Source: Microcoleus sp.
GTDB taxonomy: Bacteria; Cyanobacteriota; Cyanobacteriia; Cyanobacteriales; Microcoleaceae
NCBI GenBank assembly: GCA_042408215.1
Contig: JAYFMW010000006.1
Coordinates: forward strand, 736,001 to 800,000
Reading direction: 5' to 3'
DNA length: 64,000 nucleotides
The notes under the pieces were generated by a model. It was not told where the DNA came from, made no database searches, and saw only the letters and a program-made list of their open reading frames with translations. The position numbers and the translations under genes were made by a program. Shown here in pieces: positions 1 to 64,000 of the stretch (the stretch's first letter is position 1; each line of letters opens with the position of its first letter).

Positions 1-10
1 AGCGGAAGTT

Positions 11-1684
11 ATGGGCAAAAACGACCATGACTTTTTCCCCAGAGAACAAGCCGACTTTTTCACCGCCAAAGACCGGGAAGTGCTCGCCAGCGGCCAGATT
101 TTAGACATTCCCGAAGAACTAATTCAAACCAGAGAAGGCGAGACTCGCATATTTCATACCAAAAAAACCGCAATTCTCGATCGATTTGGCACTCCCGAAT
201 ATTTATTAGCAATTATTCAAGACATTACCGATCGCAAGTTGGGAGAACTGGCTTTGAGGGAATCGTCAGCCCGACTCAAGCAGCAGGCCGATCGAGAAAA
301 ATTGCTCAACAGCCTCACAACTCAAATCCGCAATTCCCTCGACTTCGACAGCATCATTAGTGTCGCTGTCCAAGAAATGCGCGCTTTCATGCAGATCGAT
401 CGTTGCTATTTTTCCCAGTACCGGATCCAACAAGAAGAGGCATTTTGGGAAATTATTAAAGAATCTCGCACCAGAGAACTTCCCGATTTAATCGGTTCCT
501 ATAAAGCTTCTGACTTCGGCACTATAGGAGAACACCTCTTGCGTCTAGAAACGCTGCAAGTCGATGATGTCGGAGCAACCGCAGACCCTGTTTGGAAACA
601 GTCTCTTAGCTCTCTGGGCTACCAATCTGTCTTGGCAATTCCGATGCAGGCACTTTCGGGAGTCGTGAGCGTTGTTACCTGCGCCCACTCCGCTTCTGTG
701 CGGCCCTGGAGTCACAGCGAAGTCGAATTGTTGCAAGCGATTACAGTTCAATTGGCGATCGCCCTCAATCAAGCCGATCTTTACACCCAAACTCTCAATA
801 AAGCTCGCGAATTAGAGCAAACTTTACAGAAATTAAGAAGCGCTCAATCGCAGTTAGTTCAAAGCGAAAAAATGTCATCTCTCGGTCAGTTAGTTGCAGG
901 AGTCGCCCACGAAATTAACAACCCAGTTAACTTTATTTACGGCAACCTCACCCACGCTAACGAGTATACCCAAGACTTGCTCCACCTGATCGAACTTTAC
1001 CAAAACCACTATCTCGATCCAGTCCCGGAGATTCAAGACGAAATAGAAAATATTGACCTTGATTTTCTCATGGAAGATTTGCCTAAATTGCTGACGTCCA
1101 TGAAAGTCGGTGCAGACAGAATTCAACAAATAGTTGCTTCTCTCCGCACTTTCTCCCGCATGGACGAAGCGGAAATGAAAGCAGTTAACATTCATGACGG
1201 CATAGATAGCACCTTAATGATTTTGCAGCACCGCATCAAAGCTAAACACAATCATCCAGAGATTCAAGTGATTAAAGAATACAGCAAATTGCCCTTAGTA
1301 GAATGTTATGCCGGCCAGTTAAATCAAGTATTCATGAATATCTTGAGCAATGCTTTGGATGCTTTGGAAGACAGGGACTCGCGGCTTTCTGCTGACGAAA
1401 TGCGTCAAAATCCCAGCCAGCTCCGCATCTGCACTGAAATGCCTTCATCCTCGCGGGTAATCATTCGGATTGCTGACAACGGGCCGGGAATGACAGAGAG
1501 TGTCTGTCATCGACTTTTTGACCCGTTTTTTACCACTAAACCTGTGGGTAAAGGCACTGGAATGGGCTTGTCCATTAGCTACCAAATTGTTACAGAACGG
1601 CACGGCGGCTCCCTGCATTGCACTTCTTCCCCCGGATTTGGTGCAGAATTTGCGATCGAGATTCCCCTGAAAGCTAATTGCTAA
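11..1684 (+). CDS. Sensor histidine kinase (PAS-GAF-HisKA-HATPase), probably truncated by the window start
   Basis: H-box LVAGVAHEINNP, N-box NQVFMNILSNA, G-boxes IADNGPG and GKGTGMGL; PAC and GAF-like segments upstream. Confidence 0.92.
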   Translation: MGKNDHDFFPREQADFFTAKDREVLASGQILDIPEELIQTREGETRIFHTKKTAILDRFGTPEYLLAIIQDITDRKLGELALRESSARLKQQADREKLLNSLTTQIRNSLDFDSIISVAVQEMRAFMQIDRCYFSQYRIQQEEAFWEIIKESRTRELPDLIGSYKASDFGTIGEHLLRLETLQVDDVGATADPVWKQSLSSLGYQSVLAIPMQALSGVVSVVTCAHSASVRPWSHSEVELLQAITVQLAIALNQADLYTQTLNKARELEQTLQKLRSAQSQLVQSEKMSSLGQLVAGVAHEINNPVNFIYGNLTHANEYTQDLLHLIELYQNHYLDPVPEIQDEIENIDLDFLMEDLPKLLTSMKVGADRIQQIVASLRTFSRMDEAEMKAVNIHDGIDSTLMILQHRIKAKHNHPEIQVIKEYSKLPLVECYAGQLNQVFMNILSNALDALEDRDSRLSADEMRQNPSQLRICTEMPSSSRVIIRIADNGPGMTESVCHRLFDPFFTTKPVGKGTGMGLSISYQIVTERHGGSLHCTSSPGFGAEFAIEIPLKANC

Positions 1685-1783
1685 TTTATTAGTTGTTAGT
1701 TGTTATTTGTGACGATCGCTGAGTGGAAATATTTTTTTGTGATTGAAATAAAAAAAATCGCCCCTTTTTTGAAGGTTAAAGGC

Positions 1784-1898
1784 TTGACTTTCAGCATTTA
1801 ATTAAGTATAATCTTATAATGGGAGTGGTGGCAAAATTTTTAGTGCTGCCACCACTCCCATTATCTAAAATATACCACCAATAGTCCAGCAAAGTCAA
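1784..1898. promoter_or_regulatory. Convergent sigma70-like promoters flanking an 18-bp hairpin (copy 1)
   Basis: Plus strand TTGACT(1784)-17-TATAAT(1807); minus strand TTGACT(1898)-18-TATATT(1874); stem 1816-1833/1847-1864. Confidence 0.6.
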
Positions 1899-2290
1899 TA
1901 GGCAATCCTTCTTTTTTAGGGCCGAGCAGTTATACCAAATCCGGTTGCATCGGAATGATTAAACCGCGAATCCGCCACAAGCGCTTTCGTCAGAACTGCA
2001 TCTTCTTCTCGATCTGACGAAAACGGTTGATTTAATCTGACTCCATCAGCGTTCATCCCTGTTCATCCGCTGAGATCTGCGGTAAAAAACTGCCAATCTA
2101 ACAATCGATTTTTAAAAGCATTTCTTCGCCCGGAGTTGGTGCAGAATTTGCGATCGAGATTCCCCTGAAAGCTAATTCTTAATTTGTTCGTTGTTAGATC
2201 AAATCCTCTCTTCATCGGAATAGTAAATTCGAGTTAACAGTTAACAGTTAACTGTTAACTGTTAACTGTTAACTGTTAACTGACGGTGCA

Positions 2291-3068
2291 GTTAGAGAGT
2301 CGATGGCAGAGTGTCCCCCACCATCTCTCCTACAAAACCGTGCTTGCGACTTTCACCGCACACGGCTCCTGAGTGATGTAATCCTGGTTATGGATACAGT
2401 ACGATCGCATCACGAGATGATTTATACCGCTTGATAGTTTTCCTTTTACCCCTACATCCCACCATCAGATTTTTCTGTGGCATTAGGCTTTTAAAGGGTT
2501 ACTCAGTCTCAATCTTTTACACCACCGGGCGCTGTCAGCAGATCTCTGCTATTACAGCAGAGCTTTAGCTTCTGCAACCATCCCTCACACTCACAGCTTA
2601 CGGCTAGCAACCTACTTATTTTTAAGGGCTGTGAGAGCTTTACTTCGTTCCGATTACACATTGGTTGAACATGACAGCGTAATGCTTTCCACCGGGTTTT
2701 TTGGGCAGTGCTGATAAGTCAATCCGATAATTGCTTATGCCCTATCCTTGCCTTTTGGCTTGGTCTATCAGCCATTTGACCATCTATCATAACGGTGGTT
2801 CAGACACATTTTTGCTTTCGCTACGCATATGTTCTGGCTCGACAGCTACTCCATTTGGCTAAGAGTCTTTCTGCCTTTTATCCCCGCTTTATCCTGTTAG
2901 TTGCTACCTAACAAAATAGGGGATATGCTTTTACCGCTGCACCTGCGGACTGGGACTTGACTTAACGTCTCACCCAGAAGTGTAATCAGTTATCACTAAC
3001 TCGCAGCGGAGTCAGGCTAACCGTCCCTGGATAGGAGAACCTATCCATTTAGGCTAAACGAATCGCAC
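2291..3068 (-). ncRNA. ORF-less group II intron (778 nt)
   Basis: 5' GTGCGATTCG at 3068; domain V GAGCCGTGTGCGGTGAAAGTCGCAAGCACGGTTT; domain VI ending CTCTAAC at 2291; scaffold homologous to the intron at 41316-49208; no RT ORF. Confidence 0.9.
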
Positions 3069-3169
3069 ACCGGAATTGATATTAGTTGTTATTTGTTACG
3101 ATCGCTGAGTGGGGATATTTTTTTGTGATTGAAATAAAAAAAATCGCCTGTTTTTTGAAGGTTAAAGGC

Positions 3170-3284
3170 TTGACTTTCAGCATTTAATTAAGTATAATCT
3201 TATAATGGGAGTGGTGGCAAAATTTTTAGTGCTGCCACCACTCCCATTATCTAAAATATACCACCAATAGTCCAGCAAAGTCAA
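3170..3284. promoter_or_regulatory. Convergent promoter/hairpin element (copy 2)
   Basis: Identical to 1784-1898. Confidence 0.6.
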
Positions 3285-3501
3285 TAGGCAATCCTTCTTT
3301 TTTAGGGCCGAGCAGTTATACCAAATCCGGTTGCATCGGAATGATTAAACCGCGAATCCGCCACAAGCGCTTTCGTCAGAACTGCATCTTCTTCTCGATC
3401 TGACGAAAGCGTCAGATGCGACGAAAGCGGTTGATTTAATCTGACTCCATCAGCGTTCATCCCTGTTCATCCGCTGAGATCTGCGGTAAAAAACTGCCAA
3501 T

Positions 3502-6500
3502 CTAACAATCGATTTTTAAAAGCATTTCAGCGATCGCGTTACTGTCCAAAGGTTTAAAAAACAAATATCCCTGAGCAAGTTCGCATTCGAGTTCTCTCAA
3601 TTGTGCTAACTGTTCTACTGTCTCAACACCTTCTGCGATCGCATTCAATCCCAAATTGTGAGCCAAAGTCACGATCGCCCGCACAATTTGTAAAGGTTGT
3701 TCCCCGCCGTCACCGTTTTCCCTCGCCCCCAAGCGGCTCACAAAAGAGCGATCGATCTTCAGCGTATCCAGCGGAAAACGGTGCAAATAACTCAAAGACG
3801 AATAGCCCGTACCAAAATCGTCGATCGACAACCGAATCTTTCTAGATTTCAATTGGGCGAGTACCGTACTGGCTTTGTTCACATTTTCGACGATCGCACT
3901 TTCAGTAATCTCCAATTTTAAACAGCTCGGATCGCAGCCTGTTTCTGCTAAAATTTCATCGATTTGTTCAATCAAATTCGGTTGACCTAACTGTTTAGCA
4001 GAAAGATTGACGCTCATTGTTAATTGCTCATTGATAATTGGGAATTGGGAATTGGGCATAGGGCATAGGGCCTTGGGCACGATCAGTTGCCGAACTTCCT
4101 TCTGACTTCCCGGCGTTACATCCGTTAAATCCGTTACAGAATCCGTTGCCGAACTTCCTTCTCCCTGGATTAAAAGTTCTTGCCAAACGCGCAATTGGCG
4201 GCAAGCTTCCCGCAGCACCCAAGTTCCCAGAGGCACAATCAGACCCGTTTCTTCAGCCACAGGAATAAAACTAGATGGCGACACTAAACCCCGCACCGGA
4301 TGATACCAGCGCACCAAAGCCTCAAAACCCTCGATCGCACCGCTGGCGATCGAAACAATTGGTTGATAGTGCAGAATAAAGTGCGAAATTTCATCCAGGC
4401 TCTTCCCTAATTCCTGCTTTCCCAAAATAGCCAACCGCAAGTCAGTTTCTAACTGCAACAGCGACATAGTTTGGTCGTGCATCGCCAAATTAAACACCTC
4501 GTGGCGGGCCTTGCCTAAAGCTTTAGCACGATACATAGCAATGTCAGCATCCCGCAGGAATTCTTCCGGGTGAGCCTGCACAGAGCACTGCTGACTATTC
4601 GACAAGCCACTCTCGGCTGCTGTGAGCTCCTCTCTGCTGAAAACAATGCCAATGCTAGCGCTGGTGAATACTTCATGACCTTCGAGATTAAAGGGTACTG
4701 TCAATTCTTTTTGTATTCTGTTAGCGGCCTGGGTAGCGTCGCCGAGGTTCTGAATGCTGTCTAGCAGGATGGTAAACTCGTCTCCACCGAGTCGCGCTAC
4801 CGTATCAGAAGCACGCACGCAATCCTGAAGCCGCTGCGCGAGGGTAATTAGCAGTTTGTCGCCGAGAATATGTCCTAAAGAATCATTAACTACTTTGAAG
4901 CGGTCTAAATCTAGGAAGAGGACGGCAAATTTGTAATCTGGGGAATTTTGAGAACGGTGTATAGCTTGTCCTAGCCGATCGATAAACAAGAGGCGGTTTG
5001 GCAAACCCGTAAGCGCATCGTGACAGGCATCGTGCAGCAGTTGCTGTTCTACTCGTCGGCTCGCGGTAACATCTCTAATCATAATCTGCGCGGCTGCTAA
5101 GCCCTGATAAATAGCGGGTATGCCGACAACTTCTACGTCTATTATTTGTCCGTCGAGCCGGATCATTTTTTCTTCAGCGAGGTCGAACGGCCTGTTTTCT
5201 TCCTCTACTTGCCGGATTCGCTCTTTGGCTATTTCCACATAGTTTTGATGGACGAAATTCAATACAGGAAAGCCGATTAGCTCCCTCGGAGAGCAGGCAC
5301 CGAGAAGTTTAGCACCGGCTGCATTGATATATGCGATTTTCCCTTGACTGTAAACCGCGATCGCTTCGGGAGACTGTTCTACCAAACGGCGGTAGCGTTC
5401 TTCACTTTCTTGCAGAGATACTATCAACTCCGAACGCTCTTGTTCTGCTTGCTGGCGTTCCACTTCCCTTTGGTGATCGGCGAGAAATCTACCTATGCTT
5501 TGAGCCATCAATTCTATTATTTCTATGGTCTGGGATTCAAAGGTTTTTCTCCTGACCTCTCGCGCCGAAAAACTCAAGGTGCCGTAGATTTTATTATCTA
5601 TAAATATCGGCGTTCCAATGTAAGATTCGATCTGCCATTTTTGATAAGCTGGATGTTCGCACATTTCTAAGGTTCCTCCTATGTGGGAACAGGCCATTGT
5701 TTGCTTGAATTTAATCACTGCGGCACAGTAAGTATCGCTAAGCTTTAATTCTAAACCTCGTGTAAAATATTCTAAATCTGTTCTCACCGAGCGAATCATA
5801 AAAGATGACTCCTCAACTTGAGCAATCATGCCAATAGAAAGTCCGAAAATCAAACAGCCTGCTTTTAGATAATCATCCACAAGTTCTTCAAAATTTTGAT
5901 AGTGATAAGTTGTAATCCGGTGCAGGTGTTTGAGGTTGGCACTAAAAGTTGCTAAATCTTGAGATTTTAAAAATAATTCTTCTTCCGCTCGCTGGCGGTC
6001 GGTGATGTCGGTCTGAACTCCAATAAAGTGAGTTAAGTGCCGGCGCGAGTTGTAAACCGGAGCAATAGAAAGTTCGTTCCAAAAAAGCGAGCCATCTTTC
6101 CGAAAATTCTGCAATATAACTTGAGAAGTCCTGCCTTCTTCAATAGCATTTCGCAGCTCTTGTACAGCCTCCCGACTCGTGTCTGGGCCCTGCAATAATC
6201 GGCAATTTTTACCAATTAATTCGGATCTGCCATAACCCGTGATCCGCTCAAAACTGGGATTGAGATAAATAATTGGATTGTCGGCAAGCGTCGCATCGGT
6301 AATCACAATGCCGTTGGTGCTGCTTTCGATCGCCCTTTCCATCATTTGCAACCGTTCCGACGATCGAATCCGCTCGATCGTGGCGGCTAACAAATTGGCG
6401 ATCGCCTCCAGAAAATAAACGTCATCTTGGTTAAAAACTCGCTCGTCCTTGGTGTGAACCCCCAAAACCCCCCAGACAGGAGCTTCAACAGTGTTCGTTG

Positions 6501-7404
6501 ATTCTACTTGTCCCCACGGACTTTTCCCCTGTCCCCTATAGCCAGGAACGATCACGGTCACACCACTCACGGCTCGGTGGTTGTGCAGCAGCGGCGACTC
6601 ACTAAACCGCGTTTCCACCGGCAAATCTGTGACGATCACCGGTTCGTTAACTAACAATGTATAACCAGCTTGAGAGCGGGCCGAAGCGGTGACACTGGCG
6701 CTACCGACCAGCCCAGGCCCCCAGCCGACACCCGATCGCAACAGAAAAGCATGACCCGATGGCAACAGTTCCAACAACTGACAATAATCGACATCCAGGG
6801 TTTGGGCAATTAACACCGCTGCTTTGTCCATCAGTGCCGACAAATCTGTTTCAGCGATCGCCTCATGTCCCAAGTAAGCGACGGCTGCTTGCTGACGGGC
6901 CCGCAAGTGGATTGACCCGAGCAATTCCTGCTCTAGCGCTGCGACTCTCTTGCGCTCGGTAATGTCGCAGAACACCGACAGAACAACTTTTTCCGACTGC
7001 AATGTCAGATACCGCATTGATACAGTTGCCCAAAACAGCGTGCCGTCCGCCTTTTTCAGGCGGACTTCGGTCTCGCGCACCAGTCCCTCAACAGCGAGGA
7101 TATCCAGCAATTCCTGGCGCTCTGCTGGATTGTTGTAGAGTGTTTCGGCTTTTTGGCGGTGGAGGGACTCGGATGCTGTCAGTCCGAAGGCCATACGGCA
7201 TAAATCGTTACAATACAGAATTGTGCCATCAGCTAGACTGCCGATCGCCAGTGGCACCGGCATCGAGTCGGCGATCGTCAGAAATAATTCTTGAGTGTCT
7301 TGCACCGCTTCCTGCATTCCTGTCTGGAAGGCACAGCCCTCACAGTCTTGGGAGATAAAACTTGCGAGTTTTTGATTGATCCATTGCGATAATTTATTTT
7401 GCAC
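3502..7404 (-). CDS. PAS-GAF-LOV-GAF-PAS-GGDEF-EAL diguanylate cyclase/phosphodiesterase
   Basis: [12 protein letters not shown] motif, RLGGDEF, FEALVRW and DDFGTGYSS. Confidence 0.93.
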
Positions 7405-8063
7405 AGAAACCGGACTCCTGTAGCTCCGCAGCCGAGAACTATAAATTGATGATAACTGGCGATTCCAGATGCAGAGGACGATCGACTGTCAAATCCCCGC
7501 ACAATATTCATCTTAACCAGAAGAATGCAACAGGAAGGCGCAAAACTGCGAGGCAGGAGTTGGATTGGCCTGGCTGTACAGAGCGCATCTGTCTTTGGTA
7601 TGAAAATTAACTGTTTCTGAAGTTGCGTTAAGTTTTGATAAGAGCGGTAACTTTGCCAGATGTCGGCGCCTGCTCCTAATCTGAAAGGTTGATTAACAGT
7701 CAGACTTTTTCTGACATTTGCTAACAATCACTTACATTCGCCCGAGGTCTTTATGGCACTGTAGAATGAATTTAGCCGCTCGGATTTAGGTGAAAAACCT
7801 TGGTAGTAAGCAACCTCTATTTAAATAAGTTGCCTCTACAGTATCAAAGCAAATAAAATCAAGATTGGCTAAATGCGGTCACGCGAAAACCAAGCTGAAC
7901 GCTCATAGTACAAGTGCTTGTAGAGATTTCTACGGGCATTGGTTGATACGCCTTAGTTGAGAACTGAGCTCAACTTATGTATTTGTTAGCAAACGTTAGC
8001 AAAAAAGTATCGGTAAACTAATCTGCAAACAATTAACGAATGCCATCCGAGGAGAGAGGACAA

Positions 8064-10679
8064 ATGCTTGAGTCTTACCGCCAACAGGCTGCTGAAAGAG
8101 CCACCTTGGGAATTCCACCACTGCCCCTAGATGCTCAGCAAACGTCTGAACTTTGCGAACTGCTGAAAAATCCGCCACCGGGAGAAGAGGAAACCTTAGT
8201 AGAATTATTGCGCGATCGCGTACCACCAGGAGTAGACCAAGCAGCCTACGTCAAAGCAGGATTTTTGACCAGCATCGCCAAAGGAGAAATCCACAGTCCC
8301 CTCATCACCCCCACATGGGCCGTCTACCTGCTAGGGACAATGATGGGGGGCTACAACGTCCACTCCCTAATCGATTTGCTCAATCCCACCGCCGAAACCG
8401 CCATTCCCGCCGCCGCCGCCCGCGCCCTGAGCAAAACTCTGTTAGTATTTGACGCTTTCCACGATGTTTTGGCATTGTCCGATGTCAATCCCTATGCTAA
8501 GCAGGTAGTGGATTCTTGGGCAGATGCGGAATGGTTTACCGGCCGTCCTTTGTTACCAGAAGCCATTACGGTAACGGTGTTTAAAGTGCCGGGAGAGACG
8601 AATACCGACGATTTGTCGCCGGCACCTCACGCTACCACGCGGCCAGACATTCCCCTGCACGCTTTGGCGATGCTGGAAAGTAAAATGCCCGGTGCTCTGC
8701 AAACCATTGCCGAATTGAAGCAAAAAGGCCATCCCGTAGCCTACGTTGGCGATGTTGTCGGTACCGGTTCATCCCGGAAATCGGCGATTAATTCCGTGCT
8801 GTGGCACATTGGCAATGATATTCCGTTTGTGCCGAACAAGCGCAGCGGCGGTTATATTCTAGGAAGTGCGATCGCCCCGATTTTCTTCAATACCGCTGAA
8901 GATTCCGGTGCTTTGCCGATCGAATGCGACGTCGCCAAAATGGAAACCGGAATGGTAATTACCATCCATCCCTACAAAGGCGAAATTACCAACGAAGCCG
9001 GAGAAATCATCTCCACATTCACCCTCAAACCTGACACAATATTAGACGAAGTTCGCGCCGGTGGCCGAATTCCCCTATTAATTGGACGCACCTTAACCGA
9101 CAAAACCCGCACCGCTTTAGGACTAGAAATCAGCCCTATTTTCACCCGCCCCACCATCCCAGTAGATACGGGCAAAGGCTTTACCTTAGCGCAGAAAATG
9201 GTAGGCAAAGCTTGCGGTTTGTCCGGCGTTCGTCCCGGTACATCCTGCGAACCAGTGATGACTACAGTCGGTTCTCAAGATACCACCGGCCCGATGACGC
9301 GGGACGAATTAAAAGAACTTGCTTGTTTGGGATTTAGCGCCGATTTGGTAATCCAAAGTTTTTGCCACACCGCCGCTTATCCAAAACCAGTTGATGTCAA
9401 AACTCACCATGAATTACCCGACTTCATGGCTCAGCGAGGCGGGGTAGCTTTGCGTCCCGGAGACGGCATTATTCACTCCTGGTTAAACCGGATGTTATTG
9501 CCAGATACAGTGGGAACCGGCGGCGATTCTCACACTCGTTTTCCCTTGGGAATTTCTTTCCCTGCGGGTTCGGGATTGGTGGCATTTGCTGCTGCTTTGG
9601 GTGTCATGCCTTTGGATATGCCGGAATCGATTTTAGTGCGGTTTAAAGGCGAATTGCAGCCGGGAGTGACACTGCGGGATGTTGTGAATGCAATTCCCTA
9701 TGTGGCAATTCAAAAAGGTATGCTGACTGTCTCGAAACAGAACAAGAAAAATATCTTTTCTGGGCGGATTATGGAGATTGAAGGTTTGCCCGATTTGAAG
9801 GTCGAGCAGGCTTTTGAATTGACTGATGCCACGGCCGAGCGTTCTTGTGCTGGATGCACGATTAAACTGAGCGTGGAGACTGTTTCTGAGTACATTCGTT
9901 CCAATGTCGCGCTGTTGAAAAATATGATGGCGCGGGGCTATGCAGATGGGCGGACTATGATGCGCCGGGTGGCGAAGATGGAGGCATGGCTGGCAAATCC
10001 GGTGTTGCTGGAGGCTGATGCTGATGCGGAGTATGTCGAAATCATTGAGATTGATTTGAACGAGATTAAAGAGCCGATTGTGGCTGCTCCCAATGACCCG
10101 GATAATGTTAAGTTGTTGAGTGAGGTTGCGGGCGATCGCGTTGACGAAGTATTTGTCGGTTCTTGCATGACAAATATCGGTCACTACCGCGCCACTGCGA
10201 AGGTGTTGGAAGGTGCTGGGGAAGTGAAAACTCGCCTGTGGATTTGTCCGCCAACTCGGATGGATGAACAGCAACTTAAAGAAGAAGGTTATTACAGCAT
10301 TTTTGGAGCTGCTGGAGCTCGTACAGAAATGCCGGGGTGCAGTCTTTGTATGGGAAATCAAGCACGGGTTAAAGATGCCACAACGGTGTTTTCAACTTCT
10401 ACTCGCAACTTCAATAACCGCATGGGGAAAGACGCGCAAGTTTATCTCGGTTCTGCTGAATTAGCGGCAGTTTGTTCCCTGTTGGGTCGCATTCCTACAG
10501 TGCAAGAATACATGGAGATTGTGGCGAAGAAGATTAATCCTTTTGCTGATGATTTGTATCGGTATTTGAATTTCGATCGAATTGCTGGTTTTGAGGATGA
10601 AGGGCGAGTGATTGCTTTGGAAGATATGCCTCGGATTGAGGATCTTTTGGGGATTCCCGAAGGCGTGTTGAGTAAGTAA
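8064..10679 (+). CDS. acnB: Aconitate hydratase B
   Basis: [29 protein letters not shown] and [10 protein letters not shown] motifs; RBS GGAGAGAGG before the ATG at 8064. Confidence 0.97.
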
Positions 10680-10932
10680 TTTCATCGAAACTCAGCGAAC
10701 TGCTTATTTTGAACCGCAGATGAACGCAGGTGTACGCAGATGAATTTTATCTGCGTTCATCTGTGTTAATCCGCTGACATCTGCGGTTACAACAAATCCC
10801 AGAATCTCCATGAATCATCCCCCGTTTTTTGTTTAAAATATAAGTAGAGGCGAGTTCGATCGCCAATCTCTAATTCCGATCCAGGATATCGACCTGCCAA
10901 TTCCTATAAATCCGATTGAGGAGAAAAAAAGT

Positions 10933-11394
10933 ATGTCTGAACGAGCTTTAATCACTGAAAACCCAGAGACACCAACTTCAGTGCCAGAAATTCGCATTGG
11001 TAATGAAATGGTAGAGTTTCTCAGTGTAATTCAGCAAACTCCGAGAGAATATTGGCCTAATTTGCTTAAAATGATGAGGTTATTTCTGGAAACTGTGACA
11101 GTTAAGCCAGGATTGTCGGAACCCGCCGAGACACCTGAAAATGTAGATTTTACTAAACTGTCGAAGGAGGAAAGTATCAAAAGAAATCAAAAAAATATGA
11201 GGATTGCAATACTAGCGGGGCAAAGGAAAGGAAATGAGGATAACGAAAAACCAGAAATTATCGATTCTTTACAGCAACACGAAGCTCTGAGCAAGCTGTT
11301 ACAATCTTGGATAGACGATGGAGATGAACAGGAACAAACAGAAACCGCTGAAGTTCTCCGCAAGGCACTAGAAGAAAACCCGGTGCATATATAG
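10933..11394 (+). CDS. Putative antitoxin partner of a PIN toxin
   Basis: Lies 3 nt upstream of the PIN gene; acidic C-terminus LLQSWIDDGDEQEQTET. Confidence 0.6.
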   Translation: MSERALITENPETPTSVPEIRIGNEMVEFLSVIQQTPREYWPNLLKMMRLFLETVTVKPGLSEPAETPENVDFTKLSKEESIKRNQKNMRIAILAGQRKGNEDNEKPEIIDSLQQHEALSKLLQSWIDDGDEQEQTETAEVLRKALEENPVHI

Positions 11395-11397
11395 TCC

Positions 11398-11853
11398 ATG
11401 AGCAGAATAGTTTTGTTAGATTCTGGGCCTTTAGGAATTGTTACAAATCCCAAAGCCGCCTCTCCTTTATCTCAAGAGGGTAAAGTCTGGCTGCAATCTT
11501 TGCCGCTAAAAGGTTACATTGTCATGCTTCCTGAAATTGCTGACTATGAGGTGAGGCGCGAATTAATTCGTGCAGGTAAAACGGCAGGTATTAAACGACT
11601 CGATCAACTTAAATCGCAAATCCCCTACCGTCCTTTGACTACCGAGGTAATGCTTCTAGCGGCTCAGTTGTGGGCGGATGCACGAAACAGAGGAAAGACA
11701 ACAGCAGAACCCAATGCACTTGACGGGGATGTGATTTTGGCAGCTCAAGCAATGTTGGAGGCAAGTGAAGGCAATGAAGTGGTAATTGCTACCACAAATG
11801 TGGGCCATTTGTCTCAATTTATTGATGCTCGTGAATGGCGGCTAATTCAGTAA
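11398..11853 (+). CDS. PIN-domain (VapC-like) nuclease/toxin
   Basis: LLDSGPLG, EIADYEVRRE, DGDVILAAQA and ATTNVGHL acidic PIN motifs. Confidence 0.88.
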   Translation: MSRIVLLDSGPLGIVTNPKAASPLSQEGKVWLQSLPLKGYIVMLPEIADYEVRRELIRAGKTAGIKRLDQLKSQIPYRPLTTEVMLLAAQLWADARNRGKTTAEPNALDGDVILAAQAMLEASEGNEVVIATTNVGHLSQFIDAREWRLIQ

Positions 11854-11950
11854 TGTTTAATGCGATCGCATTTGCCCTATTCCTGCTATACTTCCAACTA
11901 CAGATATTCTGGCAAGCACCGTTGGCGACACCAACAGCAGGGCGAAAATA

Positions 11951-12328
11951 ATGGAAAAATTCGAAACAGTCGAAACAATGGACGATCGCACGCGAACTCG
12001 GTACTGGGGTACAGTTACAGTTATAGACGAAGGCGATCGTTACAGGATCAATCGCATTGAACTCAAACCGGGCCACCACATCAGCACCCAAATGCACTAT
12101 CACCGCAGCGAACATTGGGTTGTTGTCTCCGGTACCGCGAAAGTGATCTGCGATAACAAAGAAACTATTTTGATGCAAAAACAGTCAACCTACGTTCCCA
12201 TGAATACGCCTCACCGTGTGGAAAACCCAGGCGTTATTCCCTTGGTGATGATTGAAATTCAAAATGGCGAATATCTCGGCGAGGATGACATCATCCGTTT
12301 CCCGCAGGATGCTCACGAAGAAGATTAA
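11951..12328 (+). CDS. Cupin, mannose-6-phosphate isomerase type II C-terminal-like
   Basis: QMHYHRSEHWVVVSGTA, HRVENPG, EIQNGEYLGEDDIIR. Confidence 0.88.
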   Translation: MEKFETVETMDDRTRTRYWGTVTVIDEGDRYRINRIELKPGHHISTQMHYHRSEHWVVVSGTAKVICDNKETILMQKQSTYVPMNTPHRVENPGVIPLVMIEIQNGEYLGEDDIIRFPQDAHEED

Positions 12329-12486
12329 TCACTCACAAGGCGTAAGGTGCGCCATCAGCACCCTACAGTTAAATTTTTTGCGTAAATCCTACAATTAAAA
12401 ATATAGGGGCAATTCCTCAATTGCCCCTATATTTTTATATTAAGCTTGTTAAACACGAGCCTCTGAGATCGCAACAGGCGATCGTC

Positions 12487-13146
12487 CTAGGGCAAAGCAG
12501 CATTTTTCAACTCTACATTCGCCATATTTGCATTGCTGAGGTTAGCACCAGTCAAGTCCGAAGCCACCAAATTTGCACCGGTCAAATTTGCACCGGTCAA
12601 ATTTGCATCCCGCAGGTTTACCCCCAGCATATCCATTCCCAACAAAGTGCCACCTTTGAGACTGACATTTCCTAGATTCAATAATGACTGACGGACATTT
12701 TTGAGGTTTGCACCAGTCAAATTAGCACTTTCCAAATTAGCTCCGATTAGATTCGATCTGCTGAGGTTGGCATCCTTCAAATTGGCAATAACCAAACCAG
12801 CCAAACTCAGATTAGCACGGCTCAAGTCAGCACCCTCTAAATTCGCACCGTGCATCCTAGCAGCGATTAAGCTCGCACCTGGTAATTTTGCATTGTTGAG
12901 ATTGGCTTGATTGAGCTTGGCTTCATTGAGATTAGTACCGCTCAAATTCGCACCGCTCAAATTCGCCCCGCTCAAATCGGCACCGCTGAGGTTCATACCA
13001 GCAAGCTGCGCTCCTGTCAAGTCGCATCCGCTACATTTTTTAGTTTCTAATAGTTGCTTGACTTGTGATACGTTTTCAGCCTTAACTGGAGAGGCGAAAC
13101 CGATCGCAATTAGTAGCCCTGTAGTTGTTAAAATTCCCAATTTCAT
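12487..13146 (-). CDS. Secreted pentapeptide-repeat protein
   Basis: Signal peptide, CxxC, A(N/D)LxX repeats. Confidence 0.92.
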   Translation of the reverse strand: MKLGILTTTGLLIAIGFASPVKAENVSQVKQLLETKKCSGCDLTGAQLAGMNLSGADLSGANLSGANLSGTNLNEAKLNQANLNNAKLPGASLIAARMHGANLEGADLSRANLSLAGLVIANLKDANLSRSNLIGANLESANLTGANLKNVRQSLLNLGNVSLKGGTLLGMDMLGVNLRDANLTGANLTGANLVASDLTGANLSNANMANVELKNAALP

Positions 13147-13307
13147 ATACTCACCCTCAGCGATGTCTCTATTTAATAATATCGAACATTTTTTGAGAGT
13201 ATTCAGCGATCGACATCTTTAATAAACTGTGACAATCATCACCCTGTTATGCACCAAAATATGCAATAATTACAGAGATTCCTACACCTACAAGTTCTGG
13301 TAAACAA

Positions 13308-14984
13308 TTATTGCTTTTTCAGGAACCAAAAGGGAAAGGCTTGCGTCGGTTCAAGATGCACGCCGGCGATATTTTTTTGAGCAAAGGTATAGTCTTTATC
13401 CAGCCAAAGGGGGATGAAAGGTACATCTCGACCTAGTATATCTTGAATTTCGGCAAAAATGGCTTTGCGGGTTTGCGGGTTTGGTTCTTTTCGCTGCTGG
13501 TCGATCAGTTGATTTACCCGATCGCTATAATAAAACGAACCCTGGCCTTGACTAGCACCCTTTTCACAGCCCCCGGCGGCCGAACCCGTGGCACAATCTA
13601 AAAACGGCTGAATATAATTGTCGGCATCGAAAAAGTCGGCGTACCAATCTACTAAAACCGCAGGATAAATCCCCTTCTCTATGTTTTGAAATAAGGTTGG
13701 AGATTCCACACTATTAATTTCTACTTGCATTATCCCATCCATTTTAAGTTTAGCTGATGCCTTGATGATACTGGCGACTAAAGCTCTTTTTGTGGAACCG
13801 GAAGGATGCCAGATTTGCAAGATCAAAGGATTGGTGGCGGAATAGCCCGCTTTAGTCAATAATTCCTTAGCTTTTGCCATGTTGGCGTCGCCGTACAGTT
13901 CCTTAAAAACCGGTTTGTGGACATCAAAGGTTGTGGGAATCAGACTGTACAGTGGTTGTGCTTGTCCCCGCAGTACGCGATCGTTGATCAGCGGGCGATC
14001 GATCGTGGCTGCGATCGCCTGTCTCACATCTATATTGTCCAGCGGTTTAGACTTAATGTTGAGCGTCATATAACTGACGGTACTGCTTTCAGCCGCAATT
14101 TCCTGCCATTTCCCCTTTTTTGCTCCCTCGTCCAAACTGCGAACTTGATCGGCATCCAGAGACAAATAAGCCACATCGATCGCACCCGTGCGAAAAGTAT
14201 TGAACAAATTTGCTGAACTAGAAAGCAGCAAAATATCAATTCCTTGATTAGCAGATTTTTCACCCCAATATTTATCAAAAGCGTCAATTTTTAGAGAATC
14301 GCTGCCATATTTTGCCAGCTTGTAGCGTCCAGTTCCGACAAAAGTATCTGGTTTAAATTTGCCTTCTCCAATTTCATAAGCTTGCGGAGAAACTGCACAA
14401 GCACCGGCAAATGTTAGCAGGGAAGGAAAAGCAGCAAAAGGCTTTTTGAGTTGAAAAGTTAACTCATATTCGCCCGTTGCTTTCACCGATTCTACTGCAT
14501 CGCCTAATAAAAAAGCTGGACGGCCCCCATTTTTGATAAACCGTTGCAAGGAAAATTCCATTGCTGCGGCGTTAAACGGTGTGTCGTCGTGGAAAATAAC
14601 GCCTTGACGCAGGGGGATTGTATATGTTAATCCATCGGTGCTAATTTTCGGCATTGCTGTTGCTAAATGGGGGATTAACTTTGTAGTTCCCGACTCGTAG
14701 CTGTAGAGAGTATCGCCCAAATTGTACAGCAACTGCGCTGATATAACTTCGTAAGCATCCGCAGGGTCGATCGTCCGTAATTTCAAGGTTGTGCCAATAG
14801 TAACGCGATCGTTATTACCACTGTCACCGACAGCATTAATTGATTGATTTGCCCTCTGTCCGCAGCTGACAATTAAGAAGCAACAAAGACTGAAAAGCGC
14901 TAGAACTTTAATTACCGAAGGTCTTATAGATATTTTAGGCTGTCGGTTGTAGTTTCCCATTGTCATTTTGCGAAATAATCCCAA
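13308..14984 (-). CDS. ABC transporter peptide/nickel substrate-binding lipoprotein (family 5); start codon uncertain
   Basis: Lipobox LIVSC; TYTIPLRQGVIFHD; VRQAIAATIDR. Confidence 0.9.
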   Translation of the reverse strand: MGLFRKMTMGNYNRQPKISIRPSVIKVLALFSLCCFLIVSCGQRANQSINAVGDSGNNDRVTIGTTLKLRTIDPADAYEVISAQLLYNLGDTLYSYESGTTKLIPHLATAMPKISTDGLTYTIPLRQGVIFHDDTPFNAAAMEFSLQRFIKNGGRPAFLLGDAVESVKATGEYELTFQLKKPFAAFPSLLTFAGACAVSPQAYEIGEGKFKPDTFVGTGRYKLAKYGSDSLKIDAFDKYWGEKSANQGIDILLLSSSANLFNTFRTGAIDVAYLSLDADQVRSLDEGAKKGKWQEIAAESSTVSYMTLNIKSKPLDNIDVRQAIAATIDRPLINDRVLRGQAQPLYSLIPTTFDVHKPVFKELYGDANMAKAKELLTKAGYSATNPLILQIWHPSGSTKRALVASIIKASAKLKMDGIMQVEINSVESPTLFQNIEKGIYPAVLVDWYADFFDADNYIQPFLDCATGSAAGGCEKGASQGQGSFYYSDRVNQLIDQQRKEPNPQTRKAIFAEIQDILGRDVPFIPLWLDKDYTFAQKNIAGVHLEPTQAFPFWFLKKQ

Positions 14985-15081
14985 ATATAGTTATATCATT
15001 TTGCTGGAACTTTACGGCAGGCAAGTTAAAATGGAGGCAGAGCCTTACGCAATTGTAGGGTGTGCACTGCACACCTTACAA

Positions 15082-15477
15082 CTAAATGAACAAGCTAGGT
15101 GAGACTTTAAAATAATCGCCAAGTGCCTTAGCCTGTGCCTTGCTAATCGCTCTTTTCCCATTCACAACCTCAGACACCACGCCACTCGATCCAATGATAC
15201 CTACCAAGTCGGCTTGACGGGTGCCACTGGATTCCATGATGTGTTGCAAAATCTCATGGGGTTCGGATTCTATCGGATAGTTTTCGGCCTCATAAACTTC
15301 AATGAGCGTTACCAACAACTTGTATAAAATTCTCTCCTCTGGAGTGCTGTTTTTAGCGAATGTTAGCCGTTCTGCAATTACCAGGAGCCGATCGTATTCA
15401 TCTTCGGTTTCGATTACCTTGGGAGCGACTTCTGCTAGCAAGCTGCTATAGGTGGCTCGATCAAAAGTAAGCATCAT
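15082..15477 (-). CDS. higA: HigA antitoxin (HTH)
   Basis: RQADLVGIIGSSGVVSEVVNGKRAIS HTH; overlaps higB. Confidence 0.88.
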   Translation of the reverse strand: MMLTFDRATYSSLLAEVAPKVIETEDEYDRLLVIAERLTFAKNSTPEERILYKLLVTLIEVYEAENYPIESEPHEILQHIMESSGTRQADLVGIIGSSGVVSEVVNGKRAISKAQAKALGDYFKVSPSLFI

Positions 15478-15760
15478 TTTTCCATTTGTCTTTGTCGTAT
15501 TCAGCATGGGTTAGAAAATTTTTGTAGAAAATAGTTTGATCCTCATAGTTGATGCCGAGAATCAGGCGATATTTGTTGCCTTTGATATTAAAGACGGTGA
15601 AGTTTCCTACTGCTTCGGCATCCCGGAACTCTTTGCGAACATCCTCTAAATTATGCCATTTTGCGTTCTTGAATTTTTTCTTCAAGGTATCAATTTCACT
15701 TTTGACATCGGGATACTGGGAAGCATCGTCACGGAGGTTGCGTATTGAAATTAGGTGCAT
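15461..15760 (-). CDS. higB: HigB mRNA interferase toxin
   Basis: VFNIKGNKYRLI and THAEYDK motifs. Confidence 0.9.
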   Translation of the reverse strand: MHLISIRNLRDDASQYPDVKSEIDTLKKKFKNAKWHNLEDVRKEFRDAEAVGNFTVFNIKGNKYRLILGINYEDQTIFYKNFLTHAEYDKDKWKNDAYF

Positions 15761-15993
15761 TGATTTTTTCTTGGAATTTTTTCATTTTTTCCACACATCG
15801 ATTGTTTGCTTCATAGAGCCTACTACTCTTATACTCTCATTTAGAGAGGAGAATGTCAATAGCTAATTACCATGATTCACAACATGGAAGTCACGGATAC
15901 CCGTCTCGCTGTTTCTAACGTGTTATCTACGAATTACCAATGCCCGATGCCCAATGCCCCATGCCCCGATGCCCAATGTCCCATGCCCAAATA

Positions 15994-17469
15994 TTAAATT
16001 CCTTTGAGTAGCAATCGCCAATCCTGACACCGTTTCTTGTAAATGCGAGCCACCCGATCGTTCGGATTTGTCCGCAAACACTGTTCAAACAATTTTCCCG
16101 CTTCTCGAAACTCCTTGCGCTCGCACAATAACATAGCTTCATTATATATGTGCAAATTTTCTAGCTTGGCCGCTCGAATTTCCGGCGCATCGGCATCAAA
16201 TACTTCATAGACTGTGACAAATTGAGATTTCCCTTTTACCTGTACCTTATCCACGATGCGAATAGCATAATCAGCAGCATTTCGCAACCTCTCAAAAGTG
16301 GCGTGAGAAATTAACAGCGGTACGCCATAATTTTTCGTCAATCCTTCAATCCGAGAAGCCAGATTAACAGCATCGCTAATTACAGTGCTATCCATGCGGC
16401 TTTTACCACCAACAGTCCCCAGCATCAAAGAACCTGTATTAATGCCAATGCCAATTTGCATCGGGACGTAGCCGACAGTTTCACGGTGTTGGTTGTATTT
16501 ATTCAGGATATGCAGCATCGCAATACCAGCTTTTACTGCATCATCTGCACAGTCGCTAAACAGAGCCATAATTGCATCGCCAATGTATTTGTCAATAAAT
16601 CCGTGATGGCTAGTAATCGCCGGCTCCATCCGCGAAAGGTAAGCATTGATAAAATTAAAGTTTTCTTGCGGTGTCATAGTTTCTGAGAGAGTCGTGAAGT
16701 CACGGATATCGGCAAACAGCACCGACATTTCCTGCTGCACCTGGTCGCCTAAATTGACATCAGTAATACTTTCATATCCCAGCAAGTTGAGAAATTGATG
16801 GGGAACAAATCGCCCGTAGGCATCAGTCAAGTCTTCTTCTGCCACCAGGGACTTTTCCAATTTTTGATTCAGTTCATGGAGTTCATTAATAAAGTTATGG
16901 CGGTCGGTTTCTGCTTGTTTGCGTTTCGTGATATCCTGAAAAACCGCGATCGCAAAAGCAACTTTGCCGTCTTCGTCAAAAATTGGCGTTCCCCAACCCT
17001 CGATCGGGACTTTCTGATCTAGTTGGTGAATTTCTATATCCTCAGCCGTCGAAGTTTCGCCCTTCAAAGCTCGGACGATCGGCAAATTCTCGCTAGGATA
17101 AATAGTATCAGTTCCCGCGATATAAATTTGATAAAGTTCTGACAAATTCTCAACTGCATTTAACGGCACAACCCCTTGGCCCAGTAACAACTGTCCAGCG
17201 TGATTGACGTAGTAAGGTTGGCCGAGAGCATCGATCACAGCCACCCCGATCGGAATAGCTTCGAGAAACTGAACCAGCTTGATGTCGCCTTCCCGCACCG
17301 CCTCCAATGCCCGATCGCGTAACTCGCTGGTAAGATTGTCAGAATGTTCAGCAGTAGTTTCCAGCAAAATTTCCAGATCCGCTTTTTCCTCCTTCAAGTC
17401 TTCGACTTGCTGGCGCAATCTTTCTATCTCCAAAAGTAGCTGTTCCCTCGATGGTTGTTCTTCCAACAT
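15994..17469 (-). CDS. Class III adenylate/guanylate cyclase with coiled-coil, PAS and TPR-like tail
   Basis: FADIRDFT, DKYIGDAIM, ISDAVNLASRIE; likely start MLEEQ at 17469. Confidence 0.9.
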   Translation of the reverse strand: MLEEQPSREQLLLEIERLRQQVEDLKEEKADLEILLETTAEHSDNLTSELRDRALEAVREGDIKLVQFLEAIPIGVAVIDALGQPYYVNHAGQLLLGQGVVPLNAVENLSELYQIYIAGTDTIYPSENLPIVRALKGETSTAEDIEIHQLDQKVPIEGWGTPIFDEDGKVAFAIAVFQDITKRKQAETDRHNFINELHELNQKLEKSLVAEEDLTDAYGRFVPHQFLNLLGYESITDVNLGDQVQQEMSVLFADIRDFTTLSETMTPQENFNFINAYLSRMEPAITSHHGFIDKYIGDAIMALFSDCADDAVKAGIAMLHILNKYNQHRETVGYVPMQIGIGINTGSLMLGTVGGKSRMDSTVISDAVNLASRIEGLTKNYGVPLLISHATFERLRNAADYAIRIVDKVQVKGKSQFVTVYEVFDADAPEIRAAKLENLHIYNEAMLLCERKEFREAGKLFEQCLRTNPNDRVARIYKKRCQDWRLLLKGI

Positions 17470-17538
17470 GACCCCAGAACTTGCGCCTCTACCAACAGAA
17501 AATTGCGTAACAGTCCTCATCCTAAAAGCGATCGCAGC

Positions 17539-17881
17539 TTTTATACTAACTCCAACTCTCAAGCAAGCATCAGCCGCTGCAAATTCTTCAAAGATTTACC
17601 TGGCCTAGCTATGGGTTGAGAGCCTTCGCCATCAGCACCCGCCCTTGTTTACGCACCCCGATGCTCAACTTCGATAGCATACTAATGCCCGAACTGTTCA
17701 AAAATTCTAACTGCTGCAAATTTAAAAGAATTTTCCGAGGCGACCTATAGACTACCGAGCCTCGCAACTGCGCTATCGGCACGTACTCCGTAGACCCGGT
17801 TAGTCGAAGGGAGCCTGCAAAACTCACCGTTGCGGTTGCTCGATCGTAACATATCGGGTAATCTTCTATCTTAATTTGCAT
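17539..17881 (-). pseudogene. Slr1659-like STAS protein, frameshifted
   Basis: LNLQQLEFLNSSGI STAS motif; the expected C-terminus GKSLKNLQRLM..ELELV lies in another frame and contains a stop. Confidence 0.7.
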
Positions 17882-17924
17882 TCGGGTAAAAAGTTCCTTA
17901 AATATGATCGATCGCCAGCTCAGC

Positions 17925-18503
17925 TTATACTGTTAGTTGCACCATTGTTGTCACCGCAATGACTTCCGGGTCTTTTTGCACAGTCTCGAACTTCCAGCCC
18001 ATCTTGGCGCTATAGTCGTTGAGCATAGTCAGCAAGCCTAACCCAGAATCGGTTGAGCTTTCGTCAGCGGCGTTTTTTTCCAACTTCTCAATGTACATCT
18101 CGCTGGGGTCAGAAACCAGCAACTTCTGAATGTACCTCTGAAACTTGTCAACAGAAGGCGGGGAAATGCTGTTAGCAACCGAGAAGATCAGTCCGTCCTG
18201 ATGCAATTGCAGTTTAATATCGATCGGGTACTGCGAATTTTCATCGTTAAACTTCATCGCATTCTCCAATAACTCATTAGCAATATAGCTAACCGCACTT
18301 TTAATCTCGGCTTGTCTTGTCAGTGACGAGGAGTCGTCTTGATTCCCCGGAAAAAAAGTCGTCAAGTAGTCCGCGAGGAAATCAGCCGACAAACCGTTAT
18401 TCCGCCACCGCTGCTTGAGGGGAATAGAACTAGGGGAAAATCCAATGATCAAGTATTCCTGGCTGGGAGTCGGTTCAATCAAATCACCAAAGGTCTGAAT
18501 CAT
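17925..18503 (-). CDS. Slr1658-like HATPase (anti-sigma-factor kinase-like) regulator
   Basis: PLKQRWRNNGLSADFLADY, NELLENAMKF, SGLGLLTM. Confidence 0.82.
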   Translation of the reverse strand: MIQTFGDLIEPTPSQEYLIIGFSPSSIPLKQRWRNNGLSADFLADYLTTFFPGNQDDSSSLTRQAEIKSAVSYIANELLENAMKFNDENSQYPIDIKLQLHQDGLIFSVANSISPPSVDKFQRYIQKLLVSDPSEMYIEKLEKNAADESSTDSGLGLLTMLNDYSAKMGWKFETVQKDPEVIAVTTMVQLTV

Positions 18504-18590
18504 GTTAGTTGTGAGTTGTTATTTGTGAGTTGTTATTTGTGAGTTGTTATTTGTTATTTGTTATTTGTTATTTGTTATTTTTTGGTTGTT

Positions 18591-18748
18591 ATACCAATTT
18601 AATAGGTCGTTGCACATATCCCGATCCCCCTCGCATCCCCCTTAAAAAGGGAGTAGGGTGTGAGTAGGGGTTGACTTTGAATTCTTGCTCCCCTTTTTAA
18701 GGGGGCTGGGGGGATCGGATTCTATGCAGCCTCATAAAAAATTGGTAT
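18591..18748. mobile_element. MITE-like repeat of about 160 bp (copy 1)
   Basis: ATACCAATTT...AAATTGGTAT ends; near copies at 20374-20538 (inverted) and 24472-24637. Confidence 0.75.
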
Positions 18749-18837
18749 TAGTTGTTGGTTATAATGCCCCATGCCCCATGCTATAAAGGCCCCATGCCCC
18801 ATCCCTCCGCTTCGCTTCGCCCAATTCCCAATTACCG

Positions 18838-20058
18838 TTACTTTTGTTTGAGTAGCAGCAATGTGATATCATCAAAAACCTTTTGTTCGCCAATGTGCGA
18901 TCGCACGTCGTCAATTACAGCGTACCTGATTTCTGATGCCGTTCGCTGCCAATTGATTTGTATCACCTCAATTAACCGCTCTAAACCGTAAAGCACTTGA
19001 TCCATATTTTCAGCTTCCGTAATCCCATCAGTGTAAAGCACCACCACATCTCCTTTATATAACTGCACCAGTTTTTCAGCAACAAATTCAGTAATATCTA
19101 CATCCAGCCCGATCGGGAAACCCAAATCGATCGTATCAAACCGCTCTACAGAACCATTACACCGCACTACAATCATTTCTTCGTGCTGGCCGCTCAACTT
19201 CAGCATTCCTTCCTGATAGTCCAACAAAGCAAGGCTAGCATTCTTGTCAGATCTCATGGGTTGCACATTCTCGTAAATTACCAGGTTTATAGCGCTTAAA
19301 AAAATTACTGGATCGGGTTCATTGTAAGCAAGCAAAGTCCGCACCGCCCTTTGAACCAGAATCATTAAAACGCCACTTTCTCATCCATCTCCTGTGACAT
19401 CGCCGATGCCAATTTTTACTCTACCATCTTGACGCAGGCTAATTTTTTGAGATATTAGCCTAATTTCCGACAAGATTTTTGGGAGTTCTGGAAGCTTCAG
19501 CAAAGTAGCATCCATCAAATAATAGGTATCCAAATCAGGGTCTAATATCAGATTAGAACTCTCGCCGAAGCGAGCGCTTAATCTATTAATATCTGCTGCT
19601 AAACCTGGATACAAAAAATCATAAGTTTCTCAACTCCACTGGCTGCGGCGAAGTTTAAAAAGTTGCCTGTTTTGATAAATTTTATTAAGATTTACGCTGG
19701 AGCTTAAGATGTGTGATATCTGGCGATCGGTGTTTTCCAGTATTTGAAAATTTGCATCTATTTTTGCTTCTAAATCTGCCATCGGATCGGGAGTGCTTAA
19801 ATTCCGATTTAAACCCCGATCATTTAATAGTTGAAGTTTGGGGATGTATTCTCTCAACTGTCGCAGCGGGCGCAGGTATTGATTGCCGTAAATTTCTTTT
19901 TGTGCAAAATCAACCCGGCTGTTAATTTCCGAAATCAGAAAGTACATAACCAATGTTAATGGCATGGCAAATATAAAACCGATCGGGGTGAATTTTTGAG
20001 GATAGTTCAGCCGATTCATTACATGGATTCCCAAGGATGTTTTTTTCATATCGGACAC
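18838..20058 (-). pseudogene. SpoIIE/PP2C phosphatase with an N-terminal sensor; fragmented and internally deleted
   Basis: Three ORF pieces; IGDVTG, LYTDGITEA and DDITLL PP2C motifs; the sensor region (LILDPDLDTYYLMD) joins directly to the phosphatase. Confidence 0.8.
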
Positions 20059-20373
20059 AATTCATAAATATTTTACTAAAAAAGTAGCGATCGCTACTAA
20101 CAGGTTTTCTGGGACGATCGCCATTGCCGAGCTAAGCTGCTACGCAGATATAGCGGTTTTCAACCGCATGAGGTACCAGCCGATCGATGCCCTATGCCCT
20201 ATGCCCTAGGCCCAATCCCCAAGCGTACCTCATTGAACAGAGAAGGGCTATAAACAGTGTAAAACACCTGCTTCAGTTTTGGGCACTCAATAGTTATTTA
20301 TACTGCGATTATCGGGCGACCTCAGATTTGTTCTAAGAATATTTACTTAAGCATAAATTTTTCTAAATACCTC

Positions 20374-20538
20374 ATACCAATTTTTTATGAAGCTGCATAG
20401 AATTCGATCCCCCCTAACCCCCCTTCCCAAGGGGGGGACAAGAGTCCAATCAAAGTCAACCCCTACTCACACCCTACTCCCTTCTTAAGGGGGATTTAGG
20501 GGGATCGGAATATGTGCAACTTCACATTAAATTGGTAT
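20374..20538. mobile_element. MITE-like repeat (copy 2, inverted)
   Basis: Reverse-complement similarity to 18591-18748. Confidence 0.75.
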
Positions 20539-20762
20539 CAGACTATAACTAAAAATTAGGTAATAACTATAAGTATAAGTTTTAAGTATAAGTTTTCCTG
20601 AAATACTTATGCAGGCAGCGAAGAAAAAACACTTGGATCGCTCCTAGTGATGTCGGTTCTGTACAAAGGAACTAACAGCACCAGCATTGGTGTCTAAATA
20701 ACTATCAGTAGTTTAGCGCCCAGGCGATCGCGCATAGTGTGAAGTGAGGCAGAGGGCTGATT

Positions 20763-21335
20763 ATGAAACGAATTTCCGAACATAACTCTCAAAACAGTCA
20801 AAACCAAGCCCAAAAGCAGCCCAGGCCTTTAGTCTTGGCTTTGGTACTGACAGGAATTCTGACCTGGGAAATGTATCCGGCGCTAATAGACAACGCAGCA
20901 GCCAACACCGGCGTCCTCAAACATTCCCTCGCCAAGGAAAGCCAAGAATTGCTAACCGTAAACCAATTTCCCGGCGCGCGGGTACTTGAAAAAATCAGCT
21001 ATTCCAGATTTGGACTCAACAGTTTAAATTCCGAACCGGCCAATTTGGCTCAAAGCGCGGGCAAAAATTCCCCCAACGAATTACCCCCCGCTGTAGAAGC
21101 AGCGCTTTTCGATGAATTGTCACGGCTAACAGGGATTCCACCAGCACGGTTGAAAGTGACTGCATCGAGTCGCCAAAGTTGGCCGAATACTTGTTTGGGA
21201 CTGGCGACAACTGATGAGTTGTGCGGTCAAATGATTGTGGAAGGTTGGCGAGTTGTGGTTTCTGATGGCCGCCGCACTTGGGTTTATCGCACCGATGCTA
21301 GGGGAAAGGTGTTCCGTTTGGAAAAGAAAGATTGA
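20763..21335 (+). CDS. Hypothetical exported protein
   Basis: Hydrophobic N-terminal segment; C-terminal WPNTCLG..CGQMIVEGW..YRTD domain. Confidence 0.7.
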   Translation: MKRISEHNSQNSQNQAQKQPRPLVLALVLTGILTWEMYPALIDNAAANTGVLKHSLAKESQELLTVNQFPGARVLEKISYSRFGLNSLNSEPANLAQSAGKNSPNELPPAVEAALFDELSRLTGIPPARLKVTASSRQSWPNTCLGLATTDELCGQMIVEGWRVVVSDGRRTWVYRTDARGKVFRLEKKD

Positions 21336-21522
21336 ATTTGCTTTTGATCTCGTTTACGGTTGTTTCGGAATTATTTAACCGCAGAGACCGCAGAGACCGC
21401 AGAGGAAGAGAAGAGAGAGATGAATACAGGACGATACCACGGATTTGATATGACTCTATCAGGGAACAGGCAAGATGCCTGTTCTACACAAATTTTATTG
21501 AATTTGTTTGTGGGGCGGGCTT

Positions 21523-22620
21523 CTAGCTTGTCTTTTCTGTCGCCTGTCTTTCGATGATGCCGCCGCCGAGGAGTATATCCCCGTCATACCAAACAGCGGC
21601 TTGTCCGGGGGTGATGCTCAACTGTGGTTCGTCAAAAATCAATTTAACTCTTGTACCGCTGGCATTTTCTGCTTCTTGGGATGATTCTAGAGGAATTACT
21701 GTCGCGGGGACTGGGTGCGATCGATATCGAATCTGCACGCCCGCTCGAATTGGAGCCGTTGGCTGTGCTACAGAAACCCAATTCACTTTCTGGACATGAC
21801 ATTCTGAATTTGCGGCTAAAAGTCGATCGCCCACAATTACCCGATTCCGGGCAGCATCGAGTTCAATCACGTACAGGGGTTCAGGTGCTGCAATGCCGAG
21901 CCCCTTCCGTTGGCCGATCGTGTAGTGGTGTACGCCGTCGTGTTGTCCGAGCACCCGCCCATCCTTGTCAACAATCTCACCCTTTTGGGGAGCAATGTAC
22001 TTATCCAGAAAAGCCCGCATCGAACCGTTACTTTCCACCAAGCACAAATCCTGACTTTCCGGCTTTTCAGCAGTTGTCAAGCCAAACTCCGCCGCTATTC
22101 TGCGAGTTTCTGTCTTAGTAATTTCACCTAGAGGAAACTCCGTACCAGCCAGTAAATCTTGTGTTAAATCGTACAAGAAATAAGATTGGTCTTTGTCCGG
22201 GTCTACAGCCCGCCACAACTGCGTGCGACCCGTTTCGGCATCGTAAGTAACGCGAGCGTAGTGGCCTGTAGCAATTTTTTCAATTCCGAGTTCTTCGCGA
22301 GCGTACTTGAGCATCGGGCCGAATTTCACGGTTTTATTGCACTGCGAACAAGGTAAAGGCGTAATTCCTGCACTGTAGCCGCCCACCAAATAATCTACAA
22401 TACTTGCTTGAAAGACATCGCGGCTGTCAACGATGTGGTGGGGAACGCCCAATTGTTCGCAAATTTTAGCTGCATCGACCATGCCTTCAGAGCAGCACTG
22501 ACCTTTGCCTTTCATCAGCCACAGGGTTAAACCCACCACTTCATATCCCTGATGGTGTAAAATTGCGGCTGCTGCGGAACTATCGACCCCGCCGGAGAGG
22601 CCTACAACTATCTTGTTCAT
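21523..22620 (-). CDS. mnmA: tRNA 2-thiouridine(34) synthase
   Basis: [37 protein letters not shown]. Confidence 0.96.
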
Positions 22621-22744
22621 GGTTCGGAGAGAAATTGCTATTTTACTGTTACTTTGTTCGATCGAGCTAATTTAGTATAGTACAAAAATACTACAAATTG
22701 GTCTGCTGCTGTTAGCTGAAATTTTAACACTACTGTGAATCGTA

Positions 22745-24382
22745 ATGACTATTGAAAAGTTTGTTGTCACCGCCGACCAAATGCGGCAAATAGAAACCAG
22801 AATATTTGCCGCTGGAATGCCTGTAGCAGCTTTAATGGAAAAAGTAGCGGGACTGCTTGCCAGACGCATTCAGGCGCTTCTGAAGGCTGAAGGAAGTTCG
22901 GCAACGGATTGTATAACGGATTTAACGGATGTAACGGATTTAACGGATAGAAGGAAAAGGGGAGAAGGGAAAAAGATTGTTAATTTCCAATTCCCAGTTA
23001 TCGGCGTATTGGTCGGGCCGGGACATAACGGGGGCGACGCTTTGGTTGTGGCCCGCGAATTGCACTTTCAAGGATTCAAAGTAGTTGTCTACTGCCCCTT
23101 TTCTCAACTGAAAGAGTTAACAGGCTCTCACGCTCAGTATGTACGTTCTTTAAATATTCCATTTTTTGACCAAATTGAACCGCTGAAAAACTGCGATTTG
23201 TTCATAGATGGTTTATTTGGATTTGGCTTAGAACGAGAAATTGCTAATCCCATCGCCGACGCTATTGAGCAAATAAATAAGTTAAATAAACCTGTTTTTA
23301 GTATTGACATTCCGTCGGGAATTCATACTGATACGGGAGAAGTTTTGGGGACGGCTATCCGGGCTAGTCATACATTATGTTTGGGTTTGTGGAAAAGGGC
23401 ATTTCTGCAAGACAGAGCATTAGAATATATCGGCAGATCTGAGTTAATTGATTTTGATATTCCTGTCGCAGATATTCAAGCAATATTGGGCGATTTGCCC
23501 GCAGTACAACGCATTACCAAACAATCTGCGATCGAGCATTTGCCATTGCCCCGATCGCCAATTTCTCATAAATACACCAACGGTCATCTACTAATTATCG
23601 CAGGTTCGGAGCGCTACAGCGGAGCAGCCATTTTGTCAGCACTGGGAGCAAGGGCTAGCGGCGTGGGAATGCTGTCAATTGCTGTCCCAGAATCGATTAA
23701 ACCGCTGTTGAGCAGTCGGTTACCAGAGGCTTTAGTTATAGGATGTCCAGAAACGCGCAGCGGTGCAATTAGTGAATTACCAGTAGGAATTGATCTGAGT
23801 ACCTATGATGCGATCGCGGTAGGGCCTGGTCTGACATTGGAGGCGGCTATTGCTGTAGAATCTGTACTGGAGAGCGATCGACCTCTCGTGCTAGATGCCG
23901 ATGGTTTAAATATCCTCGCTCAACTTGGAACAGTCCCCATTTTGTCGGAACGCTCAGCCCTGACAATTATTACGCCTCATCCAGGGGAATTCAAGCGTTT
24001 ATTTCCCGAATTAGCTGACAAAATGGGCGATCGAATTTACGCAACTCAAGCCGCAGCCCAGCTTAGCGGTGCAGTCGTATTGTTGAAAGGAGCCAGAGTT
24101 TGCATTTGTTGTCACGCCCAGGGCGATCGTACCATCACTTACCTCAATCCCGAAAGCACCCCAGCCCTCGCTAGAGGCGGCAGCGGCGACGTTCTCACAG
24201 GCCTATTGGGGGGCCTCTTAGCAACAGCGATCGCCCGCAAATCCCCCCCACAATTAGTGGTACCCACAGCAGTTTGGTGGCACGCTCAAGCCGGAATTAT
24301 GGCTGCTCAAGAACGCACGGAGTTAGGAGTAGATGCCTTTACTTTGACAGAGTATTTAATTCCTGCTTTGCGAGAATTTTAA
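22745..24382 (+). CDS. nnr: Bifunctional NAD(P)H-hydrate epimerase/dehydratase (YjeF)
   Basis: GPGHNGGD, DIPSG, LDADGLN, TPHPGEF, GGSGDVLTG. Confidence 0.94.
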   Translation: MTIEKFVVTADQMRQIETRIFAAGMPVAALMEKVAGLLARRIQALLKAEGSSATDCITDLTDVTDLTDRRKRGEGKKIVNFQFPVIGVLVGPGHNGGDALVVARELHFQGFKVVVYCPFSQLKELTGSHAQYVRSLNIPFFDQIEPLKNCDLFIDGLFGFGLEREIANPIADAIEQINKLNKPVFSIDIPSGIHTDTGEVLGTAIRASHTLCLGLWKRAFLQDRALEYIGRSELIDFDIPVADIQAILGDLPAVQRITKQSAIEHLPLPRSPISHKYTNGHLLIIAGSERYSGAAILSALGARASGVGMLSIAVPESIKPLLSSRLPEALVIGCPETRSGAISELPVGIDLSTYDAIAVGPGLTLEAAIAVESVLESDRPLVLDADGLNILAQLGTVPILSERSALTIITPHPGEFKRLFPELADKMGDRIYATQAAAQLSGAVVLLKGARVCICCHAQGDRTITYLNPESTPALARGGSGDVLTGLLGGLLATAIARKSPPQLVVPTAVWWHAQAGIMAAQERTELGVDAFTLTEYLIPALREF

Positions 24383-24471
24383 CCCTGTATATTTAGCGAT
24401 CGTAGGTTGGGTTGAGGCGCAACGGCCCACAACAAGATTTATTGCTTGTGGAACAGGTCAGAAAGCCTGTT

Positions 24472-24637
24472 ATACCAATTTAATGGGTCGTTGCATATAT
24501 CTCGATCCCCCTAAATCCCCCTTAATAAGGGAGTAGGGTGTGAGTAGGGGGTGACGAAAGAGCAGAATCTTGTTCCCCCCTTATTAAGGGGGGTTAGGGG
24601 GGATCAGATTCTACGGGGCCTCATAAAAAACTGGTAT
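24472..24637. mobile_element. MITE-like repeat (copy 3)
   Basis: Similar to 18591-18748. Confidence 0.75.
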
Positions 24638-24698
24638 TACCGGAACACCACAGAAACAGGGTTTTTGTAGGTGTTTTTAAGCAGATTGACTTAACTCA

Positions 24699-24746
24699 TT
24701 TGAGTGACACTCAAATGAGTGACACTCAAATGAGTGACACTCAAAT
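24699..24746. promoter_or_regulatory. Three tandem palindromic TGAGTGACACTCA boxes, a putative operator array
   Basis: 15-bp period upstream of the PG-binding gene; two boxes (one degenerate) at about 25738-25766 upstream of the paralog. Confidence 0.5.
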
Positions 24747-24857
24747 GTGGTAGCACATAAAAGTGTCACTATAAAAAGCGACTGTGCAACCACAAAACCT
24801 ATTAGTTATACCTGAAATATCAAATGCAAACACTCGAATACAGAGAGGATTTCGATC

Positions 24858-25391
24858 ATGTATACAGAAGAAAAAACCCTAAATAATGAAACTAAGGCTC
24901 TGGTCGCCGATACTACTTCTCAGTCAAATCTAGCATTTGCTGAAGAGTCTGGACTGCTGAAACCCACTTTACGGCGCGGTTCCACCGGTCAAGCTGTCAA
25001 GGAATTAGAACAGCTTCTATTTCATTGGAAATATTATTTCGGTATGATTGATGGTATTTTCGGCGTTGAAGTTGAAAAAGCCGTCAAAGGCTATCAACAC
25101 CGCGTCTTTTTAGCTGAAGATGGGGTTGTCGGTCCTCTCACCTGGCAAGCACTATACTCTGGTGCACCTGTGAATATGCCGATTCTGATGAAGGGTAGTT
25201 CAGGTAATGCTGTCAAAATTGTCCAGAATGTCTTGAAATTGAATGGATACTATATGGGTTTTGTTGACGGATTCTTCGGGCCAATGACAAAAGTAGCAGT
25301 GATACAATTCCAAACGGCTAAGGGTTTATTACCAGCCGATGGAATTGTCGGGCCTAGAACTTGGCACGCTCTGAGCAAGTTACCGCATTAA
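24858..25391 (+). CDS. Peptidoglycan-binding protein (two PG_binding_1 domains), copy A
   Basis: LRRGSTG..DGIFG..DGVVGPLTW, present twice. Confidence 0.9.
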   Translation: MYTEEKTLNNETKALVADTTSQSNLAFAEESGLLKPTLRRGSTGQAVKELEQLLFHWKYYFGMIDGIFGVEVEKAVKGYQHRVFLAEDGVVGPLTWQALYSGAPVNMPILMKGSSGNAVKIVQNVLKLNGYYMGFVDGFFGPMTKVAVIQFQTAKGLLPADGIVGPRTWHALSKLPH

Positions 25392-25509
25392 TAACACTTA
25401 AAATCGCGCTCGGTAGGTAGGGACATAGCATTGCTATGTCCTATTTCGCTTTGATGGGAAGGGCGAGGGCAAATTCTGTTCCCCTTCCCGGCGATGAAAA
25501 ACATTAGAT

Positions 25510-25717
25510 CGACGTTCTCACAGGCCTATTGGGGGGTTTCTTAGCAACAGCGATCGCCCGCAAATCCCCCCCACAATTAGTGGTACCCACAGCAGTTTGG
25601 TGGCACGCTCAAGCCGGAATTATGGCTGCTCAAGAACACACGAAGTTAAAAATAAATGCCTTTACTTTGACAGAGTATTTAATTCCAGCTTTGCGAGAAT
25701 TTGACCCCTGTATTTAA
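25510..25717 (+). pseudogene. Duplicated 3' fragment of nnr
   Basis: Near-identical to 24187-24390. Confidence 0.85.
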
Positions 25718-25879
25718 GTAGTTATACTTAAGTTAAATGAGTGACAAGCAAATGAGTGACACTCAAATGTGGTAGCACACAAAAGTGTCACTATAAAAAG
25801 CGACTGTGCAACCACAAAACCTATTAGTTATACCTGAAATATCAAATGCAAAAACTCGAATACAGAGAGGATTTCGATC

Positions 25880-26410
25880 ATGTATACAGAAGAAAAAAAC
25901 CCAAACAATGAAGCTATGGATCTCGTCGCCGATACTAATTCTCAGTCAAATCTAGCATTTGCTGAAGCGTCTGGACTGAACAAACCCACTTTACGGCGCG
26001 GTTCCACCGGTCCAACTGTCAAGGAACTACAACAGCTTCTGTCTCATTGGGAGTATTATTTTGGCCCGTGCGATGGTATCTTCGACGTCGAAGTTGAAAA
26101 CGCCGTCAAACGCTATCAACACCGCGTCTTTTTACCTGAAGATGGCATTGTGGGTCCTCGAACCTGGCAAGCACTATACTCTGGTGCACCTAATAAGCAG
26201 ACTGTCAAGATTGGTAGTTCAGGTGATGATGTCAAAATTGTTCAGAATGTCTTGAAATTGAATGGATTCTATAAGGGTTTGGTTGACGGATACTTCGGGC
26301 CAATCACAGAAGCAGCAGTGAAAAAATTCCAAACGGCTAAGGGTTTATTACCAGCCGATGGAATTGTCGGGCCGAAAACTTGGCACGCTCTGAGCAAGTT
26401 ACCCCATTAA
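25880..26410 (+). CDS. Peptidoglycan-binding protein, copy B
   Basis: Paralog of 24858-25391. Confidence 0.9.
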   Translation: MYTEEKNPNNEAMDLVADTNSQSNLAFAEASGLNKPTLRRGSTGPTVKELQQLLSHWEYYFGPCDGIFDVEVENAVKRYQHRVFLPEDGIVGPRTWQALYSGAPNKQTVKIGSSGDDVKIVQNVLKLNGFYKGLVDGYFGPITEAAVKKFQTAKGLLPADGIVGPKTWHALSKLPH

Positions 26411-26515
26411 TAACACTTAAAATCGCGCTCGGTAGGTAGGGACATAGCAATGCTATGTCCTATTTCGCTTTGATGGGAATACTTGTCTGGGCGGTACTTT
26501 TATGCAAGTCCTAAA

Positions 26516-26992
26516 TTAACCTTTGATGAACTGTTCTAATTTGTGAGCCATCTTCTCTACAATTCCCACCGCAGTAGGTGCGGTGGATGCTTGAGCTTCA
26601 ATACGCTTGACAGCATCCTCTGGAAGGTTCAGCAACTGCACTAATTTTTGATAAGCTGCGGCTTCCTCAGCATTAATTTTTGGTTCCTGGGGAGTGCGAG
26701 CACTAGATGAAATTACCTCATAGCCGAGTTGCAGCACTAATTCCCGTTCTTCTGGAGTTTCTAGTTGCTCAATTAATTCGTCAAGGGGAATATTTTGCAT
26801 GATATAGTCGCGCAGTTCTTGTTGCAGATATTCCTGTTCGATATCTGTAGCAAACAAACGGCAAAAGCGATCGAGCATTAAATTAACTTCTTCTGTCGCC
26901 AGTTCGCCATCTGACCAGGCCATAGAAGCAACAACTCTCAGCAGGTTCATCTGACGGGGTGTAATTGATGGAGGTGGTGGGGGCTGCATCAT
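26516..26992 (-). CDS. TerB-like protein
   Basis: MAWSDGELATEE and INAEEAAAY motifs. Confidence 0.75.
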   Translation of the reverse strand: MMQPPPPPSITPRQMNLLRVVASMAWSDGELATEEVNLMLDRFCRLFATDIEQEYLQQELRDYIMQNIPLDELIEQLETPEERELVLQLGYEVISSSARTPQEPKINAEEAAAYQKLVQLLNLPEDAVKRIEAQASTAPTAVGIVEKMAHKLEQFIKG

Positions 26993-27142
26993 AAAATTTG
27001 TTATTGGTTATTTGTTACTGGTTATTGGTTATTTGTTACTGGTTATTTGTTACCAACACATAACAAATAACAACGCAACAAGTAACAAATAACTACTAAC
27101 TACTGACTACTGACTACTGACTACTAACTACTAACAATGATG

Positions 27143-29050
27143 TCACAATTTCGACAAAGGAACTCCCAACCATCCAGTAAAGTTTTGTTTCTGAATAGAG
27201 GTTGGGTGTTCCACCGGCACAATATGGTAGCGCGTCGGTCGCGGGGGGGCGAGAATAACATCGCAAGTTCGGAGTTCGTCTTGGTGAAAAACTGTTATTT
27301 GCACCATATCCCCAGGCTGATGATCTTTAAGCCGATCGCCCGCTTGTTCCGCATTTATCACCCGAAAACCGTTGATGGCTAGCAACTCGTCTCCTGCGTC
27401 AATTCCGGCCGATTGTGCCGGCGAGCCTGCTTCAACAAACTTAATCATTTCCCGCCCGTTTTCTACTCCCAACGTCCAACCGATGCGAGGGATTTCATTA
27501 GTTTGATCCGATGCGATTTGCAGCCCGAAAGGTTCGAGATATTCGTTATAAGGCAACTCCTCGGTGCCATCAATATAACGGGCAAAAAAGTCGCTCAAAT
27601 CCATGTCAGCGACCGATTCGATCGCACCTTGTAACTGTTCGGGAGTAAAACCTATTTCTGCTGGCAACGAGTGAGAATTTAATAGTCCGTTTGATTGCTC
27701 ACGCACTGGTGTTGCCTCTCTTTCCGAGTAGAGGCTAAATTCGCCATTTTGAGCCGCAGAATTAGCCTGGCCAAATTGCTGCCACATCACACGCATCACA
27801 TCATCAAACGATCGCTCATTTCGGTGTTTTGCTCGAATCAACAAATCCAGCAAAAACGAAACTACTTCCCCTTTTAAATAATAAGAGATTTGGCAATTGT
27901 CGCTGTTAGCATCCCTGCGGTAAAGCTTAATCCAAGCATCCCAACTCGACTCGCTCACGGGCTGCACGTTTCGCCCCGGAGTCGTTTGCAAACGAGTGAT
28001 TTCCTTAGCCAGATTTTGAAATAAACCCTTCACGCCGTAGATCCCAGCTCGAAAAGGAATCACCAAATCGTAATAACTGGTCGTGCCTTCGGAGAACCAC
28101 AAAGAAGGAGTATAATTTTCTTGTTCGTAGTCAAATACTTCTAGAGCTTTCGGTCGGATGCGCTTGACATTCCAGAGGTGAAAAAACTCGTGAGCCACCA
28201 ATTGAATGAAGCGATCGTACTTGTCTGACACCCGAAAACCAAAACGCGGATAATTGAGAGTGCAACTATCCTTGTGTTCCAAACCCCCGTAACCAGAGCC
28301 GGACAAATGCAGCAAAAATACATAGCGTTCGTAAGGTAAACCGCCAAATATTTCTGCCTCAACCTCAATCACTTTTTGGATGTCTCGAATCGCCCGCTGT
28401 GGTTCTAAATTACCTTTTCCCCAAATAACTAGCTGGTGGGGTTTTCCCATCACCTCAAAATCGTAGGAATCGTGACAGCCAATCTCAAAAGGACTGTCTA
28501 CCAAAGTGTCAAAATCCGCAGCAGCGAAAGTACAATCTTGCCCGGAGACGGGAGGCAAAGTAGTAACGGTGCGCCATTGGGGCCGTGGCGGCACAATGGT
28601 TATGGTGTAACAGTTGCGATCGAATCCAGACAAGAAAAAGCACAAAGCTGCTGGATTGAAATAACCGTGAGTCGAGTCTAAATGATTGGTTCGCACTGTT
28701 AGTTCGTTAGCAAAAATGCGGTAGTTTACCGTCACATCCGAAACCGAATCAGTCTCGATTTGCCAGTGATTTTTGCTTTTTTTGCGCCAAGCCAAAGGTC
28801 GATCGCCCGACTGCGATCGAAAATCTTGTAGGTGTTTGGCGTATTCTCGAACCAAGTACGAACCGGGTGTCCAAACGGGCATTTTTAAATCCATCACCGA
28901 TTCTGACCAACCTTGCACGCGCAAAGTCACTTCAAACAGGTGGGATTCAGGATTGGGCATCGCCACCGAATATTCAATTGTCGGTGCTGTTAGTTGGAGT
29001 GTCGGGTTAACGGCCACTTCGGAAGTCTCAAAACGGGTGACATCAGTCAT
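27143..29050 (-). CDS. M61 glycyl aminopeptidase with PDZ domain
   Basis: PVWTPGSY, GGLEH, HEFFH, EGTTSYY; PDZ SPAQSAGI. Confidence 0.93.
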   Translation of the reverse strand: MTDVTRFETSEVAVNPTLQLTAPTIEYSVAMPNPESHLFEVTLRVQGWSESVMDLKMPVWTPGSYLVREYAKHLQDFRSQSGDRPLAWRKKSKNHWQIETDSVSDVTVNYRIFANELTVRTNHLDSTHGYFNPAALCFFLSGFDRNCYTITIVPPRPQWRTVTTLPPVSGQDCTFAAADFDTLVDSPFEIGCHDSYDFEVMGKPHQLVIWGKGNLEPQRAIRDIQKVIEVEAEIFGGLPYERYVFLLHLSGSGYGGLEHKDSCTLNYPRFGFRVSDKYDRFIQLVAHEFFHLWNVKRIRPKALEVFDYEQENYTPSLWFSEGTTSYYDLVIPFRAGIYGVKGLFQNLAKEITRLQTTPGRNVQPVSESSWDAWIKLYRRDANSDNCQISYYLKGEVVSFLLDLLIRAKHRNERSFDDVMRVMWQQFGQANSAAQNGEFSLYSEREATPVREQSNGLLNSHSLPAEIGFTPEQLQGAIESVADMDLSDFFARYIDGTEELPYNEYLEPFGLQIASDQTNEIPRIGWTLGVENGREMIKFVEAGSPAQSAGIDAGDELLAINGFRVINAEQAGDRLKDHQPGDMVQITVFHQDELRTCDVILAPPRPTRYHIVPVEHPTSIQKQNFTGWLGVPLSKL

Positions 29051-29727
29051 TGACTTGCCAAATTCATCAAGTGCTTGAGGTTGATCAAATGGATAGTTTG
29101 GCGATCGGGATCGATACTGATCCAGCCTTTACTCTCCAGTTTTTCCATAATTTTGCTGGTTTCATCTAGGGCGATATCTGTCACGTCGGCTAAGTCTTGA
29201 TAAGGGATATTAAATATCTCTTTGCCTCGTTCCGTTTTCTGACCGTAGTTTTCTGCCAGCTCGACTAAGGTATTTGCTAGTTTAACCGCTGGCTGGCGGT
29301 TCCGCAGTTGATACCGGAGATTTGTTTGGCGGAGTCGCCGCACCATCAGTTGCAGCATCCGGTGGTGCAAATGCGGATCTTTGAACAGGGTTTGAATAAA
29401 TCGCTGAGCCGTAACACTGATCAGCCTCACGGGCGATAGAGCCAGTACGTCATTCGATCGGGGAGATTCGTCAAGAATCGCCATTTCGCCAAAGAATGCA
29501 CCCCGTCCCAAAATCGCCATCGATATGGCTCGATCGTTTGACAGGCGCCGGACTTTGACCCAGCCGGACACTACAAAGTAAATCGCGTTTCCCCAGGAAT
29601 CCTCCATCACGACAGCTCTGCCTGGAGGATACTCGTGCTTGACGGCATTTGATAGTAGCCCTGCCAAGGTTTCTGGGTTAGCACCCTTAAACAGGGGGAA
29701 AAGCTCACTGAAAGCTTCTGTCTTCAT
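29047..29727 (-). CDS. Crp/Fnr family regulator
   Basis: FFGEMAILDESPRS cNMP-binding domain and a C-terminal HTH. Confidence 0.9.
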   Translation of the reverse strand: MKTEAFSELFPLFKGANPETLAGLLSNAVKHEYPPGRAVVMEDSWGNAIYFVVSGWVKVRRLSNDRAISMAILGRGAFFGEMAILDESPRSNDVLALSPVRLISVTAQRFIQTLFKDPHLHHRMLQLMVRRLRQTNLRYQLRNRQPAVKLANTLVELAENYGQKTERGKEIFNIPYQDLADVTDIALDETSKIMEKLESKGWISIDPDRQTIHLINLKHLMNLASQ

Positions 29728-30047
29728 CTTTCTTCCCCTTTGGATACCCCTAGTATGCTTCCGCTAAGTGGTCCCTGAGCGAAGCCGAAGGGCTCAGCAC
29801 AAGTAGCTGTACTCAGCACGGGGTAGGCCCGATCGCAGTTGCTAGACTTGAGGAGACTTGGGGGCCTCACTGACTCAGGAAAAAGGGGGCGGGGTAAGAG
29901 CCACATATCAGTTAAGTCTATATCGAGTTAAAAAAACCCGTTTCGCCTCAAGGTGAGCATTCCTTTCGCACCATTTACTTGCACAGAAAATGAGAGGCTT
30001 CCGATACTGTAACCCGACGAGTGCGAGGGTAGCGCGACAAAGGGGCG

Positions 30048-31421
30048 GTGAACTACCCGACGCTCATCGCTAGGCGATAGAGCACGGGCTTCCAGTCTCA
30101 ACGGCAACAGCATTAGATACGGAAGATTTCCTTCCAACCTTTTGTCTTACATTGCCTCCACTGGCAGTAGCGCTGGTTCCCAACGCTAATATCCGTAAGC
30201 CTTGATCTCGAATGTTGATAGCTGCATTGACATCTCTATCATGTTTAGTGTCGCAGTTGGAGCAAGTCCAGCTACGCACGTCTAGAGGCAAGCTACCCAC
30301 TTGATTTAGGCATACATGGCAAGTCTTACTTGATGGAAAAAACCTGCCAATTTCTAGGTAGGTCTTTCCATCTTTTTGGGCCTTGTATTTTAGTTGTCTG
30401 GTAAATTCTGACCAACCTGCATCGCTAATTGATTTAGCCAGATTGTGATTTTTTACCAGGTTCTTGACTGCTAGATCTTCGACAATGATGACTTGGTTTT
30501 CGTTCACCAGTTTGCGAGATAGTTTGTGCTGGAAGTCTTTGCGAGTGTTGGCAATCCGCTCATGCACTCGCGCTAGGATGCGCTTAGCCTTTTCACGACG
30601 CTTTGAACCCTGCTCTTTTCGGGAAAGCTTTTGTTGCTTGCGCTTCAGGTTTTTCTCACGCTTCCTCAGAGGTTTGGGACTATCAAACTTAGAGCCGTTA
30701 GAAGTGATAGCGAAGTGGGTTAGACCGACATCAATCCCAACTGCTTTACCTTCTGAGCTAATTTCTAATTCGGGTAGTCCATCATCGAACAAGAGAGAAG
30801 CATAATACTTCCGTGTCCTGTTCATGCTGATAGTGACAGTTTTCAATTTCCCTTCAAACGTCCGGTGCAGCTTAGCCTTGACTTCCCCAATTTTGGGAAT
30901 CTTCAAGGCATTGTCAAGTAGCTTGACGTTCTGAGGATATTGGATGGACTGTTTGTCGTGCTTACTCTTGAAGTTCGGGAAGGATGCCCGACCTTCAAAG
31001 AAGTTGATGAATGCCCTAGAGAGGTTGAGGCTGACCGACTGCAATACCTGGGAGTAGCAGTCGGTCAGCCAAGGAAACTCCTCTTTGAGTCCAGGCAAAC
31101 GGCTATTCATCCCAATCTGGGATAGCCCTTTGCCAGTCTCTTTGTAGAGTTCATTTGTTGCATTCAGTGAATTATTCCAGAACCATCTGGCACAGCCGAA
31201 AGCTTGTGATAGTGCTTCCTTCTGCTCATCGGTTGGATAAATTCGTACCTTTGCAACGTTTTTCATTGTTTGAGTTTAACACGAATTACGTTCACCGTAA
31301 ATTTCTTCTGACGCATAATTAATTGGCTGTTTTTGGGGCATCGAACCCCTCAACAGCCTCATCGCTGTCCCTGTATCCCGACGCTGAACGGAGTACCGCT
31401 ACAGCGCGGGACTTATAGCCC
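30048..31421 (-). mobile_element. IS200/IS605 (IS1341-like) element without tnpA
   Basis: Subterminal hairpins at both ends; right end ...GTAGTTCAC at 30048; left boundary approximate. Confidence 0.8.
30070..31266 (-). CDS. tnpB: RNA-guided endonuclease TnpB, apparently intact
   Basis: RuvC GIDVG / VEDL / HDRD and a CxxC..CxxC zinc finger. Confidence 0.93.
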   Translation of the reverse strand: MKNVAKVRIYPTDEQKEALSQAFGCARWFWNNSLNATNELYKETGKGLSQIGMNSRLPGLKEEFPWLTDCYSQVLQSVSLNLSRAFINFFEGRASFPNFKSKHDKQSIQYPQNVKLLDNALKIPKIGEVKAKLHRTFEGKLKTVTISMNRTRKYYASLLFDDGLPELEISSEGKAVGIDVGLTHFAITSNGSKFDSPKPLRKREKNLKRKQQKLSRKEQGSKRREKAKRILARVHERIANTRKDFQHKLSRKLVNENQVIIVEDLAVKNLVKNHNLAKSISDAGWSEFTRQLKYKAQKDGKTYLEIGRFFPSSKTCHVCLNQVGSLPLDVRSWTCSNCDTKHDRDVNAAINIRDQGLRILALGTSATASGGNVRQKVGRKSSVSNAVAVETGSPCSIA

Positions 31422-31438
31422 CTCAAACTCCCCATTAG

Positions 31439-32287
31439 TTAAATGCTGGAAACCGCCTGTTGAACTTTGTCCAATAGAGGTTCTATGTAGTTGGGCCAGC
31501 CGATCGCGATCGCCTGAGTGTGAGCGAGAGAATCCGGTTCGACGGCATCAGGCGTCCACAGGAGGGGCCTCCCTTGCAAATCGCAGCAGACTAAACCTGC
31601 CGCTTTGGCTAGGGCTAGAGGGCCTGCGGTATCCCACACTTTGACTCTACCATTGAGATAGATGTACAAACCGGCGCGACCGAGCATGACTTCGAGAACT
31701 TTTAACCCGAAGCTACCGAGGGAATAAAACTCAGCACCAGGTATGATTTGGGCGATCGCCTCACCGTAGTTTTTCTGGTCTTTGTCTCCGAGGACAATTT
31801 TACAATTTTCTGCTGTCGGAGCAGGAGGTTGGTGCAGAGCGATCGCAGAAGGCTCTTCTTCTCCAACCGTTTGGAACAATCCCCAATCTTTACCACCGAA
31901 GTACATTTTCCCGAAAGCTGGGGCGTAGATCCAACCGGCCACCGGTTCGCTATCTTGTAGCAGCCCCACCATCAGGGCATAGTGGAGTTTGCCCTTAATA
32001 AACTCTTCCGTGCCGTCGAGGGGATCGATACACCAGAGGCGCTGGTAATTCGCCCCGTAGGCTGCTCTTGAGGCGACGTTTTCCTCGGTGATGATGCCAT
32101 CTTCAGGAAACAGGGCGCAAAATGCTGCTGATAGCTTTTCGTCTAGGAATCGATCGATACTCGTCACGTAGTCATTGGGCCCTTTCTCGGAAACTTCAAA
32201 GGGTAAGGCTGCGAGTTGGTGAGCTTGTTGACCCCACAGGCGGAGGTAAGAGCGAATTTTTTGGTCTTGAGCGGCAGAAATCTCCAT
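31439..32287 (-). CDS. Inositol monophosphatase/CysQ family phosphatase
   Basis: DYVT, ITEE, CIDPLDGT, VWDTA. Confidence 0.9.
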   Translation of the reverse strand: MEISAAQDQKIRSYLRLWGQQAHQLAALPFEVSEKGPNDYVTSIDRFLDEKLSAAFCALFPEDGIITEENVASRAAYGANYQRLWCIDPLDGTEEFIKGKLHYALMVGLLQDSEPVAGWIYAPAFGKMYFGGKDWGLFQTVGEEEPSAIALHQPPAPTAENCKIVLGDKDQKNYGEAIAQIIPGAEFYSLGSFGLKVLEVMLGRAGLYIYLNGRVKVWDTAGPLALAKAAGLVCCDLQGRPLLWTPDAVEPDSLAHTQAIAIGWPNYIEPLLDKVQQAVSSI

Positions 32288-32386
32288 GCGCTTATCATAA
32301 ATCTTTCAACTTCAGAATAAGACTATAGATGTTTTAGTAGAAAGGCTGCGATCGCTCTAAACTGGCCCGATAGTACCAATATCAGC

Positions 32387-32640
32387 AACGGGCTAGAAGC
32401 CCGTTCCACAAAACAGAAATTTTATTGTGGAACAGGCATCTTGCCTGTTCATCTAAAAACTTGTGGAACAGGCATCTTGCCTGTTCATCTAAAAACTTGT
32501 GGAACAGGCATCTTGCCTGTTCATCTAAAACTTGTGAAACAGGCATCTTTCCTGTTCATTAAAAATCACGGGCTAGAAGCCCGTTCCACAAAACAGAAAT
32601 TTTATTGTGGAACAGGCATCTTGCCTGTTCATTAAAAATC
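32387..32640. repeat. Tandem array of TGTGGAACAGGCATCTTGCCTGTTC palindromic units
   Basis: Five units, about 36-bp period with near-identical linkers, plus a duplicated longer block. Confidence 0.85.
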
Positions 32641-34564
32641 AAGACTCCCTTCCAGAAGCCCATTTATCCCGCCATTTTACCGTCCCTTCCGAAGCCAAAA
32701 CCCACCGCCGACAAACCAAATTTTCTCGCAGCGGCGACAATCCTTCCCGCAGCAGCACATACTTATAAGCAATCAGCTTACCCGCACTTTCATCAAAAGG
32801 AATTTCCCCAAACCAAGTATTAGTATTGATGTACTCCAGCGGATAAGCCTTACTAATATCCCAATTACCCAATTCAGGACAATCACCGATGACCACAATT
32901 CTTTCCCCCGGCTGACTCTTCACGCTATTAAGCTGCGCCCGCACAATAGTTTTCCCCTTAACTCGATCGCCCACATGACTAAAAATCATCACTCCCCGCG
33001 AGCCTAATTCTAAATTATACAGCATTCCCTCTTTCACTTCAAACTTGCGACGCGATAAAACCTCCATATGTTCTCCATCTGGCAACTCAGTATCAACAGA
33101 TTCAACAGTAACAGCATTGCCGCGATTCATCGCTACAAACACCACCGAATCCCGATAGAGGCGCACGTAACAATAAACATCAGGAGTCAGATATTTTTGC
33201 CACTGACTCCCCATAGAAATAGCAGGATTCAGCCGTCGCAATTCTGACAGCAACCGTAGATCTCGGTAAAGCGGCGAATCAGTATCCCACTTTTCCATCA
33301 TCGGGCGGTTGTAAGGATCATTCCCGTCCTCTGTATCATCGTGCAGATACTGTTCAGTACCATAATAAATGCACGGAATACCACGAATTGTCTGAATTAA
33401 ATTAATCGCCAACCTGAGCATTTGTGGCTCGGGATTCAATGATTGAAACCGAGGCATATCATGATTATCAATAAAGGTAATCAACTCCGTCGCCCCGTAG
33501 TAGCGGTGATCCAAATCAAGTACATCTTGAATCAACTGAAATCCCATCTCAGCACCCTGTGCTAATGCTCCTCTAATTGCCACACACAAACCGAAATCTA
33601 AAATAGTCATCCCCGAATTGTTGACAAATTCGACAGAACGGTGATTTCTGGGGTCGCTGTAAATCCACTCACCAAAGATAAAAACATCAGGTCTGTGTGT
33701 TAAGATATCCGCAGTAAATTCCTGCCAAAACCAGATAGGCATATGCTTTACAGTATCAACTCGCAAAGCATCAACACCTCGATCCAGCCACTGTTTAATT
33801 GCTGATTTAATGTAACTGCGGTAGGCCGTATTATTTTCATTGAAAGTCGCCAAACCGGACAGTTCGCAGTTGTGAACTTGCCATTCATCTTCCCAATTTG
33901 TCACTTCGCCGTAGTGGTGATACCAGTTATCTTCATCGTCGTTAAAATCAGCTATTTTTACCCCATCGTCATAGAGTTCTCCTTTTTTACCACTAAAATC
34001 CGGGTTGCTGTGGTTGCAGACAATATCAAGGACCAGTTTCATTTTTCGCTGGTGCAACTCCTCTACTAATTTGTCAAATACTGTATCTTTGGTTTCTTGT
34101 GTTTGGTTGACAGAAGGATTATCACCTTTGGCAATAAACCGAGGATTTAGTCGCTTGAAATCTTTAGTCCAGTAGCCATGCATCGCAGCTTGTTCCACAA
34201 ATAAAGCTTCTACTTGCTCGAACAGAGGAGTCAGCCAAACAGCAGTTACTCCCATGTCTTTTAAGTAGTCGAGTTTGTCAATTATTCCCTGCAAATCGCC
34301 GCCCCAATATTTGCCCCAGTCTTTCCCTTCAGGATCGTAAAGTTCTGGATTTGGGCCTTCGTTATTTTCCGGGTCGCCATCGTAAAAGCGATCGACTACA
34401 ATGAAATAAATTGTTTCTTGTCGAAATTCAATGTCTCTAGTGTAGAGGAATTCTAAATCAATTTCGCTTGATGGTTTAACTTCTGCTACCAAAGAGTCAA
34501 TTTTTTCTTCTGCTTTGGTAGTTTCGTATTGATCTAAAACTTGAGTAGGAGTGACTGGTTTCAT
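32639..34564 (-). CDS. GH13 alpha-amylase/cyclomaltodextrin glucanotransferase-like protein with CBM20
   Basis: DRFYDG, GGDLQG, HGYW, RVDTVKH, GEW, DNHD; CBM20 ELGNWD. Confidence 0.92.
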   Translation of the reverse strand: MKPVTPTQVLDQYETTKAEEKIDSLVAEVKPSSEIDLEFLYTRDIEFRQETIYFIVVDRFYDGDPENNEGPNPELYDPEGKDWGKYWGGDLQGIIDKLDYLKDMGVTAVWLTPLFEQVEALFVEQAAMHGYWTKDFKRLNPRFIAKGDNPSVNQTQETKDTVFDKLVEELHQRKMKLVLDIVCNHSNPDFSGKKGELYDDGVKIADFNDDEDNWYHHYGEVTNWEDEWQVHNCELSGLATFNENNTAYRSYIKSAIKQWLDRGVDALRVDTVKHMPIWFWQEFTADILTHRPDVFIFGEWIYSDPRNHRSVEFVNNSGMTILDFGLCVAIRGALAQGAEMGFQLIQDVLDLDHRYYGATELITFIDNHDMPRFQSLNPEPQMLRLAINLIQTIRGIPCIYYGTEQYLHDDTEDGNDPYNRPMMEKWDTDSPLYRDLRLLSELRRLNPAISMGSQWQKYLTPDVYCYVRLYRDSVVFVAMNRGNAVTVESVDTELPDGEHMEVLSRRKFEVKEGMLYNLELGSRGVMIFSHVGDRVKGKTIVRAQLNSVKSQPGERIVVIGDCPELGNWDISKAYPLEYINTNTWFGEIPFDESAGKLIAYKYVLLREGLSPLRENLVCRRWVLASEGTVKWRDKWASGRES

Positions 34565-35084
34565 GAGATGTGTTTTTTTATAGGTGAAACTAATCAGTTA
34601 AAGTTAGGGTCAGTAGCCGATCGCCCTTCAAACCAACTTTGATAAAATCATAAATAATTTACCTGTTTAATAACATCTTCCTTTAGACAGATTGCGGACT
34701 CGTCTATATATAGGTTTGTAATGAGAACGACCGTCATCATAAAACTCTGAGGACGGTCGTCTGCTCAACCGAGGACAATTCATAAGCTGAAAATTAAGCT
34801 GTCTTGACTGATTTAAATTATCACAGGACTTACGCAGCTATTGTGTCTGTCATTCTGATCCAACGCATCCTGAGCATTGCGAAGGATCAGGACTGCAAAG
34901 AATCGAGCGAGATTCTTCACTTCCTTCCCTTCACTCAGGACTCAGAATGACAAAATTACGTTGAAATGCGTCCAGGACTATTATAAATGATGTACTAAAA
35001 AAACAGAACACCCAGATACCGGACTTCTTAAAGAAGTCCGGTATCTAACAGAAAAGCGTTTTACGTTTAATTAAGTTGACATAC

Positions 35085-35579
35085 TTATTCGGTCAAATCG
35101 ACTTTTCGAATCTCTTCTAGCGTCATATCCAAGCATTGCGCGATTTGCTCATCGCTCAAACCTACTGCTTGTAAGCGATCGATCGCCTCAATTTTCGCCC
35201 GCTGCTTTCCCCGCAAAAACTCAGGCGACTCTTCCTGTGACGTGCAGATATTCAGCGATCCGATTACATTACCGCTACCAACATTGCCATTACCAAAGAT
35301 AGTGAACTTGTGACTATTAACAATCCCTTTCCGTAATAACACTGAGCGCAAGTTTAATTTATTAACCTCTTCTCCGAAAGCATCAGAGAACAACTCCCAT
35401 AGCTCGTAGCCCACATCTTTAGCATAACCCTCAGTACAGTTCAGCCCTTGGGCAATATCTCCGTACTTTTGCCGCTTCAAAACGCCCTCAATCACGCCAA
35501 ATTGCATATCATCTAAATGCTTGCCAGTTTTCGCAAAGACCACTTCATCTGCAAAAGCCAGTGCTTCTTGAACGTTCAT
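35085..35579 (-). CDS. Stand-alone HTH protein resembling the N-terminal HTH of cyanobacterial NB-ARC/AAA proteins
   Basis: KHLDDMQ..VIEG..YGDIA...YAKDVGYELW..S..FGE.V.K.N pattern. Confidence 0.75.
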   Translation of the reverse strand: MNVQEALAFADEVVFAKTGKHLDDMQFGVIEGVLKRQKYGDIAQGLNCTEGYAKDVGYELWELFSDAFGEEVNKLNLRSVLLRKGIVNSHKFTIFGNGNVGSGNVIGSLNICTSQEESPEFLRGKQRAKIEAIDRLQAVGLSDEQIAQCLDMTLEEIRKVDLTE

Positions 35580-35778
35580 CAGGTTTCCTCAAAAGCCCAC
35601 AATCATAAAATTATAACCGTCTAGATCCGACTATTTTCGCCTTCAATACAAAAACGATTGAATAGCTCTTAAATTTTTCTGCATTATCCGACTTTTTTCG
35701 ACTTTTTTCGACTAGACAAATCCATCTGCAAGTTGTATTGTTGTGAGTTTAAAACCATCGCTCAATAAAAATCCACTT

Positions 35779-36009
35779 ATGACGACTACCCAGCTCGCTC
35801 TCGACAAGAAAGCATATCCTTTGATGATGCACCTGAGCATCTTGCCGAAGTACGACATCTCCGAAGATCCATCTATTAGCTAAGATCCCAGCACGCAAAC
35901 CTCTAACATCACCTCCATGAGCGGCTCCTGGTGTACTCGGAGTGCCTGCTTTTCTGAAGGTGTTTGACCTTTTCAAACATTCGATGATGATCGACAAGAA
36001 GATGATTAA
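35779..36009 (+). pseudogene. Putative ATP-grasp RiPP (graspetide) precursor with two in-frame stops
   Basis: Manual translation MTTTQLALDKKAYPLMMHLSILPKYDISEDPSIS*DPSTQTSNITSMSGSWCTRSACFSEGV*PFQTFDDDRQEDD*; lies upstream of the ATP-grasp gene. Confidence 0.65.
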
Positions 36010-36431
36010 AACTTCTCCTGAGTAATAGATTTTCAAACGGCTCTCTTATTTTTTAAAATACCTATATAGCAGTTTTAAATCGGATGAAATACAGCAGACG
36101 GCTGTAGGGACACGGCAGTGCCGTGTCCCTACCGCACATCTGTACTTCACTCAACTGAGAAATGCTATAAGTAGAAGTCCGATGGAAGTCGTTCGATGGA
36201 AGTCGGAAGAATGCTCATACAGCAAGCTTTTTAGCCACCAGTATCTTACGTTGAATTAAGTGGATTTACTTAATATTTTTCGTCCTACAGGTCTTTGGCC
36301 CTTGACTATACTTACAGTGGAATGTGAACAGACATATCCACATCTGAAATAGTAAAGTCATTACCTAGCAATGGTTTTAGCTATCGTGCTATACTCAATA
36401 GACTTACAAGCTGCTGTACTATAATGTAGTT

Positions 36432-37436
36432 ATGACCGACCTTTTAATCGTGACTTCCGAGACAGACATTCATGCGGATGTTGTGATCGAGGAATTGCAA
36501 AAATCGAATATTCGAGCAATTCGCTTAAATTCAGAAAGTTTTATTCAAAAAAGTCAGTATTTTTATGAATGGCAAGCTTCTGGCCATCCCATTCAAAGTT
36601 TTTTGTCTTTTGAAGACTCCTTCAAAGAAGTGCAAGAAGTCGGCGTGATTTGGTGGCTAAAACCAGAACATTATCAAGTCTTTCCAGAAGTTAATGCTCC
36701 TTGGGGATTCAAGTATTGTCAACAGGAAACAGAATCTTTGATTGACTCTCTTTCTGGACTATATCCCAAAGCTAGATGGGTCAATCACTACTCCAAAATT
36801 AGATTTCCATCTAATCGAATTAACCAGATTCCAACGGCTCACAAGCTGGGAATTACTATCCCTCCAACACTCGTCACCAATTCCTACGATGCTGCTTGCA
36901 ACTTTGTGATACAACAGGGAAAGTGCCTTGTAAAACCGATGCGCTACTCTGGTTTTTTACATGATAAAAAGCAGTACGATTGCTATACTAGCCCCATTGA
37001 TTTAGAAACAATTGAGCAATTTCGAGAGAGCATTCGATTAGCACCCGTTTTTATTCAAAAACGAATTCAAAAGAAGGCAGAATATTGCGTTACGTTAATT
37101 GGTAAGCAAAGTTTTGTCTGCCGCATTGATGCTCAACATACCAAGGATTCAGGTGTGACTTTGGATTGGCGCGTCACGGAACCGGAGAAACTCGTTCACG
37201 TTCCCGACAAATTGCCAATGGATTACCTCAACAAACTTCATCAAATGCTTGACGAGTTAGGTTTAAATTTTGGTGCATTCGATATCATTCGCGATCGGGA
37301 TGATACGCTCTATTTTATCGAACTCAATCCCAACGGACGGTGGTATTGGATCGAAATTCTCACTAAAATGCCTATGGTTCGCGCAATGGTGGAACTCATC
37401 GAAGATTTAGCGCTTCAATATCAACAGGATTGCTGA
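36432..37436 (+). CDS. MvdC/MvdD-like ATP-grasp peptide maturase
   Basis: D.HAD.V, IPPTLVTN, VKPM, LDWR, FGAFDII, FIELNPNG.W.WIE. Confidence 0.88.
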   Translation: MTDLLIVTSETDIHADVVIEELQKSNIRAIRLNSESFIQKSQYFYEWQASGHPIQSFLSFEDSFKEVQEVGVIWWLKPEHYQVFPEVNAPWGFKYCQQETESLIDSLSGLYPKARWVNHYSKIRFPSNRINQIPTAHKLGITIPPTLVTNSYDAACNFVIQQGKCLVKPMRYSGFLHDKKQYDCYTSPIDLETIEQFRESIRLAPVFIQKRIQKKAEYCVTLIGKQSFVCRIDAQHTKDSGVTLDWRVTEPEKLVHVPDKLPMDYLNKLHQMLDELGLNFGAFDIIRDRDDTLYFIELNPNGRWYWIEILTKMPMVRAMVELIEDLALQYQQDC

Positions 37437-37553
37437 ATTTGATCGGGAATTACACATTTTATTGGCATTGCTTTGTTCCTCGCAATGACCAGGTATCAGC
37501 GCTGGGATTGCTTCGTTCCTCGCAATGACAAGGTATCAGCAAGGACAAGGTAT

Positions 37554-38138
37554 CAACGAACTACAGCCACCGCCGACTCTGGCACCTGAGAATGCTCCAC
37601 CCGGAACACATTCGAGTTCAAATTAGCATTGACACTCCCCCGTCTGAAGACACGGGGATTCTTAAGGACAAACTTTGGGGGATGAATCCACCCAAACTTC
37701 GGTTCTTAAAGGGTAAGTCAGATACCCGCTACCCACACAGCGAGTTGCTGAGTCTATGGCTACTTTGGTGCCTAACGGCTTGCAACTGTCGGGTTTTTCA
37801 CCAACTAGGTTTCAACAACTTTATCAAACCAAAATCGGTTTGTCAAGATGGGGCAGGCAGGATAAATCCTGCCACGCCCTTTCATACCTGGACTAAAGTC
37901 GCAGGGTTTTCAGGGTATTTCTTATAAGCAGAATCTCCTGTCCCACCAAGGTCACTAAAATAGTGTGTTCCACATTGTGGTAAAGAGCATCGCTATTAGC
38001 AATATTTTCCAAAGTCATACCAGCTACCCAAGCAATAATCTCTCCATAGTCGGACTTGAAGCTGCCGTAAGTATGGCGGTAGCCTTCAATTAGCCGATTC
38101 ACGAAAGCTTCTATCAGCAGTTCAGTTCCGTTAAACAT
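37554..38138 (-). pseudogene. HD-like metal-dependent phosphohydrolase with its centre missing and an IS remnant at the junction
   Basis: N-terminus DALYHNVEHTILVTLVGQEIL; C-terminal ANLNSNVFRVEH resumes below 37629. Confidence 0.65.
37629..37923 (-). mobile_element. Non-autonomous IS200/IS605 derivative (ends only)
   Basis: Right end AATCCCCGTGTCTTCAGACGGGGGAGTGTCAA like other tnpB ends in the window; left-end hairpin; no ORF. Confidence 0.75.
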
Positions 38139-38742
38139 ATTCAGTTCCCTTATCCAAACTAGCTTGTTAAATTATTTTTATATTTATTTTTTTTCGGCTA
38201 GTATTTGCTCTGAATTTTCACCGAACCTATTAGGCGGATGCCAGCTCTTATCTAGAAGCATATATTGATATTATCAACGATAATCGCTTAAATTAGCGAT
38301 CGAACAACTAGCCACTCAACACACCCTGTAAATAATTTGGAGCAATGTGCGATGAGGTATCACACCCTTCAATCACCAGTACAACAATCAAGCAATTTGG
38401 TCTCTTGCCCCCGGATTCATCTGTGGAGACTTTAAAAAGCGTAGCATCGTTCCTAACAAGCCCCCGAATTCATTCTCCTAGCGCAGGCTGACTGACGGGA
38501 GTAATTCTCACACTTCGGCTACCCGTTCGACTACACTTCGGCTTCCCTCAGGGGGGCCCGCTTTTGTGACCGGTGATTTTCAACCCGAACAATTGTGATC
38601 TATATCACCTCCCGCAGCCTGAACAAGAGCTATAGTAGGGTAAGGGTTCAAAAAATAATAAGTGCATCTCTCCACCATTCCTATCCCCAGCCCTCGTCTG
38701 CGATATATTACCCGGTCTACTTAATCATCAAGGTTCCAGGCA

Positions 38743-39176
38743 GTCTGTAACGAGCGGGCTAAAGCCACTGAGCTTGTAAGAGCAATCGAATCAAGCTGTA
38801 CTGACCAGCTATCGTCTTAACTGACTACGTTATTTGAGTCACGACACTCCTTGAATGCGACGCTAGTTTTCCGCTCTGTCATGTACGGTTAAACAGTCTT
38901 AAAGTCACGCTCGACAGTGCCGTATGTCTAACAAGCTCTGATCGCAAAGGCGTGCGTCGCATTACCCCGCAAGGGAGGCTATAAGAGAGCACAGATTATG
39001 CGTACAGGATTGGAAGGTTTGAGGCGGTAACTGTCCCGTTGAAAGTACATCACAAAAGTACACCAAATCAAGCAATCCCAAGGCGGTAGTGGAAAGATTC
39101 AAGGCGGTTGAAACCGCCCGCGTCGTTTCCCTCTCTAGGCTGAAGCCACTGAGTTTCCCACTTACCGAGTATTTTT
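38743..39176 (+). mobile_element. ORF-less IscB-type element carrying a HEARO/omega-like RNA
   Basis: GACCAGC..CTACGTT..GACAC..GCTAGTT..CTCTGTC..GTTAAACAG..CAGTG..CATTACC motif order; GGCT(A/G)AAGCCACTGAG near both ends. Confidence 0.72.
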
Positions 39177-39992
39177 ATGATTCAAGAAAACAATAAAGAT
39201 GCCGACCTTTCTCAACGCCGATATACAGATACTGTGCTGGAAAAAATCCCCGTAGAAGTTAAAGATTGGGCAGAAAGCCTGCCTTGGAACCAGCGCCGTT
39301 ACCTATTGTCCCTCTGTTACATATTGTGCGCGTCCACTCCCGACTTGCAAGCAGAATTTTTAGATGACTACACCGCTGACGGCTTAATTTCAAAAATGTT
39401 TGAAGACGTAGATACTCTGCACCGAGTCAAAGAGTATTTAATCAGGTTCCGAGTCAAAAAAGAATTAAACGAATCAGATTTAAGAAGCTACATCAAACAA
39501 TTTTACATCCACTCAGCTCAACAAGCACTCCGGGAAACTGACCAGTATTTAGAATCTGCACTCCGCTTCGTCTTGAGTACAGAAGAACGCAATAATGTTT
39601 TCAACTACATTTTAGGTTTTGAATTTCTTAAGATTGTGTTTCAAATGAGCTGGCTGCAACACGAACGATTGGCTAGGCTACAAAAAAATCAGTCGCAGTT
39701 TCTTGACACCTATATCAAACCGATTCAACACGCACACAAAATTAACGGCATAATTGTACCGAAAGATGAGAAGATTTTTTTTGCTAGACGCGCTTATTAC
39801 GTTCAAATGCCTAACATTTCCAACAACAAAGTAATTGAGTTAGTTATGGCAAGTTTTAGTACAGAAATGGTGAGTAACTGCGGGTTTTCTATCAGTCGCC
39901 ACTCTCAAGCTTTGCGGTTTGACTGCGATTACATTTACCATCCCGAACCTGAAGAAGAAAGATTTCCTACGGAATTGCAATTTATTTATTGA
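39177..39992 (+). CDS. Conserved cyanobacterial hypothetical protein
   Basis: 271-aa ORF with no motif I can assign. Confidence 0.75.
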   Translation: MIQENNKDADLSQRRYTDTVLEKIPVEVKDWAESLPWNQRRYLLSLCYILCASTPDLQAEFLDDYTADGLISKMFEDVDTLHRVKEYLIRFRVKKELNESDLRSYIKQFYIHSAQQALRETDQYLESALRFVLSTEERNNVFNYILGFEFLKIVFQMSWLQHERLARLQKNQSQFLDTYIKPIQHAHKINGIIVPKDEKIFFARRAYYVQMPNISNNKVIELVMASFSTEMVSNCGFSISRHSQALRFDCDYIYHPEPEEERFPTELQFIY

Positions 39993-40406
39993 CAATCAAG
40001 CAATTGGGCCAGGAGCCCGCGGATTGAGCCGTGGGGTGAATTCTTCAATACGCATTTCCAGAAAAGCCTGTTTAGAAGAGGCAGGATACCTGTTTCACAA
40101 TAATTATTGGAGATGTCTAATGTAAAATCGAAAATCCATAAAACCCGGTTTCTGTGGGAGTAGAGAAAAAATTTTAACTCTGCCTTGTGGAAGATAGTCT
40201 TAATTGTTGACATACTCACCCCCGCTGAAGCAGCGGTGATTCTTGACGCTTCACTGACTGATGCTACCGAAGTAGTCTTACTCTGTCTCTGCGTCCTGAA
40301 GCGAGTCGTGGGTATGCCCTATCCCGACTTTTTCTATATTTTTCGCTGCATTTTCATCTCGATCGTGTTCAGTGCCACAATTCAAGCATTGAACCGATCG
40401 GATTTT

Positions 40407-41315
40407 TCAATCCAATTTTCCCCATTTGAAACCGCAATCCGAGCAGACTTGGCTAGTAGGTTCCCATCTGCTAACTACTTTGAACTCCCTGCCAAACTTC
40501 TCGGACTTAGCCTCACAGAGAGTCCTAAACTCTCTCCATCCTTGCTGACTAATGGCTCTTGATAATTTCCGATTCTTCACCATGCCTGACACATTCAAAT
40601 CTTCCAAAATAATAGTTTGGTTTTCACTAACAATTTTGGTAGATAATTTGTGCAGGAAATCTTTGCGGGTATCCGCAATTTGATTGTGCAGTTTAGCAAT
40701 CTGAATCCGAGTTCTATTTCTACGTTTCGAGTCTTTTTGCTGACGTGCCAACTTCTTTTGGAGTTTGCGAACTTTCCGGTCTAATTCCTTGTAGGAAAGA
40801 CTTTCACATCTCTCGCCATTGCTCATCACCGCAAAGGTTTTAATCCCTAAATCGATGCCGACACTTTGATTATTGGCTTCTACTTGGATTGGTTCAATCT
40901 CTACGACAAAACTTAAGAAATAGCGTTCGGCACAGTCTTTAATCACCGTGACAGAGCTAGGTGACGAAGGGAGATTTCTCGACCATATTGGATTAACAAT
41001 TCCAATCTTGGCTAAGTAAATACCATGATCTTTAAAGGAGAACCCTCCAATTCTAAAACGCGCCGATTGGTTATTTGTTCTTTTCTTGAATTTAGGATAA
41101 CCAACTTTACGACCTGGACGCTTTCCTTTGCAGGAGTTGAAAAAGTTTTTAAAAGCTATCTCTAAATCGGCAACTGACTGTTGCAGTGGAATATTTGAGA
41201 CCTCAGATAACCACGCACGTTCAGAGGTTAACTTAGCCTGAGTGATTACTAACTTTTGGAGTTCACTAGACTTTGGCTTTTTCCCTGACTGCTTGCAGAG
41301 AGCCTGAGCATCATT
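40407..41315 (-). pseudogene. tnpB: tnpB exon 2 with a premature TGA before the final zinc-finger/RuvC-III segment
   Basis: Open frame NDAQALCKQ...GIDLG..LEDL..CSDC..GKLD*; CLNC..HDRD continues in the same frame after the stop. Confidence 0.88.
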
Positions 41316-41424
41316 GTTAGAGTCGATAGAGGCATTTCTACCTCTACCTCTCTTTCAGAACGGAACGTGAAACTTTCGTCTCATTCCGCTCCTCGATATC
41401 TTCATCCTTTTTTATGGACACAAT

Positions 41425-43128
41425 TCAAAACGGATTGCTATGATAGTCCTTATCAAGGGAACCGTCATTTTCCGTTTTTGTGTCGTGACAGTGCTTATGT
41501 AGAAGTTGTAGGTTTTTATATTCATCCTTACCGCCTAGTGAGCGGGGTAGGATCTGGTCAACTTCTACAATGTCTGTAGGTGTGAAGTACAGACCGCAGT
41601 GGGTACATTTACCTTTTTGTGTCTTAAGTAGTGTTGCCACTCTTGTTGATGTTTCAGGGTATTCTCCACGTCTCTTGCTCCAATAAATCCAGTCACCGTC
41701 ATCAGGTGTTGAATTGCCCTTTACCTTTACGTGCCTTGTAATAGGCGTTGCTGAGTGTTGGGCTAGTTCTAAACCTTCTTGTGTGCTGAAACACCAATTT
41801 CTGTCGCCTACTGTTCGCCAGTATTTGTCTTTATTGATGCTACCTTTTCCCCGTCTACTAGCCCAGGCTCTTAATTTGTCGTAGGTAAGATGATCTATCT
41901 TACTAAAGATTTCCTTACTTACTACTGTTGAGTAATAGTTTGACCATCCCCTAATTATTGGATTTAGCCTACTTATTAAGGCATATTGGGGGGAGTGACT
42001 ATGGGTGTCTATTACCTTTTTGATTTGTAAGAGATGAGCTTTGGTTTTTGGTTGGGACGGGGTGATTAACGTTTTAAAACCTAGTGGTATTCCTTTTGTA
42101 TTATTGGTACTTCGGTAGTTTCCTACCTTGTATTGTTGTACAGGTCATCCTAAAAAATCAAACCCTACATTTCCGTTGTATTCGTTGAGGGTGTGGGTTA
42201 ATTTTGTTTTGCTTGGCTTTAATTCTAAGCCTAAATCACTTAACCAATCCGCAATTATCTTTTGACAGGCTATTACTACTTCGATGTCTTTGTGGATAAT
42301 CACAAAGTCATCTGCAGATCGGCTTAAACTAATTTCATTTCTTTGGTCTCTGCCATTTCCAACGAATTGTTTAACCCGTTCTTCCATTCCATGAAGGGCT
42401 ATGTTAGCCAAAAGTGGAGAAATTACTCCTCCTTGTGGCGTACCTTCTGTGGTCGGAAAAATTTCACCTTGGTCTAATACCCCACTTTTAAGCCACGATT
42501 TAATTTGTTTTCTTAATCGCGGATAGGTATTGATTTTGTCAAGTAATGCTTTGTGATTAATGCGGTCAAAGCATTTGGCAATATCAGCGTCTAGCACATA
42601 TTTAGCTTTTTGCTTGATACTGGTGAAAATAGCTTCTCTTGCATCGTGACACGACCTACCTGGTCTAAAACCATATGAGTTTGGCTCAAAGAGAGCTTCC
42701 CATTCTGGTTCAAGAGCTGCTTTAACAACTGCTTGTAAAGCGCGGTCGTACATAGTGGGTATGCCTAATGGTCTTGACTCATTGGTTCCTGGTTTTGGTA
42801 TCATTACCCGACGTGTCGGTTGTGATTTGCCAGTTGCTTTGAGTTGACTTACTAGCTCAAAGCGTTGCTTCGGAGACAATAATTTAATACCATCCACACC
42901 TGCTGTACGTTGGCCAGTATTATCTTGCGTGACCCGTCGTACCGCTAATACCTTATTAGACCATGAATTAATCAAGGTCTTCTGAAGCTTCCTCACTGCT
43001 TTTACATCGCCACGCTCACTTGATCGAGAGATACGTTTTTGCAACTTGAATGTCAATCTTTCGGCTTTTCGCCAATTAATTTGATTCCATTCCACCGTCG
43101 GGTTATCCCGCGTTTTAGACTTATTCAT
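41425..43128 (-). pseudogene. ltrA: Group II intron RT/maturase/HNH protein, inactivated
   Basis: AGVDG, RPLGIP, GTPQGG; YADD reads SADD; stop at 42145; HNH-like C-terminus CTHC..LHKHCH. Confidence 0.9.
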
Positions 43129-43789
43129 TGCTAAAGACAGTCCCTATCCTTGAAGTTATCGTGTATCTGTCTGCATATCTCTGTCATTACAACAGAGCAT
43201 TCGCTTCTGATACAATCCCTCTCTCATATATTATTCGTTAGCTACTTACTGGGTAATCGACCTATTTCCAGAAATATGTGAGAGTTAATTCGTTCCAAAT
43301 ACACATTGATTGAGTTTTTAGTGTGATGCTATCCACCGGGTTTATGGGCGGTGCTTATAGGTCGAGTCTGGAATCGCCTATGCCCTATCCTTGCCTTTTG
43401 GCTTGGTCTTAACCAGTCCTTACCATGTTTTTCAACGGTTTTATACTTGATTCAGCCGTTAGACCATTACGGGTTACGATGGTTCTGACACATCTTCGCT
43501 TTCGCTACACATGAACTCTTGCTCGACAGTTACCAGTTTCGGCTACCAGTGGTCTGCCTTTTATCCCCGCTTTATCCTGTTGGTTGCTATACAACAAAAT
43601 AGGGGATAGGCTTTTACCGCTGCACTTGCGGATTGGGACTAAGAATTATCTGCACCCAAAAGCGTATTTAGTTGTTATGGCTTGAGAGCCATAGCTTGTA
43701 AAAGTATAGTCATTTATTACAGTGCCGTGGGAGGCATGAAGTCCCTCCCCTTTCTTTTTTACTTCGAGCGGATTGACCCTTCTAAAGCT

Positions 43790-44988
43790 GAACTACGCAG
43801 CTCTCTATCCCATTGCACAAGGCATTTGGGATTGCTTTTCGCATAATATTGTAAGACCCATTAACATCGGCATTAATTAATTGACCGCAGGATGTTTTGT
43901 ACAATCCTCTCTTAATTAGTTGGCCACTAAATACCTTTTTTTGGGTATCACTATTCCCATAAACAGGGATCGGGTCTAGATTTAGGAAACTGGATTGAGA
44001 AGTATATGATTATTCCTGCACCATCACTCTTATTCCAACCAATACAGCCTTATATTCCAACATCTCAATTAATCGAGCATGAGGAACAGTTACGAAGTTC
44101 TGATTAGTTTTTTTTCCCAAATTAATCTCGTTTTTCCATTGTACATTTTTCCCTATTACCAGAGTCCCAATCTTTCCTGAACTTAAAAGATTGATGATGG
44201 AACGACTAGAGGAGTGCAAGTAATTATCGATTTTTTGGTTTCTACAACGAGTCAAGCGCTGAATCCTACGCGATGTTTTGCGACTCTCTTTCAATCGAGA
44301 TTGTAGCTGCACGCTTATTGTAAAATTGATTAATTGATTTCAGTGGTCGCCCGTTAATCAATAAAGGGACAAATCCCGGCTGATTTGAAGTTAGCGCCAC
44401 TAAATTATTCAATCCTAAATCAATACTAGCTACTAATTCTTTCTGATTTTCATCAATGGTGGACTCCGGCTCATCATAAATTACCTCAATTACATAAGAA
44501 TCACACTTAGGAACTAACCTAACTTGACAAATTTGCTCTGGTTTTACCAGGGTCTTAATCAAGATATTAGTCCCGGACAGATGGATAATTCCTTTCTTTA
44601 GTTGCTTGCTACTAATCGCCTGAATCGTATAGACGAGAATATTCCGACCCTTAACTTGATCTTTGTACTTGGGCAACTTTGGGCTACCAGTAAATTTTGT
44701 TGGCTCAATATTGTAAGCTTTAACGGCTTCAAAAAAAGATTTCCAATTCTTGTCTAATATCATCAAGATTTGTTGACTTACCTTGGCTGGTAAGTCCTTG
44801 TATGCTTGATGAGACTTCATCAAACGGTTCATTTCGTTGTAATTGATATAACCCCATCCATAGACAAAACTCTGACGAATAACGTAGTTAGCGACGTTGT
44901 AGAGATTTTTGGATTTAAAGGCTAATGCGTCAATTTCAACAAAACGATTCTCGGTGGATTTAATGATATGCCTCTCTGCTACTTGCAT
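43790..44988 (-). pseudogene. tnpB: Second TnpB (IS607-like type) with a frameshift and a stop; element spans about 43696-49160
   Basis: MQVAERHII, SIDLGLNN, GKNVQWK, NADVNGSYNI; frame break near 44290, stop at 44010. Confidence 0.82.
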
Positions 44989-45931
44989 TCAGACTCTCCA
45001 TTTTTTAACAATCGCAATAATTATCTCTGTTGAGCCTTCTGACTATATGATACTACCATTGCTTACTACTGCTTACAAACTTAACAATACTCCGGACAGT
45101 TTTTAAAGAGGAATGCGATCGCAATAAAATAGAGAAGTGAAAAAAGTGAGTGCAATCTCAACCCAAAATAAACAGAAAAAAAGGCACTCTTTTAGGTTAA
45201 GCTATAAAAACACAAAAGCTCAACAGATTGCATTAGGAAGATTATTGAATCCATCTTACAACAAATGCCGGGGATTAGTCAACCCCAAAAGAAGTTTTTA
45301 ATCACTTTATTTTCAACTATTTTGCTGGCCTATGGCAAGGTCAACTTCACGAATCTCAGTCGTTATAGCTGTTTGAGTGAAAAAACCTACCGTCGTCACT
45401 TTCTCAAAAGCTTTAACTTTCCACAATTTAATCAATATTTTCTCAAAGAAGCTTTAAACCCTGAACACACAATTATTGCTGTTATTGATTGTTCTTTTTT
45501 AAGAAAAAGCGGAAAACAAACTGATGGCAAGGCTTATTTTTATAATGGTGTAGCTGGTAAATCGGAACAGGGGTTGGAAATTTCTGTAATTTCTATTGTC
45601 GAAATTGAGACTCGTTTATCTTATATAGCAACCGCCTTGGCGGTTATGGTGTAAAGTGGAAGTAGTCTCTTATCCATTATGCTGTTTACCCGAGGGCACG
45701 ACTCATGCGAAAACCGTACAGTTATGACCTACGTCAGAAAGTCATTCAAGCTATCAAACTAGATGGCTTAAAGATTAGTGAAGCGAGTATACTATTCAGT
45801 ATCAGTTGCAACACAATCAGCTTATGGTTGAAGCGACAAACGGAAACAGGAGACTTTTTAGCATTACCGAATCAGCCTCGCGGTAACGGTCATAAAATTA
45901 CTGATTGGGAGAAGTTTCGTGAGTTTGTCAA

Positions 45932-47554
45932 TTGGAGTTTAGACTAAGCAGGTCAAAAAGTGTGATCGCTGTGAGACTAGCCAACAGTTCTCAAGAACGG
46001 CAATGGTCGCTGGCGACAAACTATCAGGCTCAACCATAAGATAGATGCCAGCGACCGTTGACGTTCTCGGAGACTTGCAACAGAAAAAAAACTGTCTGCG
46101 ATAGTTTCAACAGACAGCGTAAGGGTAGAAGATTGAAAATTCAGCTAAAAATCTCACATCTACCTGCCATGAAGTTTGAACAATTACGGGAATTTCGTCA
46201 ACAAGCTTATGAATGTCTCGGCAATGCCAAAGACGCCACCTTTGAACTAGCAGACGCGATAATGACGACTCGCCACGTCTCATGTTTAGGAGATTTAGCC
46301 CTCAATCCCTTATTTCGGCGTGAGTGGTCAAGCGTCTACGAAGCACTACAAGACTGTAGACCAGACCGAGACCAATTGATGCAACTATACATCCAACAGA
46401 TTTCAGAAGTAGAACGTCCAGTATTAGCGATGGATCATACGGCATGGTTGAGACCCCATGCACGTACCCTCAAAGAACGTACTTATGAACATCAACCCAC
46501 AGCCTTACCCGACGGTATACCTGTCGGCATCGGTCAGGGATATAGTACGATCGCACTGATACCTTCGATGAGCGGGAGTTGGGCGCTGCCCTTGAGACAC
46601 GAACGTATTACCAGTTGGGATAACCCAATCGGTAAAGGCGCTCAACAATTAGCACAAGTATGTGAATATCTTCAGCATAGACCGATCGCCTTATTTGATA
46701 GTGAGTATGGGTGCGCCCCTTTGGTTAAAGCCACCGCTGCGATCGCTGCTGATAAACTAATGCGTATTCGTTCTAATCGTTGCTTATGGTCAACACCCCC
46801 AGCCTATAGTGGTAGAGGACGGCCCAAAATTCACGGTCAACAGTTTAGGCTGAACGACTCTCAAAGCTGGTGGGAACCCGAACAAACTCTGGAATCTGTT
46901 GAACCCAAACTCGGAAAAATTCGGTTAAGAAAATGGGATGACTTGCATTTTCGAGGCCGTCCCAAACATCCAATGACCTTGATTTTAGTCGAACGTTTAG
47001 AAACTGTAACGGGTCGGTTAAATAGTCAACCTTTGTGGTTAGTATGGGTTGGTATCCAAATGCCATCTCTTAATGAAATTTGGCAACTATATCTACGTCG
47101 CTTTGCCCTCGAACATTGGTATCGGTTAGCTAAACAAACCTTACATTGGACTGTGCCGAAGCTAAGCACACCAGAACAGTGCGAACGATGGAGTGATTTG
47201 ATGCCATTAGTGACCTGGCAATTATGGTTAGCTAAAGATTTAGTCAAAGAAACTCGTCTACCCTGGCAAAAGTCTCTCTCTGAATTGACCCCGGTCAGGG
47301 TTGTACAATCAATGCTTCCACTTTTAATCAGGATTGGAAGTCCGGCTGTTGCTCCGAAACGGCGAGGAAATTCAGACGGATGGCAAACAGGAAAACCTCG
47401 CACTCCAAGATGTCGGTATCCTGTGGTCAAAAAGGGTAAAGGTCGGTTTCAACACTCGTCAAAATCGATTAGTTAACCTCTCTACCTCTGTCTAAACTCA
47501 CAAAATTTACACTCAACTTCTGCTGAGTGAATTTTTGCTTAGTCTAAACTCCAA
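45932..47554 (+). mobile_element. IS701-like element, innermost layer
   Basis: TIR TTGGAGTTTAGACTAAGCA; TTGTCAA duplication. Confidence 0.9.
46169..47476 (+). CDS. DDE transposase (IS701-like), open reading frame intact
   Basis: MDHTAW, FDSEYG, YLRRFALEHWYRLAKQ. Confidence 0.88.
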   Translation: MKFEQLREFRQQAYECLGNAKDATFELADAIMTTRHVSCLGDLALNPLFRREWSSVYEALQDCRPDRDQLMQLYIQQISEVERPVLAMDHTAWLRPHARTLKERTYEHQPTALPDGIPVGIGQGYSTIALIPSMSGSWALPLRHERITSWDNPIGKGAQQLAQVCEYLQHRPIALFDSEYGCAPLVKATAAIAADKLMRIRSNRCLWSTPPAYSGRGRPKIHGQQFRLNDSQSWWEPEQTLESVEPKLGKIRLRKWDDLHFRGRPKHPMTLILVERLETVTGRLNSQPLWLVWVGIQMPSLNEIWQLYLRRFALEHWYRLAKQTLHWTVPKLSTPEQCERWSDLMPLVTWQLWLAKDLVKETRLPWQKSLSELTPVRVVQSMLPLLIRIGSPAVAPKRRGNSDGWQTGKPRTPRCRYPVVKKGKGRFQHSSKSIS

Positions 47555-49208
47555 TTGTCAAGACTCATGGGGATAAAACTCAAGTTGAAATGGCCTCACT
47601 TTGGGATGGAGAAATTAGCGATCGCACAATCTCGCGGGCTTTGAAAAAAATTGGTTTTACTCGAAAAAAAAGACCTAGGGCTACCGGGCGCGGGCTGAAG
47701 TCAAAAGGCAGGCTTTTGTAACCGAATTGTCCACCATTCCCTCGGCTCAGATTGTCTATGTTGATGAATCTGGCATGGATAATAGAGACCAGTATGATTA
47801 TGGTTGGAACCCCGTCATGCCAACGGTTTCATGCACTCAAATCAGGGCGACGTGAGGATAGGGTAAATATGATTGCTGCTCTATGTAACCAAAAAATCCT
47901 CGCCCCTTTTACCTTTGTTGGAGCGTGTAATCGAACAGTTTTTGAAATTTGGCTAGAAACTTGTTTACTGCCAACACTTGTGACAGGACAGGTGGTAGTG
48001 ATGGATAATGCCACGTTTCATAAAGGTGGCAGAATTGAGGAATTAATTCAAAGTGTAGGGTGTAAATTGTTGTATTTACCGCCGTACTCCCCAGATTTGA
48101 ACAGAATTGAAAAATGCTGGTCGTGGCTCAAAAGTCGCATCCGCAAACAATTAGATCGGTTTGATTGTTTACGTGATGCGATCGAAGATCTTCTAGAGCT
48201 TGCATCCTAACCGCCAAGGCGGTTGCTATAGCTTAAGCGTACAACAAACTCCGTCACGCCCTCAAATAAAGCCCGTGAAAAAAATGCCCAAAAACCCGAA
48301 GAATAACCGCTCAAAAAAATCTCGCAAAAACCCGGACTCTCAAAGCTCAAAGCCTGACATCACAAGAGTTGATGACTATGCACAACATTTGAAGAATACT
48401 CGTTATTTTTGCCCCACTTCTGTACGTTATTTGGTGGCTGATGGCTATTACTATCGCTCTAAATTATGGGAGGCTGTGCGGGAGTTAAATTTAGACTTTA
48501 TTGGCAAGTTAAGAGTTGATGCTAACCTACGCTATCTCTATACAGGTGAACAAAATAGACTGGGAGCTCCTCGAAAATATGATGGTAAATTTGACTCTAA
48601 TGATTTGAGTCGTCTTAAATTTGTCAAAAATCTCAACCCGGGAGTTTCATTATATACATTGGTACTCTGGAGTTGTTGTTTAAATTGCCAGATTAGTTTG
48701 GCTTGTATTTCTGAGGTTCAAGCTAACGGTAAAATCAAAAATGCGTTATTGTTTAGCACTGATATTCACCTACTGCCTGAGCAAATTCTTGAATATTATC
48801 AGGCTCGTTTCCAGATTGAATTTATTTTTCGTGATGCCAAGCAATTTACGGGATTGTCTGATTGTCAAGCTCGTCATTTACCACGGCTTGATTTTCATTT
48901 TAATGCCAGTCTAATTGCCTTAAACTTAGCTAAACATGAACTCTCTATTTGTCATTCATCTGCCAAATCGTTTGTGTTTTCTATGGCTTATTATAAACGT
49001 CTCGAATTCAATCAGCATCTACTTTCTACCTTTATTGATAAGTTAGATTTAGACCCGGATTTGATTTTAAATCACCCTAACCTTCCTTCAGTCTTGTCTT
49101 ATGGTACTCTGGCTGCTTAAAAACTGTCCGGAGTATTGAACTTAATAAAGTTTTATAATACTAGCCGTCCCTAAGTATCACTACTCATTTAGGCTAAACG
49201 AATCGCAC

Positions 49209-49298
49209 CCAGACTACCCGAACACAACCAAACAACTGAGCTAAGCTCTGTTGTTGCTGGTCGGTTGGGTAGAAGCGGTACTGATACCTAGCTTTCAT
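49209..49298 (-). pseudogene. tnpB: tnpB exon 1 (30 codons)
   Basis: MKARYQYRFYPTDQQQQSLAQLFGCVRVVW joins exon 2 in frame. Confidence 0.9.
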
Positions 49299-49351
49299 AA
49301 TCTTTGTTTTGTACTATTGTATTAGTATACCAATATCTACAAGAATTTGCA

Positions 49352-49525
49352 ATGCCATTCAGAAAAAAACACAAACTAGGTTTTACCAGCAAAGATCCTT
49401 TAGACAGAAATCCTATCTGCTTTAAGGTTAGAGAAGGTGTGCGAAAAAAGCTGATGGCTATCCCTGACTGGCAGAAACTACTCAGAGAGTATGTAGATAG
49501 TCTGACAGAAGAAAAGCCGTCCTGA
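49352..49525 (+). CDS. Small basic protein inside the IS left end, divergent from tnpB (possibly RHH-like)
   Basis: 57 aa, MPFRKKHKLGF..ICFKV..WQKLLREYVD. Confidence 0.55.
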   Translation: MPFRKKHKLGFTSKDPLDRNPICFKVREGVRKKLMAIPDWQKLLREYVDSLTEEKPS

Positions 49526-49605
49526 AAGGACGGGGATTGAATCCCATTCTTTTGGTCAATTTTTGGGATAATAGAAATAGCACTCAACTTAGCTGAGGAA
49601 CAAAC

Positions 49606-50754
49606 GTGCTATCAAAAGGCTTTGAAGTAGAAATGTATACCGGCACACCACAAGGTGATGTGGTCGGTCTCTCCGATCGCATAGTCGCCGATTTAGAGGG
49701 ATTTGTGCGCGAGCCTGATAGTCGCAATGTGGAGTACACGACGGCCCCGCTGTGCAGCTACGATCGCCTGCTGTGCGCCCTAGTCAAGCCACGAGTCCGG
49801 CTGCGACAGTATTTAAAACAATTGGGCGACTATACCTTACTGCCGGGAAGTACCCTGTCTCTCGGAGGGAGCGATCGATTTTACCGCTCCGATCCCAACA
49901 ACCCCTACCACACCTACATCGAGCAAACCTACGGCACCAAAGTCGTCACCGCCAGCATTCACATCAACATCGGCATCTCCCAACCAGAACTGCTGATGCG
50001 GGCAATTCGCCTCGCCCGGGTCGAAGCACCCCTCTACCTTGCCTTGAGTGCCTCTTCCCCTTTCCTCGACGGCGAAGTCACCGGCTATCATTCCACCCGG
50101 TGGGGTTTGTTTCCCAAAACTCCAGCCATCGTCCCTCTGTTTGAAAGTCACAAGCATTACATCCAGTGGACTGAAGCACAGCTAGAACTCGGTACCATGC
50201 AAAATGTCCGCCACCTTTGGTCTGCCGTGCGCCCCAATGGCGATCGTCGCCCCTACTGTCTCAACCGCCTCGAACTGAGAATTTGTGACCTCGAAGTCAA
50301 TCCTCTTGCCCTGTTGGCCATTACTGCCTTGTTAGAAGCTCGCATTTGGCAGATGATGGAAGACCCCAGCTTAGACCCCTTAGAACTGTGCACCTTGCCC
50401 GCGGCTACCCGCAACGAAGACTTAGTTGCCCTCACCGATGCCAACGAAATTGCTGCATCCCGCCAAAGTTTGGATGCCGAACTCACGCACTGGCAAGATG
50501 GCAGAACTATTCTGGCACGAGATTGGATTGAGGAAATTTTTCAGCAAGTCTGGCCAATTGCCAAAAAACGTGGCTTTAGTTGCTTTCTGTCGCCGCTCAA
50601 AAAGATTCTTCGGGAAGGCAACACCGCCCAGCAGTGGTTGAAGCTGCATGAGGGCGGTTTGGACACCCGCAGTATTATTCTGCAAGGGATTAATGGGATG
50701 GCTCACCAGGAATGGGATCTCGAAGATAACTTGTGCGCCCAGTTAGTTGCTTGA
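49606..50754 (+). CDS. gshA: Glutamate--cysteine ligase, cyanobacterial type
   Basis: KGFEVE, EPDSRNVEY, ASIHINIG, SASSPFL, NRLELRICD. Confidence 0.92.
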   Translation: MLSKGFEVEMYTGTPQGDVVGLSDRIVADLEGFVREPDSRNVEYTTAPLCSYDRLLCALVKPRVRLRQYLKQLGDYTLLPGSTLSLGGSDRFYRSDPNNPYHTYIEQTYGTKVVTASIHINIGISQPELLMRAIRLARVEAPLYLALSASSPFLDGEVTGYHSTRWGLFPKTPAIVPLFESHKHYIQWTEAQLELGTMQNVRHLWSAVRPNGDRRPYCLNRLELRICDLEVNPLALLAITALLEARIWQMMEDPSLDPLELCTLPAATRNEDLVALTDANEIAASRQSLDAELTHWQDGRTILARDWIEEIFQQVWPIAKKRGFSCFLSPLKKILREGNTAQQWLKLHEGGLDTRSIILQGINGMAHQEWDLEDNLCAQLVA

Positions 50755-51478
50755 AAGGAGCTAGACTAAATAGCCAAATACTTGTCTAAAGTTGCTCAGA
50801 GTTCTTCTGGCGTGATGATATTGACAGCGTTGTAATTTTCTGCTAATTTGACGCTCATGCCGAAACGATGAGGCAAAATATCTGGTTTGTAAACCGAGCG
50901 TCGATTCAAAACTGACCAGCCTGTAAAAAGGTCGAACGGGAGACCACGATTCGTTAAATAGGTGGAAAATACAGGTTGAACAATGGCTAAAAGCTTCAAC
51001 AGTTATACAACGTGATGCATAGGGTGGGCTACACCCGAATTTACGCCTGTGGACTGTAGGGACACGGCACTGCCGTGTCCGTACGGAGCCGACTCCCTTG
51101 GCAGAAGCAGGAAGCAGACCAAGAAAGAAACCACTTCTAGTTGAATGGTGAAGCTTGAATAAGTTTAGCCAAGTTTTGTATAGCAGCAATCAACACTTCG
51201 ACTACGCGAGCGTGACCGATCAGAATATTTAATCAATGGCACCCGACACAGGTGATAAATAAAAGCTATGAGTTATATCTACCTTTGGGTAGATATACAT
51301 AGCAACCCGATCGGTCATGTTTGACGTTTTTAATTGCTGAAACCATTGATTTTATTGCCCGATCGCATCTACTGCTGACCGCTCTCCTAGATAACTAAAG
51401 CCTTCTTCCTTCTTCCTTCTTCCTTCTTCCTTCTTCCTTCAACATCTTTCTTCTTCCTTCAACATCTTCTATAGCTTC

Positions 51479-51940
51479 ATGCCCCAACTTGTCTTGATTC
51501 ACCCCCAAATCCCCCCGAATACTGGTAATATCGCCCGCACTTGCGCTGCGACAGGTACTGAATTGCATTTAGTCGGGCCGCTGGGGTTTGAAATTAGCGA
51601 TCGCTACCTCAAACGGGCCGGTTTAGATTACTGGCCCTATGTCAACCTCCACTGTCACGAAGATTTAGCGGCTTTTTTGGCCTGTCAGCAGCAGCGGGGA
51701 GGGCGATCGATCGGATTCACCACTGGCGGGCGATGCAGTTACGCGAAATTCCAATTTCTTGCCACCGATTGGCTGATGTTTGGCTCCGAAACTGTCGGAA
51801 TTCCGCCATTGGTCTTAGATGCCTGCGATGCCACAGTTTTTATTCCCATGAGCCAGCCTGGTGTGCGGAGTTTAAACCTCTCTGTCAGCGCAGCTGTAGG
51901 TTTATTTGAGGCGAGGCGACAGTTGGGCGAGCTGGGATAA
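51479..51940 (+). CDS. trmL: tRNA (cytidine/uridine-34 2'-O)-methyltransferase
   Basis: PQIPPNTGNIAR, KRAGLDYW, FGSET, RSLNLS. Confidence 0.93.
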   Translation: MPQLVLIHPQIPPNTGNIARTCAATGTELHLVGPLGFEISDRYLKRAGLDYWPYVNLHCHEDLAAFLACQQQRGGRSIGFTTGGRCSYAKFQFLATDWLMFGSETVGIPPLVLDACDATVFIPMSQPGVRSLNLSVSAAVGLFEARRQLGELG

Positions 51941-52744
51941 AGCATGATCGACACATACATATAGCCTTTCTCAGTAACAGTGCGGTGCACGCTTGATAAG
52001 CGGGCATAGGGCATAGGGCATAGGGCATACCTCACCAAGATTGAGAACTGCTATAGATAGATCTTTAATAGCTCCCTTCTCGGTGATTAGAACATTTTTA
52101 ATTGCTGAAACCATTGATTTTATAGCATTTTCCTTCTCCCTTCTTCCTTCTTCCTTCTTCCTTCTTCCTTCTTCCTTCTTCCTTCTTCTCTAGCTCCTGG
52201 CCACTGCCAAATCTCGATCTAAATATAAGAAATTCATATCAAAGCGGTGAAACTCTAGATAGCAAAGATTAATATATTTTATTCATCTAAAAACAGATTG
52301 CGATCGACAACACTAAATTACCGATCGGAGACGATCAAACCAATAAAAACAGAGATTTGCAGCCATTGGTAGCGCCCATGACCGCACGTAGGTCACAAAC
52401 CCACGGTATATCTAGTAAATATACGGTTGTAGCTAGGCAGGAACTTAGCATAGAGTCCGAATCATCGGTGACACGAGAGCTTGACCGGAACGACAATTTC
52501 ATGTATTTGTTGGAGCTATTGCCTTGTAAGGCTTCTGGGGTGTAATAGCAGCAACTTAGACCGACAATTTCAATTTTTTGACTCTACGAGCTTGTCTAAA
52601 TTTAAAAAGCAAGCTAATCTTGCCTAAGCATGATAGCTGTCAACAATCAGAATATTCTTGGTTGTTGATTTATAACGGCGTCATGCGATCCCCTTGAGTG
52701 TTTCCAAGGACTGTTAAGCGCTTCTCAGTAGGAGGTCGTTCTTT

Positions 52745-55291
52745 TTGAAACGAACATATCCCCAAACAAACCAGCCTGTTAAGGCTAATGAAATAGACAG
52801 AGACGATTTCGCAGAATCGTCCAAACAGACGGCGATGGGAAATGGCAGAGTTCGCTCTCTTGCCACCCTCGGATTGGCAATATCGGTAGGTGCTTCCGGC
52901 ATCCTGCTGCCGAGAACAGGGGACAGCGCTCGCGCGTCTGAACTCGCACAATCGGCAGAATCCACTGCTGAAGTACAGGCAGTATCAGCCAACGGGCTAG
53001 ATCCTTCTGCACAAGTTGACGGTTCCCCCGCCCAATCAGAGGCTGCCCTCTTTGATAGACAGCCTAACCCGGTGGCGGTTAAGGTGCAACAGGGACAAAC
53101 CCTTTGGGAGCTGTCTCGGGACTACGCACTTGAACCCAAGGCACTAGCAACTGCTAACGGTATCAAACCCGAAACCTTACTCCAAGTAGGGCAACAACTG
53201 ACAATTGGGCCGGCGACCGTCGTCGCATCACAACAGAACGCCGGCAACACCGCAGCCACGACACCCGATCGCGCGGCGGATGTCAATCCCGAACAAGAGT
53301 TAAATCTAACAGGCTCTGAACCGTTGGCGACGACGGCTCAGTCACCGCAGGAATCTACCGCAGCGACCCCGCTGGCCTCGACGGTACTCCCGCAAAGTTC
53401 GATCGCTCCTCCGAACCCAAACGGGGCGATCGAGAGTTTGAAAAAACAGGAAAACCGCTCATCAGCACCGGGTCGATCGGAGTTGATGTCTGATCGGGGA
53501 ACTGCATTATCTACATCTGCTGTATCTTTGCCCGCCATAGCACCAACGCCGGAATCTACCGGAGCGGCAACGCAGACAGCAATTCCCGACCTGTCGGCAA
53601 CACCTGTAATTCAAGCTCCAAATCCCGCGACTCAGAATCCAGGAACTCTGAATGCAGCACCCGATGGAGCGATCGAGTCCATTGAACAGTCGCTGTTCAC
53701 ACCAGGTTTACCTTCTGCTGTGGTCGTCCCCCCCGCAGGTAGCGCGGTAGCACCGACTGAGGTGTTGTACAGCGTGCGTCCAGGAGATACGCTAGATGTG
53801 ATCGCCAAAGGTCACAACGTGTCGGCCAAAGACCTGATCTCGCTCAACAAGCTGGGAAACCCCAACTTGCTGAATGTCAATCAACGGCTGAAAATTCCCC
53901 AAGTTGGATTAAATAATCCGACGGTGCAGTCTTCCGCCTCTATTTCTGCCTCCAACTCTACATCAGTCTTCTCGGCTGCTCGGGTTCCCGCATCTTTGAA
54001 CCCCAGCTCCGAAACCCCTGAAATTGGCGGTGCTGGCGTTGCCGCCATTACCCCAACAGTGCCTATAGTCTCTCCCCTTGGGAACTTGGAAGGTCTGAAC
54101 AATATTTCAGAGCCGATGGTTCCCAAAATTAACAGCATTTCGCTAACTCAAGTTTCTCAAAGCATTAGCGACCCTGGGAAGCTGGAACTTCAAGGCGAAC
54201 CAACATTTACAGGTGCTGTTGATACCAGTGCGCTGCCCAAAATCCCTCAGACTGCAACTGCAATCCCCAACTTGACCCCAATTTCTAGCACCGGGGGTTT
54301 AGGCGCTGATACCACCAACGCTTTACCCGATGCGAATCTGGCGGTAGCTCCCCTAGCAGGAGAATTGCCAGTGGGCGATGCCTCGGTCGATCGGACAACC
54401 GGACAGGCTCTCAACCCTTATGCCGAACGCTTGAGGGCGGAAATTGTCAGGCTGCGATCGGAATATCGGGCCGAGCGCAATTCGATCGGGGCCTCCTCCC
54501 TCTCCCAGGCTCCCAATCAGGAGCCTCAGGCGCAAGTCGCCACGGAGGACCCATCTGAGAATAGCCAAAATCTGAATAATCCCTATCTCTACACCCCTGA
54601 GTACGATCGAGCGGTGCAGAATGAAATCAGCCGACCTCCCTCGAGAGCGTGGTCAGAGCAGGTTCAGAAGCAGCAGCAAGAGCGTTTTGACCCGGATCGC
54701 GCTGCTCAATTGCAACCGATTAACCTGATGCCGACCAGTGCTCTACAGCAGCCGGTGGTGGCAACTGCTCCTTTGGGTGCAGATGGTTACGACCCCCTGA
54801 GCAACCCGTCTTTGGGACAGATGGTTTCTCCAGAATTGCCCCCGCTTTCTAGCCCTGATACCTATCTGCCTAACGGCTCAAAACAACGGTCGGCTAATGG
54901 GTTTATTTGGCCTGCTAAGGGCGTTCTCACTTCTGGCTACGGCTGGCGCTGGGGACGGATGCACAAGGGTATTGATGTTGCAGGGCCGATCGGCACACCA
55001 ATTGTGGCTGCCTCTGACGGGGTAGTGACCTATGCACAGTGGAACGATGGCGGCTACGGCTATCTGGTAGAAATTACCCATGCCGACGGCTCTGAGACTG
55101 TCTATGCCCACAACAGCCGGATTTTGGTGCAAAAGGGTCAGAAGGTCGCTCAAGGCGAACAGATTTCGGAAATGGGCAGCACTGGCTTCAGTACCGGCCC
55201 ACACTTGCACTTTGAAATTCATCCCGCCGGACAGGGTGCTGTCAATCCGATGGCTTTTCTGCCAGACGATGCACAGAGCGCTTCTCGCTAA
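52745..55291 (+). CDS. LysM + M23 murein endopeptidase
   Basis: Two LysM domains; HKGID, YAH and STGPHLHFE. Confidence 0.9.
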   Translation: MKRTYPQTNQPVKANEIDRDDFAESSKQTAMGNGRVRSLATLGLAISVGASGILLPRTGDSARASELAQSAESTAEVQAVSANGLDPSAQVDGSPAQSEAALFDRQPNPVAVKVQQGQTLWELSRDYALEPKALATANGIKPETLLQVGQQLTIGPATVVASQQNAGNTAATTPDRAADVNPEQELNLTGSEPLATTAQSPQESTAATPLASTVLPQSSIAPPNPNGAIESLKKQENRSSAPGRSELMSDRGTALSTSAVSLPAIAPTPESTGAATQTAIPDLSATPVIQAPNPATQNPGTLNAAPDGAIESIEQSLFTPGLPSAVVVPPAGSAVAPTEVLYSVRPGDTLDVIAKGHNVSAKDLISLNKLGNPNLLNVNQRLKIPQVGLNNPTVQSSASISASNSTSVFSAARVPASLNPSSETPEIGGAGVAAITPTVPIVSPLGNLEGLNNISEPMVPKINSISLTQVSQSISDPGKLELQGEPTFTGAVDTSALPKIPQTATAIPNLTPISSTGGLGADTTNALPDANLAVAPLAGELPVGDASVDRTTGQALNPYAERLRAEIVRLRSEYRAERNSIGASSLSQAPNQEPQAQVATEDPSENSQNLNNPYLYTPEYDRAVQNEISRPPSRAWSEQVQKQQQERFDPDRAAQLQPINLMPTSALQQPVVATAPLGADGYDPLSNPSLGQMVSPELPPLSSPDTYLPNGSKQRSANGFIWPAKGVLTSGYGWRWGRMHKGIDVAGPIGTPIVAASDGVVTYAQWNDGGYGYLVEITHADGSETVYAHNSRILVQKGQKVAQGEQISEMGSTGFSTGPHLHFEIHPAGQGAVNPMAFLPDDAQSASR

Positions 55292-55429
55292 TGACTTGTC
55301 TGAAGTTATGAGTTTTGATTGATTAGCAAAACTCATAACTTTAACGACAAGCTATTAGAAATTCTGCCGTATATCAGTGAGCCATAGCTCGCATTACCGT
55401 GCTACGATAGTAAATCGTGAAGTCGGTTT

Positions 55430-55502
55430 GGCTCAGTGGCGCAGTGGTTAGCGCAGGGGACTCATAAGCCCAAGGTCGCAGGTTCAAATCCCGCCTGAGC
55501 CA
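55430..55502 (+). tRNA. tRNA-Met (CAT)
   Basis: GGCTCAG/CTGAGCC acceptor stem, CTCATAA anticodon loop, GTTCAAAT T-loop; CCA not encoded. Confidence 0.92.
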
Positions 55503-55562
55503 TAATGTAATTACAATCAGCACGCTCTCAGTTTTGAGAGTGTGTTTTTTATAGCCGAAGGC

Positions 55563-55842
55563 AGAAGGAAGTTCGGCAACGGATTCGCTCCACGGATTTA
55601 ACGGATTTAACGGATGTAACGGATTTAACGGATGTAACGCCGGGAAGGAAGAAGGAAGAAGGAAGTTCGGCAACGGATTCTGTAACGGATTTAACGGATT
55701 TAACGGATTTAACGGATTTAACGCCGGGAAGGAAGAAGGAAGAAGGAAGTTCGGCAACGGATTCTGTAACGGATTTAACGGATTTAACGGATTTAACGGA
55801 TTTAACGCCGGGAAGGAAGAAGGAAGAAGGAAGAAGGAAGGC
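55563..55842. repeat. Three composite units GAAGGAAGTTCGGCAACGGATT-(TAACGGATT)n-GCCGGGAAGG
   Basis: Directly visible tandem repeat downstream of the tRNA. Confidence 0.9.
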
Positions 55843-56102
55843 ACTCTGAGATTGATTTTGACACGGATACACGGATTAATTATCGAGCGTGAGGCATGAG
55901 TCAGATGTTGAAGCAAGAAGGAAGAAGTTATCTAGGAGAGAACGAAGAAGTCGAGGCGATCAGGCAATTCCCCGCAATGGTTTCAGCAATTAATCACGTC
56001 CCGTGGAACCGCTCAGGTTGCTATAAATTTTGAGTTCAGGTAGTTGTAGTCGTTATGAGTATGATATATTTGTAACAGTTCGTAAACAAGGAAACAAAAT
56101 CT

Positions 56103-56702
56103 ATGAGTAGTGAATGCCTCCGCGTCGGTCAACCTGCACCAGACTTCGCAGCAACAGCCGTAGTCGATCAGGAATTTAAGACAGTTAAACTGTCTGACTA
56201 TAAAGGCAAAAAGTATGTAGTCCTGTTCTTCTACCCCTTGGACTTCACCTTTGTCTGTCCGACTGAGATTACAGCATTTAGCGATCGCTTTGACGAATTC
56301 AATAAAATCGATACCGAAATCCTCGGCGTATCCGTTGACAGCGAATTCTCTCACCTCGCATGGATACAGTCAGACCGCAAATCCGGCGGAGTTGGCGACC
56401 TCAACTATCCTCTAGTTGCCGATATCAAAAAAACAATTAGTACCGACTACAACGTCCTCGACCCAGAAGCAGGTATTGCCCTCAGAGGTCTGTTTATCAT
56501 CGATAAAGAAGGCATCATCCAACACTCTACTATCAATAACCTTGCCTTCGGCCGCAACGTGGACGAAACTCTCCGCACTCTGCAAGCTATTCAACACGTC
56601 CAGTCTCACCCCGATGAAGTTTGTCCCGCCGGCTGGCAGCCCGGTGACAAAACCATGACTCCCGATCCCGTCAAGTCTAAAGTATTCTTTGCTGCTATCT
56701 AA
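56103..56702 (+). CDS. 2-Cys peroxiredoxin
   Basis: [14 protein letters not shown] and EVCPAGW. Confidence 0.96.
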
Positions 56703-56827
56703 CTTGATAGTTTTGAGTTGTAGGGGCGGCGCCTGTGAGTGCCCGCCCGCTCGAAACTTTCCCTGCAATTCCCAATTCCCAATTCCCAATTCCCAATTCC
56801 CAATTCCCAATTACCCAATTAGGAAAT

Positions 56828-57367
56828 ATGCTGACTTCTACAGATTTTAGCGGCTTGTTAAATCAGCGGTTTTTTCAAAATTTATTGCCGGTTCCCGCTA
56901 CTAATGTTCTGAAGCTGGGACAGATGACCCCAGATTTTGAGTTGCCGGATATTACTAATGGCAAACTCGTACGCCTATCTAATTATCGTGGCGATAGGCC
57001 CGTGGTTCTCGCTTTCACTCGGATTTTTACTGAAAAGCAATATTGCCCTTTCTGTTTTCCTCATATTAAAGCTTTGAATGAAAACTGGGAAAAATTTGCC
57101 GATCGCAATATAGAATTATTGATGGTTACGAGTACCGACGATCGCCAAAGCCTGATTGTGGTTAGAGATTTAGGATTGAAAATGCCACTGTTGAGCGATC
57201 CTAGTTGTCAGATTTTTCGCGCCTATCAAGTCGGTCAAGCTTTAGGAGCTCCTTTGCCTGCTCAGTTTGTTTTGGATGAAAACGGCAAACTCCTATTTAA
57301 ACATTTGTTCTCCTTCATCGACCACAATGCTAGTGTGGAAACTTTGCTGAAATCTCTCCCTCAGTAG
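56828..57367 (+). CDS. AhpC/TSA-family peroxiredoxin-like protein
   Basis: PDFELPD, YCPFC, LLSDP; likely start MLTSTDF. Confidence 0.85.
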   Translation: MLTSTDFSGLLNQRFFQNLLPVPATNVLKLGQMTPDFELPDITNGKLVRLSNYRGDRPVVLAFTRIFTEKQYCPFCFPHIKALNENWEKFADRNIELLMVTSTDDRQSLIVVRDLGLKMPLLSDPSCQIFRAYQVGQALGAPLPAQFVLDENGKLLFKHLFSFIDHNASVETLLKSLPQ

Positions 57368-58079
57368 AAACACGAGATTGCGCTGTTCTAACTTGAAGTG
57401 TTTAACCGTAAATACACGCAGATCTAGCAACCGCCAAGAGACTTAAGACACTCTTAATCCCTGAAACTATTACTGTGACTCTATTTCCCTTCTTCCTTCT
57501 TCCGACTTCCATCGGACTTCTGCTATAAATACTGATTGTGCCAATTCCTGCGACGGAATACTCGGATGTTCGATCGACCGTAAGTTAGGCTATAGCTGGA
57601 ATGTAGCTACTACCAGTTTAAGCCGATGTTGTCTCCCTCATGTCGATCGAGCAAAATTGAATTGAGCGTCTTAGCATCCCATCCAGAGTTGTTGACAGGT
57701 TTAGATGCGTGGCTGCGGCTGGGTTTGCTCTCCCCCGCTGAGGTTGAGCTGTTGTGCCGCCAGTATCTAGTTTGCCCGTTAAAAGAGCCTGCTGTCGATC
57801 GCCCTGAAATTGATAGATCGATCGCTCAACTTCCAGCACAAAAAGTACCTGTCCTATCAACATCTAAATCATTACCTAACAGCCTAAAAAACGTTTCTAC
57901 ACCCACACAAACAGCTCAGACTCCAAATTTAATCCCTGATGTTCTGCACTCGCTCATGGCAGAAATTAGCGTCGTGTGGCTGCTATTTTTAGGAGTCTTC
58001 ATGGTAGTTGTCTCCTCTGGAGTATTAGCAGCCAGTCAGTGGGAAAAATTTCCGGCGGCGGGACAATATGCAGTTTTAC

Positions 58080-59436
58080 CAAGACAATGGGTCTAAAGCC
58101 CCGTCCTTCTAGGACGGCTTTAATTTCTATAAAGTGTAAATAATTATTAAACCTACGCACTTTTTAAACACAGTGCTTTGTAAAAATGATAGAATAATGG
58201 CATGATTGTACTAGAGTTTAAGTTAAAGGGCAAAGCGCAGCAATACCGGATTATCGACGAAATGATCCGCACAGCGCAGTTTGTCCGAAATAAAACTCTT
58301 AGACACTGGATTGATCATCAAGGAGTTAAGTTGGTCGATCTATACAAACAATGCGCCATCATGGCTAAAGAGTTTGAATGGGCAGGAAAACTTAACTCAA
58401 TGGCACGTCAAGCTTCGGCGGAACGTGCCATTTTTGCTATCCAACGTTTTTTCTCGAATTGTAAGGCTAAGAAGCCAGGGAAAAAGGGCTACCCGCAGTT
58501 TAAGAAACACACCCGTTCCGTAGAATATAAGACATCAGGATGGTCGCTTTCTACAGACAAAAGATGTCTAACTTTCACGGATGATTTTGCCGCTGGAACA
58601 TTTAGGCTACTTGGTAGTCGAGATTTGCACTTCTATGCACCTGGTGAAATCAAACGAATCAGAGTAATCCGTCGTGCCGATGGCTACTACGCTCAGTTTT
58701 GTATCAACGTGGAACGGACAGAGGAAACAATTCCTACTGGCAAAGCCGTAGGGTTGGATGTAGGTTTAAACCATTTCTACACTGATAGCACCGGGGAAAC
58801 AGTTCCTAATCCTCGACATTTGCGTAAAAGTGAAAAAGCTTTAAAGCGATTACAGAAACGAGTTTCTCGGAAAAAGAAAGGTTCGGGCAATCGTAAGAAA
58901 GCTATCAATAAGTTAGGTAGAAAACATTTGAAAGTCAGTAGGCAACGCAAAGACTTCGCCATCAACACGGCGTTGTGCGTGGTGAAATCTAGCGATTTCG
59001 TAGCCTAGGTCGACCTTCAGGTTAAAAATATGGTGAACAACCATAAGCTTGCTAAATCTATTAGTGATGCAGCTTGGTCGCAGTTTGCTCAATGGTTGCA
59101 ATACTTTGGAAAAGTGTACGGTAAAACAGTAGTTGCTGTTGCTCCTCAGTATACTTCTCAAGATTGCTCAACCTGTGGCAATAGTGTTAAGAAATCGCTT
59201 TCAGTTAGGACTCATGTTTGCAGTTGTGGTACAGTTTTAGATCGCGATCATAATGCAGCTTTGAATATTTTGGCTCTCGGATTGAAAGCCCGTGCTGGAA
59301 TTAATTTAAATACGGTGGGGCACACCGGAATTAACGCTTGGGGACAGACCGACCTCTACTCGCTGGTGGTAACATCAACGGGCAAGCCGACTGACTGAAC
59401 CAAGAATCCTCGTGCCTTCAGGCCGAGGAGTGTCAA
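58080..59436 (+). mobile_element. IS605-type tnpB element
   Basis: Inserted after TTTAC, ends GTGTCAA, no target duplication, subterminal hairpins. Confidence 0.9.
58202..59398 (+). pseudogene. tnpB: TnpB with an internal stop at 59006-59008
   Basis: GLDVG; FVA*VDL in place of the YEDL-type RuvC-II motif; DRDHNAA. Confidence 0.88.
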
Positions 59437-62400
59437 TAGCTTATACTTTAACTTTTTGGGCGATTAGCAGTTGGGCAAAAAGACAGCAAAATTTACACTT
59501 GACAGCTCAAACTTTGCAAATTGTGACGCTATTACTGGTGCCGATCAATTTTTGGGCGATGGATAGTTTTGGATTGTGGCGGTATCCTTGGGATTGGGCG
59601 GTAGCCATCGCAGCCGCAATTATTTTAACTTGGATGACTAGGGGGATTATTAAAGATCAGTATGAAAAAATTTCGGGAAAAAATGTAACTTTATCGATCG
59701 CCCTAAATCATTTAGGATTGAGTTATTTGCACTGGGGCTGGGGATTTGCGGGCTTTTCGCTGATTGCCGTTTATTTGGGCACGGTGGGCACTGCTGCTGC
59801 TACAGTTTATCAAGTTCGACAACAACCGTTGCCATCTATAAAACGCGAGACAACCAGTGAAAATTTGACTGCTGCTTTCGGTTCAAAACAAGATTTTCTT
59901 ACTTACAAAAAAGCGGCTTTAGTAGTTTATTCATTAAGTATTTTACTGAATCGGGCGATATTTGTCAAGGGTGTAGATATCGCTCAAATGGGTTTAGCTT
60001 TGGGGATTTGCGGTACTCTTTTGGGATGGCTGGATTGGCAGCAATTGGGAGAATCTTCAGCTACTGCAAACAATATATCCAAGCAGCATCATCCTAGCAA
60101 CTTCTTTAATTGGCAATTAGCCGGAGGGAGTTTGTTGGGTTTGGGGTGGCTGGTTTCCGTGGCGGAAATGCCCCTACAGGCGATCGCCGTTAGCGCCTTG
60201 GCTATTGGGTTTTTTTACAACCGTTTACTCAGGTTTTGGCAAAAGTTTGATTTGCTGATGCTTTTCGGGGTTGGGAATTCAGACTGTTTTGCTGTTTTGG
60301 CGGGTGATTCCTGTCGGAATTAAAACACAATTTGTCACATTTTTAACTCAAATTACCAATTCTCAGTCAACTCCTTGGGCGTTGTGCGGTGTTTTGCTCT
60401 TTCCTTATTTAATATTAATGGTAAGTGCGACGCAATGGCTCTACCGCCAGCAAAAGTTTCAACTTGCCAGTTTTGGCGAAAACCTTACTCTTGGTTTGGG
60501 GAGTGTTTTAACTGTTATTAGTTTAGTCAATCCCTATTTGCGATCGATCAATTTAGTAGCTTCTACTTTAACTTTAGGTTGGATAACTTGGAAATATGCA
60601 GTTACGGATAATTCCCGTCAAATTTCCTCACCTATTGCCGATGTTCGCCAAAAGCAAGATCCAACAAGTTTAGTTTACCTGACACACATTACTGGCTTAT
60701 CCGCAATCTGTTCGGGAATTGACTTATTTCTCCGAAACCAGACTCCTGAAGTGTGGGCTGCTATTTTATTACTTTTGATGGTAGCTGAATGGGGCTTTTT
60801 TGTCAAGATGAAAGCAGCAAATTCTCAAGAAAATTCTCCGTCTTTGCGCTTTCATCCTTCATGCTTCCAAAGTGCGTGGTATTTGGGATTAGTATTAGCC
60901 GGATTGAGCTTTATTCTGTTGCAAAGTGCTCTTTCAGCTATTGCCGATCGCCCTCAGTGGAGTTTAATCTGGTTGGCCACACCTTTAGCTTTGACTGCTG
61001 TTGCTAAATATACCGAATTGCCTCACAGACAAGTTGCTAGTACCTTTAGTTCGATCGCTCTAATTTTAGCACAATTTCTGACTTTTGATTTTCCGGGATG
61101 TCGGTTAATTGGTTTGGGTTTAGCAACCCTATTCATGTTAGTCAATACCTACTTTTTAGTCGAGATGTCAGCGGCAGCAATTACCGTGGGATTTGGCTTG
61201 AGCTTCCTAGCGGCATCTATTTTACAATTAGACTTTTTGTCTGGTTGGGATTGGGGAATTGCTGGGGCGATCGCTCTTTTGTGTTTGTGGTTGCTTCGCG
61301 ATATGATGATTCGCTATGCACAGCGCGTACCTTCCCCTTCTCCAATAGCCGAAATTTACGATCGAGCTTTAGATGGTTGGGCTATCTTACTCGCCAGCTT
61401 GCTGTTGACAATTATCACTGTTTATTCATTTAGCTTATACACAGACACTAGCTTGGATTTTCTGTCATCTGTTCAAGTATTTATTGCTACTTTGGGAACA
61501 ATTACTGCTGTTGTTTACCGCAGTTATCGACAAATTTCGCCTTGGGCAATTTATGCCCTAGCTTGGAGTTTGGAGTTGCTGACTGCTGTTGGTTTGAGTT
61601 TTGTCGATCGCACTACAATTAATTTAGCAGTTGCTAATATTGCTCTCGGATTATCCACACAATTATTGGGTGATGTCTGGAGACACCGAAACCCCGTTAG
61701 CGTTAGCGAAGCGATCCGAAGGAAAGCCCTCGAAGAGGATCGCACAATTTTACCTAGTGTTCATGTTATACCTTTGGTTTACGGGCTGTTGGGTTTGATT
61801 TTGCGATCGCACACTTTTACGAATTGGACTGGTTTAACTGTTTTAGGTGCGTCTTTAATTGCGATCGGAGTTGGTAGGCGGCAGCAAGAATTTAAACCTC
61901 TGATTTATTTGGGATTAATTGGCGTTTCTATTTCTGCCTATGAATCAGTGCTTTATCAACTTTTTCAAACACCAGGAGGAGCTTTTGGCGATGGCTTAAT
62001 CCTGCTCGCAACTCTCGGCACAACTTTAACATACATCTATCGCCTTTTATCTCCTTGGCTGAGCAACTATTTGCGTTTAACTAATACCGAAATCACAATA
62101 TTTGCACACCTGCACTGGGTTTTGAGCAGTTGGCTGATGATTTCAGATTCTACGAATGTTATCCAATCTAATCTCAATTTAGGATTAGTCACGGGTGCTT
62201 TATTAGTTCAATACGCTTTCTTACAAGGGCGAAATAATCCCGATCGCCAATGGGTAGAAATTTGGATTTACTTAGGCTGGCTAGAAGCCTTTGGTATCCG
62301 GCTTTATTGGATCAATACACCTTTAGTCAAGTATATTTCTGGGCCCTTGGGGCCTTGGAAAGTTGCCCTCGCCTCTCTATTTGCCTATTTCATTTACATC

Positions 62401-63164
62401 ATGCCTTGGGAAAGGTGGGCTTGGTCAAAACATCCCTGGAAAATCATCGCTTCCCTGATTCCAATGGTGGCTATTTTGGAAAGTCCAGCTAAGTTTTATC
62501 CGATTAGTTTGCTGATAGCTGCCGCCTTCTATATTTTCCTGGCTTGGGAAAAGCAACAAGTCCGTTTTACCTACGTGAGTGTGGCAATAATTGACTGGAT
62601 ATTGCTGCGCTGGTTTTGGCAAATTGGATTGACTCAGCCAGAGTTTTATGTTACTCCTTTCGGACTTTCTTTGCTTTACATTAGTCAGTTCGATCGCACT
62701 CTTAAATTACCCGAACAAAAACCACTGCGCCACAATCTGCGAATGCTAGGAACAGCGCTAATTTGCGGGATACCTTTGTTGACTCAGCAGAACAATGGTT
62801 TGGTTGCAGGAGCTTTTAGTTTGGCCGCGATAGCAGCAGGTTTGTCACTGCGAGTTCGGGCGTTTTTGTTTGTGGGAACGGGGATATTTTTAATCAATGT
62901 TTTCTATCAGTTGGTAGTTCTGATATTTGATCGCCCGCTGATTAAATGGGCGATTGGTTTGGCTTTTGGGATTGTGTTTATTTGGATTGCTGCTACTTTT
63001 GAAACTCGGCGCGATCGCATTACCGCTTTCCTGCACCATTGGATTCTTCAATTACAATCCTGGGAGTAGATTTATTCAATTTGGGATTTGGGATTTGGGA
63101 TTTCGGATTTAGGGAATTACGCATCAAAATCAAAGAAACCGGGTTTTTTGCCATTTCTACTGCT

Positions 63165-64000
63165 TTGACATCCACCCCGACCTAAAGGTACGGGGATTCC
63201 ATCTATTTAAGCAGATCAAAAATTGACAACTGCTTAAATTCTGGTTGGGTTGACGCTTCACGGGCTACTGCTACCTTGGCGGTAGTCTTACGTCTGCCTC
63301 CACGTCCGTTTAAAGTCTCCGAATGCCCTCCGGCGACCTTAATATTAATTGCCGCGTTAACATCTCTATCGTGAGAACTGCCACAATTAAGACAAATCCA
63401 CTCTCTAACATTTAACTCTTTTTTGCCACCGCGAAAACCACAGCAAGAGCAGGTCCCAGAAGTGGGAGTCCATCTATCAATCATCCGAAAATCACGCCCA
63501 TACATTACCGACTTAGCCTCCAACATAGTTCTAAAACTACGCCATCCTAAATCAGAAATAGCACGGGACAATTTGCGATTTTTCATCATACCTGAAACAT
63601 TCAAATCTTCTAAGACTATTGTTTGGTTTTCACGAATAATCTGAGTTGATAACTTATGCAAAAAATCGGTTCTGGTATCTTTAACTTTGGCGTGAAGTTT
63701 AGCTAATCTTTTTCTAGCTACTTCCCTTCTTTTACTCCCTTTTTGTTTTCGAGAAAGATTACGCGATAATTTTCTTAATCCTTTCAATCTTTTCTTTAAA
63801 GGTTTAGGAGATTTGATCTTTTTACCATTACTTAAAGTAGCAAAGTCTGTTATTCCTAAATCTATTCCTACAGAATTATCATTCTTAGGTAATTGTTGAG
63901 GATTAAACTCAACTACAAAACTCACAAAATATCTGTCAGCGCTATCTTTAAGAATTGTTGCTGATGATGGTTTTGCTGGCTTGCCCTGAGCGTCGAAGGG
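63165..64000 (-). mobile_element. tnpB: IS605-type element with the C-terminal part of tnpB (ORF 63203-63925), continuing towards the window edge
   Basis: GIDLG, LEDL, HDRD; right end ...GGATGTCAA at 63165. Confidence 0.85.

What the first reader, a model, noticed from the sequence alone, without database searches (positions are those of the whole stretch)
41316..49298. Group II intron whose EBS loops match a conserved site in tnpB
Seen: the intron splits tnpB between codons W30 and N31 (..CGGGTAGTCTGG|AAT). The predicted EBS1 loop (plus strand AGTCTGGAAT from 43365) is complementary to the ligated junction, and the predicted EBS2 (43470-43474) matches CGGGT at -12 to -8. Known: EBS-IBS pairing determines retrohoming targets. 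Inference: this intron lineage is adapted to the N-terminal helix coding region of multicopy tnpB. It would be a parasite of an RNA-guided transposon, able to spread with it and to make TnpB expression depend on splicing.
Basis: partly seen in the sequence, partly recalled or inferred. Interest (0 to 1): 0.72.

Follow-up and report, generated by a model that had tools for sequence, protein, structure and literature searches.

The report
Dead intron at shared tnpB site
A self-splicing mobile intron, now dead, sits precisely inside the RNA-guided nuclease gene of a small cyanobacterial transposon; its own relatives do not favour this spot, but an unrelated intron in another cyanobacterial genus has settled on exactly the same spot many times.

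Summary
A group IIB intron (49208-41316, minus strand; 2,426 nt once a 5.5-kb stack of four nested IS elements is removed) splits an IS605-type tnpB at W30|N31. The copy is dead: domain I is interrupted, the RT has SADD and a stop, and tnpB has a stop.

The lineage claim fails for this intron. Its 9 closest relatives carry other EBS sequences at other sites, 55 homologs show 50 different EBS1, and 7 well-matched empty tnpB copies in the genome are unoccupied.

An unrelated intron in two Microseira genomes occupies the identical junction at 8 of 8 5' ends, in tnpB genes 44-94% alike, and its EBS sequences vary with synonymous codons. One origin with the window intron is rejected (p-AU 2e-47), so two lineages converged on one bond that is only averagely conserved. 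Introns homing into IS elements are known (RmInt1, TeI3 F4), and the scan has noted introns in tnpB on other DNA before.

The parts
40207..49554 (-). Host IS200/IS605-family element, tnpB only (no tnpA); left end follows TTGAC at 49559-49555, right end ends GTCAA at 40207
   Evidence: End motifs and hairpins; copies align from 40207; a contig of run X14 joins 40198 to 49554 with 7 letters between, i.e. the empty site
49209..49298 (-). tnpB exon 1, codons 1-30 (ends ...CVRVVW); carries IBS1 (-1..-6), IBS2 (-9..-13), IBS2a (-14)
   Evidence: Pfam PF12323 positions 1-31, E 8.5e-14
40407..41315 (-). tnpB exon 2 from N31 to a premature TGA inside the zinc finger, ahead of the DRDENAA motif
   Evidence: PF01385, PF07282; TGA against a Leu codon in intact copy C1
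49158..49208 (-). Intron 5' piece (51 nt, starts GTGCG)
   Evidence: Aligns with intact paralogs on C17 and C30
43691..49157 (-). Nested element 1: multicopy tnpB-only IS (frameshifted tnpB 44010-44988) inserted in intron domain I; removing it restores a 7-bp stem
   Evidence: Shared ends in 11 genome copies examined; PF01385; fold
45085..49138 (+). Nested element 2: DDE transposase IS with terminal inverted repeats and a 7-bp duplication, inside the left end of element 1
   Evidence: Sequence; PF13546 and PF01609 pieces
45624..48231 (+). Nested element 3: IS630-family element (ends approximate)
   Evidence: PF01710, PF13358; 99-100% copies on C27 and C30
45925..47554 (+). Nested element 4: DDE_5 transposase IS (472-aa ORF 46058-47476), ends within about 7 nt
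   Evidence: PF13546; 99.8% copy on C30; joint 45924-47555 in all four runs
41316..43690 (-). Intron 3' piece: rest of domain I to domain VI
   Evidence: RF00029 at 41393-41316, 63.1 bits; 72% to two paralogs
43366..43371 (-). EBS1 (CCAGAC) in the 8-nt d3 loop; pairs 6 of 6 with exon -1..-6
   Evidence: Fold; covariation; pairing table
43469..43475 (-). EBS2 (43473-43469, 4 of 5 paired with -9..-13) and EBS2a (43475, pairs with -14)
   Evidence: Covariation; geometry as described in PMC8643678
43331..43331 (-). Likely EBS3 (T, pairs with A at +1); weaker evidence
   Evidence: 17 of 29 Watson-Crick against 33% expected; some 3' ends were called imprecisely
41425..43128 (-). Intron-encoded RT/maturase/HNH protein, inactivated: SADD for YADD and in-frame TGA at 42147-42145
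   Evidence: PF13655, PF00078, PF01844; translation; best PDB match 6ME0, E 1.4e-69

Best explanation
The window holds a single dead copy of a cyanobacterial chloroplast-like group IIB intron. Its lineage retargets readily: EBS loops mutate, and each variant reverse-splices into whatever site fits (covariation shown; reverse splicing inferred from established group II biology). One variant fitted the GC-x-R-V-V-W|N codons of IS605 tnpB and inserted in sense and in phase 0, so splicing would have restored the frame (shown by ligation). Insertion in a dispensable multicopy element was tolerated (inferred). The copy then decayed through four nested IS insertions and RT and tnpB mutations, and did not spread (shown). 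Independently, an unrelated intron in Microseira became a true specialist of the same junction: it occupies divergent tnpB subfamilies while its EBS sequences drift with synonymous codons (occupancy shown; retrohoming inferred). The site is a recurrent landing place, and the window copy is a one-off visitor to it.
For: EBS covariation. 50 EBS1 types in 55 homologs, the window's type once. Nine closest relatives at other sites. A relative about 91% alike in run X14 differs in EBS1, and that run shows other flanks at the intron 5' end. Seven empty matching tnpB copies, including the best site in the genome. Inactivating lesions. Microseira type: 8 of 8 5' ends at the junction; 8 of 9 3' ends followed by tnpB, 7 from profile position 47, and the 9th cut by a contig end; hosts 44-94% alike; three EBS sets CCAAAC/CGCGC, CCAAAC/CCCGG and CCAGAC/CACGC, each pairing at 11 or 12 of 12 exon positions with its own host. 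RT proteins 60% identical; one clade rejected, p-AU 2.25e-47 on 21 rows; domain I identity 57% against 54% for shuffles.
Against: Sampling is incomplete: one genome per species, only 99 introns examined out of about 309 family pattern matches plus order hits, and the all-genome scan stopped at 120 rows. The window intron could belong to a small specialist sublineage not sampled. All three full-length introns of this group in G000 sit in tnpB elements, at three different places, which hints at a general tnpB preference. Three of 5 hosts in G517 and the metagenome copy L172 pair poorly with the one EBS set assembled there (L172, L201, L205: EBS2 2 of 5; L203, L209: EBS1 3 of 6), so recombination between copies or collapsed assembly may account for some Microseira junctions. 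Nucleotide conservation does not explain the convergence.
Confidence: 0.72

Rival explanations
1. One reading: the window intron belongs to a sublineage specialised for this tnpB codon that spreads with the transposon; its other members are not yet sampled.
For: 12 of 13 pairing, and the best-fitting site in the genome is an empty tnpB copy. The same locus occurs in contigs of three other studies. An unrelated lineage shows such specialists exist.
Against: One copy only and 7 matching targets empty. No second case in 144 family genomes or among close kin in 401 order genomes. Nearest relatives use other EBS sequences. No occupied IS copy was seen at a second locus in G000.
Confidence: 0.13
2. 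The junction is a mechanistic hot spot: something beyond EBS pairing (DNA opening near the IS left end or promoter, protein contacts, or selection for an early phase-0 insertion that spares the 3' omega-RNA) draws introns to it.
For: Two unrelated introns use the same bond though it is only median in nucleotide conservation. Some Microseira hosts pair poorly with the assembled EBS set. A third intron sits 4-5 codons downstream (L229).
Against: Other related introns sit at 5 other positions inside tnpB, spread over the gene. The search was aimed at this junction after the fact, so one coincidence among many tnpB-resident lineages is not very unlikely. No mechanism was tested.
Confidence: 0.12
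3. The window intron took its EBS loops from a Microseira-type intron by recombination, so the match is inherited and not convergent.
For: The EBS sets are nearly the same.
Against: Domain I scaffolds align barely above shuffled controls (57% against a maximum of 56%), and the stems around both loops are those of the window's own lineage.
Confidence: 0.03

Closest known systems
TeI3 family F4 introns of Thermosynechococcus elongatus (PMC2882425; passages and section 10 read)
   Same: Cyanobacterial IIB introns whose EBS families diverged; F4 has three copies at one conserved site in ISEL1, an IS200-family element.
   Different: F4 introns are ORF-less; the text read does not say which gene or codon of ISEL1 is hit, and I did not check whether it is this junction. 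The window copy is single and dead.
RmInt1 in ISRm2011-2 of Sinorhizobium meliloti (PMC4238363 abstract; search listing)
   Same: An intron homing to a site in a multicopy IS, with its splicing limiting expression of the host element's gene.
   Different: Endonuclease-less intron of another class; the host gene is a transposase (IS630 family, recalled), not an RNA-guided nuclease.
Group II introns 'hiding' in mobile elements (PMC7306698; parts 1-3 of 4 and rows of Table S3 read)
   Same: Table S3 lists cyanobacterial CL2 introns next to same-strand IS605 OrfB (COG0675) features in Microcystis, Dactylococcopsis, Oscillatoria and Trichodesmium.
   Different: Neighbourhood level only in the parts read; no codon-level site, no EBS analysis, no convergence.
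IStrons (PMC4227781 and 10.1101/2023.11.20.567912; search listings only)
   Same: Intron and IS605/IS607 tnpB elements combined.
   Different: Group I ribozyme fused with the IS as one unit that splices out whole; here a group II retroelement interrupts tnpB.

Membership tests
Group II intron | GUGYG 5' end, AY 3' end, catalytic domain V and domain VI | tested here: met
   Ends at 49208 and 41316; RF00029 63.1 bits, cut-off 40; the DV triad reads AGC
Subgroup IIB | EBS1 6 bp, EBS2 5 bp, EBS2a pairing with -14 | tested here: met
   Covariation in 55 homologs, layout as in PMC8643678
Subgroup IIB | EBS3 pairing with +1 of the 3' exon | tested here: inconclusive
   Best column 17 of 29 Watson-Crick; some 3' ends imprecise
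Chloroplast-like (CL) class | RT-maturase-HNH protein of about 600 aa related to CL proteins | tested here: met
   RVT_N, RVT_1, HNH; best PDB match T. elongatus maturase 6ME0, E 1.4e-69, next 3.3e-35
CL2 / IIB2 versus CL1 / IIB1 | Placement among reference CL1 and CL2 proteins | not tested
   No reference set was included; CL2 is likely from a recalled 5' consensus and from its cyanobacterial range (PMC8919778 passages)
Active retrohoming intron | Open IEP with YADD and uninterrupted ribozyme | tested here: not met
   SADD, TGA at 42147-42145, 5.5 kb of IS in domain I
IS-specialist intron lineage (RmInt1 / TeI3 F4 type): window intron | Several members at one site in different IS copies | tested here: not met
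   One occupied site and 7 empty tnpB targets; 0 of 9 closest relatives
IS-specialist intron lineage: Microseira-type intron | Several members at one site in different IS copies | tested here: met
   8 of 8 5' ends and 8 of 9 3' ends in tnpB at the junction; copies lie at contig ends
IS200/IS605 tnpB-only element (host) | TnpB domains, hairpin ends, no inverted repeats, no tnpA | tested here: met
IS200/IS605 tnpB-only element (host) | Functional TnpB and omega-RNA | tested here: not met
   Premature TGA; omega-RNA not tested

The most novel reading that the evidence does not exclude
The W30|N31 junction of IS605 tnpB is a privileged homing site that at least two unrelated cyanobacterial group II introns reached independently, for a reason other than sequence abundance. 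In Microseira a live intron family tracks it across tnpB subfamilies by re-tuning its EBS loops to synonymous codons, so that TnpB protein depends on splicing while the 3' omega-RNA region stays intact.
Probability: 0.22. Interest if true: 0.62.

Novelty: new member of a known kind. Interest (0 to 1): 0.38.

Why it matters
The window copy is an ordinary relic. The useful part is the comparison. It gives a natural case of two retroelements evolving almost the same guide loops to hit one codon junction of an RNA-guided nuclease gene, and a candidate live family in Microseira wollei (RT pieces open, YADD intact) in which EBS drift, host range among tnpB subfamilies and splicing control of TnpB can be tested. 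It also matters for annotation: tnpB genes split 30 codons from the start will be called as fragments.

Tried and rejected
1. Conservation as the cause of convergence. W|N ranked about 662nd of 1,188 junctions among 41 tnpB clusters; among 17 HTH-type clusters, 586 and 313 junctions scored higher under two strict rules. Rejected for this genome's tnpB set. The wobble rule favours A-rich sites.

2. The 10-nt EBS1 pairing across the junction: rejected; the extra bases are stem or near-invariant.

3. Nt 398 as EBS3: 10 of 29, rejected in favour of nt 411. Scores used nt 274 and 398 where 267 and 411 are right; the bases are the same, so scores stand.

4. Site scans. Genome collection: 120 rows, truncated, mostly chance; 4 loci were tnpB junctions, all Microseira. 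Metagenomes: 1 of 41 loci (L172). Viral contigs: 0 of 3. L210 and L213 are not tnpB. Plasmids: no occupied junction with the L172 query; the 23 plasmid hits of the window query were not examined further.

5. Relatives of the Microseira type among 401 phylum genomes: 12 genomes matched; 13 intron 5' ends were located in the 16 loci (some belong to neighbouring introns), none in tnpB. The specialist habit looks confined to that genus in the sample.

6. The first site count used a mis-spaced pattern and was discarded. The 58-row tree was a quick tree with an unfinished clade test and some mis-assigned rows from nested introns; the test was run on 21 chosen rows.

7. Splicing evidence: no joint 41315-49209 among the joints listed (17 not shown); contigs cannot show absence, and the RNA run held a relative, not this copy.

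8. Literature. Searches listed no paper on a group II intron at this tnpB codon; PMC7923331 and PMC10055086 passages were not relevant. Supplements of PMC2882425 and PMC8643678 were not read and may list such sites.

Full report
Anatomy. The window is G000:C6:736001-800000, from a cyanobacterium to judge by its relatives. A tnpB-only IS200/IS605 element spans 49554-40207 on the minus strand. Its tnpB is split after codon 30 by a group II intron from 49208 to 41316. Ligated exons are in frame, both match TnpB Pfam models, and 5 uninterrupted genome copies align across exactly this break. Contigs from three other DNA studies bridge the junctions, so the structure is not an assembly error.

The copy is dead. 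The intron is 2,426 nt once 43691-49157 is removed. That stretch is a stack of four IS elements inserted after intron nt 51. The intron protein has SADD for YADD and an in-frame TGA. The host tnpB has a TGA inside the zinc finger where intact copy C1 has Leu.

EBS loops. I aligned domain I of 55 related introns with distinct 5' exons (from 58 with at least 68% identity and enough sequence). For exon positions -1..-6 the best covarying columns were nt 371-376, for -9..-13 nt 269-273, and for -14 nt 267. The last fits the EBS2a-IBS2a pair of PMC8643678. Positions -7 and -8 have no partner. The window pairs 6 of 6, 4 of 5 and 1 of 1, and probably EBS3 as well.

Is the lineage adapted to tnpB? I examined 99 distinct related intron 5' ends, taken from 80 fetched regions, 29 earlier loci and 2 extra loci; this is a part of about 309 family pattern matches plus order hits. 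The 9 closest (84-89%) all have other EBS sequences and lie outside tnpB. There are 50 different EBS1 sequences in 55 homologs, and the window's occurs once. None of the 99 is at W30|N31. Six lie inside a tnpB coding region, at 5 positions (profile about 50, 159, 168, 183, and 373 twice). Four more lie at tnpB edges or in truncated copies and two are antisense neighbours. Pfam confirmed the tnpB for L229, L231, L303, L266, L273, L276, L287, L307 and L308; L230, L236 and L295 rest on my own profile. tnpB-like ORFs cover 3.8% of G000, so enrichment is modest and kin are not independent. Against this, all three full-length introns of the group in G000 are in tnpB elements, each at a different place with its own matching EBS.

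No spread in this genome. The best-fitting site in G000 is an empty tnpB copy (C6:442777, 12.5 of 13). Seven empty tnpB copies score 10.5 or more, among 158 such sites in all. The junction pattern found tnpB only in G000 among 144 family genomes (9 matches).

A second lineage at the same bond. The genome-collection scan, cut at 120 rows, found 4 loci in Microseira sp. BLCC-F43 and M. wollei NIES-4236 with an intron at the same codon; the metagenome scan found 1 more among 41 loci (L172). In the two genomes 8 of 8 exact-type 5' ends follow a CVRxV(W/Y) motif; a ninth match with 2 mismatches is another intron elsewhere. Eight of 9 3' ends are followed by tnpB, all 8 beginning with an Asn codon, and the ninth is cut by a contig end. 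The 5' exons are 44-94% alike. Three assembled domain I copies carry three different EBS sets, each fitting its own host at 11 or 12 of 12 positions counting one G-U pair. M. wollei RT pieces are open with YADD; the BLCC-F43 and L172 copies carry stops. In 401 order genomes the occupied junction was seen only in G000 and in these two genomes, counted once.

Independent origin. The two RTs are 60% identical. The window RT nests among non-tnpB introns on starred branches, and holding it with the Microseira type costs 83.4 log-likelihood units (p-AU 2.25e-47; quick tree, 21 of 58 rows). Domain I aligns at 57% against 54% for shuffles. Convergence is the simplest reading.

Caveats. Microseira copies lie at contig ends, and several hosts pair poorly with the single EBS set assembled in BLCC-F43, so recombination or collapse may contribute. 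The junction is of median nucleotide conservation among G000 tnpB genes, so target abundance does not explain the convergence. I searched for this site after the fact.

Mechanism. Shown: EBS-IBS fit, in-frame phase-0 insertion, decay, repeated occupancy in Microseira. From established biology: reverse splicing guided by EBS pairs, and tolerance of insertions in mobile elements (PMC2882425, PMC7306698). Inferred: an EBS variant arose first and then homed; an early insertion lets the intron be transcribed from the IS promoter and leaves the 3' omega-RNA region whole. Not shown: splicing in vivo, or transposition of an intron-bearing IS.

Known or new. Introns homing to one site of a multicopy IS are known: TeI3 F4 in IS200-family ISEL1 and RmInt1, including control of the host element by splicing. 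CL2 introns beside IS605 OrfB appear in a published table. Searches listed nothing on this codon or on convergence; most subscription papers are not in the library. Earlier scan notes report introns in tnpB on other DNA; they are leads only.

Verdict. Real, a new member of a known kind, interest 0.38. The window copy alone would score lower; the convergence with the Microseira specialist is what merits follow-up.

Noticed in passing
G000 C17:622600-625078 and C30:354040-356487: Two paralogous full-length introns (72%) also sit in tnpB elements: one in the last codons, the presumed omega-RNA region, the other near codon 45 of a different tnpB; each has EBS loops fitting its own flank.
   Followed up: partly
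window 2294 onward (minus strand) and four other G000 places: Five copies of an ORF-less intron of about 775 nt, at sites with a shared 5' flank, with near-identical relatives in other genomes; possibly mobilised in trans.
   Followed up: partly
L230 and L231 (G407): Two introns end their 5' exons at the same NA[AS]xN codon of the RuvC-III motif in two divergent tnpB genes: a candidate second specialist site.
   Followed up: partly
L229 (G407) and L276 (G435): One intron 4-5 codons downstream of W30 in a tnpB; one short ORF-less intron about 9 nt before the start of an intact tnpB.
   Followed up: partly
window 49352-49525 (+): A 57-aa divergent ORF inside the host IS left region, where tnpA would be; no Pfam match, 3 homologs in G000.
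   Followed up: partly
window 38743-38965 (+): HEARO RNA match, 84.5 bits against a cut-off of 83.
   Followed up: no
run X14 laid on window 41323-43336: An ice metatranscriptome holds a relative about 91% alike, with a different EBS1, at very high contig depth; DNA in the library is not excluded.
   Followed up: no
L274, L249: The closest relatives interrupt an NRPS condensation domain and lie at the start of a dnaK reading frame.
   Followed up: no
L338/L339 (G194:C67), L302: Tandem head-to-tail introns, the second inserted right at the 3' end of the first.
   Followed up: no
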